From contig CAZBAS010000001.1 of NCBI GenBank assembly GCA_964490395.1, positions 83,815 through 147,814 on the forward strand: a stretch of 64,000 nucleotides of DNA, written 5' to 3'. The notes below the pieces were generated by a model. It was not told the origin of the DNA. It made no database searches and worked only from the letters and a program-made list of their open reading frames with translations. Origin of the DNA: an uncultured Candidatus Saccharibacteria bacterium (GTDB taxonomy: Bacteria; Patescibacteriota; Doudnabacteria; UBA920). The translations under genes and the position numbers were made by a program. This document shows, piece by piece, positions 1 through 64,000 of the stretch (positions are counted from its first letter, which is position 1; the number at the start of each line of letters is the position of its first letter).

Positions 1-655
1 AGGTGATGATGGTATGCGTAAGCTCGTTGGCAGTCCAGGACAGGAAGTGGTGACGCCATTTGTAACTCATCTTAAGACATACCCGTTCTGTTTGTTTTTA
101 CTGGATGAGCTTGAAAAAGCTAGTCCCGATGTGCTGAACCTATTTCTGGCGGTGCTGGAAGACGGCCGCATTACCACTGCTACCGGGCAAACGCTAGACC
201 TTACTCATACTATAATCATTGCCACTTCTAACGCTGGTACGCCAGAAATACAAGCAGGTATACGAGAGGGTAGAGAGATAGACTCTATTAAATCTGAACT
301 GCTCGAAAAGATTCTGATAAATTACTACCGCCCAGAATTCTTAAACCGTTTCGATGGGGTAATATTGTTTAAGCCTTTGGTGCCAGATGAAGTAGTAGAA
401 ATTACTCGTATACAGCTGGGCGCAGTCACTAAGCAATTGCTCCAGAAAAAGATTAAACTTGGCTTCTCCGAAGCAGCCATCAACAAAGTTGCTACCGAAG
501 CCTTTGACCCACTCCTCGGTGGCCGCCCTATCCGCCGCTACATTCAAGACCATGTTGAGTCAGTTATAGCCAAACTACTCCTCTCCAAACAGCTTGACCG
601 CGGTGGAGATGTAACTATCGATGTAAACGAAGCTGGGGAGTTTGTGTCAAAATAA
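1..655 (+). CDS. Clp/Hsp100 AAA+ ATPase (ClpB/ClpC-like), C-terminal fragment; 5' end lies outside the window
   Basis: ORF is open to the window edge. It shows the D2 C-terminal motifs LLDELEKA..DVLNLFLAVLEDGRITTATGQTLDLTHTIIIATSN and the sensor-2-like GGRPIRRYIQ. The Met at 14 is internal. Confidence 0.8.
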   Translation, partial: GDDGMRKLVGSPGQEVVTPFVTHLKTYPFCLFLLDELEKASPDVLNLFLAVLEDGRITTATGQTLDLTHTIIIATSNAGTPEIQAGIREGREIDSIKSELLEKILINYYRPEFLNRFDGVILFKPLVPDEVVEITRIQLGAVTKQLLQKKIKLGFSEAAINKVATEAFDPLLGGRPIRRYIQDHVESVIAKLLLSKQLDRGGDVTIDVNEAGEFVSK

Positions 656-674
656 ATACAATAGAAGCATAAAA

Positions 675-704
675 AATAGGCGTCCAAAAGCGCCTATTTT
701 GTTG
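675..704. terminator. Bidirectional rho-independent terminator hairpin (aataggcg-N8-cgcctatt, then T-run)
   Basis: A GC stem flanked by an A-run upstream and a T-run downstream, lying between convergent genes. Confidence 0.6.
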
Positions 705-725
705 ATTGTTGCCTTATCCTAGAAG

Positions 726-902
726 TTATGGTCCCACCGTTGCTGGGATAATCATCTTTGCAATTCCTACTCCTAGTGCCACCAAGGCCAATATTGCCAA
801 TATCGCTAAAAAGAGTGTAGCGCCACATCCAGCTTGGCCTTGTGGTCCTAATTCGTCAAAAAGCTTTCGCTCTAAGCGTCTTTGTTTTTGATACCAGTTC
901 AT
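726..902 (-). CDS. Small membrane protein (58 aa, C-terminal transmembrane helix), hypothetical
   Basis: The ATG is preceded by the strong Shine-Dalgarno sequence ctaggaggtaaag. A hydrophobic helix LFLAILAILALVALGVGIA follows. This ORF competes with the SD-less track ORF 706..891 on the plus strand. Confidence 0.4.
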   Translation of the reverse strand: MNWYQKQRRLERKLFDELGPQGQAGCGATLFLAILAILALVALGVGIAKMIIPATVGP

Positions 903-958
903 CTTTACCTCCTAGGTAGTTATCTGTCCAATGATTAGGCAGGTCTTCTTCTTCCTGC

Positions 959-1153
959 TTAATAAAGGTTGTAGAAGTAGATCCATGCGACCAGTCCCAG
1001 AGAGCTAAAGTTAATCTGTGCTCTTTCTGAGCCAATTGCGATGATTCGTCCTTGTGTCCCCTTCGGGATTGTCCATGAACGTTTGTTATTGTGCACGTCT
1101 ACGTCCCTCGATGTGTGTACTTCCATGCCCAGGCGTATATCTTTTCTATTCAT
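959..1153 (-). CDS. Hypothetical small protein (64 aa), starting at MNRKDIRLG
   Basis: The Shine-Dalgarno sequence aggagg lies 5 nt upstream of this internal ATG, so the track start at 1183 is probably too long. Confidence 0.4.
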   Translation of the reverse strand: MNRKDIRLGMEVHTSRDVDVHNNKRSWTIPKGTQGRIIAIGSERAQINFSSLGLVAWIYFYNLY

Positions 1154-1270
1154 ATGATCCTCCTTGGCAGTGATAGTACTCAAGTATATAATTAGTGTCT
1201 ACGCAATTTGGATAGCCTATTCAGTAATACAAACAATTGCTTTAAATAAGACATAAAATCTTAACTACTA

Positions 1271-2047
1271 TTGTCGAAATATATGTACGAAAAGGAGCTA
1301 TTGGAATGTGGGTTTAATCCAAAGCAGGCAAGAGTGTATGTAGCTTGTCTAGAATTTGGCATGGCTAAGGCCCCAGATATAGCCCAAAAAGCCGGGCTAA
1401 AGCGAACAACTGCCTATGGCATCTTGGATGAGCTCATTAGTTTAGGTGTGGTGAGCCTTGTTCAAAAAGGAAGACTCAAGTATTTTCGCGCTCAGGACCC
1501 TAAAGATATTGTTCGTATCTTAGAAAATCGAAAGCAGCAGTTTGAGAGGGCTTTGCCGGCGCTTTCAGAGTTGTACGCAACAAAACAAATCCGCCCCCAT
1601 GTGGAGTTTTATGACGGCAGGGAAGGGGTAAAGCACATTTTTGAGGATACCTTGAAAGTCAAACACAAAGAAATCTTACAGATTGTCAGGGTGCAGGATT
1701 TTATGGCTTGTGTCGGGGCGTTGTATGCAAAAGAATATATAGCGCGTCGCGCTGGCCGGGGGGTTACGGCAAGAGCGTTGCATCCCGTTTCGGGCGATAT
1801 TCACAATAGTATATATGGTGAGCCAAGTTATGAATGGAAGCGAGATGTGAGATATTTGCCTCCACCCATGTTTTACACTTCCATGATTATGGTATACGAC
1901 GATAACGTGGCCATGGTTTCTACAAAAAAAGAGAACTTTGGATTCATTATCCAAAGTAAGGAGTTTGCCAGCACCCAACGTGCTTATTTTGAATTCATGT
2001 GGAGGGTGGGTACTAAGAGTCCCGAAGTACAAAGCGTCCCTATTTGA
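1271..2047 (+). CDS. TrmB-family HTH transcriptional regulator
   Basis: N-terminal winged helix-turn-helix (GFNPKQARVYVACLEFGMAKAPDIAQKAGLKRTTAYGILDELISLGVV) followed by a TrmB-type C-terminal domain. It is paralogous to the genes at 17284 and 24873. Confidence 0.7.
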   Translation: MSKYMYEKELLECGFNPKQARVYVACLEFGMAKAPDIAQKAGLKRTTAYGILDELISLGVVSLVQKGRLKYFRAQDPKDIVRILENRKQQFERALPALSELYATKQIRPHVEFYDGREGVKHIFEDTLKVKHKEILQIVRVQDFMACVGALYAKEYIARRAGRGVTARALHPVSGDIHNSIYGEPSYEWKRDVRYLPPPMFYTSMIMVYDDNVAMVSTKKENFGFIIQSKEFASTQRAYFEFMWRVGTKSPEVQSVPI

Positions 2048-2097
2048 CGTCAAGATAAAAATGTTGAAGTGGCACTTCAACATAACTTTAACTTTTA

Positions 2098-2128
2098 AAA
2101 AACCATTACCAGAGGCAATGGTTTTTTA
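2098..2128. terminator. Bidirectional terminator hairpin (accattacc-agag-gcaatggtt plus tttttt)
   Basis: Stem-loop followed by a T-run, lying between the convergent TrmB and FemAB genes. Confidence 0.55.
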
Positions 2129-2132
2129 ATTT

Positions 2133-3224
2133 TTATTTGAGCACCTGCTTGGCTAGCCTGTAAGCGCGGTAGGCTATCTTATTCCAAGAGATGTCTTGTG
2201 GCGGCGGGTAACTTGTTTGCTCCCCGCCAAAGCCAATTTTGAAGCGCGCAAAACCGGGTGTGGCACCAGAGCTGGTTTCGAGTCCGCCAAAATCGTACGA
2301 GTTTAGTCCCTGCTGCTTTGCGTCGCGAATAGCGTGCCAGTGCAGTGCATAGGGTGCCATTATGTTTTTTTGTGCGTCATTAGAACCGCCGTATAGGTAT
2401 GTCCGAGTGCCGCCAAAGTCAACAAATATTCCGCCAGACAATAGCGTGTCTTGGTAGAACGCAGCATACCATCGAACTTTTACATTTGCAGTACTAGTGT
2501 TCGAAACTTCGTTTACGTTGTCTTTTCTTTGTAAGCCTGTAGCAAAGAATGAGCAGAAGTTTTTATAATACGAAAACGAATGACCTTTATATGCTTGCCG
2601 TTCAGTCGTTTTGGTTATAAGCGATAATATTTCTTCTGCCTCAGGGCCTGCTAGATCGGTACCTGTTTTTACAATAACCCCGTGCTTGTTTGCTACTTTA
2701 ATGTTGTAGCGTGTCTTTTGGTGCATTTCCATTTGCAGCTGTTCCTCGGTTTTGCTGAGGTCCAGGAGTAGGGTGGAACCAGGTTGGATGCGCGAACTAG
2801 GCTGCCCGCCCCAGGCGGGTCCGCCTTGGGTGGATAGTTCAAGAGATGCGGTTAGTTCGAATTTTAGGAACAACGCTCTCGGGTAATCTTTTTTTATTTG
2901 CTCCACTAATTTTTGTATTGCATTTTGGAAATTGCCCGCCCCAGGCGGGTCCGCCTTGGGCGGAGAAATTGGAAATTGGAAATTAATCACGGGCCCATAC
3001 GGGCAATACAAGTAAAATTGTCCTAGTGGTAGGGGATACAATAAAAACTGTGCGGCAATTTGTGTTGTGCCTGCTTCGTCTGCAACTAAATACCTTTTTG
3101 CTTTCCTACCGTTCTTTTCCTGCCACTCGCCCCATTCAAAACTTTGCAAAAAAGAACCGTTGTTGTTTGCAACAAAGGCATTGTATTCTTCTCTGTCTTT
3201 TTCGGTTATTTCTTGAATGTGCAT
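2133..3224 (-). CDS. FemAB-family peptidoglycan interpeptide-bridge aminoacyltransferase (FemX-like)
   Basis: 363 aa with N- and C-terminal FemAB signatures (..SFEWGEWQ.. and ..YLYGGSNDAQKNIMAPYALHWHAIRDAKQQGL..YDFGG). It carries an internal 28-nt direct repeat. Confidence 0.7.
   Translation of the reverse strand: MHIQEITEKDREEYNAFVANNNGSFLQSFEWGEWQEKNGRKAKRYLVADEAGTTQIAAQFLLYPLPLGQFYLYCPYGPVINFQFPISPPKADPPGAGNFQNAIQKLVEQIKKDYPRALFLKFELTASLELSTQGGPAWGGQPSSRIQPGSTLLLDLSKTEEQLQMEMHQKTRYNIKVANKHGVIVKTGTDLAGPEAEEILSLITKTTERQAYKGHSFSYYKNFCSFFATGLQRKDNVNEVSNTSTANVKVRWYAAFYQDTLLSGGIFVDFGGTRTYLYGGSNDAQKNIMAPYALHWHAIRDAKQQGLNSYDFGGLETSSGATPGFARFKIGFGGEQTSYPPPQDISWNKIAYRAYRLAKQVLK
2803..2830. repeat. 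28-nt direct repeat copy 1 (tgcccgccccaggcgggtccgccttggg) inside the FemAB CDS
   Basis: Exact copy of 2933..2960. It contains the internal palindrome cccgcc-cca-ggcggg. Confidence 0.85.
2933..2960. repeat. 28-nt direct repeat copy 2 inside the FemAB CDS
   Basis: Exact copy of 2803..2830, 130 nt away. Because 130 is not a multiple of 3, the two copies are read in different frames (PKADPPGAG versus QGGPAWGGQ). Confidence 0.85.
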
Positions 3225-3351
3225 GATATAACAAAAATTCGAAATCCTAATATCGAAATCCGAAGTAAATTTGAAATTCCAAATTCTAATTTCTAAATCT
3301 CAAATTTAGAAATTAGATATTATTTCGGGTTTCAAAATTCGTGCTTCGGGT

Positions 3352-3912
3352 TTATCTAGACAGTAGTTTCAGCGCTTGTTTCAGCTGTTCTTGAGTTGAG
3401 GCTGAGCGGTCTATTTCACTTACTACTTGTCGTACTTCGCTCGTTCCATACCCCAGCCCTATTAATGCATCAAATACGTCGCTGCTTCCGGTAGAAGTGC
3501 CTTCTACGCCAGGGAGCTGGCCAACTTTATCCTTTAACTCAACTATTATCCGTTCCGCGGTTTTCTTGCCTATGCCGCCCATTTGGCTAAAAAAAGAAAT
3601 ATCCTGCTTAGCTATGGCCTCTTTTAGCATTTGCACCTCACCAGAAGAGAGTATGGAAAGGGCACTTTTTGGTCCTATACCAGAAACAGTGAGTAAAAGC
3701 TCGAAAAAATCGAGAGTGTGAGCATTGGGAAAGCCAAAGAGTGACTGCCCGTCATCTGTGCTCTTATGGTAAGTAAATAGCTTTATTGGCTGTCCAACGG
3801 GTTTTCCGAGCAATTCTGGTACGGCAAACACTTTATATCCAATACCATTAACGCCTACTATTATATAGGTAAGCGAAGAGTGTATAAGTGTGCCTTCTAA
3901 ATACGCAATCAT
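3352..3912 (-). CDS. ruvA: Holliday junction DNA helicase RuvA
   Basis: MIAYLEGTL..GIGYKVF..LFGF..LLTVSGIGPKSALSILS..GIGKKTAERIIVELKDK, with typical RuvA domains I to III. Confidence 0.85.
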   Translation of the reverse strand: MIAYLEGTLIHSSLTYIIVGVNGIGYKVFAVPELLGKPVGQPIKLFTYHKSTDDGQSLFGFPNAHTLDFFELLLTVSGIGPKSALSILSSGEVQMLKEAIAKQDISFFSQMGGIGKKTAERIIVELKDKVGQLPGVEGTSTGSSDVFDALIGLGYGTSEVRQVVSEIDRSASTQEQLKQALKLLSR

Positions 3913-4099
3913 AGAGAAAGTATATCAGAAATATTATAGAAAACGGGCTAATTTTTAATTTTTAATTTTTAATTTTCAAATATTGCAAAGAAAAAAGGGG
4001 TTTTTATTGAAAATTTGTTAAATGATTTGCCAATATTAAAAGTGTATTGGGGCGGTGGTTACTCCTTGTGGATATGAGTGGATAAAGTGAGAAAACTAC

Positions 4100-4142
4100 T
4101 TGACAAAAGCCACTTGACAAAGTAGAGTAGGGTATATGCGTA
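4100..4142 (+). promoter_or_regulatory. Candidate rpoBC promoter: two tandem TTGACA boxes plus an A/T-rich -10-like region
   Basis: ttgacaaaagccacttgacaaagtagagtagggtatat lies about 280 nt upstream of rpoB. The spacing to the -10-like region is imperfect. Confidence 0.3.
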
Positions 4143-4415
4143 TGTACTCTCTTAGGTAGGGATTCCCAGAAGTCTTTTCTGCTCTTAAACAAGCGGGAAA
4201 GGCCTATTTTTGCGTTTAAAAATGTATTTCGTCCATTTTTAAACTTAAAAAGCTTAAATTACAGAGTACATAATTCGGCACCTCCTTACTCACGATCTTG
4301 GGAAGATTTACCCCCTTTTTGCCAAAAACAACAAGATCATTAGCACACATCCCGATTCGTATCGGGATGTGGTGTCCTATTGTCGCAGAAAATAGGACAC
4401 GAGAAGTAACAGGTC

Positions 4416-7400
4416 ATGCCAAGCAAGCCGAAAATAGCGGTGCAAATCGCACAGGCTGGCGGTACCGAGGTCCAGCAAAAGCGGAACTTTTTTGGACGTA
4501 CTCACGAAATGCTTAACCTCCCGAATTTGATCGAGGTTCAGCTCAATTCATACCGCTGGTTTTTTGAGAAGGGCTTAAAAGAGCTCTTAAACGAAATTAA
4601 TCCCATTCGTGACTTTACCGGAAAAAATCTGGAACTGTCTTTTGGTGATTATTATTTTGATAAGCCAAAGTTCGATGAAGTATTGGCCCGGGAACGTAAC
4701 GCCACTTTTGAGGCGCCACTCTATGTTTCTGCCAAGCTTATAAATAAGCTTACGGGAAAGACCAAGACACAAGATGTGTACTTTGGTGATTTTCCTATTA
4801 TGACTCCTCGCGGCACGTTCATCATCAACGGTGTAGAGCGTGTAGTGGTGAGTCAGCTCATTAAGTCTCCTGGTGTATTCTTTAGCAGTGAGAATTTTCG
4901 TGGTAAGAACCTATATGGTGCTAAAGTCATTCCTAACCGTGGAGCATGGCTCGAGCTCGATACCGACGCCTCGAATGTCATTGGTGTAAAAATAGACCGC
5001 AAGCGCCGCATTCCAGTGACTGCATTGCTCCGCGTATTCGGTTTGTCTACCAATGAAGAAATTTTAGAAGCGTTTAAAGATATAGACACAGACCCTGAAA
5101 CAAAGTATATTCAGGCGTCTTTAGAAAAAGATGCGAGCAGCAATGCCGATGAAGGTTTCCGCGAAGTGTACAAGCGTGTTCGCCCTGGCGATTTGGCTAC
5201 TGTAGACAACGCGCGCAGCCTTATCTCTGCTATGTTCTTTAATTTTGAGCGCTATGACCTTTCCGAGGTTGGTCGCTACAAGTTTAACCAGCGCATGGGC
5301 TTCCCTCAGGACAACGCTAGTCCTATTTTGACGAAAGAAGATATGGTGTCCACTGTTCGCGAAGTTATTCGTTTGAACAACACTCAGGACCAGGCAGATG
5401 ATATAGACCATCTTTCCAACCGCCGTGTTCGTGCAGTTGGTGAGCTTATTCAAACTCGCTACCGCGTTGGTCTTGCCCGTATGGCGCGTATTGCACGCGA
5501 CCGTATGTCTTTGGCCGACCTTGAAACAGTAACTCCAGCCCAGCTTATCCACGTTCGCCCTGTTGTGGCTGCTACTCAAGAGTTTTTCTCTTCCTCACAG
5601 CTTTCCCAGTTCATGGACCAAACCAACCCTTTGGCTGAACTTGAGCACAAGCGCCGCCTGTCTGCTATGGGTCCTGGTGGTCTCTCTCGCGAGCGCGCTG
5701 GGTTTGAAGTTCGTGATGTGCACCGTTCTCACTACGGTCGTCTTTGCCCTATTACTACTCCAGAAGGTCCAAACATTGGTTTGGTTTCCCACCTTGCTAC
5801 CTATGCGCGTGTAAACGAATTTGGGTTTATAGAAACTCCGTACCGCATGGTACACAAAACAGCGAGTAATAATGGTGAAGAAGCAGTAGGGGAGTTTGCT
5901 CGTTTCGATATTGTGCATAACGATACAACTATTGTTGCTGCAGGAGAAAAAATTACTGAAAAGATAGCTAAAGAACTGCAGAAAGTACCAGACCTTGAGC
6001 AGATTCAAATTCGTGGTCGTTTAACTGACGCCATTGAGTACCTTGATGCGTTCGAAGAAGAGCGTTTGACTATTGGTCAGGCAAACGTTGAGGTAGACGA
6101 GCAGGGCTATTTTGTTCCTGGTCGCGTGCCAGTTCGTGTACGCAGCGTCCCTACCATTGGTGAGGCCGTAGACATAGACTGTGTTGACCTTTCTCCAAAG
6201 CAAATTATTTCCGTTACTACTTCCCTTATTCCATTCCTCGAACATGACGACGCGAACCGCGCACTCATGGGTTCCAACATGCAACGTCAGGCTGTAAGCT
6301 GCTTGGTGCCTCAGGCCGCTATTATTGGTACTGGTATGGAGCGCAAAGCTGCACGCGATAGTGGTGCTGTAGTGGTAGCTGAGGAAGCCGGAGAAGTCAC
6401 TCAGGTTGTTGGTGATAAAGTTGTGGTAACCAATGATGCTGGTAAAAAGAAAGAATACCCACTCCTTAAATTCCTTCGAACCAACAGTGGTACTTGTATA
6501 AACCAAATACCTCGCGTTTCTCGTGGTCAGAGAGTAGACATAGGCGATATCCTTGCCGATGGTGCTTCTACTGAAGAGGGTGAACTCGCACTTGGTCAGA
6601 ACGTGCTCGTATCCTTCCTGTCTTGGGATGGGTACAACTTTGAAGATGCTATTATTTTGTCCAGCCGCCTGGTGCAGCAAGACAGATATTCTTCCATCCA
6701 CATAGAAGACTTTAAGATAGATGTACGCGACACTAAACTCGGTGCTGAAGTTGTGACTCGCGATATTCCAAATGTAGGCGAGGAAAAACTCAAAGACCTA
6801 GACGAGAACGGTGTTATCCGCATTGGTGCGCAGGTTAAGGCTGGCGATATCCTGGTTGGTAAAATTACTCCAAAAGGTGAAACCGATTTAACCCCTGAAG
6901 AAAAACTCCTCCGCGTTATCTTTGGTGAAAAGTCTCGCGACGTAAAAGATACGAGCTTGAACTTGCCACACGGTGAGTACGGAAAAGTTGTTAACATTCG
7001 TGAATGGTCTCGTGACGCAGGGGATAAGCTTCCATCTGGTGTTATTCGCTCTATCCAGGTGTCTGTTGCAGTTATCCGCAAAATCCAGGTTGGAGATAAA
7101 ATGGCTGGTCGCCACGGAAACAAAGGTGTCATTTCTAAGATTGTGCCAGTAGAAGACATGCCATTCTTGCCCGATGGTCGCCCGGTAGATATTATTTTGA
7201 ACCCGCTCGGTGTGGTGAGCCGTATGAACCTCGGTCAAATCTTGGAAACCCACCTTGGTATGGCTGCTCGTGAGCTAGGGTATAAAGTAGCAACTCCAGT
7301 GCTCGACGGTGTGACTGAAGTGGAAATAAAACAAGAGCTTGCTAAGGCTGGTCTTCCTGAAGACGGTAAAATTCAGCTCTACGATGGTAAAACTGGTGAA

Positions 7401-7874
7401 CCGTTCGACGAACGTACTACGGTTGGTGTGGCGTACATGATGAAGCTCCACCACTTAGTAGACGACAAGATGCACGCCAGAAGCATTGGGCCATACTCCC
7501 TCATAACCCAGCAACCGCTTGGTGGTAAAGCTCAGTTTGGTGGTCAGCGTTTCGGTGAAATGGAAGTGTGGGCACTTGAAGGATACGGTGCTGCTCATAC
7601 ATTGCAGGAAATGCTTACTATAAAGTCTGACGACGTTATGGGTCGTAGCAAAACATATGAGTCTATTGTAAAAGGTGAGCCTATTAAGAAACCGAACGTA
7701 CCAGAAAGCTTCCGTGTATTGGTGAAAGAACTGCAAAGTTTGGGTCTCGATGTAGAGCTATTGGGCACACATCAAGATCAACTCTCTATAGATGGTGAAC
7801 TGGCCGAAGGCCAGCAAGCAGGCGTAGTCGAGCCCCCGCTTGATTTCAGTGATAATGGGGCGCGTGAGCGCTAG
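4416..7874 (+). CDS. rpoB: DNA-directed RNA polymerase beta subunit
   Basis: 1152-aa ORF with all the beta-subunit conserved blocks. Residues 21-50 ([30 protein letters not shown]) align with E. coli beta residues 9-39 ([31 protein letters not shown]), which supports a start near 4416. Confidence 0.95.
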
Positions 7875-7945
7875 TTCGTAAAGTTCATAAAGTAGCAAGT
7901 CATTCGTGACACTTTAAGAACTTTAGAAACTTTAAGAACTTTTTA
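7861..7945 (+). repeat. rpoB-rpoC intergenic element with tandem actttaagaac units (reference copy of the element at 21733..21870)
   Basis: Direct observation. It contains the rpoB stop codon followed by ttcgtaaagttcataaagtag..actttaagaactttagaaactttaagaac. Confidence 0.5.
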
Positions 7946-7953
7946 CTAAATCT

Positions 7954-10900
7954 ATGTTTACCCAAACAGCAACTGAAGAATTCAAAGGGGTTCGCATCAA
8001 GCTTGCCTCTCCGGAAACTATCTTGTCATGGTCCCATGGCGAGGTGACCAAGCCGGAAACTATCAACTATCGTACCCAACGTCCTGAAAAGGAAGGGCTG
8101 TTCGATGAAAAGATTTTTGGTCCTATAAAGGACTGGGAATGCTATTGCGGTAAGTACAAGCGCATTCGATACAAGGGTATTGTCTGTGATAAATGTGGCG
8201 TTGAGGTAACCAAAGCATCGGTTCGCCGCGAGCGCATGGGCCACATTAAATTGGCTGTGCCAGTTGCGCACATCTGGTTCCTTCGTGGTGTGCCAAGCCG
8301 TATTGGTCTTATGCTTGACCTCGGCGTTCAGGAACTGGAAAAGGTTGTGTATTTTGCAGCCTACATCATTACATCCGTAGACGATGAAGCTCGGACTAAC
8401 ATGATGGAGCAAATAGAGCACGAGTTCAAAGCAAAAAAGAAAGAAATAGAGACTCGGTACCAGCAGCTTATAGAAAAAGGCCGTGCTCAAATGAAAGCAG
8501 ATGGCAAGGGTACCGATGTAGATGTGCTTGCTGCCAAGATAGATGCAGAAGTAACTCGTCTCAAAGATGTCTGGCAAAAAGAGGTTTCCAGTCTTGAGTC
8601 GGTTCGTGACCAGGCTCGCTCTGAACTGAAAAGCATTCGCCGCATGCAGGTTATTTCCGAATTGCAGTATCGCGATTTGTCTTTGAAGTATGGTCCAGTA
8701 TTTACTGCTGGTATTGGTGCGGAAAGTCTTAAGGGTTTGCTTGAAGAAGTAAACTTGGAAACACTTGCCAGCGACCTTGAAGCTTCCTTAAAGAACCTTG
8801 AAGGCCAAGCTGCAAAGAAGGCCCTCCGCCGCCTTAAAGTTGCTAAGTCATTCATTGCCGCAGGTCTTCGTCCCGAATGGATGCTCATTGGTAACCTGCC
8901 AGTTATCCCACCAGATCTTCGCCCTATGGTGCAGCTCGATGGTGGTCGGTTTGCCGCTTCAGATTTGAATGATTTGTACCGCCGTGTTATTAACCGAAAT
9001 AACCGTCTTAAAAAACTGATAGAAATAAAGTCTCCTGAAGTTATTACCCGCAACGAAAAGCGTATGCTTCAGGAAGCCGTTGATGCGCTCATAGACAACT
9101 CAGTGCGTCATGGTAAAGAAGTGACTGCTTCTACTGGTCAAAAGCGCAAGCTTCGCTCGCTCGCAGACATGCTTAAAGGTAAGCAGGGTCGTTTCCGTCA
9201 GAACTTGCTCGGAAAACGCGTAGACTATTCTGGTCGTTCTGTTATTGTGGTAGGTCCAGAACTGAAGCTCCACCAGTGTGGTTTGCCAAAGAAAATGGCT
9301 CTAGAACTCTTTAAGCCATTTGTTATTGCCAAGCTCATTGCCCGCGAATACGCCCACAACGTGCGCAGTGCTAACCGTCTTATAGAACAGGGCCGGACCG
9401 AAGTGTATGATATTTTGGAAGAGGTAACTAAAGACCACTTTGTTCTTTTGAACCGCGCTCCAACCTTGCACCGCTTAGGGTTCCAGGCATTCCAGCCAGT
9501 ACTTATCGAAGGTAAAGCTATTCAGTTGCACCCAATGGTGTGTGCTGCGTTTAACGCTGACTTCGATGGTGACCAAATGGCCGTGCACGTACCACTCACT
9601 GAACCTGCTCAGCGCGAAGCTCGTGAAATTATGGTTAGTGCTCATAACTTGCTCAAGCCTGCATCGGGTGATCCAGTTATGACTCCAGATAAAGACGTTG
9701 TGGTAGGGTGCTACTACATAACAAAACTGCATCCAGGCGCTAAGGGCGAAGGTAAGGTGTATAGCTCATTGCAAGAGGCTGTGCTTGCGTACAACAATAA
9801 CTTTGTACATATCCAGGCTCCAGTAAAAGTGCTCATGCCAGACGGCAGTATGTTAGAAACATCGGTTGGTCGCCTTATTTTTAACAAGGTTATTCCAGCA
9901 GAACTCGGGTATCGCAACGAAACTTTTGATAAGAAAAAGTTGCAAGCGCTTGTTCGTGAGGCCTATCGTTTACTGGGCGCAGACCGAACGGCTGAACTCA
10001 TCGACGCTATCAAGCGTACTGGTTTTACCTACATGAAACGCTCCGGTGTGTCATGGGGTATGGATGACTTGCGTGTACCAGAAACAAAGCAGGCATTCCT
10101 CGAGGCAGCAGATAAAGAAGTAGAAGCTGCGTACGAACAGTTCCGAGAAGGACTCTTAACCGATGAAGAGCGTGCAGGTCGTGTTATTGAAATTTGGGCT
10201 GGTGTGTCCGAGGCTGTAGGTAAAGAAGTGGCTAAGACTGTGCGCGAGCATAGCTCTGTAGATTACATTTTCTCCTCCGGTGGTCGTGGTTCCGTATCTC
10301 AGCTTACTCAAATGGCAGGTATGAAGGGTCTTGTGGTGAACCCATCTGGTGCGGTTATTGAACTGCCAGTACGTGGTGGGTTTAAAGAGGGTCTACAGGT
10401 TTTGGAATACTTTATCTCTACTCACGGTAGCCGAAAAGGTATGTCCGATACCGCTCTTAAGACTGCAGATGCCGGGTATCTGACTCGCCGCTTAGTTGAT
10501 GTTGCCCAGGATATTGTTATCAACGCCGAGGATTGTGGTACTGAGGAATATTCCATCATTGCTCGCACGGAATCTGTACCAACCAACCGTTCATACGACA
10601 AGCGCCTCTTTGGTTTGATAGTCGCTGAAGACGTAGTGCTGAACGGTGAAGTATTGTTGAAGCGCAATGAGCCCATAGATGAGCTCATGGCAAAAAAGAT
10701 TGCCGAAGAGTACACAGATATTGTTGAAGTGAAGTGTCGTTCAGTACTCAAGTGCCGCCTTACTCGTGGTATTTGCCGCTTGTGCTATGGTTTTGACTTA
10801 GGTTTCAACCGCATGGTTGAGCTTGGAAGTGCTGTGGGAATTGTGGCTGCACAGAGTATTGGTGAACCTGCTACGCAGCTTACTATGCGTACCTTCCACA

Positions 10901-11925
10901 GTGGTGGTGCGTTCTCTGCTGAAGATATTACCCAAGGTTTGCCTCGTGTAGAAGAATTGTTTGAAGCGCGTAACCCAAAGGCGCAGGCTACCATGGCAGA
11001 AATAGACGGTCAGGTGTACATTACGAAGACCAACAGTAAAGAATATTTGGTTCGTATTCAGTCTGCCGATGTTGCAAAAGATACTTTTGCTTTGCCAGAC
11101 GGTGTGCACACAAGCATTCGTGATGGCGAAAAAGTAAACGATGGCGAAGTGCTGTATATGGATGCGAGCGGCGCTGCGGTAAAAGCAACCAACACCGGTA
11201 TTGCTCGCGTAGAAGCGGGTAAAATAGTTGTGGTGCACGAAAGTGACCAGCTTAAAGAGTATGTGCTTCCTGCTGCCTTTAGATTGAAAGTGCAGGATGG
11301 TGACTTAGTAGTACGCGGCCAGGCCCTAACCGAAGGTAGCTTGAACCCAGAACAGGTGTTACAGCTTCGCGGTACTGAAGCAGCGCAAGATTATATAGTT
11401 AAGGGAGCCCAGGAAGTGTATTCTTCTCAGGGTGCATCCATTAACGAGAAACACATTGAAATAATCGTGCGTCAGATGTTCTCCAAAGTTCGCATTACTG
11501 ACTCTGGTGATACCAACCTCTTAACTGGGGAAACAGTGGATTCATCCAGACTCCGCGAGATCAATACGCAAATTCGCGAACAAGGCCTCCGTCCTGCTAA
11601 GTTTGAGCAGCTCCTTATGGGTATTACTAAGACATCTTTGAATACCGATTCATGGCTTGCTGCAGCTTCGTTCCAAGAAACAACGCGTGTACTTATTTCC
11701 GCTGCGGTTACTGCGCAAACAGATTACCTCCGCGGTCTTAAAGAAAACGTTATCATTGGTAAACTCATTCCTGCTGGTACTGGTTTTAATAAAGATAAAG
11801 CCTTGCCAGAAGCAGATGAAATGTTCCAGCCAACTATGGATAGTTTCTCAGGCATGGAAATGGCAGAAAGTATTGCCTCCGCTCCTGCCCCTGTCTCAGA
11901 CTCTTCGTCTGACGATATGGAATAG
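7954..11925 (+). CDS. rpoC: DNA-directed RNA polymerase beta' subunit
   Basis: 1323 aa with a zinc-binding N-terminus ([23 protein letters not shown]), NADFDGD catalytic loop, bridge helix and trigger loop. Confidence 0.95.
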
Positions 11926-11934
11926 TAGTTTCAA

Positions 11935-11962
11935 AAAGCCGCCCTGCAAGGGCGGCTTTTTA
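11935..11962 (+). terminator. Rho-independent terminator of rpoBC (aaagccgccc-tgcaa-gggcggcttttt)
   Basis: Perfect 10-bp GC-rich stem followed by a T-run, 10 nt after the rpoC stop codon. Confidence 0.8.
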
Positions 11963-12049
11963 AATGTCCAATTTCTAATTCCTAATGTCTAATTGAATAC
12001 TAATAATCCCGATCTCCTTCATTAGATATTAGAAATTGGTAATTAGACA

Positions 12050-13852
12050 TTACCTTGTGTCTATAATGTACAGTTCATTCATGGCGCGGGTAAGTGCAAC
12101 ATAGAGCAGGTCGCGGTTTACTTGCCGAATTTGCATGGCCAGGCTATCCTCGTATTCACTAAGGCTCGCGCTCATGAGAAGCTGTGTGTTACAGAGAATG
12201 ACTACGTCAAACTCCACGCCTTGGGCTTCGGATATGCTCAGCACTTTTACTTTCGGTGCTGTTTTGTATGGTTCTGCAAAGGCAGTGAGCGTTGGTGGGT
12301 GAGGAGAGAGTATTCCCACGGTCACATCTGGGTGTTCCGCAATAATTTTTGCTATGTATGCCTCTAGCTCGTCATGAGTGCTGTAGGTGCTTGTGACTAC
12401 GGGCTTTCCCTCGCGGCTGTGCTCTGGGACGGTAATAGAAAATCCTTGGCTTTGTATGTACTGCAATATTTGTTTAGTAGAGCGGTAGACTTTTTCTAGT
12501 CGTACAGTGTTTTCTTCTGAAAATTCTTGCCCTACTTGTTCCCAGCTCCGTATGGTAAATAGTTTCGTTTGCTGGGCCAAGTCGCCTACGTATACGCAGG
12601 AACCAGTGGGAGAAAGACAGCGGGTTGTGAGCTCTATCTGCTCAGGTAAATAGTTCTGGACCTCGTCGAGGATTATAAGCGAATACTGCTTTGGTACAGG
12701 CTTTTTGGTGCGTTTTACCTTGCCACCTTTTAGCTGCGTGTATTCGGTCTCGTACGTGGTAAGTCCACCATGAGTAGTAAGGTATGCTTGTAATAAAATA
12801 GTTACGTCGAAACGGTCCAGTACCTTTTTTGATTCTTGGTCTCGGAGTAGGTAACGGGAATCACCAGCACGGAAGTGCGCATATGCTGCTTTCAGTACAC
12901 TCCATGGGTCCACGGAGTAGGTTAGTGGGGTGTGGTTTTGGAGAGCAATATTTTTTTCGTATGCGTATGTATTTTGTTCGTATTCGGTAGCTCCAAAAAC
13001 CGCTTGATAGCTGTAGGCCTGGAGGCCGAGGTTTTGTAGGACAAAGTCAGCAAAGGTCGTTATGGTAACATTGGTAATCCCGAGCTCGGGCAAGAGTGCT
13101 GCAAAATATTTTTGAGTACCGTGGTCATTTACCAGTACGAGCGTGTGCTCTGCGGTGAATCGCTGTGCTGTGTCTGGGGACTGGAGTAGGTAGGCTACTC
13201 GGTGTAGGGCCAGGGTTGTTTTTCCCGATCCTGCAGGGCCGGCAATGAGAAGACTGCGAGAGGGTGGGGTGCGTATGGCTTTATCTTGCGCTGCTTCCAT
13301 TTGTTCCACTATTTCTGGTAGCGCAAACTCTGTTTTCCGTTTAGAAAAATGTTCTTGGTAGATAAGTTGGCGCGCGTAGCGTGTGCTTTCCGTAGCCATG
13401 AACACAATGTGACCATCTGTAATAAGATATTGCTCTTTTTCTTGCAGTATACCTTTTTGAGTTCCGTCAGGTGATGTGTACCCAAAAGTCCCTGGTTCTT
13501 GGAAGCGGAGCACGGCCGCGGGGCTGGTCCACGAGTAAATGTGCTCTTCTGCCAGTGCAAATTTTGAGAAATAAAAAATCCGACTACTTTCTTGGTTGTC
13601 GAACTGGACTGTGCATTTTATAAAATATGGTGATGGATAGAGTGCGTTTGCAACTTCTACCATTTGCTCATTCTTTTTTAAGAGGCTCTCTGCGGTATAC
13701 AGGTCTGGGGGAGCTAGTTTCTTAACCTTTTCCTTATATATACCCACGTTCTCTTGGGCTTTCTCAAGCTTTTGCTCTAGAATATTCCTAACATTTGCTA
13801 GGTGCTTCCGCGCGCCTTCTAGTAGCGCGTCTTTATTTAGTGTATAGCGCAT
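12050..13852 (-). CDS. UvrD/Rep-family ATP-dependent DNA helicase (HelD-like)
   Basis: Walker A (LLIAGPAGSGKTTLALHRVAYLL) and the C-terminal UvrD-like helicase motifs (VVILCNTQLL..LLYVALTRAMNELYII). Confidence 0.7.
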   Translation of the reverse strand: MRYTLNKDALLEGARKHLANVRNILEQKLEKAQENVGIYKEKVKKLAPPDLYTAESLLKKNEQMVEVANALYPSPYFIKCTVQFDNQESSRIFYFSKFALAEEHIYSWTSPAAVLRFQEPGTFGYTSPDGTQKGILQEKEQYLITDGHIVFMATESTRYARQLIYQEHFSKRKTEFALPEIVEQMEAAQDKAIRTPPSRSLLIAGPAGSGKTTLALHRVAYLLQSPDTAQRFTAEHTLVLVNDHGTQKYFAALLPELGITNVTITTFADFVLQNLGLQAYSYQAVFGATEYEQNTYAYEKNIALQNHTPLTYSVDPWSVLKAAYAHFRAGDSRYLLRDQESKKVLDRFDVTILLQAYLTTHGGLTTYETEYTQLKGGKVKRTKKPVPKQYSLIILDEVQNYLPEQIELTTRCLSPTGSCVYVGDLAQQTKLFTIRSWEQVGQEFSEENTVRLEKVYRSTKQILQYIQSQGFSITVPEHSREGKPVVTSTYSTHDELEAYIAKIIAEHPDVTVGILSPHPPTLTAFAEPYKTAPKVKVLSISEAQGVEFDVVILCNTQLLMSASLSEYEDSLAMQIRQVNRDLLYVALTRAMNELYIIDTR

Positions 13853-13943
13853 AACAGGGATTCTACTGACTTATCTATGTCTTGTCAAATTTCTTTATTG
13901 CCGCAGCCCCAAAGTACTATTCGCGCGAATAAGGGCACAAACA

Positions 13944-13970
13944 AAAAACGATCACTAGGATCGTTTTTTT
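13944..13970 (-). terminator. Terminator hairpin (aaaaaacgatc-actag-gatcgttttttt) after the P-type ATPase gene
   Basis: Palindrome flanked by A- and T-runs. It is adjacent to a partial TTATTCGCGCGAATAA palindrome at 13916..13935. Confidence 0.6.
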
Positions 13971-16600
13971 AAGAGCCAGCGTATGAGTTTGTAGAGCTCG
14001 TCGGCCGCAATTAAGGAGAGGCTAAACAAGAGTAAGGTTCCCCAGTCGTGAGCGGAGAGCGCGGTTGTTTTGAGTATCCGCTGAAACGGCTCAAAGTATA
14101 CCGCAAGAAGTTGTAGTCCTGCAACGGTGAGGGTGGCTAGTATAAGCCACGGGTTCCTCCATGGCTTGCTGGTAAATATGCTTCCCTCAGTTCTGCAGTT
14201 CCAGGCATTGAGCCATTGCACCACTGCGAGTAATGTAAGTGCAAGAGTCTGGCGGTATAGCAAATCTTGCGGGTGTGTAGTAAATACATATAAAGTTGCT
14301 GCTGCCATAACCACACCCATAACGGTCATGCGTGCGAGGTCATTGCCCGAGAGTAAAAATTTCCCTGGTTTCTTAAAAGCGCGATGCAGTAAGCCTGTTT
14401 CTTTGGGCTCTGCACCCAATGCTACCGTAAGGAATCCATCTGTAACAAAGTTAAGCCATATAATTTGCACTGCTATAACGGGGAGAGGGAGGCCAAGAAA
14501 AACCGAGGTGCTGACAGTGAGTAGTTCGCCAATGGAGGTGGAGAAAATGTATAGTAAAACTTTTTTTATGGTCAGGTAAATGGTCCGGCCTTCTTCTACG
14601 GCGGCGACTATGGTTGTGAAATTATCGTCGAGGAGGATGATGTCTGCAGCCTCCTTGGCTACTTCTGTCCCTTTTTTGCCCATAGCCATACCAATGTCTG
14701 CAGCGAGTAATGCTGGGGCGTCGTTTACTCCGTCCCCCGTCATGCCAGCTGTGAGATGCGCCTTACTATACCCCTCTATGAGGTGTAGTTTATCTTCTGG
14801 GGTAACTCGCGCAAAAACAGATGTGTTATGTAAGTGTTCGGCCAACTCCGCCTTGGACAGTTTATACAATTCACTGCTGGTGAGTACTTTGCTGCCTGGG
14901 GTGTATATGCCCGCTGACTCAGCAATAGCCTTTGCAGTTACTGCGTTGTCTCCGGTAAGCATGGTAATGCGGATTCCTGCAGCTTGTAGGGCAGCTACGG
15001 CTTCGGGTACAGCTGCTTGGAGCGGATCTATCATAAAAATAAGTCCGCCAAACACTAGCTTTGGTAGTGCTCCATCGGCGCTTGGTTTTACTTTGGTATT
15101 GTAGGCATAGGCCAACACGCGGAGACCTTTTTTACTCTGAGCACTTGCTTTAAGCAATATAGATTTTTTTTGGGGGGTATCGCAAAGCGCGAGTATACTT
15201 TCAGTAGCGCCCACAGCAGAGAGGAAATGGTTTTTTCCTACCTCATGAACAGTGGCATGAAACTTTCTTTTATAATCAAAAGGCAAGTCCTCTATAAGCG
15301 GGTGCTCGGCTACGAGTTCGTCGCGAACAAAGCCTAGTTTTTTTGCCGCTATTACCAATGCTGCGTCGGTAGGATCACCGGCAATGACAACGCTACCACT
15401 CTCGGCATCTTTTGTGATGCGCGCATTTCCGCAAAATGCAAACACACGTCCTGCCGTAAGTAGGTCTGGGTGTTCACTCGGGGTAATGGGGCTGTTGTTG
15501 TAGAGGGCTTCGCCGCTTTCTTCGTACCCCGCGCCGCTAAATGTATATGTTTGTGCGCCTATGGTTACTCCAACCACAGTCATTTCATTTTGTGTAAGCG
15601 TGCCGGTCTTATCTACAGCAATTACATCTACTTGCCCCAGGGCTTCTATTGCTTGTAGTTTTTTTACTAATGCATTTTGCTTGCCCATGCGCCAAACACC
15701 ACTTGCCAGTATAAGGGTTACTGCTATAGGCAGGCCTTCCGGGATGATTGATACCGCCAAAGAAACAACCGTTCCAAAAATTTCTCGCACTTCCATACCT
15801 CGCGCAAGTCCTGCGAGAAATAGGGCAATGCTACAAAATAACACTGCCACAATAAGTATGTTGGCAAGGTGGCGGATTTGCCGTTGCAAAGGGATTTCTC
15901 GCTGGATGTGCTGTATGCTGCCCGATATTTTTCCCATAACAGTGTGGATGCCTGTTGCAACTACCACTGCTTTTGTATTGCCCGACGTTATTAGCGTTCC
16001 GCAAAAAAGCATGTTGCTCTGAGCAGGGAGTGGTAAGGTGTGGCCTTTGTTTACTATTGTTTCCGCATGTTTTTCTACAGAAACAGATTCGCCAGTTATA
16101 GCGGACTCGTTTACCTTAAGCGAAGATTGCTCAAGTATTCTGCAGTCTGCAGGTACTTTTTCGCCTTCGCGAAGCACAACAACGTCTCCTGGGACAAGGT
16201 CTTTGTCCGGGACTATTATTTCTGTGTTGTCCCGGAGTACTGTTGCTTTTGTGGTGACGAGTTTTGAGAGGCTATTCAGGGTTTTTACAGCTCTGCCTTC
16301 TTGTACGCTCCCAATAATGGCATTGAGTAGTAGGACTATGGCGATGATGGCTCCATCTACATATTCTCCCATGCTTGCAACCATTGCTGCTGCGCCGAGT
16401 AAAAGATATATGAGCGGGCTTTTAAATTGTCGAACAAAAATTACCGCATACGATTCTGCTTTTTGTTTTGGAATTTCATTTGCGCCAAAATAGTCAATGC
16501 GCCTTTGTGCTTCATGTTCTGTGAGGCCCAATGCACTTGCTTCTAAATATGCAAGTACTGCCTCGCTCGTTTTTTCATACCATTGCATTTTTGTTTCCAT
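13955..16600 (-). CDS. Cation-transporting P-type ATPase (P2-type, Ca2+/Mg2+-like)
   Basis: DKTGTLT phosphorylation motif, TGDN and GDGVNDAPAL motifs, and ten predicted transmembrane segments, in 881 aa. Confidence 0.9.
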   Translation of the reverse strand: METKMQWYEKTSEAVLAYLEASALGLTEHEAQRRIDYFGANEIPKQKAESYAVIFVRQFKSPLIYLLLGAAAMVASMGEYVDGAIIAIVLLLNAIIGSVQEGRAVKTLNSLSKLVTTKATVLRDNTEIIVPDKDLVPGDVVVLREGEKVPADCRILEQSSLKVNESAITGESVSVEKHAETIVNKGHTLPLPAQSNMLFCGTLITSGNTKAVVVATGIHTVMGKISGSIQHIQREIPLQRQIRHLANILIVAVLFCSIALFLAGLARGMEVREIFGTVVSLAVSIIPEGLPIAVTLILASGVWRMGKQNALVKKLQAIEALGQVDVIAVDKTGTLTQNEMTVVGVTIGAQTYTFSGAGYEESGEALYNNSPITPSEHPDLLTAGRVFAFCGNARITKDAESGSVVIAGDPTDAALVIAAKKLGFVRDELVAEHPLIEDLPFDYKRKFHATVHEVGKNHFLSAVGATESILALCDTPQKKSILLKASAQSKKGLRVLAYAYNTKVKPSADGALPKLVFGGLIFMIDPLQAAVPEAVAALQAAGIRITMLTGDNAVTAKAIAESAGIYTPGSKVLTSSELYKLSKAELAEHLHNTSVFARVTPEDKLHLIEGYSKAHLTAGMTGDGVNDAPALLAADIGMAMGKKGTEVAKEAADIILLDDNFTTIVAAVEEGRTIYLTIKKVLLYIFSTSIGELLTVSTSVFLGLPLPVIAVQIIWLNFVTDGFLTVALGAEPKETGLLHRAFKKPGKFLLSGNDLARMTVMGVVMAAATLYVFTTHPQDLLYRQTLALTLLAVVQWLNAWNCRTEGSIFTSKPWRNPWLILATLTVAGLQLLAVYFEPFQRILKTTALSAHDWGTLLLFSLSLIAADELYKLIRWLLKKRS

Positions 16601-16632
16601 AGGTACAGCTCCTTTGTATATAGTTTAGCAAA

Positions 16633-16668
16633 TAAAAACCCACGCCCGAAACAGGGCGTGGGTTTTTA
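16633..16668. terminator. Bidirectional terminator (aacccacgccc-gaaaca-gggcgtgggtt, flanked by A- and T-runs)
   Basis: 11-bp GC-rich stem lying between two tandem minus-strand genes. Confidence 0.7.
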
Positions 16669-16677
16669 TGGTAGTAG

Positions 16678-17250
16678 TTACTTCAATGTTTCGGAAATAC
16701 TTTGCAGTACGGTGTCGGTAGTAGGGGATTGTACGGTTATTTCAAATTTTAAAATGGTTTTATTTGGTCTAAAGACAAAATAGGTAATGTTAGGAGTGTT
16801 GCTTGTCTTCTTTGGCACCGCCCCTCCGTAGGTTTGATATATGCCAATGGTAGCTTTTTTATAGTCCAGTTGGCCAGGCTGGGCGCCAAGTCCTGTGTCC
16901 ACTGCTTTGTAAAAATCGTCTACTGTTTTTGGTTGGCCAAATTTGGTCATGGCAGATATCTGTATGGTGCCATGACTGGCTAATTGCTGAGCATTTTGCG
17001 CTTTTCGGTGAACGGTAATGACCTCTTCCCCTTTGGTCTTGGTAGCAACAAAGTCTGGGGGGAGAGTTATGCTGTAACCATAGGTTTTGTTCTGAAACGG
17101 TGTCCAGTCCGCAGTTGGCTTGGGCGCCGGGAGTGGAGCCTTTTGTGTATTTTGGGATGTTTTTACCGGAGTAGTGTTGGTGGTGGCAGGTTTTTTGTTA
17201 CAACCCATGGCAATAAGCACTATTGCACAGAGTAAAACGTACTTTTTCAT
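16678..17250 (-). CDS. Lipoprotein, hypothetical
   Basis: Signal peptide plus lipobox (MKKYVLLCAIVLIAMGC), followed by a Thr/Pro-rich linker. Confidence 0.55.
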   Translation of the reverse strand: MKKYVLLCAIVLIAMGCNKKPATTNTTPVKTSQNTQKAPLPAPKPTADWTPFQNKTYGYSITLPPDFVATKTKGEEVITVHRKAQNAQQLASHGTIQISAMTKFGQPKTVDDFYKAVDTGLGAQPGQLDYKKATIGIYQTYGGAVPKKTSNTPNITYFVFRPNKTILKFEITVQSPTTDTVLQSISETLK

Positions 17251-17283
17251 TTGTGTGTCGAAATTATTTTTTCTTCATACTTA

Positions 17284-18024
17284 TTATACCTTATTTTCAG
17301 GGAGGCTGTCCCACAGGAGCTCAAAAATAGACTTAAATATATCAGTCATGGCTGGGATTTCGATGACTACTGCCAGCGAAGAGAGTTCGGGGCTCACTAT
17401 AAGAATCTTACTCGGGTAAATATCTATTGTGCTTTTAAAAGTATATTGAGGTGGTATGTATTTTACGGTTCTGAGGAGGCCACTGTCAGTAGGGTTGATA
17501 GATCGCGAATCTTCAGTGATAAGAACGCGTGTTCTGATTTGTGCTTTCGCGCGGTTTTTCCAGTAAGATTTGAAAAATTCGGGGTCTATACGTACCCATT
17601 CCAAAGTGCTTCCAACGGTATAGTAGCTTTTTCCTTTGAGGTCGAGCAGTATCTCATTATAAAAGTTTTGCAATTCCGCGACGCTTTCTATGAACCTTAG
17701 GCCAGGGGAAGTATGCATACTATTGTTACCAAGCTTGTTGAGTTCAGGGATAAGGGCTTCAAACGCGTGCAGCTGCTGTTGGTAGTGGTGAGCAAGCTTT
17801 GTCGGGCGTTGCGCCCGGTACTCACGGCGACGACTTTTAAAATTAACGCTTATAAAGCCTTTGGCTGCGAGAGACTTGAGAATTGGATATACCGTAGTCC
17901 GGTTTAATTTTGCAGACTTTGCAACAGCGCTTGCTGGGCCAGCTCCAGACTTTAGGCAGGCCATATACACAATTGCCTCTTGCTCGCTGCAACCCAAATT
18001 GACCAATGATGCAATCGAATCCAT
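17284..18024 (-). CDS. TrmB-family HTH transcriptional regulator
   Basis: N-terminal winged HTH (CSEQEAIVYMACLKSGAGPASAVAKSAKLNRTTVYPILKSLAAKGFI) paralogous to the genes at 1271 and 24873. Confidence 0.7.
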   Translation of the reverse strand: MDSIASLVNLGCSEQEAIVYMACLKSGAGPASAVAKSAKLNRTTVYPILKSLAAKGFISVNFKSRRREYRAQRPTKLAHHYQQQLHAFEALIPELNKLGNNSMHTSPGLRFIESVAELQNFYNEILLDLKGKSYYTVGSTLEWVRIDPEFFKSYWKNRAKAQIRTRVLITEDSRSINPTDSGLLRTVKYIPPQYTFKSTIDIYPSKILIVSPELSSLAVVIEIPAMTDIFKSIFELLWDSLPENKV

Positions 18025-18164
18025 ATGTAAATTATTATCAACACTATTGCCCTAAGTATATAATAGCCCTGTAAATGTAAGCAAATACTCATAAAGAGTG
18101 TCATTAAGTGTTTACAGATGTAGTATATTTCTCTTAACTGTGAATGTAATTAACGACAAAGTAT

Positions 18165-18779
18165 ATGGCCAACAATTTTGTCCCATTAATGTTAGGGGAG
18201 AGTAAGCAGCGGGTCCTAAGTACACTACCCCCCGAAAATTCACTTGACGCAAATAGCGCTCGTATGATTATACGAAGATACGCTGCCGTTTTTGAGGGGA
18301 ATTTCGTCTCGTGGATGTCTGCTGGTGTAATCTCTGCACGCTCGCCCTACGCTCGTTTTGCTGCTACTGAAAACATCTGGGTAGAATTACGCGATAACCA
18401 CCCGGGTATGCTAAAAACGTTTGCCGTTAGTTGTGGGGCACTACCGCACCCTGACGATGTAGTAACGGTATTAGTCGAAGTAGACGCAATCCGTAAATTA
18501 GTAGGAGAGCTATCGGGTATAAAGTGTATTGCACTAATGGCATTTCTGGAGAATACATCAGAAGTATTTATCCCGTATCTAGCATCGCTTGCTCATCGGC
18601 TTGGGAGTAGTAACTATGATTATACTAACGTTCATGGCAAAGCAGATGCTCTCCATGCTGAGCAGTTTCTAAAAGCGCTTGAGGAGGAATCTGTACAGTC
18701 ATACCCTAACCCCCAGGGGGATATAGAAGAAGTATTTTGCAAGGCCTTATTGCTCCTAAAGAGTATATTTGCTATTTAA
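18165..18779 (+). CDS. Putative iron-containing redox enzyme family protein (heme-oxygenase-like fold, PqqC/CADD-like); tentative
   Basis: Motifs YARFAATENIWVELRDNHPGML and LMAFLENTSEVFIP resemble that family. The gene is divergent from the TrmB regulator. Assigned from memory only. Confidence 0.35.
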   Translation: MANNFVPLMLGESKQRVLSTLPPENSLDANSARMIIRRYAAVFEGNFVSWMSAGVISARSPYARFAATENIWVELRDNHPGMLKTFAVSCGALPHPDDVVTVLVEVDAIRKLVGELSGIKCIALMAFLENTSEVFIPYLASLAHRLGSSNYDYTNVHGKADALHAEQFLKALEEESVQSYPNPQGDIEEVFCKALLLLKSIFAI

Positions 18780-18829
18780 GCAGGTATATATTTAAAAACA
18801 CCCTGTTAAAGGTGTTTCTAATAATTAGT

Positions 18830-21577
18830 TTATGCGACAGGCCATTTGGAGATGAGGAGTGGGTCTCCAGAGGAGCGAAGTCCTCGTTCTGTCATGAGGT
18901 TGGTAATATGCTCAGTTATAAATGGCATAAACGGATGCAGTATGTGGAGTATCGCGAGCAATGAGTGCAGCAGTATTTTCTGCGTATTCTCTTTTTGCTC
19001 ACTATTCGCCAACTGTGCTTTTGATGCTTCTATGTAGACATCTGCAAATTCATACCACACAAATTGGTACATGGCCTGGGCAGCTTCGTGCAGCCTAAAT
19101 TCTTCCAGGTGCTCAGTGGCTTCGGCTATGACTATATGCAATTTGCTTAGTATATCCCTATCTGCATCTGTAAGGGGCATTGGCTCTTCGCTTTCCACTA
19201 CCAACTTCCCATTTTCCACTTCTAGGTTTGTCATTACAAACCTGGCTATATTCCACACTTTGTTGGCAAAGTGCTTCATGCCTTTTACTTTTTGTTCATC
19301 AAAGGCTACGTCGTTGCCCGGTCCGCCTCCGTAGGTAAGCGCCATGCGCAGGGCATCGGTTCCGTACTTGGCTATCATGTCGAGTGGGTCAATGCCATTG
19401 TTTAACGACTTGCTAAACTTTCTACCTTGGCCATCTCGTACCATACCGTGCAGCATAACTTGTTTGAAGGGTATTTGCCCGGTTAGGGTAGTCGACATAA
19501 GAATCATGCGTGCAACCCAGAAGAAAAGTATTTCGTATCCTGGAACTACTACGTTGGTTGGATGGAACTGTTTAAAGTCCATTGTTTCGTTGGGCCAGCC
19601 GAGTGTGGAAAATGTCCACAGACCGGAGGAGAACCACGTATCAAAAGTGTCCGGGTCTTGTTCTAAGTTCTCGCCGAAAGGATCTTGAGTAACAATGAGT
19701 GAAGTGAATGACGCGTTAGGAATATTTCCAAGTTTTGTACGGTAGGCTACATACTGCTCTTTCTTTTTACCTTCTAGCCCTGCCATGAGTACGGCGTTAA
19801 AACCCCCGTGGGCAACTACAAGTATCGCGCCATCAGTTTGAAGAGTTTGTAGGTTGGTAATAGTTTTTTGTACACGTTCTTCTATGCTTGCGAGGCTTTC
19901 CCCGGTACCTTCTTTTTGTGCTTGGGCAAACCCGTGTAGGTTCGCATCTTCTGCTTTGCCCATGAGGCTCCCTACATGGATTTCGCTAACTTCATCCCAA
20001 TATTCTATTTCACTTTCAGCAATGCCAAGCTCGAGCGCCACAATGCGCGCTGTTTCTTGCGATCGGCCAAGGTTAGAGGCAATAATTTTTGTGATGTTTT
20101 TGTTGCGTAAGTTGTCTGCCAGTTGCTTCGCCTGGTCTTTCCCAAGTTCAGTTAGGCGCGATTCTGGGCGAGCCAAAATATTCGCGGCATTGTCTTCACA
20201 TTGCGCATGTCGTGCTAAATACACCTGTTGTTCTTTTGGCAAGTGATGGTTGCCTTCCGGGTCGTACCAAACTGGTATCCGGTGACCGAACCAAATTTGG
20301 CGCGATATGCACCAGTCTCTCAGACCGTCTATCCAGTGGTAATAAATCTTTTCAAATCGTTCGGGTAAAATGGTTATAGCACCGCTTTCTACCACATGGC
20401 GCATAAGGCGTTTTAAAGTAACTATATCGCCAGATTGTATGCCGTTAATTTCAGAGTGGGGGAGCGCAAATTCGCGATTAACATCCACAAACCACTGCTT
20501 TTTTATTTGTGGTTCAACAGTACCGCCGCCTCGAGAATTGGTTGCTATACGATGAGCGTATGCCTCGTCTATCTTTTCTACGAGACCCTTTGCTTGCAGC
20601 TTTTCTATTACCAGCGGACGGGCTTTTTTAATGTGTACACCTGCGAGGTCGCCGGCAATAGGGAGGAGCTTTCCTTTATCGTCAATTATTTGTTCGTAGT
20701 CTAGACCGTGACGTTTCGCAATGTCGAAGTCTGTGGCATCGTGCCATGGCGTTATGGTCATAACACCAGTGCCGAAGTCCATATCTATGGCTTCGTCTTT
20801 AATAACAGTTGCGGTTACTGGTCCATTAATCCACTCAAGCTCTATTTTGTCGCCGTGCTTCCACTGTTCGTAACGGGCGTCTGCTGGATGCATAACCACG
20901 TACTTATCGCCAAATTTTGTTTCGGGTCTGGCCGTACCTATGGTAAATGGTCCATATTTAAGATAGTAGAATGGTGTTGTTTCTTCTTTCCACTCTATTT
21001 CATCATCAGAAATAGTTGTTTGCAGTTTTGGGTCCCAGTTCACAATGCGCGAACCTTGGTAGATAAGCCCGAGTTCGTACATGCGGCGAAATGCAGTTTT
21101 CACTGCGCGATTGCGGGTAGCGTCTGCTGTATAAGCTTCCCTGGACCAGTCTACTGAAGCACCCATTTTTTTTACCTGTCCCACTATGGTGTCGTGGCTC
21201 GCTTCAGCAAACTCCTCAATGCGTCTAACCAACTCTTCGCGGCCAATGTCGTATCTGGTCCTTTCTTCCTTTTTGTAAATTTCGCTCTCCACTTTTGCTT
21301 GCGTAGCTATACCGGCGTGGTCTGTACCGGGGAGCCATAGGGCCCGGTGGCCTTGCATGCGCTTAAAACGTACCAAAACATCCTGCACGGTATCTTCGAA
21401 CGCGTGACCCATGTGTAGTGTTCCAGTTACATTCGGCGGCGGGAGGATTATGTTGTACTTAGGCGCATCTTTTTCTATTGGCAAGTTGTCCGGATTAAAA
21501 TATCCGGAGTCGAGCCATTGTTGGTAGATTGCATCTTCTACCGCTGCGGAGTCATAAGACTTTGGAAGTTCTTCCAT
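18830..21577 (-). CDS. valS: Valine--tRNA ligase carrying an internal histidine-phosphatase (PGM-like) domain insertion
   Basis: HIGH motif (PPNVTGTLHMGHAF), CP1 editing domain (TARPET), WFGHRIP, DTWFSS and KMSKS (KFSKS) motifs. About 190 aa are inserted between WGHRIP and DTWFSS. Confidence 0.9.
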   Translation of the reverse strand: MEELPKSYDSAAVEDAIYQQWLDSGYFNPDNLPIEKDAPKYNIILPPPNVTGTLHMGHAFEDTVQDVLVRFKRMQGHRALWLPGTDHAGIATQAKVESEIYKKEERTRYDIGREELVRRIEEFAEASHDTIVGQVKKMGASVDWSREAYTADATRNRAVKTAFRRMYELGLIYQGSRIVNWDPKLQTTISDDEIEWKEETTPFYYLKYGPFTIGTARPETKFGDKYVVMHPADARYEQWKHGDKIELEWINGPVTATVIKDEAIDMDFGTGVMTITPWHDATDFDIAKRHGLDYEQIIDDKGKLLPIAGDLAGVHIKKARPLVIEKLQAKGLVEKIDEAYAHRIATNSRGGGTVEPQIKKQWFVDVNREFALPHSEINGIQSGDIVTLKRLMRHVVESGAITILPERFEKIYYHWIDGLRDWCISRQIWFGHRIPVWYDPEGNHHLPKEQQVYLARHAQCEDNAANILARPESRLTELGKDQAKQLADNLRNKNITKIIASNLGRSQETARIVALELGIAESEIEYWDEVSEIHVGSLMGKAEDANLHGFAQAQKEGTGESLASIEERVQKTITNLQTLQTDGAILVVAHGGFNAVLMAGLEGKKKEQYVAYRTKLGNIPNASFTSLIVTQDPFGENLEQDPDTFDTWFSSGLWTFSTLGWPNETMDFKQFHPTNVVVPGYEILFFWVARMILMSTTLTGQIPFKQVMLHGMVRDGQGRKFSKSLNNGIDPLDMIAKYGTDALRMALTYGGGPGNDVAFDEQKVKGMKHFANKVWNIARFVMTNLEVENGKLVVESEEPMPLTDADRDILSKLHIVIAEATEHLEEFRLHEAAQAMYQFVWYEFADVYIEASKAQLANSEQKENTQKILLHSLLAILHILHPFMPFITEHITNLMTERGLRSSGDPLLISKWPVA
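19660..20230 (-). other. Inserted histidine phosphatase superfamily (phosphoglycerate-mutase-like) domain within valS (residues about 450-640)
   Basis: LARHAQ (RHG-like), LTELGKDQAKQLADNL, SNLGRSQETARIV and LVVAHGGFNAV motifs occur in the canonical PGM-family order. E. coli ValRS has only about 30 aa in this position. Confidence 0.6.
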
Positions 21578-21732
21578 AAAATAAAAACACTTACTAATTA
21601 AGTGTTCAAGAGCCCCAATATATATTAGGACGGTACCATCTTGATTGCCCGGGTTATTCGCCCAGGTGCTTGGTTTATCTTTGGTAACGAAGTAGCTCTC
21701 CGGCGAGGTCTAATGGCCGGCGTAGGAGGCTA

Positions 21733-21870
21733 GTTGAAAGTTCTTGCAGTTCTTAAAGTTTTTAAAGTATGACTACTTTATAACTTTATAAACTTTCTGC
21801 TTTACGAACTAGCCGCTGTGCGGCGTTCTTCTCGCGCCCGCCTGCTATTTGTAGTAGGCATTGCAGTGAC
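21733..21870 (-). repeat. Inverted paralogue of the rpoB 3' end and rpoB-rpoC intergenic element, located upstream of valS
   Basis: The reverse complement contains gctagttcgtaaag, ataaagtag and actttaa.aactttaagaac in the same order as 7861..7945, preceded by a degenerate match to the last codons of rpoB. Confidence 0.5.
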
Positions 21871-21997
21871 AGCTGCAAAAGGGCTTTATAAACTGGGTTT
21901 ATTATACGTAGCAACCCATGTTTTGTAAAGCGCTCTACACGAAACATTGCCTTCGTATTTTGCGTTATACTATATATACAATCATTATCCTTATTCT

Positions 21998-24733
21998 ATG
22001 AAACGACTCTCTTTTATTGTCTGTGCTGTGCTTGTCCTACTCTCTACAGTGGCGCCAGCATATGCGGCAGATATTGCAGTGGTGGATCCTGCGTACTACG
22101 GGTCCGTGCTTACCATAACTAGCCAAGCAAAAACATTAACCGGAACAGTAGGACAGTTTTTTTCTGCTGGCTTTCAGGTGAATGGTGGTAACCCCACGTA
22201 CAACTGGCAAGTAGATCCAGCATTGCCCGCAGGGTTGTCGCTATCGGTGTCGCCCGATGCGTACACGAACTGCATTTCTAACAATACTACTTCCGACGTT
22301 ACTACCTCTCGGTGTCCCGGTGCATATACCTCCGGTCAAAACATTGTTATTTCAGGAACGCCAACTCAGGCAGGGACAAGTGTTGTAAAGTTTATTGTTG
22401 CCGATTCTGCAGCACACAAAACAGCTGCTAGCTTCACCTTTACTATGCAGCAGTCTGGCGGCGCGTCCTCGCGGGGCATTACTGTTTCATCTCCAACCGG
22501 TGGGGAAGTCTGGGCTCTTGGCTCTACTCATACCATAACGTGGACCGATGAGACTGGTTCCAGCATGAATCGCAGCGTGTACATTGCTCTTGAACCGTAT
22601 ATTGCGTGTCTCTATGGGAATCCTCCTTGTGCAATAATGCAGATTGCGCCTTATGTTATAGCAAGCAGCGCACCTGGTACTGGTAGTTTTACCTGGACCG
22701 TACCCACAGACTTGGCCTCACGGTATCAAACAGCGGCGCGGGTTATTATTTCTACCTCCGATGGAGCACTGAGCGGGAGTAGCGCGGTGTTTAGCATTGC
22801 CCGCACTGGTTCCGAAACCGTGGTCAAAACAGGCTATGTAGATGGGGCATCGAGCGCAAAAGTCTCGGGCTGGGCATATGACCAGTCCGCACAACCAACC
22901 TGCGTCACTATTTCCTATCAGCGCTTGTACACAATAAATGCGAAGACCGATGTATACCTCCAACCTACTCAGCAGGTATGCCCGAGCGTAAACCGTACCG
23001 ACGCGGAAGCGTGGCTTCGCAGCACATACGGCACTGGCTTAAATATTTCTCAGCCACTTGGCTTTGCTGTAGATCCTTCTACGGTCTTATCCGCGGGCAC
23101 CTATATGGTGCAGTCAGTAACGCTTGCACAATCGGGCGTGGCTCTGCAATTGTCCGATGCTGCAAAGGCAAGCTTTACCATTGGTACTGTTTCTACAAAT
23201 CCTCTCACGCTTACTGCCGATAGCAGCCTTACTGGTTCACTAGGACAGCAGTTCAGCGCTGGGTTTTCAGTAAATGGCGGCAGCGTGCCTTATCAGTCAT
23301 GGCAAATTACTTCAGGTGTTCTGCCTTCCGGTCTTGCGCTCTCATTTCCTGCGTTTAATTGTTTTGTAGCACCGTGCATTGCCCCGAAAGACACGGCCTA
23401 TATCTCAGGCACTCCCACTACAAATGGTAATTATCCATTTACTCTAAAGGTCACCGATTCCGCTGGCCGCACCGTTGAGCAAGCGTTTACCATAGCTATT
23501 GGCACCTCAGGAACCAAAACCATTACAGTTACTGCAGATGGTGCTTTGCAGGGAGTGGTTGGTACCGCGCTTTCGGTAAGCTTTAGTGGTGCAAACGGTA
23601 CAGCGCCATACACACTACAACTCGATGGCGGCATTGTTCCACCAGGGATGGTCTTTACCACCGCAGTTCCTGCGTGTGCTCAGCCAGCAGACGGAAGCAG
23701 AGTAACTTGCCCTACGGCACTCTATATGTTGACTGGTACCCCAACTGTCGCTGGTATATATACCTTTACCGTTTCTGCTCGTGATGCTGTTGGAAACAAA
23801 GGTAGTCAGAACTTTAAAATGGTTATTACCAACACCGCTGTAGGAAGGTCCCTTACCGTTACTGCTCCACAAAAGGATGAAGTACTCACCAGGGGGCAGT
23901 TCTACACTATACGCTGGACACCGTCTACACCAGGTTCTACGGTTTCCATTTCCGCTAGTAGATACATTGCATGTTTGCACAACGATACCTATGTATGCGC
24001 AGTGGCACAGCCTGCACCCGTCGGCATTGTTTCTGCTGCACCAGATGCTGGTGCGTTCATATGGAATATCCCAGGAGATTTTGGAGTAACGGGCATTGCG
24101 AGTATTGTGGTAACGAACTCAACTAGCGGTATGAGCGGTGAAAGTGCTCCGTTCCAGATTTCTGATAAATCCACTACCGGGTGTGCTTTCACTTCTGGCC
24201 AGCTGGTGGTTGGTGCTGTGGGTACGGTATTTATTATTACTGCTGACTGTACCAAATACGGCTTTACTTCATACCAGGACTTTATTAGTCGCGGCTATAA
24301 GTTCAGCCAGGTAGTCCGAGTGGACCAAAGCAAGCTTGATGGTATTCGTTCGGTAGATACCTTGCCCCGTGTTGCTGGCATTACGTTTAAGTACGAAGGT
24401 AAGCCCGCAGTATATTACTTAAACGCTTCACAGTGTAAAGAGCTGTACCCAAGCCTTGCCACGCTTCGTGCGTGGAAGTTGGACATACGAGACATTGTAA
24501 CCATTGCCACCTCTGAGCAGTATCCAGATTGCACCCCTAGCTATGTTCGCCTTCCAGAAAACACGCCAGTGCGGGCGAGCGGCGATGGTACTATTTATGT
24601 TATTCGCACAGGTACTCGGTATCCGTTCGGCAACCTCGGCGCATTCTACCGGGCTGGGTTCTCCTTTAAGCAAGTTGTGGTTATCCCTACCTCCGAGCTC
24701 GGACTGTACCCTCTCGGCGGTATCTTAGAATAG
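21998..24733 (+). CDS. Large secreted surface protein with repeated Ig-like (putative-Ig/cadherin-like) and Kre9-like domains
   Basis: Signal peptide MKRLSFIVCAVLVLLSTVAPAYA. Repeats GxxGQxFSAGFxVNGG..Y.WQ...LP.GL and P.GGEVW..G..H.I.W are present, and the sequence is Thr/Ser/Gly-rich. The track start at 21947 is probably too long. Confidence 0.65.
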   Translation: MKRLSFIVCAVLVLLSTVAPAYAADIAVVDPAYYGSVLTITSQAKTLTGTVGQFFSAGFQVNGGNPTYNWQVDPALPAGLSLSVSPDAYTNCISNNTTSDVTTSRCPGAYTSGQNIVISGTPTQAGTSVVKFIVADSAAHKTAASFTFTMQQSGGASSRGITVSSPTGGEVWALGSTHTITWTDETGSSMNRSVYIALEPYIACLYGNPPCAIMQIAPYVIASSAPGTGSFTWTVPTDLASRYQTAARVIISTSDGALSGSSAVFSIARTGSETVVKTGYVDGASSAKVSGWAYDQSAQPTCVTISYQRLYTINAKTDVYLQPTQQVCPSVNRTDAEAWLRSTYGTGLNISQPLGFAVDPSTVLSAGTYMVQSVTLAQSGVALQLSDAAKASFTIGTVSTNPLTLTADSSLTGSLGQQFSAGFSVNGGSVPYQSWQITSGVLPSGLALSFPAFNCFVAPCIAPKDTAYISGTPTTNGNYPFTLKVTDSAGRTVEQAFTIAIGTSGTKTITVTADGALQGVVGTALSVSFSGANGTAPYTLQLDGGIVPPGMVFTTAVPACAQPADGSRVTCPTALYMLTGTPTVAGIYTFTVSARDAVGNKGSQNFKMVITNTAVGRSLTVTAPQKDEVLTRGQFYTIRWTPSTPGSTVSISASRYIACLHNDTYVCAVAQPAPVGIVSAAPDAGAFIWNIPGDFGVTGIASIVVTNSTSGMSGESAPFQISDKSTTGCAFTSGQLVVGAVGTVFIITADCTKYGFTSYQDFISRGYKFSQVVRVDQSKLDGIRSVDTLPRVAGITFKYEGKPAVYYLNASQCKELYPSLATLRAWKLDIRDIVTIATSEQYPDCTPSYVRLPENTPVRASGDGTIYVIRTGTRYPFGNLGAFYRAGFSFKQVVVIPTSELGLYPLGGILE

Positions 24734-24745
24734 CGCAATTGAAAT

Positions 24746-24777
24746 AAAAAACCGGTGGTATGCCCACCGGTTTTTTG
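24746..24777 (+). terminator. Rho-independent terminator (aaccggtgg-tatgc-ccaccggtttttt)
   Basis: Perfect 9-bp stem plus a T-run, after the surface-protein gene. Confidence 0.8.
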
Positions 24778-24872
24778 TCCGTATTATAGTACTGTATCCT
24801 AAGAGTGTGCCATGCCAAGTGTTTTCTGTGGTGTGGGCAATAATAAGTGTGGCCACAGGGTTCGATGAGGAG

Positions 24873-25706
24873 CTAGCGGGGTTTCTTCTGGCCGTTAGTA
24901 GGGTCTTCATGTAAATATACTTCACCAAGGTGTTTGGCGCCTTCCCAGGCTAGTCTGAAAATGGCGAGTTGGTCTTCGTATATACTCTTGCTTTCTATAA
25001 TTACGCCAACGTATTCTTGAGCCAGTGATATTATAGAAAATTTATTTTTGTATATTGTTATATCGTTTACGTAAGGAAAGATGCTCGGCGGTACCACTGC
25101 AATATCAAGTAGTCTTTTCTGACGTTCGCGAATTAATTTTTCTATGAGTGGCGAATCTGCAACTATCGCTTTGTTATAAATACCGTGGCTTACCCTATTG
25201 TCTACATGCCCCTCTTTTTCTGAAACGTAACCAGAAAAAGCCTTTTCAAGATTGTCCACGTGCGAATAGCTATAGGTTGTTCCGCCATCTGCGAGTGTTT
25301 CTATTATGTCCCTGTTCATTTGCCGCATTCCGTCTATACCCTCAAAAAATCTAACCTTAGGAGTAGGGGATGAATTTTTGTATAGCAGGTTGAGCTCTGG
25401 CAGTAGTTCCTCATACTTTATCTCAGCTTTCCGAACAGCTCTTCTCTGGTCAGTAATTAAATCTTTAATATGCTTTGGGTTGAGAGCTTGCAGGCGTTGC
25501 TTCTTATTTTTTAGTAAATCGGTTATGAGCCCTTTTTTCTTCAACGATGCCACTAGGGGGTATAAGGCAACTCGATGGATCCCTGTTTTAACGGCCAGCT
25601 CCGCTATACTAATGTCATCGACCATGAGTGTGGCGCTATATACTTTAACCTCATTGCCACTGAGCCCAAGAGTCTTTAAGAATGATGAGAGAGTGTTAGA
25701 TATCAT
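24873..25706 (-). CDS. TrmB-family HTH transcriptional regulator
   Basis: LGLSGNEVKVYSATLMVDDISIAELAVKTGIHRVALYPLVASLKKKGLI. This is the third TrmB paralogue in the window. Confidence 0.7.
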   Translation of the reverse strand: MISNTLSSFLKTLGLSGNEVKVYSATLMVDDISIAELAVKTGIHRVALYPLVASLKKKGLITDLLKNKKQRLQALNPKHIKDLITDQRRAVRKAEIKYEELLPELNLLYKNSSPTPKVRFFEGIDGMRQMNRDIIETLADGGTTYSYSHVDNLEKAFSGYVSEKEGHVDNRVSHGIYNKAIVADSPLIEKLIRERQKRLLDIAVVPPSIFPYVNDITIYKNKFSIISLAQEYVGVIIESKSIYEDQLAIFRLAWEGAKHLGEVYLHEDPTNGQKKPR

Positions 25707-26031
25707 AATCGTATAAATGTAATAATATTATATTACAATATTGCCCATGTCAATATAATGCTTAAATATGGGTTATATAGCTATTGTGGCTCGTTATGGC
25801 CAAGATTTTTTACATGTTTGTAATATGACTATATTATGTATACGAAAAGTAAAATACATGTAAGTTGTATTGGAAGTATTGTGTGTGAGTGACTGGGTTA
25901 GCCTCTTGTCACTTTCTCGCAAGCGCTGCTCATAACCTTCGGGTGAAGGTTATAGGCTAGAACAGCGCCTACCTAAACGAAAGGGTTCCGTACCAACAAG
26001 GCGGAATGAGAAAGTAGACCGGAGGATGCAT

Positions 26032-26244
26032 ATGACCAAAGAAGAGTTCATGACAAAGTATAGAAACCGAACAACTTTTAGTGATGAGCAGGGGGCTACT
26101 ATCTCTGCTGCGGATCGTCCGCATGCGGACGAGATAGAACGAGAGGCGAGAAATGTTCGTGAGTGTAAAACAGCGAATGTAGTACCTCATGCTAACTGGA
26201 AAGACTATTCTGTTAGCATTATGTGGAAGCGCAAAACACAATAG
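26032..26244 (+). CDS. Hypothetical small protein (70 aa)
   Basis: The Shine-Dalgarno sequence ggagg lies 6 nt upstream of the ATG at 26032, downstream of a structured GC-rich leader. There are no recognisable motifs. Confidence 0.3.
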   Translation: MTKEEFMTKYRNRTTFSDEQGATISAADRPHADEIEREARNVRECKTANVVPHANWKDYSVSIMWKRKTQ

Positions 26245-26386
26245 GATAGTTGGGGCGAATGGTAGGGCTATACTACCTCTTCAATTTCATCGCCGTGTTG
26301 ATATTAAATCGGTCCTTAAACAGTTTGCTAAAAAAGCAAAAAGAGCCTTGGACCAGCTCTTTTTTCTTAGCGATTATATACAAACA

Positions 26387-26430
26387 ATGTGCTACATTTA
26401 GACGGCCGTCTAAATGTAGCACATATTTTA
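26387..26430. terminator. Perfect 19-bp palindrome (atgtgctacatttagacgg/ccgtctaaatgtagcacat), a bidirectional terminator
   Basis: It lies between the convergent small plus-strand ORF and tsaD and is followed by an A/T-rich tract. Confidence 0.65.
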
Positions 26431-26440
26431 AATTGTCATT

Positions 26441-27631
26441 TTATTCAAGTTCCCAGTTGCTGTCAGCGGTGACTTTTGTGTAGTCAACGGGTTTGTAGCC
26501 GGCGCGGAGTTTGAAGTAGGCGGCAAGGGCTATCATTTCTGCGTTGTCAGTACAGAGGCGGAAGTCAGGAACGATAAAGTCAGCTCCTAGCTTCAAGCTG
26601 CTAGCGGCTAATGCAGAGCGCAGGCGTTTGTTTGCAGCTACTCCACCAGAGAGGGAAATGGTCTTGCAGTTGTATTGTTTGGCTGCGCGCATGGTTTTGG
26701 TTACGAGTACATCTACTACCGCTTCTTCGAACGACCTGGCAAGGTTTGCCTTGTCTTTTTCTGATATGTGACCAAAGCTCTGGTTGTGGAGGTTTTTCTT
26801 ATTATCCTTTGCCCCTTTTGGTGTAGGGTGTTGTTCTCGCAAATAGTAAAACACTGCTGTCTTAAGTCCCGAAAAAGAGAAGTCGTAACTCTTGTCATGG
26901 ATCATTGGCCTTGGCAGTTGCGCTATTGCTTCGCCCTGCTCTGCAAGCTTGCTTATTTGCGGTCCACCTGGGTAGGGAAGTTCAAGAAGCTTTGCTACTT
27001 TGTCGAACGCCTCACCTGCAGCGTCGTCCACTGTATCCCCGAGCGCCTTATAGTGGCTTTCATTTTTTTGCACCACTAGGGTGGTGTGCTTTCCGCTTAC
27101 TATTAACGACAGTATAGGAAATGCAACCTTCGGCGTATACATCTTTGCCTTTGTTTTGTCTTCTCTTTCATTAGAAATTAGATATTTGACATTAGGCATT
27201 GATTCCCCGAAAGGGGAATATAAATGTCCTTCCATGTGGTTTGTTGCAATGAGTGGAATGCCTGTGGCAAACGACAGAGCTTTTGCAAACTCTACGCCCA
27301 CAAGTAAAGAAGGCATAAGTCCGGGGCCGGAGGTCACGGCAATATAATCAACATAAGCTTGTAGGTTGTAGCTGGTAGCTTGTAGGTTGGGAAACGCATC
27401 ACTTAAGGCTTTTTCAACAACGGGGCGGATGGCCTTTACGTGGGCGCGGGCTGCCACTTCCGGAACCACGCCACCAAATTTACTATGAATTTTAATTTGC
27501 GAGCGAACTACATTTGAAAGTGCTTTGAACGATGGTTGCTTAGCATCTACTATTCCGCGCACAACAGACGCAGCGGTTTCGTCGCAGCTGGTTTCTATAG
27601 CTAAAATTGTCACTGGTTTTTTTGAGGCCAT
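26441..27631 (-). CDS. tsaD: tRNA N6-adenosine threonylcarbamoyltransferase TsaD (Kae1/Gcp family)
   Basis: MASKKPVTILAIETSCDETAASVV followed by the ASKHA fold. It is long (396 aa) and contains a 7-aa tandem duplication (YNLQA..). Confidence 0.9.
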   Translation of the reverse strand: MASKKPVTILAIETSCDETAASVVRGIVDAKQPSFKALSNVVRSQIKIHSKFGGVVPEVAARAHVKAIRPVVEKALSDAFPNLQATSYNLQAYVDYIAVTSGPGLMPSLLVGVEFAKALSFATGIPLIATNHMEGHLYSPFGESMPNVKYLISNEREDKTKAKMYTPKVAFPILSLIVSGKHTTLVVQKNESHYKALGDTVDDAAGEAFDKVAKLLELPYPGGPQISKLAEQGEAIAQLPRPMIHDKSYDFSFSGLKTAVFYYLREQHPTPKGAKDNKKNLHNQSFGHISEKDKANLARSFEEAVVDVLVTKTMRAAKQYNCKTISLSGGVAANKRLRSALAASSLKLGADFIVPDFRLCTDNAEMIALAAYFKLRAGYKPVDYTKVTADSNWELE

Positions 27632-27705
27632 ATAGTAGATATTTTATAGGAATGCTAGTGTATAGGCAATTGTTTCACCATGCGGTTCTAAGATACAATA
27701 CCTAC

Positions 27706-28419
27706 ATGAAGACCATTTTACATAAAAGCGAAACGCGGGGGCTTACTTCTGCGGGGTGGCTGGTTGGGCGCCATAGTTTTAGTTTTAATGAGTGGTACCA
27801 TCCGGAACGCGTTCAGTTTGGCGCGCTTCGGGTGTTGAACGATGACCTTATTATGCCCGGTGAAGGCTTTCCGCCCCATAGTCACCGTGATATGGAGATA
27901 GTAACTATTCCTCTGAAAGGTTCTGTCGCCCATGAAGATAGTAGTGGTGGTAAAGGTACGGTGGAGGCGGGGGAAGTGCAAATTATGTCTGCGGGTACAG
28001 GCGTAACCCACAGCGAGTACAATGCCTCTAAAGAAAATCCATTGGAACTCTTGCAAATATGGATACTCCCAGAACGGCCAGGGCTTCCTCCTCGGTACGA
28101 TGAAAAGAAATTTGATACAGCGGCGCGCTCGAATGCGTGGCAAGTACTAGTCTCTCCGGAGGGTGAAGCAGGGAGCTTGAACATATTTCAGAAAGCATGG
28201 TTTTCTATTGCAGACATTGCAACAGGTACTTCGCTTATCTACACACTGCACGACAAAAATTCCGGGGTATATGTGTTTACAATCTCCGGACAAGCGGAAG
28301 TAGGTGGTGAGCTTCTGTCGCGACGTGATGCGCTAGGGTTGGAAGGGCTAGAATCGTTTGCAGCGCACGCGCGTGAACAGACAATGCTACTTGCTATAGA
28401 AGTACCTATGGTACAATAA
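27706..28419 (+). CDS. Pirin-family bicupin protein
   Basis: HPHRDMEIVTIPLKGSVAHEDSSG matches the pirin metal-binding signature. The start was reassigned to the ATG at 27706 because the track start overlaps tsaD. Confidence 0.8.
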   Translation: MKTILHKSETRGLTSAGWLVGRHSFSFNEWYHPERVQFGALRVLNDDLIMPGEGFPPHSHRDMEIVTIPLKGSVAHEDSSGGKGTVEAGEVQIMSAGTGVTHSEYNASKENPLELLQIWILPERPGLPPRYDEKKFDTAARSNAWQVLVSPEGEAGSLNIFQKAWFSIADIATGTSLIYTLHDKNSGVYVFTISGQAEVGGELLSRRDALGLEGLESFAAHAREQTMLLAIEVPMVQ

Positions 28420-28442
28420 AGAAGCAATCATTAACTATATAT

Positions 28443-28838
28443 ATGGAAACAAATAGAATGCAAAACGAACAAGGTATGAGCTGTGCTCATTGTCAGAATT
28501 CAGGCATGTGTTGCGCCCACGGCCAGTGGACAAGCGGTAAATATTTATTGCTCCGCTGGTTACTCGGTCTCCTGGTTATGGTGGTAGTGTTCGCCATTGG
28601 TTTTAAACTCGGTGAGTTTAAGGGCTCCTTTATAGACGGTGCGTACGGTGGTAGTATGTATGGCCCTGGTATGCAGCACGGTATGATGCGCATGAACGGC
28701 GGCGATGTTATGTTCTACGGCGCTGGTGGTCGTACGCAAGTGCTCCCACAGTTTAACGTAGAAGAAAATGCTGTTCCTGCTCCGGCTACGAAACCCGTTC
28801 CTACAAAGCCTTCCACTACACCCAATACTACTAAGTAA
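28443..28838 (+). CDS. Hypothetical membrane protein (one transmembrane segment, Gly/Met-rich)
   Basis: ORF with a TM helix LLLRWLLGLLVMVVVFAIGF, followed by a terminator. Confidence 0.4.
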   Translation: METNRMQNEQGMSCAHCQNSGMCCAHGQWTSGKYLLLRWLLGLLVMVVVFAIGFKLGEFKGSFIDGAYGGSMYGPGMQHGMMRMNGGDVMFYGAGGRTQVLPQFNVEENAVPAPATKPVPTKPSTTPNTTK

Positions 28839-28851
28839 TAGAGTGTGCTGA

Positions 28852-28888
28852 ATAAAAAAACTCCCGCTACGCGCGGGAGTTTTTTTAT
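28852..28888. terminator. Bidirectional terminator (ctcccgc-tacg-cgcgggag, flanked by A- and T-runs)
   Basis: Stem-loop with an A-run upstream and a T-run downstream, between convergent genes. Confidence 0.75.
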
Positions 28889-28897
28889 TTGCAGGTG

Positions 28898-30649
28898 CTA
28901 TTTAGTCGGTAGTGCGGGAGCTGGGGCAGGGGAGGGTGCGGGCAGTGCATCTGGTTCGTCTGTGTCTTCATTGTTATAATCGTTCTGCTGTTTTGCATTC
29001 CCCTCTATGTGGGCAGGTTTTCCCGTGTACTCAATTCGGCTGCCGTTGTGCGCGTTTGCACTTAGGCTGTCCGTGGCTTGCAGAGTAATACGCGAGGCGT
29101 TCATTGCTTCTGCTGTAGCGGTGGAAGCTACTAGTTCTTGTGTATCTATCCACCCGGCATTGCGAGCTTCCAGTTTAAGCATGGTTGTTTTCCCGCTCAG
29201 GACTGCATGAGAAGCGTTTTCTGCGAGTACTTGCACAGAGCCTGCTTCTAGATTGAGATCAGCCCGGCTACCATTTGCAAGGTGGAGGGTGAGGGCGCTC
29301 GCGGTGAGTTTTGCACCATCTACCGATACAGCATTTTGCGCGGCAATGCTGGAGTATGCTGGAGCAGTGATGGTTATGCGGGGTCGTTTATGTATGCAGA
29401 ATATGCACCAGTGGTCTCCGGTTGTGTTCTGCTCGGACACAGTGAGCACATTTCCCGCTATTTGAGTGCGGATGCGGCTTTGTTCTTTTTCTACTGCGTC
29501 TATTTGTACGCTGTAGGTGCTTCCTTGTTGTAAGGTAACTCGCATGTCATTTTCCAGAGCAACGCCAGTAAAGCTCTCCAGTGTCCTAGTGGTTGTTACG
29601 GTTCGGTATTCAGGACTTGTTTCCACAAATTCCTGTACCCGTGGGGCAATGCGCGCTGCAAGTGCAGCGCCACTGGCTACGGCTATAATCCACACAGCAA
29701 GAAGGCTTGCAGTGGTGGCTACGTGGAAGCGATTCTTTTTAGTTGCAAGACTTGTGCCTGCAAGAAGGAGAAATACCAATGGAACAAATGCCGCAAAGAA
29801 TGCTATGAGTACAGTCAGGTAGAACATGCCATGGCCAAACAGGTCACGCAGGGGAAACTCAACATACGGAGAAGTGCCAGAAGCAGCGAGTCCAACCATG
29901 CCTAGAATGAGTCCGACTATGGCGACCGATGATCCTACAAGAATAGCGGCGCCTATAAGTCGGAGGGCTACATGGACAAGTTTTTTTATTACTACACCCA
30001 AGCGACCAACCACTTCATGAATAAAGCCGCCAACGCGGTGTGCGCCTTTGCGTGCCTCTGGATTGTCTAGTATTTTTTCCTTAACAGACTGCTCTATGGC
30101 TTTAAGCGTAGGGCGGTCGCCTTTCATTTCTACTTTTTGTGATGCAGTTTCTGCTTCCGGCACAATAATCCATAGCACTATATATATGGCCACTGCAGAA
30201 CCGCCAAGGAAGGCAATAGCAATAAAAGCAAGTCGTACCCACAGTGGGTCTATATCAAAATATGCAGCTATGCCACTGGCTACACCACCCAAAATGGGTT
30301 TGTCGCCATCACGGTATAAGCGTCGTTTGCCACTGTTACCTGTTTTTGCTTCTGGAGCCGGCTCTTTTTCTGGTAATCCTTGCTCGGTTTCGCTAAAGTC
30401 TTCCGGTTTGCCCATACCTACAATTATGTTTTGCACGGACTCCAGGTTTACTATGGGCTGGGCTTCTTTATCTTCCGGCATAAGTTGCTCGGCAATGCGC
30501 GCTTCTATGTCCCGCAGTATTTCTTCGCTGTCTGCGAACTTCGCAAAGTGGTTTTTGACACTTCGTAAGTAGTTGTCGAGTACTGGGTATGCATCTTCCT
30601 CTACATAGAATATGCGTCCCGCTAAATTTACATTAATAGTTTTCTTCAT
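28898..30649 (-). CDS. PspC-domain membrane protein with a C-terminal DUF4097-like beta-rich domain
   Basis: PspC motif (ILGGVASGIAAYFDIDPLWVRLAFIAIAFLGG). The gene is immediately downstream of the PadR regulator. Confidence 0.7.
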   Translation of the reverse strand: MKKTINVNLAGRIFYVEEDAYPVLDNYLRSVKNHFAKFADSEEILRDIEARIAEQLMPEDKEAQPIVNLESVQNIIVGMGKPEDFSETEQGLPEKEPAPEAKTGNSGKRRLYRDGDKPILGGVASGIAAYFDIDPLWVRLAFIAIAFLGGSAVAIYIVLWIIVPEAETASQKVEMKGDRPTLKAIEQSVKEKILDNPEARKGAHRVGGFIHEVVGRLGVVIKKLVHVALRLIGAAILVGSSVAIVGLILGMVGLAASGTSPYVEFPLRDLFGHGMFYLTVLIAFFAAFVPLVFLLLAGTSLATKKNRFHVATTASLLAVWIIAVASGAALAARIAPRVQEFVETSPEYRTVTTTRTLESFTGVALENDMRVTLQQGSTYSVQIDAVEKEQSRIRTQIAGNVLTVSEQNTTGDHWCIFCIHKRPRITITAPAYSSIAAQNAVSVDGAKLTASALTLHLANGSRADLNLEAGSVQVLAENASHAVLSGKTTMLKLEARNAGWIDTQELVASTATAEAMNASRITLQATDSLSANAHNGSRIEYTGKPAHIEGNAKQQNDYNNEDTDEPDALPAPSPAPAPALPTK

Positions 30650-30656
30650 ATGGTTT

Positions 30657-30690
30657 GGTCGGTCTCCTCATATTGGGGAGGGGGTATAAT
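30657..30690. repeat. GGGGAGG-type element in the 5' UTR of the PspC-domain gene (ggtcggtctcctc-atatt-ggggaggggg)
   Basis: It shares ggtcggtct and the CTCC..GGGGAGG palindrome with the other copies. Confidence 0.5.
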
Positions 30691-30731
30691 TACTCTTTTC
30701 TAAAAAGCTAAGCAGCTAACTAGCTAAAAAG

Positions 30732-31070
30732 CTATTGCGCTATAAGCGTATTAATAGACTTACTAAATTCTTGCCAGGTAGCTTTAAGTGTCTTCAGCGC
30801 AGCTTTGCCTTCTTGGGTGAGCTCGTAATACTTGCGCGGCGGACCAGTTTTAGATTCTTCCCATGAGTAGGAAAGGAGGCCTGCGGTCTTAAGGCGAGAA
30901 AGTAGGGGGTAGAGTGTTCCCTCTACTACGAGTAGATTTGCTTCCTTAAGCTCTTTTAGTATGTCGCTGGCGTAAATGGGTCCTTTGGCTATAACCAGCA
31001 ACGTACAAAACTCCAGTATGCCCTTGCGCATTTGCGCTTTGGCGTTGTCTATATCAAATGCATTATCCAT
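30732..31070 (-). CDS. PadR-family transcriptional regulator
   Basis: Winged HTH (GPIYASDILKEL..GTLYPLLSRLKTAGLLSYSWEESKTGPPRKYYELT). Confidence 0.8.
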   Translation of the reverse strand: MDNAFDIDNAKAQMRKGILEFCTLLVIAKGPIYASDILKELKEANLLVVEGTLYPLLSRLKTAGLLSYSWEESKTGPPRKYYELTQEGKAALKTLKATWQEFSKSINTLIAQ

Positions 31071-31088
31071 AATGTGTCTTCTCTTTTT

Positions 31089-31120
31089 CCTCCCCTGATA
31101 TAGGGAGGGTGGGAGGGGTG
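31089..31120. repeat. GGGGAGG-type element in the 5' UTR of the PadR gene (cctcccc-tgatata-gggagg-gtg-ggagggg)
   Basis: Same architecture as the other copies. Confidence 0.55.
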
Positions 31121-31246
31121 TTATTTGTGGTTGTTCTAAATAATCCGGTTGTATAAATATAGTATATACTATAGTACCTTTTTATGCAAGGTACTATATA
31201 AATCTCTTTAGCATACATTATGAAGAGTCATAGATTAATGTATAAA

Positions 31247-31300
31247 AAAGCAACACCACTGCGCTCCAAGTAACAAATTACCTGGTAACTGCAGTGGTGT
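31247..31300 (-). terminator. Terminator hairpin (12-bp stem caacaccactgc/gcagtggtgttg) followed by a T-run on the minus strand
   Basis: Stem, a 28-nt loop and cttttttata on the minus strand, downstream of the ORF at 31312..31704. Confidence 0.5.
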
Positions 31301-31311
31301 TGAAGATAAGA

Positions 31312-31704
31312 CTATTGCCGGCGTAGCCAGACACTTGCCACTCGACCTTCGTAATAGGTTGTAGTTTCAAAGGTTTTCGTACAGCGTAGTAAAGTTGAAT
31401 GTACGAATAATGGGTCGACGACAAACTTGTCGTCTACCGTGTCTTCAAGACATATTTCATTCAGAATTTCATGCAAATCCTCAAATTCAAGTTCGTCGCC
31501 ATCTCCTAGGATGGCAATACAAAGGAGTTTTATAAACTGATACCGATTCAATTTTCCTCTGTGGACTCGTTTCTTTCTCATTTTTCTCCGGAACGGAAAA
31601 GCAGGTCGAAAAACAGAATAGCCTTCTGTATTCCCCCTGTAAGTTTTACCACTCTGCAACCAAACGATATGATTGCAACTCCTTACTATAACATAAAAAT
31701 ACAA
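31312..31704 (-). CDS. Hypothetical protein
   Basis: ORF with a downstream terminator and no recognisable motif. The true start may be the internal MRKKR. Confidence 0.3.
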   Translation of the reverse strand: MYFYVIVRSCNHIVWLQSGKTYRGNTEGYSVFRPAFPFRRKMRKKRVHRGKLNRYQFIKLLCIAILGDGDELEFEDLHEILNEICLEDTVDDKFVVDPLFVHSTLLRCTKTFETTTYYEGRVASVWLRRQ

Positions 31705-31798
31705 TATTGTAAATAGCCATGCAGTCCATAATGCCCATTAATATGTGCTAAAATAAGGGGAATTAGGTATCGTATCTAAAATTAAAATAAATACATGT

Positions 31799-32470
31799 AT
31801 GCCAAAACCCATCATTAAGAATTTAGATCGCATAGAGCAGCCAAGAGAGAAGTTGCTTAAGTATGGAGTAGAGAAGCTCGGCGAGACTGAGCTGCTAGCC
31901 ATTTTATTACGTACAGGTACGGAGGGCAAAAACGTCCTGGTGCTTGCTCGCGAACTTCTAAAAAAGTTTCCGGGCACTTCCCTTGCCAACGCGTCCATTG
32001 AAAGTCTACGAAAGGTAAAAGGGGTGGGCGAAGTAAAGGCGCTAGAAATAGTGGCGTGTTTGGAGCTCGGAAGGAGATTACTCAAAGACAAACAGTCCGA
32101 GCTGGTTTTGTCACCCCGAGCCGTGGCCGAACAAATGAGCACTGAGCGCATAAGTAAAAAAGAACACTTTGTTGTGTTCTTTTTAGATACTCAAAACCAA
32201 ATCGTACGGAAAGAGCTTGTTTCCATTGGCACCCTTAACGCTAGCCTTATTCATCCACGCGAAGTGTTCGAGCCTGCAATTAAATTCTTAGCGTCGCATA
32301 TTATAGTGGCGCATAATCATCCATCGGGTAGCCTTGAGCCAAGCGAAGAAGATTTAGCAGTAACCAAGCGGCTGGGGGATGCAGGCAAGCTCCTCGGCAT
32401 TCAACTGCTGGATCACGTTATAGTTACCACCATCGGCTACATTAGTTTAAAAGAACAAAATTTGCTCTAG
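31799..32470 (+). CDS. RadC-like JAB-domain protein (UPF0758)
   Basis: N-terminal HhH (LSDTELLAILLRTG-like: LGETELLAILLRTGTEG) and the JAB motif HIIVAHNHPSGSLEPSEED. Confidence 0.85.
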   Translation: MPKPIIKNLDRIEQPREKLLKYGVEKLGETELLAILLRTGTEGKNVLVLARELLKKFPGTSLANASIESLRKVKGVGEVKALEIVACLELGRRLLKDKQSELVLSPRAVAEQMSTERISKKEHFVVFFLDTQNQIVRKELVSIGTLNASLIHPREVFEPAIKFLASHIIVAHNHPSGSLEPSEEDLAVTKRLGDAGKLLGIQLLDHVIVTTIGYISLKEQNLL

Positions 32471-32635
32471 AACAATGGGCACCATTGTACAGTACAATGG
32501 TGCCCATTGTTATTTTCTCTATATTTAGTTTTCCACTTGACCCTATACACACATGTACACTATTATGTACATGTGACTCGCATTGATTTTCCCACACCTA
32601 AGAAGCTACCAGCTACTCCCTAATAAGCTAAATAT

Positions 32636-32989
32636 ATGAACCCCAAATACACCCTTCCCATTTCGGAGGCCCGCAAAAAAATATTTGAAATTGCCGAAGA
32701 GGTCCAAAAGCCTGGTCGCCATTACACCTTAACCGAGAATGGCAGGCCAAAGGCTGTAATTTTATCTATGGAAGAATACGATTCGCTTATGGAAGACTTA
32801 GAAATTATGAGCGATCCCCAAGCCTTGGCGCGTATTAAAAAGGCAGAAGAGGAGCTCGAGAGAGGTGAGTACTCCACCTGGGATGAAGTGAAACAAGAAC
32901 TTGGATGGTATAAATTGGAGCCGTCCTATGTCATGGAAAAACCCAAGAAAACATATACGGTGAAGGCGAAAGCTAAAAAGAAAAAATAG
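32636..32989 (+). CDS. Phd/YefM-family antitoxin
   Basis: Prevent-host-death-type N-terminus (LPISEARKKIFEIAEEV..YTLTENGRPKAVILSMEEYDSLMEDLE). It ends 1 nt before the toxin start. Confidence 0.65.
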   Translation: MNPKYTLPISEARKKIFEIAEEVQKPGRHYTLTENGRPKAVILSMEEYDSLMEDLEIMSDPQALARIKKAEEELERGEYSTWDEVKQELGWYKLEPSYVMEKPKKTYTVKAKAKKKK

Positions 32990-32990
32990 C

Positions 32991-33254
32991 ATGGAACCGA
33001 GTTATTACATATACGTACCAAAATCCGTAATAAAATCGATGCGCAAAATTCCGTTACAATGGGTAGGGCGTATTAAGCGTACTATTGATGGTTTAGGGCT
33101 AGATCCTTACCTAGGGGATAAAATGAGTGGCGATAGGAAAGATAAACGGAAAATTCGTGTATGGCCTTACAGAATAATCTATCGAGTTAATGAATCGACT
33201 CGGCTCATAGAAATTGTGGAAGTTGAGCGTAGGGGAAATATGTCCTATGACTAA
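32991..33254 (+). CDS. RelE/ParE-family toxin
   Basis: C-terminal signature KIRVWPYRIIYRVNESTRLIEIVEVERRGN. Confidence 0.65.
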   Translation: MEPSYYIYVPKSVIKSMRKIPLQWVGRIKRTIDGLGLDPYLGDKMSGDRKDKRKIRVWPYRIIYRVNESTRLIEIVEVERRGNMSYD

Positions 33255-33402
33255 AAAAATCCAAAAGCGACTTACCAAAGATTGCGCCATTTGTGGTAAG
33301 CTCATGAGAGTTATTGTGCATGCCGACAAAACGTATCGTGGCGGTCATTTCTTTGGTAAAATACCGCTTTATACGCACATAGCAATGCGCGAAGCTGACT
33401 AA
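33247..33402 (+). CDS. Small Cys/His-containing protein (51 aa), translationally coupled to the RelE gene; hypothetical
   Basis: The ATG overlaps the toxin stop codon (tATGActaa). It contains CAICGK..H..H. Confidence 0.3.
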   Translation: MTKKIQKRLTKDCAICGKLMRVIVHADKTYRGGHFFGKIPLYTHIAMREAD

Positions 33403-33525
33403 GCTGGGTACGCTGAGGAGAAGTTGGGTGCTCTTGCCGTGCGTGTTATGAAGAAAGACCTAGTCGCCTATAAGCAGGTAGAATATTGGGAATGCCCAAA
33501 GTGCTATTGGAGAGGATAATCCATT

Positions 33526-33903
33526 ATGACTAGTAATAAATTAGTTTGGAGTAACGTTATTTTTTTGGTGCCGCTCGTATTTGCTATATGCTGGTCTGTT
33601 AGTTGGTATGCAGGTGCTGTATTGTTAAGCGCCACCTTTTCCTTTGCGTACCATCATTCACGGGAGCGTTCATATAAAAGGGTGGATTTAGCTCTTGCGC
33701 TAACGTTGATTTTTTCTAATTTCATTTTGCTTTTTGGGGGTAGCTTTAAACCTGTGGGTGTTAGTTTGGCGGCCCTGTTTATGGCAGTCATCGCGCTATA
33801 TTTTTATTTTTCTCAGCATAAAGATTATCGGAATTACCATAGTATGTACCATATTCTTTCCGCAGCGGTATGTACTCTGTGTCTAATAGTGTTTCATTAT
33901 TGA
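33526..33903 (+). CDS. Hypothetical integral membrane protein (four TM helices)
   Basis: Hydrophobic ORF. Its stop codon is 2 nt before the Pif1 helicase start. Confidence 0.45.
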   Translation: MTSNKLVWSNVIFLVPLVFAICWSVSWYAGAVLLSATFSFAYHHSRERSYKRVDLALALTLIFSNFILLFGGSFKPVGVSLAALFMAVIALYFYFSQHKDYRNYHSMYHILSAAVCTLCLIVFHY

Positions 33904-33904
33904 T

Positions 33905-35986
33905 ATGACAGATACAAACGAACCAAAAAAATACTCTGTAGAAGAAATACGCAAAACGCACCCGCGCATGGGCATGCGCTGGGACAAAGAAGAGGATGAG
34001 CGGCTTCAGGCAGCGTACAGAGAGTTCCTATCGGAGCAAGGACGTAGCTTCGATCCATTCTTAGACCAGCTGGTAAAAGATTTCGGCCGTGCTGCGGGCG
34101 GTCTTAAGGCACGCCTTGCTATGCATTTCGATGATGTGCCCGGCTGGGATTATGAACAGGACAAGTACCGCGCTGAAGGTTTAGAAAAAGAAGTGGAGGG
34201 CTTATTTAGTCCGGAAAAAGATGCGCTGCTAAAAAGTGAGTATGAAAAGTACGTGTCCACCAAAGCAGAAACGTACTTAGCTTTTGTAAAGCGCATGAAC
34301 GAAGCACTGGGCGGTATAGAGAATAAATATATTCGTCACCGTTTGGAAAAGCTTGTGGGGGCCATAGAAATGTACAAGCGTTCTGACCTGGCTCCTCAAA
34401 AAGCAAAGCGGGCGAGTAACTTGGAAGAACCGCTGGAGAACATAGATTTTTCCGGTAATCCAGAATCGGAAGAAGCGCTGCGCATAATGGATGAAACTAA
34501 CGAAAACCTTTTTCTTACTGGAGAGGCGGGAACGGGTAAGTCCACCCTCCTGCAGTATTTTAGAAGTATTACCAAAAAGAATGTAGTAGTGCTGGCGCCA
34601 ACCGGTGTAGCTGCGCTGAATGTAGGTGGCCAGACCATTCATTCATTTTGCGGTTTTGGGCCGGACATTACGTTGCCAAAAGTAAAGCGCCTCGGGTCGT
34701 GGGCACCAAAGAAAAAGCTTTTGCAAAAGGTGCATACCATAGTCATAGACGAAATATCTATGGTGCGTGCAGACTTGCTCGACTGTGTAGATAAATTCCT
34801 ACGGCTAAACGGCCCAGCAGGGCATATTTCGTTTGGCGGCATTCAAGTGGTGTTTATAGGTGACTTGTTTCAACTTCCTCCCGTGGAGAAAGATTTTGTA
34901 ATGCGCCGCGAATCCGCGCAGGCCGCGGGTTTATTTGACGGTGTAGATGAAGACCCGGATTCAGCTCCTACGCATGCCTCGGCGCATACATACGCTAGCC
35001 CGTACTTTTTTGATTCGCAGGTGTTTCGTACTACCAATTTTCGTCATGTAAGCCTTAAGCACATGTATCGCCAGCACGATCCTGTATTTATAGATGTGCT
35101 CAATGCAGTGCGCAACAATCGCGTCTCGCAGAACCACTTAACTGTGCTGAATAGCCGTGCGCAGTCCCAAGGTACAAAGTTTACGTTTGAACAGTTTGCT
35201 ATATACCTTACCCCCACAAATGCTCGAGCGCGCCAGGTAAACAATTTCTTTTTGGAAAAGATTCCTTCGCCACTTAAAACATACAAGGGTTCTGCTCGCG
35301 GCACGTTTGAAAATAAAGAACTGCCTACCGACCTGGACTTGCAAATAAAAATTGGCAGCCAGGTTATGATGCTAAACAACGACCAGCGCAAGCGTTGGGT
35401 AAACGGCACCATGGGTAAAATAGTTGGCATTGAAAAAGCGGGTGGGTCATCTCCCTTTAAGGCGGGGGCTTCCCCGTCCTTCCCTCCCCAAGCTCTGGGG
35501 AGGGGTAGGGGAGAGGTCGGTCTGACAATGCCCGAGCGGCCGCGAAGTATAGAACAAATAACGGACCCCGATCCATTTTCCTATGAATACATAGACGAAG
35601 AAGTACCGCCAGTTTTTTCCGCAACAGACACCATAGTAATAGAACTGGAAACCGGCGACACCGTATACGTGCAACCTCACACCTGGGAAATGTTTAAGTT
35701 TGTGTTGGACGGTGCAACCCAAAGTTTAGACAGCGAAGTCACTGGGTCGTTTACCCAATATCCATTTAAACTGGCGTGGGCAGTTACCATTCACAAAGCG
35801 CAAGGCAAAACATTTAATAAAGTCTATGTAGACTTAGCCACTGGTACGTTTGCGCATGGGCAGTTGTATGTAGCCCTGTCCCGGTGCCGTACCTTAGAAG
35901 GGCTATACTTAAAAGACCCCATTATGCAGAAGGATATTATTTTGGACAATCGGGTAGTAGAATTTATGAAAAGATTAACAGTATAA
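33905..35986 (+). CDS. Pif1/RecD-family SF1B DNA helicase with an N-terminal extension (Myb/SANT-like W..EEDERL) and a repeat-element insertion
   Basis: FLTGEAGTGKSTLLQYF, APTGVAALNV, IVIDEISMV and VFIGDLFQLPPV motifs. About 55 extra aa relative to the paralogue at 38063 include a GGGGAGG palindromic element (35445..35527). Confidence 0.85.
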   Translation: MTDTNEPKKYSVEEIRKTHPRMGMRWDKEEDERLQAAYREFLSEQGRSFDPFLDQLVKDFGRAAGGLKARLAMHFDDVPGWDYEQDKYRAEGLEKEVEGLFSPEKDALLKSEYEKYVSTKAETYLAFVKRMNEALGGIENKYIRHRLEKLVGAIEMYKRSDLAPQKAKRASNLEEPLENIDFSGNPESEEALRIMDETNENLFLTGEAGTGKSTLLQYFRSITKKNVVVLAPTGVAALNVGGQTIHSFCGFGPDITLPKVKRLGSWAPKKKLLQKVHTIVIDEISMVRADLLDCVDKFLRLNGPAGHISFGGIQVVFIGDLFQLPPVEKDFVMRRESAQAAGLFDGVDEDPDSAPTHASAHTYASPYFFDSQVFRTTNFRHVSLKHMYRQHDPVFIDVLNAVRNNRVSQNHLTVLNSRAQSQGTKFTFEQFAIYLTPTNARARQVNNFFLEKIPSPLKTYKGSARGTFENKELPTDLDLQIKIGSQVMMLNNDQRKRWVNGTMGKIVGIEKAGGSSPFKAGASPSFPPQALGRGRGEVGLTMPERPRSIEQITDPDPFSYEYIDEEVPPVFSATDTIVIELETGDTVYVQPHTWEMFKFVLDGATQSLDSEVTGSFTQYPFKLAWAVTIHKAQGKTFNKVYVDLATGTFAHGQLYVALSRCRTLEGLYLKDPIMQKDIILDNRVVEFMKRLTV
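35445..35527. repeat. GGGGAGG-type palindromic element (ccctcccc-aagctct-ggggaggg..gagaggtcggt) inserted in-frame in the Pif1 CDS
   Basis: It shares CTCCCC-N6-7-GGGGAG-N6-7-GAGAGGTCGGT with the intergenic copy at 62709..62765. It encodes SFPPQALGRGRGEVGL, which is absent from the paralogous helicase. Confidence 0.7.
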
Positions 35987-35991
35987 CTCTT

Positions 35992-36204
35992 ATGAAAACA
36001 AACCTAGTCCCGTATATAGCAAAAAACATAACCATAGTTGTTGCACTTGTTCTTATATGGCGCGGCATTTGGGAGCTTTTGGACAAAATTGACTATGCAC
36101 TATTTGGCGGCAGCCATGTAGTTACAGCGATTGGGGGGATAGTGGTTGGTCTGTTGCTGCTCTATGTACCAGACAAAGACCTGAAAGAAATAGAAAAGAT
36201 GTAG
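35992..36204 (+). CDS. Small membrane protein (70 aa), hypothetical
   Basis: An ATG just after the helicase stop, followed by two hydrophobic helices. Confidence 0.35.
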   Translation: MKTNLVPYIAKNITIVVALVLIWRGIWELLDKIDYALFGGSHVVTAIGGIVVGLLLLYVPDKDLKEIEKM

Positions 36205-36346
36205 TCGCACAAGCAAAGTAAATTTCCAGTGGTCTCGGTGTTTCGTTTTCGCTTTAGAAATTATTTTGCAGCCCACGGAAAAAGGCGCGAAGCCACAACG
36301 CCTTAGCTTGCCCGCTAGGATGCTTTTAAAAAGTAATACGTAAAAT

Positions 36347-36745
36347 ATGCAAACATATTCATGGTACGCACAACTTAGTAAGCCGAGCTGGGCGCCGCCA
36401 AGTTGGCTGTTCGGTCCGGTGTGGACAGTATTGTATGCTGTTGTCGCAGTAAGCTACGGGTACGTAGTGTATTTATATATCCAAAAACGGGTGCCGTTTA
36501 TGGTTTTATTGCCGTTCATATTGAATGTGGTGTTCAACGCACTGTTCACCCCGCTGCAGTTTGGTTTGAAGAGTAATGTGCTTGCCTCGGTCGACATTGT
36601 CCTAGTCCTGGGTACGCTGTTGTGGGCGCTCATTGCTATATTTCCTCATGCCCGGTGGGTTGCGTATGTAAATATTCCCTATGTGTTGTGGGTATGTTTT
36701 GCTACCGTGCTGCAGTTTACTATTACGTATTTAAACCGCTCATGA
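36347..36745 (+). CDS. TspO/MBR-family tryptophan-rich sensory protein
   Basis: LSKPSWAPPSWLFGPVWTVLY matches the TspO N-terminal signature. The protein has five TM helices. Confidence 0.75.
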   Translation: MQTYSWYAQLSKPSWAPPSWLFGPVWTVLYAVVAVSYGYVVYLYIQKRVPFMVLLPFILNVVFNALFTPLQFGLKSNVLASVDIVLVLGTLLWALIAIFPHARWVAYVNIPYVLWVCFATVLQFTITYLNRS

Positions 36746-37458
36746 AATATCTCTATATAGTAGTAGGGCTATGCATTCTGTACGTTGTTGTAGTACTTGC
36801 ACGCTTTGGCTATAAAGTAAGCCATCGCCCTGCCTTGCCGGCAATTGTGCAAACCGATGAAGTGGTTGGCACGGGAAGCGGCCTTCGGTACATAGCAGCG
36901 GGAGATAGTACTGCGGTTGGTGAAGGCGCGAGTAGCGCGGAAGCAACCTATCCTCGCTTAGTACTTACTGAACTTTCTAAAGGCCACACGGTTACTTATA
37001 AGAATGTAGGTGTGTCCGGGGCTAAGACGCAAGATGTTATAGATGCGCAACTCGCTCACATAGTGAGCTTTAACCCGGACATAGTAACGTTGTCTATAGG
37101 GGCAAACGACAGTACCCATTTGTGGTCGCGTAAAACAACACGCATAAACATCCAAAAAATTGTTGCAGAAATAACTAGTAAAACCAACGCTACAGTGTAT
37201 GTAGCCACGGCGCCAAACTTCAGGGGCGGTTGGCTTTTGCCGTGGGTGTACATACAGCTGCTCGAGTTTCGGAACAGTAGTTTAAATAAATCTATATTAG
37301 CATTGGAAACTGACCGGGTAAAAGTGGTAAATGTACACGACTTTGGCTGGGAAAAATTTTCCAGCATGCACGACATATACGCAGCAGATGGGTTTCACCC
37401 TAACGATGCTGGCTATCAAAATTGGGCGAGTGCGTTTCTGACTAGGATTCGAGAATAG
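36742..37458 (+). CDS. SGNH/GDSL-family hydrolase
   Basis: GDS block (IAAGDSTAVG) and the DxxH block (DGFHPND). Its ATG overlaps the TspO stop codon (ATGA), and it has an N-terminal TM anchor. Confidence 0.75.
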   Translation: MKYLYIVVGLCILYVVVVLARFGYKVSHRPALPAIVQTDEVVGTGSGLRYIAAGDSTAVGEGASSAEATYPRLVLTELSKGHTVTYKNVGVSGAKTQDVIDAQLAHIVSFNPDIVTLSIGANDSTHLWSRKTTRINIQKIVAEITSKTNATVYVATAPNFRGGWLLPWVYIQLLEFRNSSLNKSILALETDRVKVVNVHDFGWEKFSSMHDIYAADGFHPNDAGYQNWASAFLTRIRE

Positions 37459-37496
37459 TATGTGTTTCTTCGGTATACAACTAGTGCACATGCAAA

Positions 37497-37521
37497 AGCC
37501 GGCAAGTGTTATCTTGCCGGC
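37497..37521. terminator. Bidirectional terminator hairpin (gccggcaag-tgttat-cttgccggc)
   Basis: 9-bp GC-rich stem with a T-run on the minus strand (ttttgcatg) and a weak T-run on the plus strand. Confidence 0.55.
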
Positions 37522-37531
37522 GTTTATAATG

Positions 37532-37915
37532 CTATCGGTGTTTTTTCTTTCTCTTTGGCATTTTTTCTGCGTACCCAATATCTATGTGGTACTGGGTATT
37601 GGGTGGGCTATCTAAAAATACCGTAAGTGCGCCGAACTGGTAGCCGCTCTTTTCTACAGTAGCAGATGAGTCTCCCTCCAGTTCCACATTTTCAAACTGG
37701 GCAATCCCAGCACTATTTGTATATCGTTTGTACGTGCTATCTATCGTGACAAGTGCGCTCGAGATTGGTTTGTTTGTTCCGCCCTGTTGCACCAGAATGC
37801 TAAAGCTTACTATTTTTGATTTAGACATAGTTTGGGCTTGTGGATCCTGGGATTGGTGGGCACTCAAAAAAGATGCAATCGTAATCAAAACCGATACCGC
37901 ATGGTTCATGGTCAC
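37532..37915 (-). CDS. Secreted hypothetical protein (signal peptide; carboxypeptidase-regulatory-like beta domain)
   Basis: Signal peptide MTMNHAVSVLITIASFLSA. The C-terminus has the K-rich tail KRKKKHR. Confidence 0.45.
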   Translation of the reverse strand: MTMNHAVSVLITIASFLSAHQSQDPQAQTMSKSKIVSFSILVQQGGTNKPISSALVTIDSTYKRYTNSAGIAQFENVELEGDSSATVEKSGYQFGALTVFLDSPPNTQYHIDIGYAEKMPKRKKKHR

Positions 37916-38062
37916 TCCTTTTTTTGTGCGCCAAGGGCGCGTGGAAGGTGTAAGACAAAAGCGTGGTTTTGTCTCGAGATACGCCTAGTATAGTGTTCAT
38001 TTCTATACTATGCAAATATGCATAGCCACAACTACGTAAACACGGTAAAATAAAGTACACAT

Positions 38063-39565
38063 ATGATAATTCTGTTGTTTGCTTTAGCTCTCGTAGTTTT
38101 TGCTCTATTGGTTAGAGAGTTTAAAAAGGGTAAAAAAGTAGCTCGTAGTTCAGGCGGCGACCAGTCGCGTGAGCCAGTGGTGCAGCGTTCCACGCTTGCA
38201 AAGTTCGGCTTGGGTTTTCGCAGGAAAACGCAGCGCGTATTGGTCTTGGAAAAACCAAAGTTAGATCTTACACCAGAAAGCCGGTATGCTCTGCACTTAC
38301 TCGAAAACACCAGACAAGGTGTATTCCTTACGGGGAAAGCTGGTACAGGAAAATCTACGCTTCTTAAGTATTTTCGCGCGACTACAAAAAAGAATGTTGC
38401 AGTAGTAGCGCCCACTGGCGTTGCAGCTATAAATGTGCAAGGTCAGACCATCCATCGCTTTTTCAAGTTTAAACCGGACATCACCGTGGAGACGGTAAAG
38501 CAGTATGTGCCCCGAGAACAGGCGCAGCTCTACAAAAAGCTGGATGTATTGGTCATAGATGAAATATCCATGGTTCGCCCAGACTGGATAGACTGCATAA
38601 ACGCCTTTCTGCAGTTGCATGGACCGCGCCCGGGTCAGTTGTTTGGTGGTGTGCAATTAGTATTCATTGGCGACCTGTATCAGCTGCCACCGGTAGTAAA
38701 GCGTGAAGAAGAACATATTTTTCAAAGCTTTTACAACAGTGAATTTTTCTTTTCTGCCAAGTCGCTCCAAAGCTATCAGTTTGCGCCCATTGAACTTACC
38801 AAAGTCTATCGTCAGTCAGACGCAGAGTTTATAGAAGCGCTGAATGCAGTTCGCGAAGGCGAGGTGGAACACCGGCACCTAGACCTCCTTAACAGCAGGG
38901 TAGATGAAACAGTAACTACAGAAGACAGTGGCGAAGCGCTGCGCATTTGGCTTATGCCTAAAAAAACACAGGTGGCAGAAGTAAACAGTAAGCACATGGA
39001 AGCACTTCCGGGTAAGGGTCGCGTGTACGTAGGCGAAGTGGAAGGTGGTTTTGGCGTAGATGAAATGCCTACCTCGTTTGAACTTCACCTCAAAGAAGGG
39101 GCGCAGGTTATGCTGCTGAACAACGATCCGGGTGGTAAGTGGGTAAACGGCGACGTAGCTAAAGTAGTAGGACTTGGTAGAAACGGTGTGCGTGTGTTGT
39201 TTGAGGACGGGAGCTACGACGACATTGGCCTGCATACCTGGGATGCGTTTCGCCATACGCTAGATGCTACTACGGGAAAAATAGTTGCAGTGAGCGATGG
39301 CTCCTACACGCAGCTTCCGCTCAAGCCTGCCTGGGCGCTGACCATCCATAAGTCCCAAGGGAAAACGTACGACAAAGTAGTGATAGATTTTAGCGAAGGG
39401 GTGCACCATTCTGGGCAGGCCTATGTTGCGCTGTCTCGGTGTAGAAGCCTAGAAGGACTTACGCTTACCGCACCCATACGACGGAGTCATATATTTATTC
39501 ACCCCTTAGTAAAGCAGTTCATGACGCTTGCGTCACAGCGGTCAGAGCAGCTGGTACCAAAATAG
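38063..39565 (+). CDS. Pif1/RecD-family SF1B DNA helicase (paralogue of 33905..35986)
   Basis: VFLTGKAGTGKSTLLKYF, APTGVAAINV, LVIDEISMV and VFIGDLYQLPPV motifs, plus an N-terminal TM segment. Confidence 0.85.
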   Translation: MIILLFALALVVFALLVREFKKGKKVARSSGGDQSREPVVQRSTLAKFGLGFRRKTQRVLVLEKPKLDLTPESRYALHLLENTRQGVFLTGKAGTGKSTLLKYFRATTKKNVAVVAPTGVAAINVQGQTIHRFFKFKPDITVETVKQYVPREQAQLYKKLDVLVIDEISMVRPDWIDCINAFLQLHGPRPGQLFGGVQLVFIGDLYQLPPVVKREEEHIFQSFYNSEFFFSAKSLQSYQFAPIELTKVYRQSDAEFIEALNAVREGEVEHRHLDLLNSRVDETVTTEDSGEALRIWLMPKKTQVAEVNSKHMEALPGKGRVYVGEVEGGFGVDEMPTSFELHLKEGAQVMLLNNDPGGKWVNGDVAKVVGLGRNGVRVLFEDGSYDDIGLHTWDAFRHTLDATTGKIVAVSDGSYTQLPLKPAWALTIHKSQGKTYDKVVIDFSEGVHHSGQAYVALSRCRSLEGLTLTAPIRRSHIFIHPLVKQFMTLASQRSEQLVPK

Positions 39566-39584
39566 ATTTCTACCGCTCTTTGTC

Positions 39585-39700
39585 ATCCTCGCGCATGCGG
39601 GGATCCATATCCCGATGTAGTGTCGGGATAACAGAGTCATTGCCCAGTTGTCCCGCTTCTATAGCGGGACTGGATTCCCGTCTTCACGGGAATGACAGAA
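39585..39700. repeat. Array of three related hairpins (tcccg-N6-7-cggga type) in the 3' UTR of the second Pif1 gene
   Basis: Hairpins atcccgatgtagtgtcgggat, gtcccgcttctatagcgggac and ttcccgtcttcacgggaa, with a flanking ctttgtcatcc..gggaatgacag outer pairing. A related hairpin occurs in the rpoB leader at 4348..4373. Confidence 0.6.
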
Positions 39701-39738
39701 AAAGATTTTTGGAAGGTATCTGATATAAAAATAGAAAA

Positions 39739-39766
39739 CTATGCGAGCAGTTCGCATGGTTTTTTG
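39739..39766 (+). terminator. Rho-independent terminator (atgcga-gcagt-tcgcat plus ggtttttt)
   Basis: Stem-loop plus a T-run downstream of the hairpin array. Confidence 0.55.
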
Positions 39767-40035
39767 TACCGTCATAAAAAAAGAGTATAGTAAAAGAGTA
39801 CAGCATACACATTTTGAAACTTCCACCTCCTGTCATTTCCGCCGTCGCTAAAGCTATGGCGGACAAGGCCGGAAATTACGATGCTTTGAGACCGTGTCCG
39901 ACGAAGCCTTGGCGAAGTTGGAGGGAAGGCCGGAATCCAGTATTCCCAAGACGGATAGCGTTCGAGGACTCGCAGTTTTCGGGGTGACAAGATAGGGGGT
40001 ATGGTAGAGGTATTAGAAACAAAGGAGAAAATTTT

Positions 40036-41427
40036 ATGGAGCTGCGCGATATAACACCTATTCCTACGGTGCCATCTGCACTTATCTATCCTAAAAAGAG
40101 TAAGTGGAAGCCGGTTGTTTTGGCTGTTCTTGTAGTTGGAGTAGTGTGTGTTGGTCTGTGGTATGCCATGCCGCGCATGCTTTCTTTGTTTTTTTCTGGC
40201 GACGAACAAAGTAAAGACGGTTCCAAGTTAGCACTTAGTAAAGTCACTGTCCCGGACAGGAGCAATGGATACTTTAGCCTTTCCAAGTTGACCAATGAAA
40301 CTGTGTTCGTGCCGGAGTCAAATAAGAATATTTATACTGAATACACAAACTACGCAAAACCTGTTTCTTGGAATCAAAATCTGGTAGACTCAGTACTCCA
40401 GAAAAACGCGCAACCACTTGCCGCGTTATCTGACGCAGCAAGTAAGCAGTATTTCCAGTTTCCCAAATATGCAGATCCTGGGAATATAGGCTCTGGTATG
40501 GAGCAGTATCCGCTTGAGGCCTACGAAAAACTAGCTCGCATACAGGCCATACAAGCGCTTTCACTCGCTCGCCAAGGTAAAACAAACGAAGCATTGGCAG
40601 AGGCTGCAAAACTTACTACCCTTGGGCACCATATTATTGTGGGGCACAATAGCTTGCCGGGAAACATGTTGGGCATTGCGGTGCAAAGGCTTGGTTCGGA
40701 AACCATGTTACAAATTCTTCAGCTTGGGAGTCCTGGTAAAGGTGCCTTGCTTAATGCGCTTAAAAAGGTAGATGAGTCTAGTACTACGCAAGAAGGGTAT
40801 GCAGACGCGGTTCGTTTCGAGTATGCATATGTAGTGGGGTCTATAGGCGCTTCTGTAAGCGCGCAGTTGCAAAGGGATATAGACCGCATGGCAACAGAAG
40901 GGTTTATTACTCGTTCTGTGGCAAAATACGCAAAGCACGGCTATTACTACAAGCCAAATCAAACCAAAGATTTATTTACCGAACTATTTACTGCGGAGCT
41001 CAGTCGGGTGGGGCAGGAGTGCACCATGCGTACGAGTACAGGGTCTAAAGCGCACAAGGTACAAGGGTGGAGGACCGTGTTCACCGAAAATGTAGTGGGC
41101 AAACTTTTGTTTTCCGCGTACGATAGTTCGCTTGGGGGCGTCTTCGCAAAGCAGTGCCAAAATGATTTAGCGTTAAATGTTGCCAAGGCCGAACTGGGGC
41201 TTGCGCTCTATAAAGTAGACCATGGGGTGGTTCCTGCAAGTTTAGATAAGATAGTCCCAGACTATATGCCGGCATTGCCCACGGACCCATATAGCAAACA
41301 GCCCCTTCACTACAACGCAAAAGATAAGCTTTTGTATTCGGTCGGGGAGAAAAAGCAGGACCTAGGCGGCAGTAGCGGCGAAGACTGGGCAGCCATGGAA
41401 AACCCTACATTTCACTTCTCGTTTTAA
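40036..41427 (+). CDS. Hypothetical membrane-anchored protein (N-terminal TM, large extracytoplasmic domain)
   Basis: The Shine-Dalgarno sequence aaggag lies 8 nt upstream. A single TM helix (VVLAVLVVGVVCVGLWYA) is present, with no recognised catalytic motif. Confidence 0.5.
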   Translation: MELRDITPIPTVPSALIYPKKSKWKPVVLAVLVVGVVCVGLWYAMPRMLSLFFSGDEQSKDGSKLALSKVTVPDRSNGYFSLSKLTNETVFVPESNKNIYTEYTNYAKPVSWNQNLVDSVLQKNAQPLAALSDAASKQYFQFPKYADPGNIGSGMEQYPLEAYEKLARIQAIQALSLARQGKTNEALAEAAKLTTLGHHIIVGHNSLPGNMLGIAVQRLGSETMLQILQLGSPGKGALLNALKKVDESSTTQEGYADAVRFEYAYVVGSIGASVSAQLQRDIDRMATEGFITRSVAKYAKHGYYYKPNQTKDLFTELFTAELSRVGQECTMRTSTGSKAHKVQGWRTVFTENVVGKLLFSAYDSSLGGVFAKQCQNDLALNVAKAELGLALYKVDHGVVPASLDKIVPDYMPALPTDPYSKQPLHYNAKDKLLYSVGEKKQDLGGSSGEDWAAMENPTFHFSF

Positions 41428-41487
41428 CCTATCGCGCGTATAGCTAAAAAGTACTACTATATATACAGAAGTAGTATGTAAAATGTA

Positions 41488-42288
41488 TTGTCTATGAATA
41501 AAAAAGGCATATTTGCTGGGTTTGTAGTTGCAGTGCTAGCTATAGGTGCCCTTGTGGGTTTCTGGCTTACTGCAAAAGACGTAGCACCCAAGCCAATTAC
41601 AAATACCATCACCCCTGGGCCTGTTCCTGTAGCAGAACCGCCTGCTCCAACTCCCGCGCCACCAGTTGCGGGTACGATGTTTGAAAACGCTTACATGAAA
41701 GTAACAGTTCCGCAAGGCTGGGCACTTACCGAAGTAACGGAAACTTTGCAAGACCAGCGGTACGACCAGGCCACAGGTAAAACCATAAAGGTGGGTGAAC
41801 CAAAGACTACTAAGAATGGTGCTGTAAATATTACCAAAGGGAAATATATTTTATACGTTCACCCCCAGGCAGGGCAGGCAAGCGGGGTAGATGGCGGCCG
41901 CTTTGCCGAAATTGCTATGGGTGCGCCTAGTGCGGACGCGGTAGTTGTGGAACAACCCAGTCCTCCCTGTGGTACAGAAAAAACCAGCGCAGTAAAAGTT
42001 GGGTGGACTCGCCACGACTGGTTTGTGAGCAGTGCGGATAAAAAGGACTATTGCGCAGTACCAAGTGGTAGTAGCGCCGTGTGGTATTTTTCCTACATTA
42101 CCGACTCTAAAAATGGCTACATAAACTACTACAATGCAGGCAGCCTTCCAGGGTGGGTTATAACTATGGGTTACAACTCTAAAACCGTAAATTCGCTTCC
42201 AGCTCAAAATAGTCCTGAACTTACCACAGCCCTTACAGAAATGACCAACATAGTAAAAACTCTAGAACTAAAACAGTTAGGTAAATAG
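41488..42288 (+). CDS. Hypothetical membrane-anchored or secreted protein
   Basis: N-terminal TM or signal sequence (IFAGFVVAVLAIGALVGFWL) and a Pro-rich linker. Confidence 0.5.
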   Translation: MSMNKKGIFAGFVVAVLAIGALVGFWLTAKDVAPKPITNTITPGPVPVAEPPAPTPAPPVAGTMFENAYMKVTVPQGWALTEVTETLQDQRYDQATGKTIKVGEPKTTKNGAVNITKGKYILYVHPQAGQASGVDGGRFAEIAMGAPSADAVVVEQPSPPCGTEKTSAVKVGWTRHDWFVSSADKKDYCAVPSGSSAVWYFSYITDSKNGYINYYNAGSLPGWVITMGYNSKTVNSLPAQNSPELTTALTEMTNIVKTLELKQLGK

Positions 42289-42294
42289 CACAGC

Positions 42295-42325
42295 AGTGGC
42301 AAAGGTACTCTTTGCCACTTTTCAA
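42295..42325 (+). terminator. Terminator (agtggcaaag-gtact-ctttgccact plus tttcaac)
   Basis: Stem-loop. It belongs to the same GTGGCAAAG palindrome family as 43220..43252. Confidence 0.5.
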
Positions 42326-42333
42326 CATTAATA

Positions 42334-43209
42334 ATGTATATGGAAATACTGAAAGCAACCACGGAGGATGGTTTAAAATTTTCTGGCTTATACGTTAAGC
42401 CTGCGGAGCCTTCACAGAAAATTGTTATTCACCTTCATGGTATGGCGGGTGACCCGTATTCTAATGCATTTTTGCCGGCTATGTTTTCAGCTTACCCGGC
42501 TGCAGGTGTGGCGTTTTTATCCGTGGAAAACCGAGGTACGCATAGCGTGACACAGTTTGGGACTACCACTGGTGGCGTTCGTTTAGTGGGGGATGCATAT
42601 GAGAAGTTTGAAGACTGTGTGCATGACATTGCGGCATGGATAAATGTGGCTAAACAGTTGGGTTACACAGAAATTTGGTTACAAGGACACAGCTTAGGTT
42701 GTTCCAAAGTGGCGTACTATGCAAGTAAGGTGGCTCAGAGTGGGGTAGTAGGCTTACTGCTTGTAAGTCCATCCGATATGCTGGGCTGGAACTTAGCACC
42801 GGCCATGATTGCGGATCATACATTTTTGCTCAACGAAGCCAAACAGTTGCAAGCCAATGGTCAGGGCCGCGTCATGCTGAGTAAGTTAGTAGATGGCGAA
42901 ACTCCTGTATGCGCAGACACCTATGTAAGCTTGTTTGGAGAGGGTGCCGGCGATGCGATATTTAATTTTGGCAACCCGGAACTTGGGTACGAAACGCTGA
43001 GGAGTATTGCGGTACCTGTGCTAGCCTTTACAGGAACGGACGACGCCGGCGTTACTAGTTCAAGCGAGCCGCTCAAGGCTATGCGCATACTAGAGCAAGA
43101 GTTAGTTCAGTCGCCCCGCAAGAAGACAGTTATATACGAAGGCGCCAAACACGACTTTGCCGGATTTGGGGAGCGTATAGTTGAAGAAGTTCTTAGTTTT
43201 ATTAAGTAA
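42334..43209 (+). CDS. Alpha/beta-fold hydrolase
   Basis: GHSLG nucleophile elbow (WLQGHSLGCSKVAYY) and an HGMAGD oxyanion-region-like motif. Confidence 0.65.
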   Translation: MYMEILKATTEDGLKFSGLYVKPAEPSQKIVIHLHGMAGDPYSNAFLPAMFSAYPAAGVAFLSVENRGTHSVTQFGTTTGGVRLVGDAYEKFEDCVHDIAAWINVAKQLGYTEIWLQGHSLGCSKVAYYASKVAQSGVVGLLLVSPSDMLGWNLAPAMIADHTFLLNEAKQLQANGQGRVMLSKLVDGETPVCADTYVSLFGEGAGDAIFNFGNPELGYETLRSIAVPVLAFTGTDDAGVTSSSEPLKAMRILEQELVQSPRKKTVIYEGAKHDFAGFGERIVEEVLSFIK

Positions 43210-43219
43210 TTATATTCCG

Positions 43220-43252
43220 CGGTGGCAAAGGGTGCCTTTGCCACCGTTTTAT
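43220..43252 (+). terminator. Rho-independent terminator (cggtggcaaagg-gtg-cctttgccaccg plus ttttat)
   Basis: 12-bp stem plus a T-run. Confidence 0.7.
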
Positions 43253-43305
43253 ATTCATGAGTCGCTCAGAAATGTGGAGTCCTATTTAATAGGAGGGTAT
43301 AGTAT

Positions 43306-44160
43306 ATGAAAATATTTTTGAAAAAAGTTGCTGTAGTGGTAGGTGTAGTTGTGGCGTTAGCGCCGGCGGTGGTGTTTGCGCATCAGCCGCGCGTGGTAAT
43401 GAGTCGGGTTACGGCGGTAAGCGAGCCGGAAGTGTCTAAGGCCTACTACGGCCAACTAACAGGCGAACCGGACGTGTACACGTTTACAGCTACCGCGCCT
43501 TTTGACCTGTATGTAAATGTACTTGTGCCAAACAGCCCGGGCCAGGAGAAAAATGTGTCCGCGCTCGTGCTCAAAGACGGCGCAGAAGTTGCCAACCTCA
43601 AAGCAGAAGGCTATGCCTGGAAGCCGTACCACGAACCATTTGGCTACGACAACTACTTTATGGGTCCGGAGTATAAAGCGCGAGCAGGAGCCGGGCAGTA
43701 CGAAGTACGGGTTTCCAGTCCCGGCAACACGAGCAAGTATTCGCTCGCCATAGGGGAGACCGAGGCGTTTAACTTTACCGAAAGTTATAACGCTGTACGC
43801 ACCATACCGCAGCTCAAGAAAACATTCTTCAACACTTCTCCGGCAACGTTTATATTTTCACCTTTTGGTGCAGGGCTTATAGTTATAATGTTTGTGCTCG
43901 CGTTTCTGTTCGGCTTTGCCTACCGCTGGCTGGTACGAAAACTTGTAAAAGCAAAACCAGGCACCCGCCCAGCAGGTAAAAACATAAACACCCGAGACCG
44001 CCTGCTCCGTGCCGGCATAGGCCTTGCCCTGCTACTCATAGCCATATTCACCACCTGGCACCCCCTCCTCCTCTTCGCCTCCGGCTTCTGCTTCTTTGAA
44101 GCCCTATTCTCCTGGTGTTTGTTTAACCAGCTTACCGGCAAAAACACCTGCCCCCTCTAA
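43306..44160 (+). CDS. Hypothetical exported protein with a C-terminal DUF2892 (YgaP-like) membrane domain
   Basis: Signal peptide, then C-terminal TM helices ending in a GKNTCP motif typical of DUF2892. Confidence 0.45.
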   Translation: MKIFLKKVAVVVGVVVALAPAVVFAHQPRVVMSRVTAVSEPEVSKAYYGQLTGEPDVYTFTATAPFDLYVNVLVPNSPGQEKNVSALVLKDGAEVANLKAEGYAWKPYHEPFGYDNYFMGPEYKARAGAGQYEVRVSSPGNTSKYSLAIGETEAFNFTESYNAVRTIPQLKKTFFNTSPATFIFSPFGAGLIVIMFVLAFLFGFAYRWLVRKLVKAKPGTRPAGKNINTRDRLLRAGIGLALLLIAIFTTWHPLLLFASGFCFFEALFSWCLFNQLTGKNTCPL

Positions 44161-44165
44161 CCTAA

Positions 44166-44192
44166 AAAGAGCCCTTACACGGCTCTTTTTTG
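44166..44192 (+). terminator. Rho-independent terminator (agagcc-cttacac-ggctct plus tttttt)
   Basis: Stem-loop plus a T-run. Confidence 0.6.
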
Positions 44193-44255
44193 TTCGCCAC
44201 AATATGGAAAATGGGGTAAAATTTATCTTATACTCTAGGTTTGTTGAGTAATTTT

Positions 44256-47200
44256 ATGGCGATATCAAAAATAGATACATCAGAATTGCGGAAAATAATC
44301 ACAGGGCGCGTAGTGCCTCATATTTATTCTTTTCTCACGAATACACTTCCAAACTACCTCAAGGTTGGAGACACCTATCGTCCGATTGAAGAACGCCTCA
44401 ATGAATGGCGCAGGTTTTATAAAGATCTAGAAGAGGTTTCTCGCCACCGTGCAATTATTAATGACGAAGTATTTTTTCGAGACTACGCTGTCCACAAATA
44501 TCTGCAGCAAAAAGGCATTTCGCAAATACCACGCAATGTTTCTAAAAATGTGTACTCGAATGAGTTTTTTGAGGGCGCCAAAAAATCTGATGTATCTAAA
44601 GCGATAGAGGATATTGTAAACAATTACCGAAAAGCCGACATTTATGAGTATTATAGTTATGACGATGCTAAAAGTTTGGTTGAGTACCACCATCCACGTA
44701 CGCTAGAGTTTGCGCCGCGCCAAAATCAACAAGAGGTTATAGACAATTTTGGTATCGCAGTAAAGAAGGGGCGTACCAATCTCCTTATGTACGCGGTTAT
44801 GCGCTTCGGAAAATCCATTACCTCTATGTGGAGCGCAAAAACCATAAATTCAAAATTTACGGTAGTCGTATCAGCTAAAGCAGATGTTCATTCGGAATGG
44901 AAGCACACAATCGAAAGTCATAAGGATTTCACCGGCTACCGTTTTTTGGATAAAAATGATCTAAAAAAAGGGATGAGATTGTCAGCTCTCTATGGCCAGA
45001 AATTTAAGACCGGAAGTGGCGACGAAGAAATTTGTACAAATATCGTTCTTTTTCTTACCTTACAAGATCTGGCAGGATCAACAGACGCTATCAAGGACCA
45101 TCACAGGATATTGCAGAGCATAAAGATAAATCTACTCATTATAGACGAAACGCATTTTGGTGCGCGAGCCCCAGTTCTCGGTAAAATTTTGGCTGGAGTA
45201 GAGGTTGATGAAGAGGATAAGAAATTACTCAAGAATGATAATGAGGATTCAGAAAATCTTGGTGCGCTGAATAAGCTGGGGCCGATTAATGCCGAAGTTA
45301 ATTTGCACCTTTCTGGCACGCCATACCGCATTTTGATGGGCAGTGAATTTGAGCAGGAAGATATAATTGCATTTGTACAATTTAGCGACATTTACGAAGC
45401 AAAGTTGCAGTGGAAAAGGAAGCATTTAGACGAAGACGAATGGGATAATCCATACTATGGTTTCCCACAGATGATTCGCTTTGCCTTTAATCCTAACGAA
45501 AGCTCCCGAAAAAAACTTGTCGATATTGCGGGTGGTAAGCCCGCTGAGTTATTTGAACCAGTTAGTAAAAAAAAGAGCGGAGATTACGAAATATTCCAGC
45601 ACGAGCAGGAGATTGTCGATCTCTTGGAGGTGCTGGATGGCTCAAAAAACGACACTAACATGCTTGGCTTGTTAGATAATGAATCGGTTAAAGCTGGAAA
45701 GCTTGCGCAGCATATAGTTATTGTTTTGCCCTATTGCGCTTCATGCGATTCGCTTGAGAAGCTTGTACTTAAGAATAAAAAACTGTTTAGGAATATTTCC
45801 GAATATGAAATTTTTAACATCAGTGGTTTCAATAAGGTCCTTGCTACGCCTGAGCAGATAAAATCCGCAATTGCCAAAGCAGAAGCAGCAGGTAAAAAAA
45901 CTATTACCCTCACGGTTAATAAGATGCTTACCGGCGCTACTGTGCCCCAGTGGGATACAATGATTTACCTCAAGGGTACTGCAAGTCCGCAAGAATATGA
46001 CCAAGCGATATTCCGTCTCCAGTCACCATGGGTAAAAAGGTACGAGGGCGAAAACGGTAACGTCATCAAATACGATATGAAGCCGCAAACGCTTTTAGTA
46101 GATCTCGACCCGACGAGGTTATTTCATCTGCAGGAGCTGAAGGCTTTTACCTACGGTGCGAATACTGAAAACTTCGGTAATGAAAGGATAGAAGAATTTA
46201 TTAAGCGGGAACTGGCCATTTCGCCCATTATTACGTTAAACGCCGAAGGTAACAAGCTTGTAGAAGTAACCGCAACGAATGTTATTGACGAAGCCCGTAA
46301 GTATTCCAATAGCCGTACCATCACAGAAGACGTACAAGAAATTGGCGTTGATGTGTCTCTAAAAGATAATCCGGCAATTTTTGAAGTTATTAGTAAGCTG
46401 GCAGAGCTGGGTAGTAAGAATGGGCTAAACATAAGGCCGAACGTAGAAGAAGGTGGTGAATGGGACGGCGTAGCCTCGCAGGGTGATGTTGGGGAATTTG
46501 ATGATGCAATAGCTCGCCCTGGTAAAGACAGTTCCGGGGTTACCGAAGACATTTCCTCCTTTGAAAGACGTTTCCGGACATACTATGTAATGATTCTGCT
46601 ATTTGCATTTCTTTCAAATACCAAAGAAAAGTCTTTGGCTGATGTTATACAACATATTGACGCCGATGAAAATAATCGTCGTATTGCTCGCAACCTTGGT
46701 TTGAAAAAGTCTGACCTTGAGGTGTTTCGAAATAACCTCAACCCTTTTATCCGCTCAGAGCTCGATTATAAAATTCAGAATGCAGATTTTCGTTCAAGCG
46801 ACGACAGTATCACACCGGTTCAGCATTTAGATATTGCAATTCATAAGTTTGGTCGGCTGTCTGAAGCGGAAGTGTTTACCCCCTCTCGTATTGTTAGTAA
46901 GATGTACGACGCATTTGATGTAAAGTTCTGGCGTGGTGCTAAAGGAGTGAAAGTTCTTGATATTGCCAGTAAGTCAGGGGTTTTTGCTAAAGGTTTTGTG
47001 GAAAATGCCCTTAAACACGGATTAAAAATAGAGGAGATTAAAAATAACTTTTACTCTATTCCAACTTCACCCGCAGCGTATGAATTTACTCGTAAAATGT
47101 ACCAGGCGCTTGGTCTAAACCTGGATAATATTGCCAGACACTTTAATTCATTTGATCTTATTGCGCGGAGTGAGGAGGATGTGCGACTTCTGCTCTCGCA

Positions 47201-48263
47201 AAACAAAAAGTTTAGCGACATACGCCTTAGTGACCTCGAAAAACCTGCTAAAATGAAAGATATGAGCAATAGTAGTATGAAATTTGCAGCCGTTGTAGGA
47301 AATCCGCCGTATCAGATAAATACTGATACTAATTTTGCAAAGCCTGTTTACAATCAGTTTTTTGAATTTGCAAAAGCACTTGGTCCTAGTTATGTCGCTC
47401 TAATAATGCCAGCGCGTTTTCTGAGTAATGCAGGGGCTACCCCAAAAGAATGGAATAAAAAGATGCTTAATGATCCGCATATTTCTATTCCGATTCACGA
47501 GTTAGAGTCCGAGAAGGTTTTTACAGGTGTAGACATAAAAGGCGGTATTGTCGTAGTGTTTTGGGACAAGAGTAATCCAAGTGGTGGTTTAGGGGGGCGA
47601 TATATCCGGTCGGAAGAGTTGAAGCTGGTATTGGCAAAAACCAAAACTGGTGGATTCGACGCTGTCGTAGGGCCAAGGGGGGAAACAAAACTAAAGATCG
47701 TTCTAGATGAAAAATACCCTAATGATTTACGTATTGCACCGAATTATTTCGAAAGGTTCCCCAATGTATTTAAAAAAATACAAGATTCCAAACACCAAAT
47801 AAAGATAATAGGTTTAGAAAAAGGGAATAAGAGAACCTCGCGATATATTAGCCAGGATATAGTTAACGACCCTAAGCTCAAAAAGTGGAAAGTATTTTTG
47901 CCAGAATCAAATGGAAGTGGCGCAATCGGTGAGGTGTTGAGTACGCCCCTTGTAGGGGAACCCCTTGTAGGGTGTACGTATACTTTCTTGCAAGTTGGCT
48001 CGTTTAATAGTCGGCTAGAAGCCGAAAGTTGCATGAAGTATATTAAAACCAAGTTCTGTCGCGCTCTGCTCGGTACTATCAAGATTACCCAGCACAATAC
48101 GAGAGACGTGTGGAAGAATGTACCTGTTCAAGATTTTACCAAAAAATCGGATATCGACTGGACGAAATCTATTACTGATATAGATAAACAGCTTTATAAA
48201 AAGTACGGCCTTGATAAGCATGAGATAGATTTTATTGAAGCTAATGTCAAAGCCATGAACTAG
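44256..48263 (+). CDS. Single-polypeptide restriction-modification-like enzyme: N-terminal GIY-YIG-like module, Type III-Res-like SF2 helicase, and gamma-class (Eco57I-like) N6-adenine DNA methyltransferase with a C-terminal specificity region
   Basis: Residues about 25-80 resemble GIY-YIG (HIYSFLTNTLPNYLKVGDTYRPIEERLNEWRRFYKDLEE; compare I-TevI ..FEKRWKRHFKDLEKG). Helicase motifs are FAPRQNQQE, Walker A MRFGKSITS, IIDETH, SGTPYR and QAIFRLQSP. MTase motif X (EVFTPSRIVSKM), motif I (VLDIASKSGVFAKGF) and motif IV (GNPPYQ at 47301..47312) follow. A TTG at 44241 is an alternative start. Confidence 0.85.
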   Translation: MAISKIDTSELRKIITGRVVPHIYSFLTNTLPNYLKVGDTYRPIEERLNEWRRFYKDLEEVSRHRAIINDEVFFRDYAVHKYLQQKGISQIPRNVSKNVYSNEFFEGAKKSDVSKAIEDIVNNYRKADIYEYYSYDDAKSLVEYHHPRTLEFAPRQNQQEVIDNFGIAVKKGRTNLLMYAVMRFGKSITSMWSAKTINSKFTVVVSAKADVHSEWKHTIESHKDFTGYRFLDKNDLKKGMRLSALYGQKFKTGSGDEEICTNIVLFLTLQDLAGSTDAIKDHHRILQSIKINLLIIDETHFGARAPVLGKILAGVEVDEEDKKLLKNDNEDSENLGALNKLGPINAEVNLHLSGTPYRILMGSEFEQEDIIAFVQFSDIYEAKLQWKRKHLDEDEWDNPYYGFPQMIRFAFNPNESSRKKLVDIAGGKPAELFEPVSKKKSGDYEIFQHEQEIVDLLEVLDGSKNDTNMLGLLDNESVKAGKLAQHIVIVLPYCASCDSLEKLVLKNKKLFRNISEYEIFNISGFNKVLATPEQIKSAIAKAEAAGKKTITLTVNKMLTGATVPQWDTMIYLKGTASPQEYDQAIFRLQSPWVKRYEGENGNVIKYDMKPQTLLVDLDPTRLFHLQELKAFTYGANTENFGNERIEEFIKRELAISPIITLNAEGNKLVEVTATNVIDEARKYSNSRTITEDVQEIGVDVSLKDNPAIFEVISKLAELGSKNGLNIRPNVEEGGEWDGVASQGDVGEFDDAIARPGKDSSGVTEDISSFERRFRTYYVMILLFAFLSNTKEKSLADVIQHIDADENNRRIARNLGLKKSDLEVFRNNLNPFIRSELDYKIQNADFRSSDDSITPVQHLDIAIHKFGRLSEAEVFTPSRIVSKMYDAFDVKFWRGAKGVKVLDIASKSGVFAKGFVENALKHGLKIEEIKNNFYSIPTSPAAYEFTRKMYQALGLNLDNIARHFNSFDLIARSEEDVRLLLSQNKKFSDIRLSDLEKPAKMKDMSNSSMKFAAVVGNPPYQINTDTNFAKPVYNQFFEFAKALGPSYVALIMPARFLSNAGATPKEWNKKMLNDPHISIPIHELESEKVFTGVDIKGGIVVVFWDKSNPSGGLGGRYIRSEELKLVLAKTKTGGFDAVVGPRGETKLKIVLDEKYPNDLRIAPNYFERFPNVFKKIQDSKHQIKIIGLEKGNKRTSRYISQDIVNDPKLKKWKVFLPESNGSGAIGEVLSTPLVGEPLVGCTYTFLQVGSFNSRLEAESCMKYIKTKFCRALLGTIKITQHNTRDVWKNVPVQDFTKKSDIDWTKSITDIDKQLYKKYGLDKHEIDFIEANVKAMN

Positions 48264-48264
48264 C

Positions 48265-49185
48265 ATGGTAAGAACAATAAACGCCGACATTTTAGAAAAT
48301 ACGCTTCGGCGGGCTGATGACCTGCTTGATATTCTTTTGTTAGATCGTACTACAGGCAAGAATATTATTTGGGCAACCGATTCGTATGAAACTTGCGGCA
48401 AGGCGTTTGCGCCTCGTGGATGCGTTAAACCAGAATTAGTTACTGGTAAGGTCTATGGCAAGCTTATTCAGCCGCGTGCAGTAAAAAGCCAAGAAGAACA
48501 GCGCCGTCGCACGAAAGATAAAGGCGAAGTGTTTACGCCACTCAAAATTGTCGATCAAATGAATAGATTGACCGATACGGTTTCTGTGAATGAATTGAAT
48601 TGGCAAGAATATATTGCTGAGCTCAAACTCGAAATAGCATGCGGCGAGGCGCCATTTATCGTCAGCCGTTATAATCCCATCGCTCAGGGTGTAGTAATAA
48701 AAATTGAGAATCGTGTGGGGTTTCTTGATAGGAAACTTCAAATTATCTCAAAGTACTGTTCAAAACAAAAAGAATGGTTGAAGTGGGTAAAACTAGCATA
48801 TCAAAGCTCTTACGGTTATGAGTGGCAGGGTGATAGTTTGCTTATTGCTCGCGAGAACTTATTATATACTTTGATTGATTACTACAATGAACAATTTGGT
48901 CGTAAGCCGTCAATTACCATACAGCGTGAATTCGCCGAAATAATTAGCTGGAATATTTTTCAAATGGATGGTCTAAAATATGTTGTGCCAATGAGCTGTA
49001 CAGATGGAATTAAGGGTGGACCTGTTCAATTAACGCTTTTTGGGGAAATCGCAAGTATTCCTAAGAAACAAGTATGCGAAGGCTGTAAATATAATAATCC
49101 AAAAAAACACAACGGTAAGTATGTTAAGATTATGGATTGGACTAAAAATAGAGCTGTAAGATTTGTGGACCTGATAAAATCTTAA
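48265..49185 (+). CDS. Degenerate gamma-MTase-like protein (motifs X and I present, no NPPY), a putative specificity or regulatory partner of the fused enzyme
   Basis: GEVFTPLKIVDQM and LEIACGEAPFIV with TaqI-like spacing, and no DPPY/NPPY. The start overlaps the upstream stop codon (TAGcATG). A C-terminal CEGC motif is present. Confidence 0.55.
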   Translation: MVRTINADILENTLRRADDLLDILLLDRTTGKNIIWATDSYETCGKAFAPRGCVKPELVTGKVYGKLIQPRAVKSQEEQRRRTKDKGEVFTPLKIVDQMNRLTDTVSVNELNWQEYIAELKLEIACGEAPFIVSRYNPIAQGVVIKIENRVGFLDRKLQIISKYCSKQKEWLKWVKLAYQSSYGYEWQGDSLLIARENLLYTLIDYYNEQFGRKPSITIQREFAEIISWNIFQMDGLKYVVPMSCTDGIKGGPVQLTLFGEIASIPKKQVCEGCKYNNPKKHNGKYVKIMDWTKNRAVRFVDLIKS

Positions 49186-49196
49186 AATAGATAATT

Positions 49197-49628
49197 ATGC
49201 CATCCAACAAACAATCAGGAGATGCTGGTGAAAAAGAAGTTATAGAGCTTATTCTGTGTCCTAATTGTAGGAAGAAACTTATGTTGCTTCCACCTAGTTA
49301 TCCATTGTTTGATGTACAGTGTACGGGTTGTTCTTTTCGGGCACAGGTAAAAACGAATCAGTCCAAGCCCAAGAAAGAGATTTTTGGTGCCGGGTGGCAG
49401 ATTATGGAAAAGGTTTTAAAGTCTGGATATATTACGCCACCTCTTATTGCGAATTTTAAATGGACAGATAAAGCTGGAGATCATCAAGAAATTCGGTTTT
49501 ATCCATTTATACCGAAAAAGAATCTTAAGAAGTACCAGCTTCCTGCGCACGCGAGGCGTGCCAATTACTGGATGTTTAATTATATTGGCTTAGACGAACT
49601 TCCGTATTTTACGGAATATATAAAATAA
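49197..49628 (+). CDS. Zn-ribbon protein with a possible PD-(D/E)xK-like nuclease core; third gene of the module
   Basis: CPNC..(24)..CTGC zinc-ribbon. GDAGEKEVIELI resembles the N-terminal helix of Hjc/Mrr-type nucleases, and D..QVK is present. It lies 11 nt after the preceding gene. Confidence 0.45.
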   Translation: MPSNKQSGDAGEKEVIELILCPNCRKKLMLLPPSYPLFDVQCTGCSFRAQVKTNQSKPKKEIFGAGWQIMEKVLKSGYITPPLIANFKWTDKAGDHQEIRFYPFIPKKNLKKYQLPAHARRANYWMFNYIGLDELPYFTEYIK

Positions 49629-49828
49629 AATATTTCATTACAAGGGTGACCCTTGTAATAGCAGTAGGGGGTTTCTTCGAAGCTGGTATGCAAAATTGCA
49701 TGTTGGCTTTTTTGTTTGGTTTTGGGTATAGTGGGGGTACGCTGGAAGTGTAAATGTGGAATTATAGGATGCGCCTGAAAAGGGTTACCCTTTTGTGGCG
49801 CGGCAGAGCAATTATTTTTTGAAACAAA

Positions 49829-50377
49829 ATGTTCTCACACTTATTTGGGTTTTGGGGCTGGGTTATTTTGGTAGTTGTGGTGGGGCTGGCGATTGTAGGT
49901 TTCTTTCTCGATGCCGCAAGGGAAGGTGTGGTGGGCCGTAGGGAGTCAGGTTATAAACGTAAAAAGTATCTGTTTGATGCAAATAGCGAGTTTGAGCTGT
50001 ATAAGATGTTGGTACGATTGTACGCGAATCAGTATCGTATTTTTGCTCAGGTGAACTATAGTCATCTTTTGGAGTCGAAGGATCGGGGCTTTGTTGCTTC
50101 CAGGGCTGGGCGAAGTCGTATAGATAGAAAATCTGCAGACTTTGTTTTGTGCGAGTTTGAATCAGCTGCGCCGTTGTTAGTCATAGAACTTGATGGCAGT
50201 GTTCATGGTACCGCGAAAAAGCATGAGCGAGATGTGTTTATAGACACGGTGTGTGCGGAGGCAGGGCTGCCCATCTTGCACTTAGAGGTGGGTAGCTTTG
50301 ATGAATTCCAACTTAAAACCCTAATACAACAAAAACTACCCGCACAACCAAACTCTAACCCTTATTCGCGCGAATAA
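49829..50377 (+). CDS. DUF2726 (NERD/restriction-endonuclease-like) domain protein with an N-terminal TM anchor
   Basis: IDRKSADFVLCEFES..PLLVIELDGSVH..RD.FID is the DUF2726 signature. Its 3' end lies within the palindrome cccTTATTCGCGCGAATAAggg. Confidence 0.55.
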   Translation: MFSHLFGFWGWVILVVVVGLAIVGFFLDAAREGVVGRRESGYKRKKYLFDANSEFELYKMLVRLYANQYRIFAQVNYSHLLESKDRGFVASRAGRSRIDRKSADFVLCEFESAAPLLVIELDGSVHGTAKKHERDVFIDTVCAEAGLPILHLEVGSFDEFQLKTLIQQKLPAQPNSNPYSRE

Positions 50378-50381
50378 GGGG
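50359..50381. repeat. Palindromic element cccTTATTCGCGCGAATAAggg (copy 1)
   Basis: Perfect palindrome. It is also found at 51007..51040 and, partially, at 13916..13935. Confidence 0.8.
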
Positions 50382-50457
50382 TAGGGATGGTGGTGTGATG
50401 GTAATTGTTTTGTGCGCAGGGCGGGTCTGGCGTTAGTTGCGGAATTTAAATACGTAT

Positions 50458-50682
50458 ATGCAAATAGTAGTACATGCTCGAGCGAGGGCGAAAGTAGAAA
50501 AAGTGGAAGAAGTAGAATCTGGAGGTGTCTTTAAAGTGTGGGTGAAAGAGCCTGCGGTAGATGGCAAGGCGAATGTGGCCATTGCAAAAGCGCTTGCTGC
50601 ACACTTTCATGTCCCTCGCGCGAGGGTGGTTTTAGTTTCTGGCGTTTCTACAAGAATTAAACGGTTTAGTATTTTAGCATAA
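50458..50682 (+). CDS. DUF167 (YggU-family) protein
   Basis: VKEPAVDGKANVAIAKALAAHFHVPRARVVLVSGVSTRIKRF matches the YggU pattern. Confidence 0.55.
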   Translation: MQIVVHARARAKVEKVEEVESGGVFKVWVKEPAVDGKANVAIAKALAAHFHVPRARVVLVSGVSTRIKRFSILA

Positions 50683-50709
50683 GGCTATACGCAATCTATT
50701 TTTATAGAT

Positions 50710-50970
50710 ATGAACAAGTACGAGCAAAAACCCGAATATATAGTAGATTTGCACGGGCATACCACGCGCGAGGCAGGGGAGGTGCTGGGGAGGTTGCTGA
50801 AGGAGCGGGCGTACAAACATGTTCGCATAATTACCGGCAAGGGTGATTTGCGCAACGGGCCAGTGCTGCGCGGTTTTGTGCAGGGCTATTTAAAAGACCG
50901 CGGCATTACGTTTCGTACTGCAAAAATACACGACGGCGGCGATGGTGCCCTAGAAGTATTTTTTCCATAA
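50710..50970 (+). CDS. Smr-domain protein
   Basis: VDLHGHTTREA..VRIITGKGDLRNGPVLRGFVQGYL..GGDGALEV matches the Smr domain. Confidence 0.65.
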   Translation: MNKYEQKPEYIVDLHGHTTREAGEVLGRLLKERAYKHVRIITGKGDLRNGPVLRGFVQGYLKDRGITFRTAKIHDGGDGALEVFFP

Positions 50971-51006
50971 ATACGTACATCCGCCCGCCCCTACCCCTTC
51001 GTTTTA

Positions 51007-51040
51007 CTCTACCCCTTATTCGCGCGAATAAGGGGTAGAG
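51007..51040. repeat. Palindromic element ctctaccccTTATTCGCGCGAATAAggggtagag (copy 2, extended)
   Basis: Perfect 34-nt palindrome. Confidence 0.8.
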
Positions 51041-51062
51041 TGAGAATGGGTGTAGAATGTAG

Positions 51063-51327
51063 ATATGAAAGAGTTGGAGCGACAATACAAAGCGCTGGCC
51101 AACCGACGTCGGCTGCACATATTGCAGTATCTAAAAAAGCAGCACCAGGCTTCGGTGGGCGAGATAGCTACGGAGATACGCCTTACGCTTATAAGGCTAC
51201 CTCTAAGCATCTAGGCATTCTGTCTGGGGTAGATGCGTTAGAAAAAGAGCAGAAAGGACTGGTTGTGCTCTACCGCCTCAGCAAGACTCAACGGCCCGTG
51301 CTTAAGCATTTTCTTGCCTTGGTCTAA
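51063..51327 (+). pseudogene. ArsR/SmtB-family regulator interrupted by a 1-nt frameshift (or sequencing error) near 51195
   Basis: Frame A reads MKELERQYKALANRRRLHILQYLKKQHQASVGEIATEIRLT then stops. Frame B continues ..ATSKHLGILSGVDALEKEQKGLVVLYRLS (ArsR recognition helix and wing). The track ORF 51040..51327 is a chimera of the two frames. Confidence 0.5.
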
Positions 51328-51436
51328 TCCTTATTCCCCCCATAGGCGGACAGGCGCGCGAATAGTTCCTAGGCAGGGTTAGGTACCAAAGAGGGTGGTT
51401 TTTATAACGGTGATATAATTTTACACGTATACACAT

Positions 51437-51775
51437 ATGACAAACGCAGCATGTAATTTAACAGATAAACATTGTATTCCGTGCGAGGGGAATGTAGCGC
51501 CGCTTACGCGCGAGCAGTTTTCGCCCTTGCTTCCAGAGGCTGTCGGGTGGGAAGTGGTGGAAGATGCCAAGATAGTCAAAGAATACCGCTTTGCAGATTT
51601 TGCCGCAGCGCTAGCTTTTGTAAATAAAGTTGGCGCGCTTGCGGAAAGCGAAGGGCACCACCCAGACATGAACCTCCATAACTTCAATACTGTTACTATT
51701 ACCTTGTGGACTCATGCCATTGGCGGGCTTTCCGAGAACGATTTCATTGTAGCAGCGAAAATTAACGCTCTGTAA
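51437..51775 (+). CDS. phhB: Pterin-4a-carbinolamine dehydratase (PCD/DCoH)
   Basis: EGHHPD motif and typical length. Confidence 0.8.
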   Translation: MTNAACNLTDKHCIPCEGNVAPLTREQFSPLLPEAVGWEVVEDAKIVKEYRFADFAAALAFVNKVGALAESEGHHPDMNLHNFNTVTITLWTHAIGGLSENDFIVAAKINAL

Positions 51776-51788
51776 AAAGACTAAGGTT

Positions 51789-52094
51789 ATGGACCGCGTT
51801 GTGTACACAAGCAAAGCAAAGGTATGGCTATACCCTGGCATGGCAGGGTGGTGCTTTGTATCGGTTTCCAAAAAAGAGTCTGCCCACATTCGTGCACTAT
51901 TTGCGGGCCTGGCTCGTGGTTTTGGTTCGTTGCCCGTTACAGTAACCATAGGAAATACTACATGGAACACTTCTATTTTTCCCGATGGTAAAACCAAAAC
52001 GTATCTCCTTGCACTTAAGGCGGAAGTGCGAAAAAAAGAACAAATAACTGTTGGGAAAACCATTTCATTTTCTTTTTATATACGTGAGCTGTAG
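51789..52094 (+). CDS. DUF1905-domain protein
   Basis: WCFVSVSKKES..GFGSLPVTVTIGNTTWNTSIFPDGK is the DUF1905 pattern. Confidence 0.55.
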   Translation: MDRVVYTSKAKVWLYPGMAGWCFVSVSKKESAHIRALFAGLARGFGSLPVTVTIGNTTWNTSIFPDGKTKTYLLALKAEVRKKEQITVGKTISFSFYIREL

Positions 52095-52132
52095 CAGCGA
52101 GTGGTATTGCTGCAGCCGCATATGGTAGGTAT

Positions 52133-52453
52133 GTGTGCTACCATATGTATATGCAACCCGTATACATAGTGCTCGGCGTAGCACTGTTTTTTATAAATAT
52201 TCTGGCTGTAGTCATGGTTGGTTTAGACAAGCAGCGAAGCGTACGCCGCAGTGAGCGTTTTCCGGAAGTGTACTTTTTCTTTCTTGGTTCATGCTTTGCT
52301 TCGGCAGGGGTACTGGCGGGCATGTTTTTATTTCGACATAAAACTCAGAAAATGTATTTTTTGGTAGGCATTGGTCTTATGTTATTGCAGCAAATAATGC
52401 TGGTTATCTTGGCCTACTCTGTATTTGTAACGCCTGTGCGCATGCCAGTATGA
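52133..52453 (+). CDS. DUF1294 membrane protein
   Basis: DKQRSVRRSERFPEVYFFFLGSCFASAGVLAGMFLFRHKTQK is the DUF1294 pattern. Confidence 0.55.
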   Translation: MCYHMYMQPVYIVLGVALFFINILAVVMVGLDKQRSVRRSERFPEVYFFFLGSCFASAGVLAGMFLFRHKTQKMYFLVGIGLMLLQQIMLVILAYSVFVTPVRMPV

Positions 52454-52857
52454 ACAAACATACACAGCTCATAAAGCAAATAGTTATAATATTTCTCGCA
52501 AGTTTTTTTCTGAATGCCGTGTGGGAAGTGTTGCATAGTAGACTCTATGTGCACTATAAAGGCGGGCCCATTACAAGCCTTATTTTGCTCCAGACTATGT
52601 TTGTAGATGCGGCAATTATCTCTGGATTATATTTCTTGTCGCGTTTACTGGGGCGTAATGCATATGCCGTAGTTTGTGTTGGCGGGCTTAGCATAGCGGT
52701 ACTGCTAGAAATATGGGCGCTTCATACTAACCGATGGGCATACACCGCAGCTATGCCGCTTATTCCAATTGTACATACTGGCCTTACGCCGACGATCCAA
52801 TTATGTATTACTGGTTTTTTGTCACTTCGTGCCTTTCTGTGCTTTGGCAAACTGTAG
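52450..52857 (+). CDS. Hypothetical membrane protein (four TM helices)
   Basis: Hydrophobic ORF overlapping the upstream stop codon. Confidence 0.45.
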   Translation: MNKHTQLIKQIVIIFLASFFLNAVWEVLHSRLYVHYKGGPITSLILLQTMFVDAAIISGLYFLSRLLGRNAYAVVCVGGLSIAVLLEIWALHTNRWAYTAAMPLIPIVHTGLTPTIQLCITGFLSLRAFLCFGKL

Positions 52858-52889
52858 GTCAGGCTTAGTTTATTGTTAGAATATAGGAT

Positions 52890-54749
52890 ATGGAAACTGA
52901 GCAACGTAGAATGATACATAACCTAACCTTTCGTGGTGAGACATGGGAGGATCGGGAGCGCGTTTTTATGGAAGGGATTGAACGCAAAGCTTCCGCAATT
53001 CGCGAAATACATCATGGCATAGATAGTGTGACCCTGGAAGATACGCCAGAGCAGGTAGGGGAAAAATTTGAAGAGGCGGCTTCTTTTATGGAAGCAGCTT
53101 TAGGATCGGAAGCCTGCGCAAAGGCTCGAGAGTTATTTAGGCTTGCTGAGAATATAGAAGCGGAGAGAAACCAAAAGGACCCGTTGGGTATTTTTCCAGA
53201 AGACCATAAGCGGTTTACAGATGAATATCGCGAATGGGTAAAAAAGGCGTATAGATTGGCCGCCGACTCGGACGTGCAGGTGTTTCACAATTCCATGGCG
53301 GTACTTAATAAATTAAAAGCAAAGAACGAGTTAATTCGCCTATATGAAAGTAGCCCTGGTTCATTGCCCAGCCATATAGCACGAATGACCAACTTATGGC
53401 CTCGGTCTAAGGAAGCTATGCTTGCGTGTTTCGAGGAGGGGGGTGGGATTGTGGGATATACCCCATTTAGTGTTAATTTTTACCCTTCTGTAAACGAGAA
53501 GGGTAGAGGGCGTGAGGGTGAAAGTGTTGTATTGGATGGCACGCATATAAATGGTACCGTATTTAATATTATCTACGATGCTAAAGATCCCGACTTAACT
53601 ACGGGTCATGAAGAGGTTCATAATAAGCTGGATGGGGCAGATACCTTAAAAGTGGTGTCTCCCGTTGAGGTGCTAAGTGCTCATTTGTGGGCTTACAAAA
53701 ATGCAGATTCTGAATCGAGTAAGGAGGCGCGCAAAAAAGATTTGCTAGGCATTTCTCCACAGGAGCTCGTCAACTTCTTGCATCAAGAGATGCTTGCCGA
53801 CGCTTTTGAATCCAATAACATTGCCGAACACTTCTCTCCTTATACGCTAAAGCCAAAAAGAAATAGCCAAAAAGAAAAATTTAGTATTGCTCAAGAAAGC
53901 TTTACTACTGCTGGTGTGGAGGCGCATAAGTTAGCAGCTTGGCTTCGACGACAAGAGAGGCTGGCGATAGATATAGAAGTTCAAGAGTATATGGCGCGTA
54001 CTTTAAATGGTTTCGAAAAACTCTACATTCAATCCGTGTCGGAAGCGCGTACTCTAGCGGCTGTGGCGGAACGTTTAGGGGAGGATGCTCATTTTGATAC
54101 AGAAGCCTTGTTGGTTGTGTTTCCTCCAACACAATATCGCCATATTCGTCAGTATTTGAATTGGAAACATGGTAAAGGCGAGGTTGAAGCCTGTATTGCA
54201 TCCGCTACTATTTCCCGAAATTTTTCCTTACAGCCAGAATCTATTGTGCGCCTCCAACAGGCCCTCAGGGAAAAACCTAACATGCTCGTGGATATGGATA
54301 AGGATTTTATAATCGCCTATTTGGAAATACAATCACTCCATTCTTACAAGTTGGGATTTGCCGTAAATGACATTGCCGATCTGCGCAGCCATGGGGCAGC
54401 CTTGCAAGATATTTGTGAGAGTCTCGGTGCGCCCGAGCTAGCCACCAAAATATACACAAGCAATTTTCGTTGGTTTATCTCTTACCAGTATGGCGCAACT
54501 GCGCTTGCTAATAATTTTAAGGACATTGACGTACTAAAATCTAAGTGTACAGGCCAAGAGTGGGACATGAGCCGTGAGGCGCTTGCTCATACAATTATTT
54601 ATTGTGGACGAAAAGGAAAGCACGGTGAGCCTATCGCCTATACAAAACTAGCCCAACTCCAGAATTCGAAATGGTGGAGTGCAATAGAAAAATGGGATAT
54701 GGTACCCTTTGTGGAAAGTATCTTATTAGTAGAGGGTAGTTATGGGTAA
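52890..54749 (+). CDS. Hypothetical cytoplasmic protein (619 aa)
   Basis: Long ORF with coding-like composition and no recognisable motif. Confidence 0.55.
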   Translation: METEQRRMIHNLTFRGETWEDRERVFMEGIERKASAIREIHHGIDSVTLEDTPEQVGEKFEEAASFMEAALGSEACAKARELFRLAENIEAERNQKDPLGIFPEDHKRFTDEYREWVKKAYRLAADSDVQVFHNSMAVLNKLKAKNELIRLYESSPGSLPSHIARMTNLWPRSKEAMLACFEEGGGIVGYTPFSVNFYPSVNEKGRGREGESVVLDGTHINGTVFNIIYDAKDPDLTTGHEEVHNKLDGADTLKVVSPVEVLSAHLWAYKNADSESSKEARKKDLLGISPQELVNFLHQEMLADAFESNNIAEHFSPYTLKPKRNSQKEKFSIAQESFTTAGVEAHKLAAWLRRQERLAIDIEVQEYMARTLNGFEKLYIQSVSEARTLAAVAERLGEDAHFDTEALLVVFPPTQYRHIRQYLNWKHGKGEVEACIASATISRNFSLQPESIVRLQQALREKPNMLVDMDKDFIIAYLEIQSLHSYKLGFAVNDIADLRSHGAALQDICESLGAPELATKIYTSNFRWFISYQYGATALANNFKDIDVLKSKCTGQEWDMSREALAHTIIYCGRKGKHGEPIAYTKLAQLQNSKWWSAIEKWDMVPFVESILLVEGSYG

Positions 54750-54896
54750 GAAAAATCACTGACTGATCAGGTTGGTTGTATGGACATTCGCTTTCATATA
54801 AACATCACCTTCCCATCATATTCTGTAAAGGCGTAAGCTACGCACGTATACAAACAACACTACGTAAGGCACTGGTTAAGTTACTGAAGTAAAACT

Positions 54897-55679
54897 ATGA
54901 AGAAAAAAATACTTTCCTATGCAACTGTAGCGCTTTTTATTTTTTTAATGGTTGGTGTCTCGTACTACCTATTTGCTCCTCCCACAGTTGGGGATTTTGA
55001 ACCAGAACAGAGAGACCAAAAAGTTTCTAACCCGCAGAAAGAATCGCAGGAAGGTGCTACAGAAGAGGCTAAGGGTAGTGCTTCTACTGAGCCGCCAACA
55101 CAGGTATCTTTGGCAGTGCCCTACGTAAATGAAGCCCCCGATGGTAACTGGACAGGGCCGTGGAAAAACGCGTGCGAAGAAGCGGCCATAGTCATGGTAG
55201 AGCGTTTCTACAAAGGGCAAGCAGCAGTAAGTGTTGCAGATGCGAAAGCAGCACTGCGGAGGCTTTTCGCTGTGCAAGACGAACGGTGGGGTAGTAATGC
55301 CAACTCAGATGCAGCCCGCACAGCAGAACTGGCAAACTCTCTTGGTTTATTTACAGCAACAGTAGTCACAAAGCCAACGCTAGAAGACATAAAAAAAGAA
55401 CTGGCAGCTAAACGGCCAGTCATTACTTTGCACAAGGGTTTTGATTTGGGTAATAAAAATATTCCTTTTTTACCCACTGGGTCTTCGTACCATGTGTTAG
55501 TGCTTATAGGCTACGACGATACTGCACAAGAGTTTATTACAAATGATGATGGTGACGAAAAAGCAGGCAAGGGGAGGAGATATGCCTACAGCACGGTTAT
55601 GAACTCTATGCATGACTATACCTACAAAACAAATATGACCGATGGCCCTGCCAGAGCTTTGTTCACAGCACCGAAATAA
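54897..55679 (+). CDS. Secreted or membrane-anchored papain-like cysteine peptidase (C39-like) domain protein
   Basis: N-terminal TM segment, a candidate catalytic Cys in GPWKNACEEAAIVMV, and a His in YHVLVLIGYDD. Confidence 0.5.
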   Translation: MKKKILSYATVALFIFLMVGVSYYLFAPPTVGDFEPEQRDQKVSNPQKESQEGATEEAKGSASTEPPTQVSLAVPYVNEAPDGNWTGPWKNACEEAAIVMVERFYKGQAAVSVADAKAALRRLFAVQDERWGSNANSDAARTAELANSLGLFTATVVTKPTLEDIKKELAAKRPVITLHKGFDLGNKNIPFLPTGSSYHVLVLIGYDDTAQEFITNDDGDEKAGKGRRYAYSTVMNSMHDYTYKTNMTDGPARALFTAPK

Positions 55680-55730
55680 AATTCGGGGGTAAGAAATGGG
55701 AAGGGGCTAGAAACGGTATATACTACTAGT

Positions 55731-56294
55731 ATGATGGATATGAAAAATATACGTATGCTGGTGCTTTTGGCTTCTGTGGCTTTGCTTGCAGCTGGCTGTA
55801 GTAAGTCCGCAGTTGTCCCGCCGCCAAGTTCTGGTACTGTAGCGTGTACCATGGAAGCGCTGCAGTGCCCCGATGGTAGCTATGTTGGAAGGCAAGGGCC
55901 AATGTGTGAGTTTGCAGCGTGCCCGGGAACATCGGCTTCTCCAGTACCGCCTCCTTCTACCAAACCCGCTCCGCCCGCAGCGCGCACGAGCGGTATAGAA
56001 GGAACTATAGTGCTAGGGCCTACGTGTCCAGTGGAGAGGTTCCCACAAGAGCCGGGCTGTGGCGACCGTCCATACCAAGCGACCGTGCAGGTAAAAACTG
56101 CGGATGGTAGCACAGTGGTGACCGAGTTTAAGAGTGACGCGAGCGGTGCGTTTAAGGTTTCGCTTGCGCCCGGTACATACCTGCTTGTTCCGGAGCAGGG
56201 GAAAGTGTTCCCACGGGCGGCCACTCAGGAAGTAGTTGTTGCGCAAAATGCATTTACCCACGTAACTATTCAGTACGACTCGGGCATGCGGTAG
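55731..56294 (+). CDS. Lipoprotein with a C-terminal carboxypeptidase-regulatory-like beta-sandwich
   Basis: Lipobox LLAAGCS and a Cys-rich region. Confidence 0.5.
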   Translation: MMDMKNIRMLVLLASVALLAAGCSKSAVVPPPSSGTVACTMEALQCPDGSYVGRQGPMCEFAACPGTSASPVPPPSTKPAPPAARTSGIEGTIVLGPTCPVERFPQEPGCGDRPYQATVQVKTADGSTVVTEFKSDASGAFKVSLAPGTYLLVPEQGKVFPRAATQEVVVAQNAFTHVTIQYDSGMR

Positions 56295-56359
56295 GGTGAA
56301 TACACGGGGACGTTTGATAACTAGGAGTAGATTGTTTACAGGGGTTATTATAGTAATAT

Positions 56360-57175
56360 ATGCGAGAACATTTAGGACTAGACGAAGCTTCTACCGGAAT
56401 CCGGAGGGAGTTTGAAAAGGCTGCCTTGGGCGAGCTCGTAAAACATCAAGGCGGTGAAGTTGCCCGAGAAGGCTGGAGCGGGCTTGCTACTATTTTGGAA
56501 CGATATCTGGACCGAGAAAAAATAGAAACAAATTTTTTACAACAGGACTCAGAAGATTTTGTCGCCATGCGCCAGTCACTACAAACCGAGCCTGGGTTGT
56601 TCGTGGCCAATCATCCTGCTGGGTATATAGACGTTCCCATTACCCTAAGCATGATACAGCGGGGCGACACACTTATATACGTCCAGTCTCGCGTTCGTGA
56701 CGCCTTGGTTACAGCATTTGCAGAGAATTTTGGAGATTCAGTAGCGCAAGAAGTAGACAGGCATTTGCTTACGAACGCCAAAGCAGATGCACTCGGGAAT
56801 TTCAAACGCGCTATAAATCATATGGAGTCGGGTGGCTTACTCGTGCTATATCCTACGGGGGGGAAAGAAGCAAAAACCGAAAAGCCAGTATTTGAACCCG
56901 GGTTCCGTTTGTTCTTACATAAACTTGCGCCTGACACTATGGTCTACGCGGTGAATTATGATCTTTCCGGTAGTCCAGGCGCTGCCAGTTCCGCAAAATT
57001 TGCTGAGCGCGCAGTTTCTTTAGAAATTCCTGTATTGTCCAAAGGGGAAATGGGTAACCCCATTACAGCAAAAGTTGACGAGAGGCTTACCAGAGTAGGC
57101 GAGTGGTCAGCTGCGGCCGAAAGCGACGAACAGTTGACGGAGCATTATTGGGAGCTGTTTAGTCGCCCCCAATAA
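56360..57175 (+). CDS. Putative lysophospholipid acyltransferase-like protein; tentative
   Basis: VANHPAGYID resembles the HX4D block, and LLVLYPTGGKE resembles the FPEGT block. The match is weak. Confidence 0.35.
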   Translation: MREHLGLDEASTGIRREFEKAALGELVKHQGGEVAREGWSGLATILERYLDREKIETNFLQQDSEDFVAMRQSLQTEPGLFVANHPAGYIDVPITLSMIQRGDTLIYVQSRVRDALVTAFAENFGDSVAQEVDRHLLTNAKADALGNFKRAINHMESGGLLVLYPTGGKEAKTEKPVFEPGFRLFLHKLAPDTMVYAVNYDLSGSPGAASSAKFAERAVSLEIPVLSKGEMGNPITAKVDERLTRVGEWSAAAESDEQLTEHYWELFSRPQ

Positions 57176-57201
57176 AATTACTTTGCACAGCAGGTATTAA
57201 T

Positions 57202-57882
57202 ATGGCAAGTTTTAGAACACACATTTCATTTGGTATAGCTGCGGGCGTGCTCAGCGTTATTGGTCTCGTGAGTTTGGCCATAACAAAAGAGCCAAGTTTT
57301 TTGGTAGTGCTCTTTGTTATGGCGGCGCTTGGTTCAATATTGCCAGACATGGATAGCGACTCCGGCATACCATTTTATGTAGCATTTGGCTCCCTTACCG
57401 TAGTGGCCACTACGCTGACTTTTTTCTCACTCTACCGCGACGTGCCGTCGAACTGGAGAGTGATAATTACAGCTACGCTTGGTACTGCTGTATTTGTCTG
57501 GGTTATAGTAGGCCACTTTTTTAAGCGGTTCACTCGGCACCGCGGTATGGCCCACTCGCTTCCCGCTGCGCTGCTTGCTGGCCTTGCCGTGTTTTTTCTG
57601 GCCTCGCGTTTTTACTTTACTGACCAGGAAGCATTTCTCTTGGCAGTGGCTATGATTGTAGGCTTTCTCATTCACTTGCTTCTCGACGAACTATACGCTG
57701 CAGTGAATTTTCACGGTAAACTATTTGTACCCAATAAAGCGTTCGGTAGCGCATTTAAACTAAAGTCAGATAACCTACTCATAAACCTTGCAGTCTTTGG
57801 AGTCATAGTATTTCTTATTGCAGGTAATGTGCAGCGCCTGTGGGGTCTTGCCGAAGGCTTTTGGAAAACCATAGCGCAGTAA
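57202..57882 (+). CDS. Membrane-bound metal-dependent hydrolase (YdjM/DUF457-like)
   Basis: N-terminal SFRTHISFGIAAG with the conserved His, and multiple TM helices. Confidence 0.55.
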   Translation: MASFRTHISFGIAAGVLSVIGLVSLAITKEPSFLVVLFVMAALGSILPDMDSDSGIPFYVAFGSLTVVATTLTFFSLYRDVPSNWRVIITATLGTAVFVWVIVGHFFKRFTRHRGMAHSLPAALLAGLAVFFLASRFYFTDQEAFLLAVAMIVGFLIHLLLDELYAAVNFHGKLFVPNKAFGSAFKLKSDNLLINLAVFGVIVFLIAGNVQRLWGLAEGFWKTIAQ

Positions 57883-57901
57883 TATTAGTAAAAGAATAGA
57901 A

Positions 57902-58429
57902 TTGTATATGGACGAGAATGGTAGACAATACGCCCACGTAGTAGAAGCGCTTAAGGCGCTTGAGCCCGGCCTGTTGCCCCTTGAGATTTTTTATCAGGTT
58001 GCCCGCCTTGCAGTGTTGCCAGCAGTAGAAGTTGTACCACTGCGGGTAGGTGATGGCATGGTAGAAGTATTCTTAACACAGCGGCCAAGCAATGATCCAT
58101 TTTGGCCAGGTGAATGGCACAATCCCGGTACCATTGTTCGGCCTACCGATGAGTCGGGTTCTTTCTCCGTAGCGTTCAAACGTGTGTGTGATGGTGAGCT
58201 TGGGTTGCACACATGGGATGAACCGGTATTTGTAAATCCATGGCTCTGGCATTGTACTCGCGGCTCGGCGTTGTCGCTTATACACTGGCTTGATGTGTCA
58301 CATCTAGATATACAGGTACCAGGACAGTATTTCCCAGTGAATGCTTTGCCTCATAACATAATAGCCGGCATGGAAACAGTTGTTTCTCTTGCGGTAGATC
58401 ACTATAAGCAAACGAAGGGCATTATATGA
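57902..58429 (+). CDS. Hypothetical protein
   Basis: ORF only. Confidence 0.45.
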   Translation: MYMDENGRQYAHVVEALKALEPGLLPLEIFYQVARLAVLPAVEVVPLRVGDGMVEVFLTQRPSNDPFWPGEWHNPGTIVRPTDESGSFSVAFKRVCDGELGLHTWDEPVFVNPWLWHCTRGSALSLIHWLDVSHLDIQVPGQYFPVNALPHNIIAGMETVVSLAVDHYKQTKGII

Positions 58430-58620
58430 ACGGACAAAATAGAAGCGATGTACAAGAAGGCATGGAAGTGGAAATAGTATTAAAAGAAGACCAGCGCACG
58501 GGCAAGTTAACCAAAGGTGTGGTACAAGATATTCTCACTAACTCTTCGTTCCATCCGCATGGGGTAAAGGTGCGGCTGACTACGGGGGAGGTAGGCAGAG
58601 TGCAGCATATATTGGTATAA
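58426..58620 (+). CDS. YwbE-family small protein (DUF2196)
   Basis: Near-collinear match to the YwbE pattern MNGQ.RS....G.EV.IVLK.DQRTGKLT.G.V.DILTNS..HPHG.KVRL..G.VGRVQHIL. Confidence 0.75.
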   Translation: MNGQNRSDVQEGMEVEIVLKEDQRTGKLTKGVVQDILTNSSFHPHGVKVRLTTGEVGRVQHILV

Positions 58621-58647
58621 TAAAGTACATTAAGTTCGCGGTTTTTT

Positions 58648-58893
58648 ATGGGAAACTTACAGCAAATTTATGATGGTTTTTTAGTTGCATTTCCTGAGCC
58701 GCTCCGGCCGTACATTTCGTTAGTAGTAGGGGTGTGTTTGGTAGTTGCGCTAGTTCAGGTGCTTCGTAGAGAATTTATTTGGCTTATAGTGCTAATAATT
58801 CTGCTGCCTGCCTCAGTGCCCATTCTAAAAGGCGTGGCAACTACGCTCCTCACATTTTTGAAATATTTATTTGGCGTACACTCAAGCATTTAA
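58648..58893 (+). CDS. Small hypothetical membrane protein
   Basis: Two hydrophobic helices. Confidence 0.4.
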   Translation: MGNLQQIYDGFLVAFPEPLRPYISLVVGVCLVVALVQVLRREFIWLIVLIILLPASVPILKGVATTLLTFLKYLFGVHSSI

Positions 58894-58944
58894 TTCTGTG
58901 GTGTGGCGAGTGTGAATGCTAAATATCCACCTTACTTACAAACA

Positions 58945-58990
58945 AAACTCTCCTCAAAATACCACGTTTTCTGCGGCCGCAGAAAACGTG
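58945..58990. terminator. Perfect 19-bp palindrome (aaataccacgttttctgcgg/ccgcagaaaacgtggtattt) nested within an outer tatccacc/ggtggata pairing
   Basis: Direct observation. A bidirectional terminator-like structure in a 250-nt intergenic gap. Confidence 0.55.
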
Positions 58991-59147
58991 GTATTTTGAT
59001 TTACAGGGTGGATAACTCTCTTGCGCATCTTCATGAAGCTGCTAGAATGCGCATAAAGACAAGCACATGATATTTACTTTCTTAAAAACTACCCACTCAT
59101 ACAAATAGCTAAAACAACAACGCTCTTTTGAGCGTCATTTATTAAAC

Positions 59148-59501
59148 TTGCAAACCATGGAAAAAAATAAAAAAATCTGGCTCTGGCTTGGTCTCGTCCT
59201 CTTCGCAATTCCTGAGATCCTTTGGAGTCCAGTTGGTAATTTTGTTTACTCACTCATTATGCCTACTGTAAGAGGCTCGGTGCAGTTATTCCGCCACAAT
59301 TTCTTAGTAGATACAGCGCATCCGAATTTGCTCAGTTCGATATTACTAGTGCAGTTTGTGGGTGCTATTCTATTCACGATGCTAAATTTTAGCCGTAAGA
59401 ATACAATTGGATTATTTATGGCAATACCGGGCCTGATAATTAGTATTGTGATATTGATATTATTCGGTCTATCAATAAAATTAAGATCTATTGGTTTTTA
59501 A
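59148..59501 (+). CDS. Hypothetical membrane protein (three TM helices)
   Basis: Hydrophobic ORF immediately upstream of the lipase-like gene. Confidence 0.45.
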   Translation: MQTMEKNKKIWLWLGLVLFAIPEILWSPVGNFVYSLIMPTVRGSVQLFRHNFLVDTAHPNLLSSILLVQFVGAILFTMLNFSRKNTIGLFMAIPGLIISIVILILFGLSIKLRSIGF

Positions 59502-59506
59502 TTGCC

Positions 59507-62167
59507 ATGAAGAGATACATATTATCGACGATCGTACTCGCTCTTATTGTCCTGCCACATATTGCGACGGCACTGATTTTTATCCCTACAGCTAATATAG
59601 TCATAATTACTAACACCGCCCCTTCAGACGGTGTTTTTAATTATCATTTATCACAAGGGTTAGTAGGTGTAAGTACTTGGCATACGAATACTGTTAACGG
59701 GACGTCAACGTATACTATTCCTTTTTTAGTTGCGCACCCAGACAGCTATACAATATACCAAGAGCAGCAAAGCGGGTTAAGTACTTCGGTGTTCTGTTCC
59801 TCCTCAAATAACAACTCAACATTCAACGTTTCAGGTAGCCAAGTAACCGTTACTCTGTATCCTGACGATTTAGTAACTTGTACTTTTACTAGCGCAGTAG
59901 AATCGACTCAGGATAAAACATTGCTCATCCCCGGAATTCTAGGCACAGAATTTTTTAAAGGCGATACAAAGTTGTGGCCAGATACAACGAAGATGTTATA
60001 TACAAACAATGATAGGTTCATGGATCCGCTAAGTTATGCACCGTCTGGTGGTCCAATCGACTTCTCTGCAGTCACAGGTGATATTTTGGGTAAGCCTGCG
60101 ATAACTTACGATTACTCATCTCGTATTATTAATGATCTACACCAGCGCGGTTACGTTGATAATGAGACGTTATTTACTTTTCCCTATGACTGGCGTAAAG
60201 ATATCAGCGATATTGCTTTGCAAGACTTAAAAGCAAAGATTGATGCACTCGTACCGGCGGGGAGCGGGAAGAAAATAGATGTGGTGGCGCATAGCCAGGG
60301 CGGGTTGGTTATTAAGTATTTGTTATATTCTCAGCCCGAGTATAGGTCTAAAATAGGGAAATTAATTTTTGTCGGAACTCCGCACTTGGGTGCGCCTAAG
60401 GCAACCAAGGCCCTTTTGTATGGTGATGCCATGGGCGTGGATTTACTCGGACTTGGTTTGGACCCGCAAGAAATAAAGCGCATTGGCCAAAACATGCCCA
60501 GTGTGTACGAGCTCATGCCTAGTGAAGAATTTTTCAATCATGTTTTAGTTGGCTACTTGGGCACCACCGAGAAAGTTGGTTTCCTTTCCGGTATAGAAAA
60601 AATAAATATTTACGACTACAACACAACCAAGCAAGTGCTAAAAGACAAGGGTTTGAATGCTACGTTAATAGATAGTGCGCAAGCCTTTCACGACCCTGCA
60701 CTCGATAACTTCGACTTTAGTGGTACAGGTATAGACACCTACAACATAGTGGGGTGCCAAGATGCGACCATGGGAAGAATCTTTTCCAGGAGCAATGGCA
60801 AATATCGCATAGAGTATGTGGCAGGTGATGGTACTGTGCCCATAGTTTCTGCAAATAATGTTGGCGTTGGCCATACATACTACGCATTGGAGACGGAGCA
60901 CGGCACTATGCTTACGGGCGATGGTACACGCGAGCAAATAGAGGCAATTTTAGCCGGTAACAGTAGTGCGGTTACGAATAAGATAACTACCAATGCCGCC
61001 GACTGCCATTTTACCGGTGAGCAGGTAAGTGTACATAGTCCGGTAGATCTCCATATTTATGATGAGAACGGCAACCATGTTGGCCCTACTGCCAGTGGCG
61101 GTTTTGATTATCAAATCCCTCATGTGCAGTACGATGTCTTAGGCGAAGAAAAATTTGCTTTTCTTCCTCCAGGGCATACCTACCGCTTAGAACTGCCAGC
61201 TACGAGCGCAGGCACCTTTGACCTTTATACAGAAAAGATAGAAACAGGATCGCTTACATCCAGCGCATATTATCATAGTGTGCCCATTGCTTCCACGAGC
61301 AAGGCATCTGTAGTCCTAAACAGTAGCAATAGTCAAATTTTGCAGTTAGATGCAAACGGCGATGGCACTACAGATAGTTTTCTGGCACCTACTTCGGTGC
61401 TTGGTCCTGCAGAATTATCGGACGTGTTAGCGTCGGTTACAAAGTTGGTGGCAACTGGTACTCAGGGCTTACCAGGGTGGTACAGATCAAACGTGGCCCT
61501 GGCTTTTTCGGCCATTGATTATGCTCAGTCGGGGTCGGATCCTGCTGGAGTGCTCGATATAAAATATAGCTTGGACGGCGGAGTGGTAGGGGTTTACACG
61601 GCGCCGCTCACGGTGGCCTCGGAAGGTATGCACGTGGTGAAGTTCTACGCTACGGACAGAGCCGGGAACAGTGAGGCACTACAAGAATTTACATTTACCA
61701 TAGATAAAACTGCACCAGAAGCTGTGCTTACTTTTACGGTGCAAGCCAAAGATATACTTGCTACTGGGTATGATGCTTTAGATTCCAGTCCGGTGGTAAT
61801 AGACAGCGGTGACAGAGTATACATGGCCGACAAAGCAGGGAATATAACAGTGGTAGGCCTGAGCGAAAAAGATAGAAAGAAAAAGCTTAAAGCCGAACTC
61901 GTGTCACTTTCTTACAACGGTGTACTGCAAGATCTTGCAAAAAATAAGTTCTCATACGCTTGGGAGTTCGACAAGAATGCAAAACTTAAGAAATTAGAAC
62001 AACAGGCAAAGTCCAAAAAAGATTTTAACGTAACCGCGGGCTACAATGGCTCGACCACTAAGGTAGAAGGGAAAGACGCTACAGGTAAAATTAAACAAAC
62101 GTACCCCGCACTGAAACTGCTGCAAATAAAAACCAACAAAGGCGACTTGGACTGGTCATTGTTGTAA
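59507..62167 (+). CDS. Secreted lipase/esterase-like alpha/beta hydrolase (AHSQGG nucleophile motif) with C-terminal beta-rich Ig-like domains
   Basis: Signal peptide, LLIPGILGTEF oxyanion region, and VVAHSQGGLV (class-2 lipase/PGAP1-like). Confidence 0.65.
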   Translation: MKRYILSTIVLALIVLPHIATALIFIPTANIVIITNTAPSDGVFNYHLSQGLVGVSTWHTNTVNGTSTYTIPFLVAHPDSYTIYQEQQSGLSTSVFCSSSNNNSTFNVSGSQVTVTLYPDDLVTCTFTSAVESTQDKTLLIPGILGTEFFKGDTKLWPDTTKMLYTNNDRFMDPLSYAPSGGPIDFSAVTGDILGKPAITYDYSSRIINDLHQRGYVDNETLFTFPYDWRKDISDIALQDLKAKIDALVPAGSGKKIDVVAHSQGGLVIKYLLYSQPEYRSKIGKLIFVGTPHLGAPKATKALLYGDAMGVDLLGLGLDPQEIKRIGQNMPSVYELMPSEEFFNHVLVGYLGTTEKVGFLSGIEKINIYDYNTTKQVLKDKGLNATLIDSAQAFHDPALDNFDFSGTGIDTYNIVGCQDATMGRIFSRSNGKYRIEYVAGDGTVPIVSANNVGVGHTYYALETEHGTMLTGDGTREQIEAILAGNSSAVTNKITTNAADCHFTGEQVSVHSPVDLHIYDENGNHVGPTASGGFDYQIPHVQYDVLGEEKFAFLPPGHTYRLELPATSAGTFDLYTEKIETGSLTSSAYYHSVPIASTSKASVVLNSSNSQILQLDANGDGTTDSFLAPTSVLGPAELSDVLASVTKLVATGTQGLPGWYRSNVALAFSAIDYAQSGSDPAGVLDIKYSLDGGVVGVYTAPLTVASEGMHVVKFYATDRAGNSEALQEFTFTIDKTAPEAVLTFTVQAKDILATGYDALDSSPVVIDSGDRVYMADKAGNITVVGLSEKDRKKKLKAELVSLSYNGVLQDLAKNKFSYAWEFDKNAKLKKLEQQAKSKKDFNVTAGYNGSTTKVEGKDATGKIKQTYPALKLLQIKTNKGDLDWSLL

Positions 62168-62177
62168 AAATAAATAC

Positions 62178-62238
62178 TCTCACATTCTTCCTCCTTCGCC
62201 AAGGCTACGTCGGATAAGTAAGAATGTGAGCATGTTTT
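62178..62238 (+). terminator. Terminator (11-bp stem tctcacattctt/aagaatgtgag with a long loop, then a T-run)
   Basis: Stem-loop plus catgtttta. Confidence 0.45.
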
Positions 62239-62309
62239 ATACGTGTTGGACTTAGGTCGGGGGAAGGGGTAAAGTGTAAGTAGTGGGTATTAATGAAGAC
62301 TAAACACGT

Positions 62310-62708
62310 ATGAACGGATATATAACAAATATAGAACAAGATTCTATACAAAACTCAGATTTTCGCCGGGTGGTTTACACTGCAAAACATTTACAGCTTG
62401 TACTCATGAGCCTTTTGCCAGGGGAGGAAATAGGTGAGGAAGTGCACGACTTAGACCAGTTTTTGCGCATAGATGCAGGCTCTGGCAAGGCAGTGCTGGA
62501 TGGTGTTGAACACGACATAAGCGATGGCTTTGCTGTATTAGTACCGCAGGGGACTAGGCATAACATTATAAACACCGGTAGCGAGCCCATGAAGCTTTAT
62601 ACCCTCTACGGACCACCAGACCACAAAGACGGTGAAGTGCAGCCGACCAAAGCAGACGCTATAGAAAACGAACATCCATTTGATGGCGTAACCACAGAGC
62701 AGGAATAG
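62310..62708 (+). CDS. Cupin-domain protein
   Basis: Cupin motifs G..E.H.H.....FL..G and VPQGTRHNIINTG. Confidence 0.65.
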   Translation: MNGYITNIEQDSIQNSDFRRVVYTAKHLQLVLMSLLPGEEIGEEVHDLDQFLRIDAGSGKAVLDGVEHDISDGFAVLVPQGTRHNIINTGSEPMKLYTLYGPPDHKDGEVQPTKADAIENEHPFDGVTTEQE

Positions 62709-62765
62709 TCTTTCCGGTTCTCTCCCCGGGCCTGGGGAGAGTTAGAGAGAGGTCGGTTGGGCCGT
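62709..62765. repeat. GGGGAGG-type palindromic element (tctcccc-gggcct-ggggaga..gagaggtcggt), intergenic copy
   Basis: Same family as 35445..35527. Confidence 0.7.
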
Positions 62766-62805
62766 ATCCTTAATTCATAATTCTTAATTCGTTATTCATC
62801 ATCTT

Positions 62806-63350
62806 ATGACCGAAACAGCAGTATTGGCCGGCGGGTGCTTTTGGTGCCTCGAGGCGGTGTTCCAGCAAGTTGCTGGTGTAGAAAAAGTTACGTCCGGATA
62901 TGCGGTGGTGGTACCGGCGAGGTGCCTACCTATGAGCAAGTGGGAAGAGGTCGCACAAAGCATGCGGAAGTAGTGCAAGTAGAATTTGATCCTACTATAC
63001 TTAGCTACCAAAGCGTCCTGGATATCTTTTTCACTATTCACGACCCTACCACATTAAACAGACAAGGGAACGATGTGGGAGAGCAGTATAGATCCGCAAT
63101 ATTCTATACTAGCGAAGAGCAAAAGGTGCAGGCTCAAGCAACTATTGAGTCGCTTACAACGCAGAAAGAATATTCCGAGCCCATAGTAACTCAGGTGCAG
63201 CCGCTGGATAAGTTTTACACTGCTGAAGAGTACCACCAGAATTACTATCAAGAAAACCAGCAACAGCCCTATTGTCAGTTGGTTATATCTCCCAAGATAA
63301 AAAAGTTCCATGAGAAGTTTGGAAGTATTTTGAAGGTGGAGTATCAGTAG
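62806..63350 (+). pseudogene. msrA: Peptide methionine sulfoxide reductase MsrA with a -1 frameshift in a G-run near 62903 (or a sequencing error)
   Basis: Frame 1 reads [33 protein letters not shown].. The other frame reads ..[54 protein letters not shown]. The sequence tatgcggtggtgg appears to lack one G of tatgcgggtggtgg. Confidence 0.7.
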
Positions 63351-63357
63351 GGTATTT

Positions 63358-63452
63358 TCCCTCCCCTAAGATAGGGGGGCAGGAGGGGTATGAAATAGTA
63401 AGCGCAATAGTCCGTACCCCCACTAGCTCCCCCTATGTTAGGGGGAGAATAA
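63358..63452. repeat. Two adjacent GGGGAGG-type palindromic elements (ccctcccc-taagata-gggggg..; ctccccc-tatgtta-gggggag)
   Basis: Same CTCCCC-N7-GGGGAG architecture as the other copies. They lie between msrA and the DUF296 gene. Confidence 0.6.
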
Positions 63453-63466
63453 GGCGCAGATGTCCT

Positions 63467-63886
63467 ATGCGAATAATTTTACAAAACAACCAAAATTACA
63501 TAGTACGGTTTGACCGCGGGGAAGAGATGGTGAGCGGCTTGGCAAAATTTGCGCAGGCTGAGCGCATAGATGCTGCGCACTTTACCGCCATTGGCGCTGC
63601 GGGGGAGGTAGTGCTTTCGTACTATAATTTAGAAACTAAAACGTACGAAGACCATACACTTACCGAAGACTTAGAAATTACTGGCATAACTGGTAATGTG
63701 GCTTCTATGGCCGGCGCAGTCATTGTTCACGCACACGGGACCTGCTCGCGTAGCGACCTTTCTGTAGTGGGTGGGCATATAAAAAAGTTGGTGGTTTCCG
63801 CTACCTGCGAGGTCCACATGATGGGCCTGCATAGGCAGCTTGCACGAAGCTACGACGAACAAACAGGCCTTAATCTGCTTCGTTAG
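63467..63886 (+). CDS. PPC/DUF296-domain protein
   Basis: Size and pattern (VRFDRGEE..L..FA......A.F.AIGA...V.L.Y) fit PPC/DUF296. Confidence 0.6.
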   Translation: MRIILQNNQNYIVRFDRGEEMVSGLAKFAQAERIDAAHFTAIGAAGEVVLSYYNLETKTYEDHTLTEDLEITGITGNVASMAGAVIVHAHGTCSRSDLSVVGGHIKKLVVSATCEVHMMGLHRQLARSYDEQTGLNLLR

Positions 63887-63898
63887 TTCGAATTCATA

Positions 63899-63924
63899 CA
63901 AACCGCCTGCGTGGCGGTTTTTTC
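63899..63924 (+). terminator. Rho-independent terminator (aaccgcc-tgcgt-ggcggtt plus ttttt)
   Basis: Perfect stem plus a T-run. Confidence 0.8.
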
Positions 63925-64000
63925 TATGGGGATAACGAAAATGAGGCATGGTACAATATCCTTTAGAAAGATAAGTCGCAGCTCTTTCTCAAAGGGCGCA

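Follow-up and report, generated by a model that had tools for sequence, protein, structure and literature searches.

Judged by its sequence, the 306-aa open reading frame (ORF) that follows a large helicase–methyltransferase gene in the window (the whole 64-kb stretch of DNA analysed here) is a cleanly delimited cofactor-side front half-module of a DNA adenine methyltransferase. This half-module, NhM, stands beside a partner protein that carries both a divergent N-half of its own (NhR) and, at its C-terminus, a catalytic and recognition half (Ch). On the basis of motif conservation and gene layouts we put at about 55% the probability that NhM joins Ch in trans, the two together forming a protective methyltransferase.

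The half-module and its motifs

NhM is made up of an N-terminal extension, the motifs X, I, II and III and a Cys3His knuckle (Table 1). Its ATG lies 1 nt past the TAG stop codon of the partner gene, and the two are translationally coupled. Residues 1 to about 320 of ~650-aa Eco57I-family methyltransferases, their N-terminal half, are collinear with the reading frame; these full-length relatives, which pass PF07669 (Eco57I), consist of NhM, then MKFDxxIGNPPYQ, then a C-half that shares homology with the final ~330 aa of the partner. In the alignment NhM ends 5–10 residues upstream of MKFDxxIGNPPYQ, and this end point is identical across hundreds of species. A search of the 306 residues with the regular expression [NDS]PP[YFWH] gave zero matches: catalytic motif IV is absent. 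Motifs V–VIII and the target-recognition domain are likewise missing from NhM; Ch, the last part of the neighbouring gene, carries them.

Table 1. Features of the NhM gene and the partner gene, in coordinates of the window.
Feature	Position	Strand	Basis or remark
Partner gene, 1340 aa: T5orf172-like domain, SF2 helicase, coupler, NhR, Ch	44241..48263	+	Pfam ResIII, Eco57I; module HMMs
T5orf172 / GIY-YIG-like N-terminal domain (HIYSF...YLKVGDT)	44286..44636	+	module HMM E=3e-28
SF2 helicase-like motor of partner	44703..46337	+	Pfam ResIII, Helicase_C; module HMM E=2e-144
NhR, partner's own divergent N-half	46836..47222	+	module HMM E=3e-28
Ch, catalytic and recognition half	47268..48260	+	module HMM E=4e-123
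NhM, free-standing N-terminal half-methyltransferase	48265..49185	+	ORF ATG to TAA, 306 aa
Motif X-like helix GEVFTPLKIVDQM	48523..48561, aa 87-99	+	E88, F90, T91, P92 invariant in 101 free-standing copies
Motif I-like strand/loop LEIACGEAPFIV	48628..48663, aa 122-133	+	E123, C126, G127, E128, P130 99-100%
RVGFLDRKL, family-specific invariant motif, in insertion between motif I and strand 2	48712..48738, aa 150-158	+	
Motif II-like YGYEWQGD, strand 2, acidic E186	48811..48834, aa 183-190	+	E/D in 100% of copies
Motif III-like WNIFQMDGL	48949..48975, aa 229-237	+	N230, Q233, M234, D235, G236 100% (free-standing copies)
Cys-Cys-Cys-His cluster C245, C271, C274, H282	48997..49110	+	small beta-rich C-terminal insert

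A Pfam and NCBIfam search with the ORF returned no match even at E<=1, and the gathering threshold of PF07669 was not reached. The PDB gave no match to the ORF sequence and none to a profile of a 12-sequence NhM family alignment; with a 23-sequence full-length profile, 3LDU was the sole match, and a weak one. The PADLOC model PDLC03390 ('MTase_II') matched the ORF in two stretches and near its full length (319 bits, E=8.1e-96), the best stretch pairing ORF residues 110–305 with profile positions 135–324 of 327. The family is large (protein clusters as long as the ORF number more than 7,900), and its members nearly always adjoin a T5orf172–helicase–Eco57I methyltransferase gene.

The residues of motifs X, I, II and III are essentially invariant (97–100%) in free-standing NhM from 101 loci. 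Those of motifs X and I listed in Table 1 are invariant, or nearly so, in 149 diverse homologues too, and conservation of these two motifs is far above chance expectation. Motif I of NhM reads LEIACGEAPF, with the second G replaced by A; in the alignment it pairs with the canonical LEPSAGEGAFL, found in short N-half variants from one locus (L173). Motif II aligns with IYGYDIDEESIDIAREN, strand 2 of the methylase 3LDU, and the Pfam Eco57I profile spans the motif II/III region in two full-length relatives (P0139 and P0147). R150, G152, D155 and K157 of RVGFLDRKL are invariant in the 149 homologues. The Cys3His cluster, a putative zinc knuckle that may bind zinc, occurs in 97–99% of free-standing (layout B, below) copies and in 22% of the fused ones, and in layout C it is absent (0%). 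The motif II-like and motif III-like segments, and the end of the ORF exactly at the pre-motif IV boundary, had earlier been overlooked.

Conservation of the motifs in free-standing NhM is at least equal to that in the fused state, with no relaxation, and NhM is the most conserved module of the system (mean identity 54%; helicase 30%, NhR 29%). The preliminary description had taken the ORF for a degenerate enzyme, a whole methyltransferase fold that had lost NPPY by decay. The ORF itself, its motifs X and I, its methyltransferase origin and its retention of the cofactor-side motifs are borne out; the lack of the tetrapeptide likewise stands, on both the regular expression and the alignment. 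Decay does not fit the sister systems, in which the module is fused directly to MKFDxxIGNPPYQ and a recognition domain, and motif residues as well conserved in the free-standing as in the fused state speak against degeneracy. The interval between motifs X and I, given as about 18 aa, is 22 residues in NhM and 16 in the partner.

An AlphaFold2 model of NhM built with 149 diverse sequences as input has a pLDDT of 94.2 and a pTM of 0.92; with only 40 close homologues pLDDT was 60.5 and the result unusable, and the former model was taken. Strands are predicted at residues 121–123 (motif I), 182–186 (motif II) and 231–233 (motif III). The model resembles the N-terminal regions of adenine methyltransferases (BFVD probabilities 0.89–1.0); its top matches in the PDB (DrdV, MmeI, LlaGI, LlaBIII, BrxX and BsaXI) are weak, and sequence and structure searches of solved structures gave no significant match covering the whole of NhM. 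NhM is predicted as a compact, confident monomer, which counts against a split enzyme: the model alone does not indicate an unsatisfied half-fold.

The partner protein and the arrangement of related loci

That the partner is a helicase–methyltransferase fusion is confirmed by its ResIII/Helicase_C and Eco57I matches; PADLOC model PDLC03626 (REase_MTase_IIG) matches the protein with 1030 bits. Pfam T5orf172 is matched by the homologues in loci L086, L182 and L183, and the partner's T5orf172 domain may be a nuclease. NhR has its own motif X, EVFTPSRIVSKM (residues 877–888), and motif I, VLDIASKSGVF (905–915), followed by FYSIPTS and FNSFDLI; the NPPY of the partner is at residue 1021. Ch has MKFAAVVGNPPYQ (47277–47315), a recognition region and a conserved tail, SDIDW..YKKYGL, and is homologous to free-standing proteins of 326–350 aa. 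A recombination breakpoint lies directly upstream of Ch, before MKF..NPPY, at about residues 985–1010 of the partner. No internal ribosome-binding site is evident before the conserved Met of MKFAAVVGNPPYQ, and no silent Ch or NhM cassettes were found elsewhere within the 64-kb window.

Two sets of observations on NhR point in different directions. At the position of the first motif I glycine NhR has a Lys, and it lacks a conserved acid in motif II; both count in favour of a split enzyme. It also keeps FTP, the Asp and Gly of motif I and the Asp of motif III in layouts A and B, and the NhR–Ch profile is collinear with the intact DrdV methyltransferase (7LO5) through motifs X, I and IV (E=4e-5), which means that the partner may be self-sufficient, like LlaGI. 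When NhM was compared with the NhR–Ch profile (hhalign), the two aligned at motif X only, with a probability of 9%; NhM and NhR are thus not close duplicates. The suggestion that NhM is a duplicate of the partner's own N-half can therefore not refer to a recent event. NhM and NhR are separate paralogues that evolve independently of each other.

The modules were surveyed in about 180 related loci, in which three covalent layouts occur. In layout A (42 complete and 10 cut loci) one gene encodes NhM–Ch and the other the T5orf172 domain, helicase, coupler and NhR, without NPPY. Layout B, that of the window, has NhM alone beside T5orf172–helicase–coupler–NhR–Ch (74 loci). In layout C (7 loci) NhM, Ch and helicase–NhR are three ORFs. 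The motifs of one fold are divided, X and I–III in NhM and IV onward in Ch; layouts B and C encode the two parts in different genes, and layout A fuses them.

Ch is often found on its own. The best 120 matches to the Ch of the window are mostly proteins of 326–350 aa. Free Ch proteins match PDLC03375 end to end, and the ~650-aa full-length relatives match PDLC03390 and PDLC03375 in tandem. Free Ch genes are genuine: some are preceded by an in-frame stop, an AGGAG-like site and an ATG; in one locus (L171) the start of the free Ch gene overlaps the NhM stop as ATGA. It follows that Ch, in many cases, has to find its N-half in trans. The NhM, Ch and helicase–NhR units recombine independently. Mirror-tree distance correlations between NhM and Ch are low (Spearman 0.14 in layout B and -0.01 in layout A), a point against a split enzyme; neither N-half co-evolves with Ch by this measure, which means that the mirror-tree analysis does not discriminate between the readings considered below.

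The small gene is conserved beside the large one in all 74 layout B loci. Five further plasmid systems, which have a helicase homologue and lack a match to the NhM of the window, were inspected, and all five have an N-half gene of 208–253 aa that adjoins the helicase or Ch genes. Of these N-halves, the three scanned with Pfam align with no more than the first third of the N6_Mtase or MmeI_Mtase profiles; annotation and size served to identify the remaining two. NhM had been called an unusual partner for such an enzyme; the co-occurrence survey shows that a small N-half gene is the rule for the T5orf172–helicase class. The idea that NhM is a DNA-recognition subunit finds no support, because the recognition domain sits in the other half; a SAM-binding sensor or regulatory subunit, also suggested earlier, stays a serious contender (below). 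The family extends over Patescibacteria, Bacteroidota, Bacillota, Actinomycetota, Proteobacteria and jumbo phages, and is also present in conjugative Enterococcus faecium plasmids and dairy lactic acid bacteria.

Two candidates for additional components were rejected. Inserts between the large and small genes in 15 loci are heterogeneous cargo and do not constitute a third conserved component. The DpnI-like gene downstream accompanies the system in one other locus only and is therefore not a core part.

NhM and Ch are retained together in loci that lack the restriction part. In the Tenacibaculum jumbo phages PTm1 and PTm5, gp277 is Ch and gp279 is NhM; there is no helicase, and NhR is a frameshifted remnant. 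The frameshift falls within an A6 tract and may be an artefact of sequencing, and, as the two phages are identical at this position, they count as one observation. One genome (L026) has Ch and NhM with neither helicase nor NhR remnant, and Fusobacterium phage FNU4 has a fused NhM–Ch only. Such restriction-less pairs are few (L026, L023 and the phages), which counts against a split enzyme.

A proposed split methyltransferase and the alternatives

In the reading that we favor, NhM would be the AdoMet-binding half of a bipartite gamma-class N6-adenine DNA methyltransferase, and Ch would supply everything from motif IV (NPPY) through the target-recognition domain, here fused at the C-terminus of the partner, after NhR. 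NhM would dock non-covalently on Ch, its strands 1–3 and cofactor pocket coming to lie beside strand 4 with NPPY, and the assembly would methylate the host's sites. The nuclease–helicase–NhR portion, directed by this recognition domain of Ch, would restrict unmodified DNA in an ATP-driven manner, much as Type ISP enzymes do, and Ch would be a mobile specificity cassette, joined to either N-half or standing alone. One may go further and suppose that Ch is served by two cofactor-binding halves, that a swap of half-domains within one Rossmann fold is the switch between modification (with NhM) and restriction (with NhR), and that exchange of Ch re-programmes both; this we regard as rather improbable.

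The most serious alternative, possible if on the whole unlikely, is that NhR and Ch need no help to act as methyltransferase and restriction enzyme, in the manner of Type ISP enzymes, and that NhM is an accessory subunit outside the catalytic fold. NhM could then bind SAM as a sensor or regulator, help with loading or assembly, or dock onto NhR (N-half to N-half). The collinearity of NhR–Ch with DrdV and the residues that NhR retains in both layouts speak for this. NhM is also predicted to fold confidently by itself, the layout B-specific Cys3His cluster together with E197 could form a docking surface, and a helper-dependent methyltransferase has a precedent in MtsA/MtsB of MANTIS (bioRxiv 10.64898/2026.09.23.753747). 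An accessory NhM leaves unexplained, however, why Ch is often a separate ~340-aa protein without any N-half, why layout A joins NhM directly to NPPY, and why NhM is kept with Ch where the helicase (in L026 also NhR) has gone. The strict invariance of the cofactor motifs suits a role in the catalytic site at least as well as that of a sensor.

It is decidedly less probable that both N-halves alternate on a single Ch, NhM:Ch serving for modification and NhR:Ch as the recognition head of the motor-nuclease, with N-half exchange deciding between methylation and restriction. Two N-halves and one Ch are always present, in every covalent layout; each N-half keeps its own conserved motif set whether fused or orphan; and free recombination of the three units implies that the N-halves meet Ch at a generic interface. 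A tethered N-half should, however, out-compete a free one, and the alternation itself is pure conjecture.

We think it very improbable that NhM has an activity of its own unrelated to methylation by Ch, for instance recognition of modified DNA. Such an activity is suggested by seven residues that are invariant in the 149 diverse homologues and non-classical for methyltransferases (R135, Y136, R150, D155, K157, D190 and R196); the invariant charged residues among them (R150, D155, K157, D190 and R196) lie outside the classical cofactor motifs and to that extent count against a split enzyme. The failure to match any solved structure significantly over the whole of NhM points the same way. Against this, the family-specific residues are equally invariant in the NhM of ordinary-looking full-length methyltransferases and so most simply belong to that enzyme, and the gene context is always a methyltransferase/helicase set. 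Finally, that truncation of a methyltransferase gene left the ORF behind as a remnant without function, as its lack of motifs IV–VIII and of a recognition domain might suggest, is effectively refuted by the conservation data: the thousands of same-length clusters, an identity well above that of the partner helicase, the invariant key residues, the coupled start and the common end point.

Relation to known systems and significance

Close in function are Type ISP enzymes (LlaGI, LlaBIII), which, like the partner, line up in one protein a nuclease or nuclease-like domain, an SF2 motor, a coupler, a gamma N6-adenine methyltransferase with NPPY and a recognition domain, in that order; hemimethylation of asymmetric sites is a likely further likeness, as may be ATP-driven translocation before cleavage. 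Type ISP enzymes have an Mrr nuclease, whereas the partner has a T5orf172/GIY-YIG-like domain and no Mrr match in a Pfam scan. A phmmer search of the partner against all PDB chains, including 5FFJ and 4XQK, gave no match at E<=1, and similarity to LlaGI or LlaBIII is not detectable at this level. LlaGI acts as a single polypeptide; in the class described here a small N-half gene is always present as well, and the catalytic half can be detached or shifted to the other gene. The partner has all the modules, yet a second gene stands beside it, and other layouts use two or three genes.

With Eco57I and the Type IIG–IIL enzymes (PF07669; DrdV 7LO5, MmeI 5HR4) NhM shares the gamma motif order X, I, II, III, IV, but it stops before motif IV and does not match PF07669. 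NhM further has an N-terminal extension of ~85 residues, a post-motif I insertion of ~50 residues and the Cys3His insert, all absent from these enzymes.

Split DNA methyltransferases exist in nature: the motifs of M.AquI and M.EcoHK31I are divided over two separately encoded polypeptides that must associate (PMC3404938). Both are cytosine-5 enzymes and are split late, after motif VIII or with motif IX alone separate (PMC3404938). Here, in contrast, the enzyme would be of the N6-adenine gamma class and cut between motifs III and IV, with assembly in trans proposed from the genes; the system also has another, paralogous N-half, and its catalytic half can change genes.

In Bacillus subtilis and Vibrio, DnmA–YeeB–YeeC is a conserved defence-island operon of a gamma adenine methyltransferase, an SF2 helicase and a T5orf172 protein (PMC9973331), the same functional parts list as that of the present system. 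DnmA is, however, a complete MmeI-like methyltransferase, the helicase and the T5orf172 domain are on separate proteins, and no half-modules are described (PMC9973331). We considered MANTIS, DnmA–YeeB–YeeC and LlaGI-type enzymes as the identity of the system and rejected them; they are kin in logic and different systems.

The sequences themselves are already catalogued, since the ORF, free Ch and the large protein all match PADLOC models. The catalogue of these REBASE-derived models (PDLC03390, PDLC03375 and PDLC03626) treats each half as a whole Type II methyltransferase, and in NCBI records NhM goes under 'restriction endonuclease' or 'restriction endonuclease subunit M'. Neither the half-enzyme nature nor the modular layouts are recorded in these labels, and we found no description of a half-module architecture in the searchable literature.

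If assembly in trans is true, this would be, to our knowledge, the first natural N6-adenine methyltransferase split in the middle of the Rossmann fold, between motifs III and IV, and it would be common rather than rare, with thousands of proteins in the family. It would also explain why automated annotation labels ~300-aa proteins that lack a catalytic motif "methylase" or "restriction endonuclease". The matter bears on surveys of defence systems and methylomes, in which half genes are counted as whole enzymes. The paired alternative N-halves pose a testable question, namely how a single-chain-like enzyme separates modification from restriction, and with the system carried by cultured hosts and small plasmids the experiments are straightforward. 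Ch recombines freely at one fixed junction, and this gives nature a route, and engineers a template, by which a motor-driven restriction enzyme can acquire a new specificity.

The small gene and its surroundings

The open reading frame that the preliminary description had placed directly behind the big gene is real (NhM; see table), and begins 1 nt past the TAG stop of that gene. The two motifs for which its product had been called methyltransferase-like, GEVFTPLKIVDQM and LEIACGEAPFIV, are both present; however, they are 22 residues apart and not the roughly 18 reported. The catalytic tetrapeptide is indeed missing, a search of the small protein for (N/D/S)PP(Y/F/W/H) returning zero matches. 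Three further elements (YGYEWQGD, WNIFQMDGL and a Cys-Cys-Cys-His cluster) were not among the motifs described earlier.

Sequence searches of Pfam, NCBIfam and PDB with NhM gave no match; the REBASE-derived PADLOC model PDLC03390 ("MTase_II") matches it at E=8e-96. In the big protein ResIII and Eco57I domains are recognised, and PADLOC model REase_MTase_IIG (PDLC03626) covers its residues 11-1129. At 90% identity the NhM family comprises more than 7,970 clusters, and at 50% it comprises 1,567. It occurs in at least 577 species-representative genomes and in no fewer than 552 metagenome loci, and its members are annotated as "restriction endonuclease subunit M", "restriction endonuclease" or "type II restriction enzyme". 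Sequences of NhM, and of the catalytic and recognition half that runs from NPPY onward (Ch), are already catalogued, each half named as a whole enzyme; searches for such an architecture found no description in the available literature.

Across window positions 44000-50000 the G+C content is 0.40-0.42, as against 0.45-0.48 in the flanks, which is consistent with horizontal acquisition. NhM, the big gene before it and a DpnI-like gene of 143 codons appear to form one transcription unit. The product of the last matches DpnI in its catalytic part (PF06044, E=2e-7; PADLOC methyl-directed REase, E=1e-3) and has no C-terminal winged-helix half; because a terminator-like hairpin comes after it, the DpnI-like gene seems to be co-transcribed with the adenine methyltransferase system. 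In locus L052 a copy with 72% identity lies immediately 5' of the big gene, and the gene is missing from all other examined loci. The 182-aa protein encoded further downstream (N-terminal hydrophobic segment; DUF2726, E=2e-21) is probably another defence-island component.

Features of the window and of compared loci (L-numbers), with positions in nucleotides unless residues are stated
Feature	Position	Strand	Remark
Big gene	44241-48263		1340 aa, directly upstream of NhM
EVFTPSRIVSKM	big protein 877
VLDIASKSGVF	big protein 905
Met1013 codon	47277-47279
NPPY	big protein 1021
NhM	48265-49185	+	ATG to TAA, 306 aa
GEVFTPLKIVDQM	NhM residues 87-99
LEIACGEAPFIV	NhM residues 122-133
YGYEWQGD	NhM residues 183-190
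WNIFQMDGL	NhM residues 229-237
Cys-Cys-Cys-His cluster	48997-49110		C245, C271, C274, H282 of NhM
DpnI-like gene	49197-49628	+	143 aa, 11 nt past NhM
Terminator-like hairpin	49679-49710		closes presumed transcription unit
DUF2726 gene	49829-50377	+	182 aa
DpnI-like copy	L052 687-1124
NhM fragments	L029 4928-5995		two pieces
Helix-turn-helix genes	L004 3814-4020, L086 613-816, L179 6612-6815, L177 5714-5914
NhR remnant, PTm1	L177 4017-4486		upstream of gp277; unannotated; …GTVTPEIV…LLDISAKQGEF…FYSVPTSK
IS256 transposase gene	L180 8002-9186
Mrr-family gene	L183 8720-9649
Short N-half proteins	L173 2253-2933, L174 375-1127, L181 4202-4963, L182 2720-3346, L183 9666-10373, L184 3620-4312, L185 2531-3235		208-253 aa, free-standing

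NhM as half of a methyltransferase

Of the representatives at 50% identity, about one third are longer (~630-720 aa), with NPPY 60-110 residues past the QMDG motif. In alignments they are collinear with the entire 306-aa NhM and then run on through (M)KFDxxIGNPPYQ into a C-half that ends SDIDW..IDxQLYKKYGL..FIE..K.M and is homologous to residues 1013-1339 of the big protein (33% identity, E=9e-45). Because of this collinearity, and of the homology of their C-half to the end of the big protein, NhM is the front half of an Eco57I-family methyltransferase and ends 5-10 residues short of motif IV.

AlphaFold2 with a deep alignment gave a confident, compact model (pLDDT 94.2, pTM 0.92) with three short strands at the positions of motifs I, II and III (121-123, 182-186, 231-233) and a small beta-rich insert near the C-terminus. 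Foldseek found nothing significant among solved structures (best E 0.47), the weak top matches being the methyltransferase domains of DrdV, MmeI, BrxX, LlaGI, LlaBIII and BsaXI; among viral models it matched "N-6 DNA methylase" proteins and adenine methyltransferases at probabilities of 0.89-1.0. The fold comparison therefore favours a methyltransferase N-half with family-specific additions.

Among 101 free-standing NhM proteins, residues of motif X (E88, F90, T91, P92), motif I (E123, C126, G127, E128, P130), motif II (Y183, G184, acidic 186) and motif III (Q233, M234, D235, G236) are essentially invariant (97-100%), as are R135, Y136, R150, G152, D155, K157, D190, R196 and N230; conservation of all these at least equals that in 53 fused copies. 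Across 161 aligned NhM copies, only the window's own arrangement (layout B, below) has the Cys3His cluster and E197 near-universally (97-100%, versus 22-28% in layout A), and both are rare or absent in fused or layout C copies; they may reflect adaptation to existence as an independent subunit.

Three layouts and a second N-half

HMMs for six modules (T5orf172 or T5, helicase, coupler, NhR, Ch and NhM) were run on all ORFs of 169 fetched loci and the window. Three covalent arrangements were found. In layout A (42 complete loci and 10 cut by contig ends) an NhM-Ch protein of ~650 aa with NPPY is followed by T5-helicase-coupler-NhR (~1100-1140 aa, no NPPY); layout B (74 loci) pairs NhM (~300-345 aa) with T5-helicase-coupler-NhR-Ch (~1320-1450 aa); and in layout C (7 loci) NhM, Ch (~333-358 aa, NPPY at residue 9-12) and T5-helicase-coupler-NhR are three genes. 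Layout B genes are adjacent in the order big-small in 36 loci and small-big in 23, with unrelated cargo between them in 15; where the flanks of NhM are ample, only 2-4 of the genes have no partner. A Rosetta-stone fusion of NhM to T5-helicase was also found (P0227, L087). Locus L029 has two pieces of a second NhM upstream of the big gene, beside the intact downstream copy, which may be the trace of a rearrangement between the two orders. Small helix-turn-helix genes, similar to restriction-modification controller proteins, often precede the system or divide Ch from NhM; there is none in the window.

Separate start sites, free Ch genes and a separate PADLOC model rule out that layout C is an artefact. 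In five divergent loci (41-66% identity) an ATG comes 3-7 nt past a stop, and the spacer often contains an AGGAG-like site; in L171 the start of Ch and the stop of NhM share the tetranucleotide ATGA, in different frames, and in L170 Ch is a separate gene downstream of helicase-NhR. Most of the 120 top database hits for the window's Ch are stand-alone Eco57I-domain proteins of 326-350 aa, many on long contigs; such proteins cover PADLOC model PDLC03375 (348 positions) end to end, and full-length layout A proteins match PDLC03390 and PDLC03375 in tandem. In the window Met1013 directly precedes KF(D/A)xV(I/V)GNPPYQ, with no evident ribosome-binding site 5' of its codon. The fused forms of layouts A and B conserve this Met, and free Ch genes start with it, which suggests that the fusions arose from a three-gene ancestor through stop-codon loss.

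The second, divergent N-half (NhR) is seen in L089, where the gene after that for a full-length methyltransferase encodes a T5orf172-helicase protein of 1120 aa ending in motif X NQIFTPKKVVKEM, a motif I-like FIDLYMKSGLY, VYGLAPTE, KLFDSL and a stop, with no NPPY; the same module precedes Ch in the window's big protein. With a probability of about 0.55, the most economical reading is that NhM would supply the AdoMet-binding half and assemble in trans with Ch into the modification enzyme, and that the nuclease-helicase part, ending in NhR, would be coupled to the same recognition domain. The main rival, which we think less likely, takes NhR and Ch for the complete enzyme and NhM for an accessory subunit that binds SAM or serves in docking: despite NhR's altered motifs, the intact DrdV methyltransferase (7LO5) can be aligned collinearly with an NhR-Ch profile (E=4e-5). 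NhR keeps FTP, the Asp and "KSG" of motif I and the Asp of motif III; in both layouts it has Lys at the first-glycine position of motif I and no conserved motif II acid. Profiles of NhM and NhR are alignable at motif X only.

Loci lacking the restriction part bear on the same choice. Tenacibaculum jumbo phages PTm1 and PTm5 encode Ch (gp277, 345 aa, beginning MKFDIIVGNPPYQ), a helix-turn-helix gene and NhM (gp279, 336 aa), with no T5 or helicase module. An NhR remnant 5' of gp277, closely resembling the window's NhR, is frameshifted in an A6 tract, and deletion of a single A reopens a frame of 500 codons that runs on into Ch; the frameshift could be a sequencing error, and the phages, identical there, count as one observation. 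In locus L026 Ch, preceded or extended by 46 linker residues, stands before NhM, with no helicase or NhR remnant detectable by tblastn, and Fusobacterium phage FNU4 has fused NhM-Ch and no helicase. NhM is kept intact and, to our knowledge, an orphan methyltransferase is the only useful item a phage could retain from such a system, which argues that NhM serves methylation and not restriction control. A more radical version, in which NhM and NhR take turns on a single Ch as a modification/restriction switch, is improbable.

We rate the whole as a Type ISP-like restriction-modification system in variant form, with no sequence relationship detected to LlaGI or LlaBIII. Natural two-polypeptide methyltransferases are known for cytosine-5 enzymes only (M.AquI, M.EcoHK31I; PMC3404938), and these are split at positions other than the NhM/Ch junction.

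Module exchange and the wider class

Mean identity of the window to 66 layout B loci is 54% in NhM, 53% in the Ch tail 41% in the Ch catalytic part, 35% in the recognition part, 33% in T5, 30% in the helicase and 29% in NhR. Individual big proteins are mosaic: that of L017 is 69-76% identical to the window's up to NhR and 25-32% in Ch, and those of L013, L004, L010, L014 and L056 are ~25% identical up to NhR and 63-70% in Ch. The switch falls at residues ~985-1010, directly ahead of MKFAAVVGNPPYQ (1013-1025). All-against-all distances correlate (Spearman) at 0.80 between helicase and NhR in layout B and at 0.63-0.70 between the Ch catalytic part and the rest of Ch; NhM reaches at most 0.34 with any module, and -0.01 with Ch even when fused. 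Helicase with NhR, Ch, and NhM are three independent units by this measure. Given the mosaics, the switch point and this independence, Ch is a mobile cassette, swapped at the junction of N-half and C-half.

The same layouts occur on plasmids of cultured bacteria. Conjugative plasmids of Enterococcus faecium carry a helix-turn-helix gene, NhM, a 1412-aa big protein and DUF262; a three-gene system on a Bifidobacterium longum plasmid (L180) has an IS256 insertion, with its transposase gene, between NhM and Ch, followed by helicase-NhR. NhM homologues are also found on Lactiplantibacillus, Pediococcus and Loigolactobacillus plasmids.

A T5-helicase-NhR query matched 78 plasmid records, versus 17 with the window's type of NhM. 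Five records without a match to that type were inspected (Bacillus cereus, Sphingopyxis, Limosilactobacillus reuteri, Lactococcus lactis, Mycolicibacterium), and all five have a different, shorter N-half gene (208-253 aa) adjoining the helicase or Ch genes of related T5orf172-helicase systems. In three of them, scanned with Pfam, the match was confined to roughly positions 20-120 of the N6_Mtase or MmeI_Mtase profiles; for the remaining two the assignment came from annotation and size. Short N-halves have a canonical motif I (e.g. FLEPSAGEGAFL), and their annotation reads 'N-6 DNA methylase' or 'type III restriction endonuclease subunit M'. In the L. reuteri plasmid (L183) a separate Mrr-family nuclease gene (Mrr_N and Mrr_cat) lies between the big and small N-half genes; the nuclease component therefore varies within the class. 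The small N-half partner, present in all five inspected records, is thus a hallmark of a wider class of T5orf172-helicase systems.
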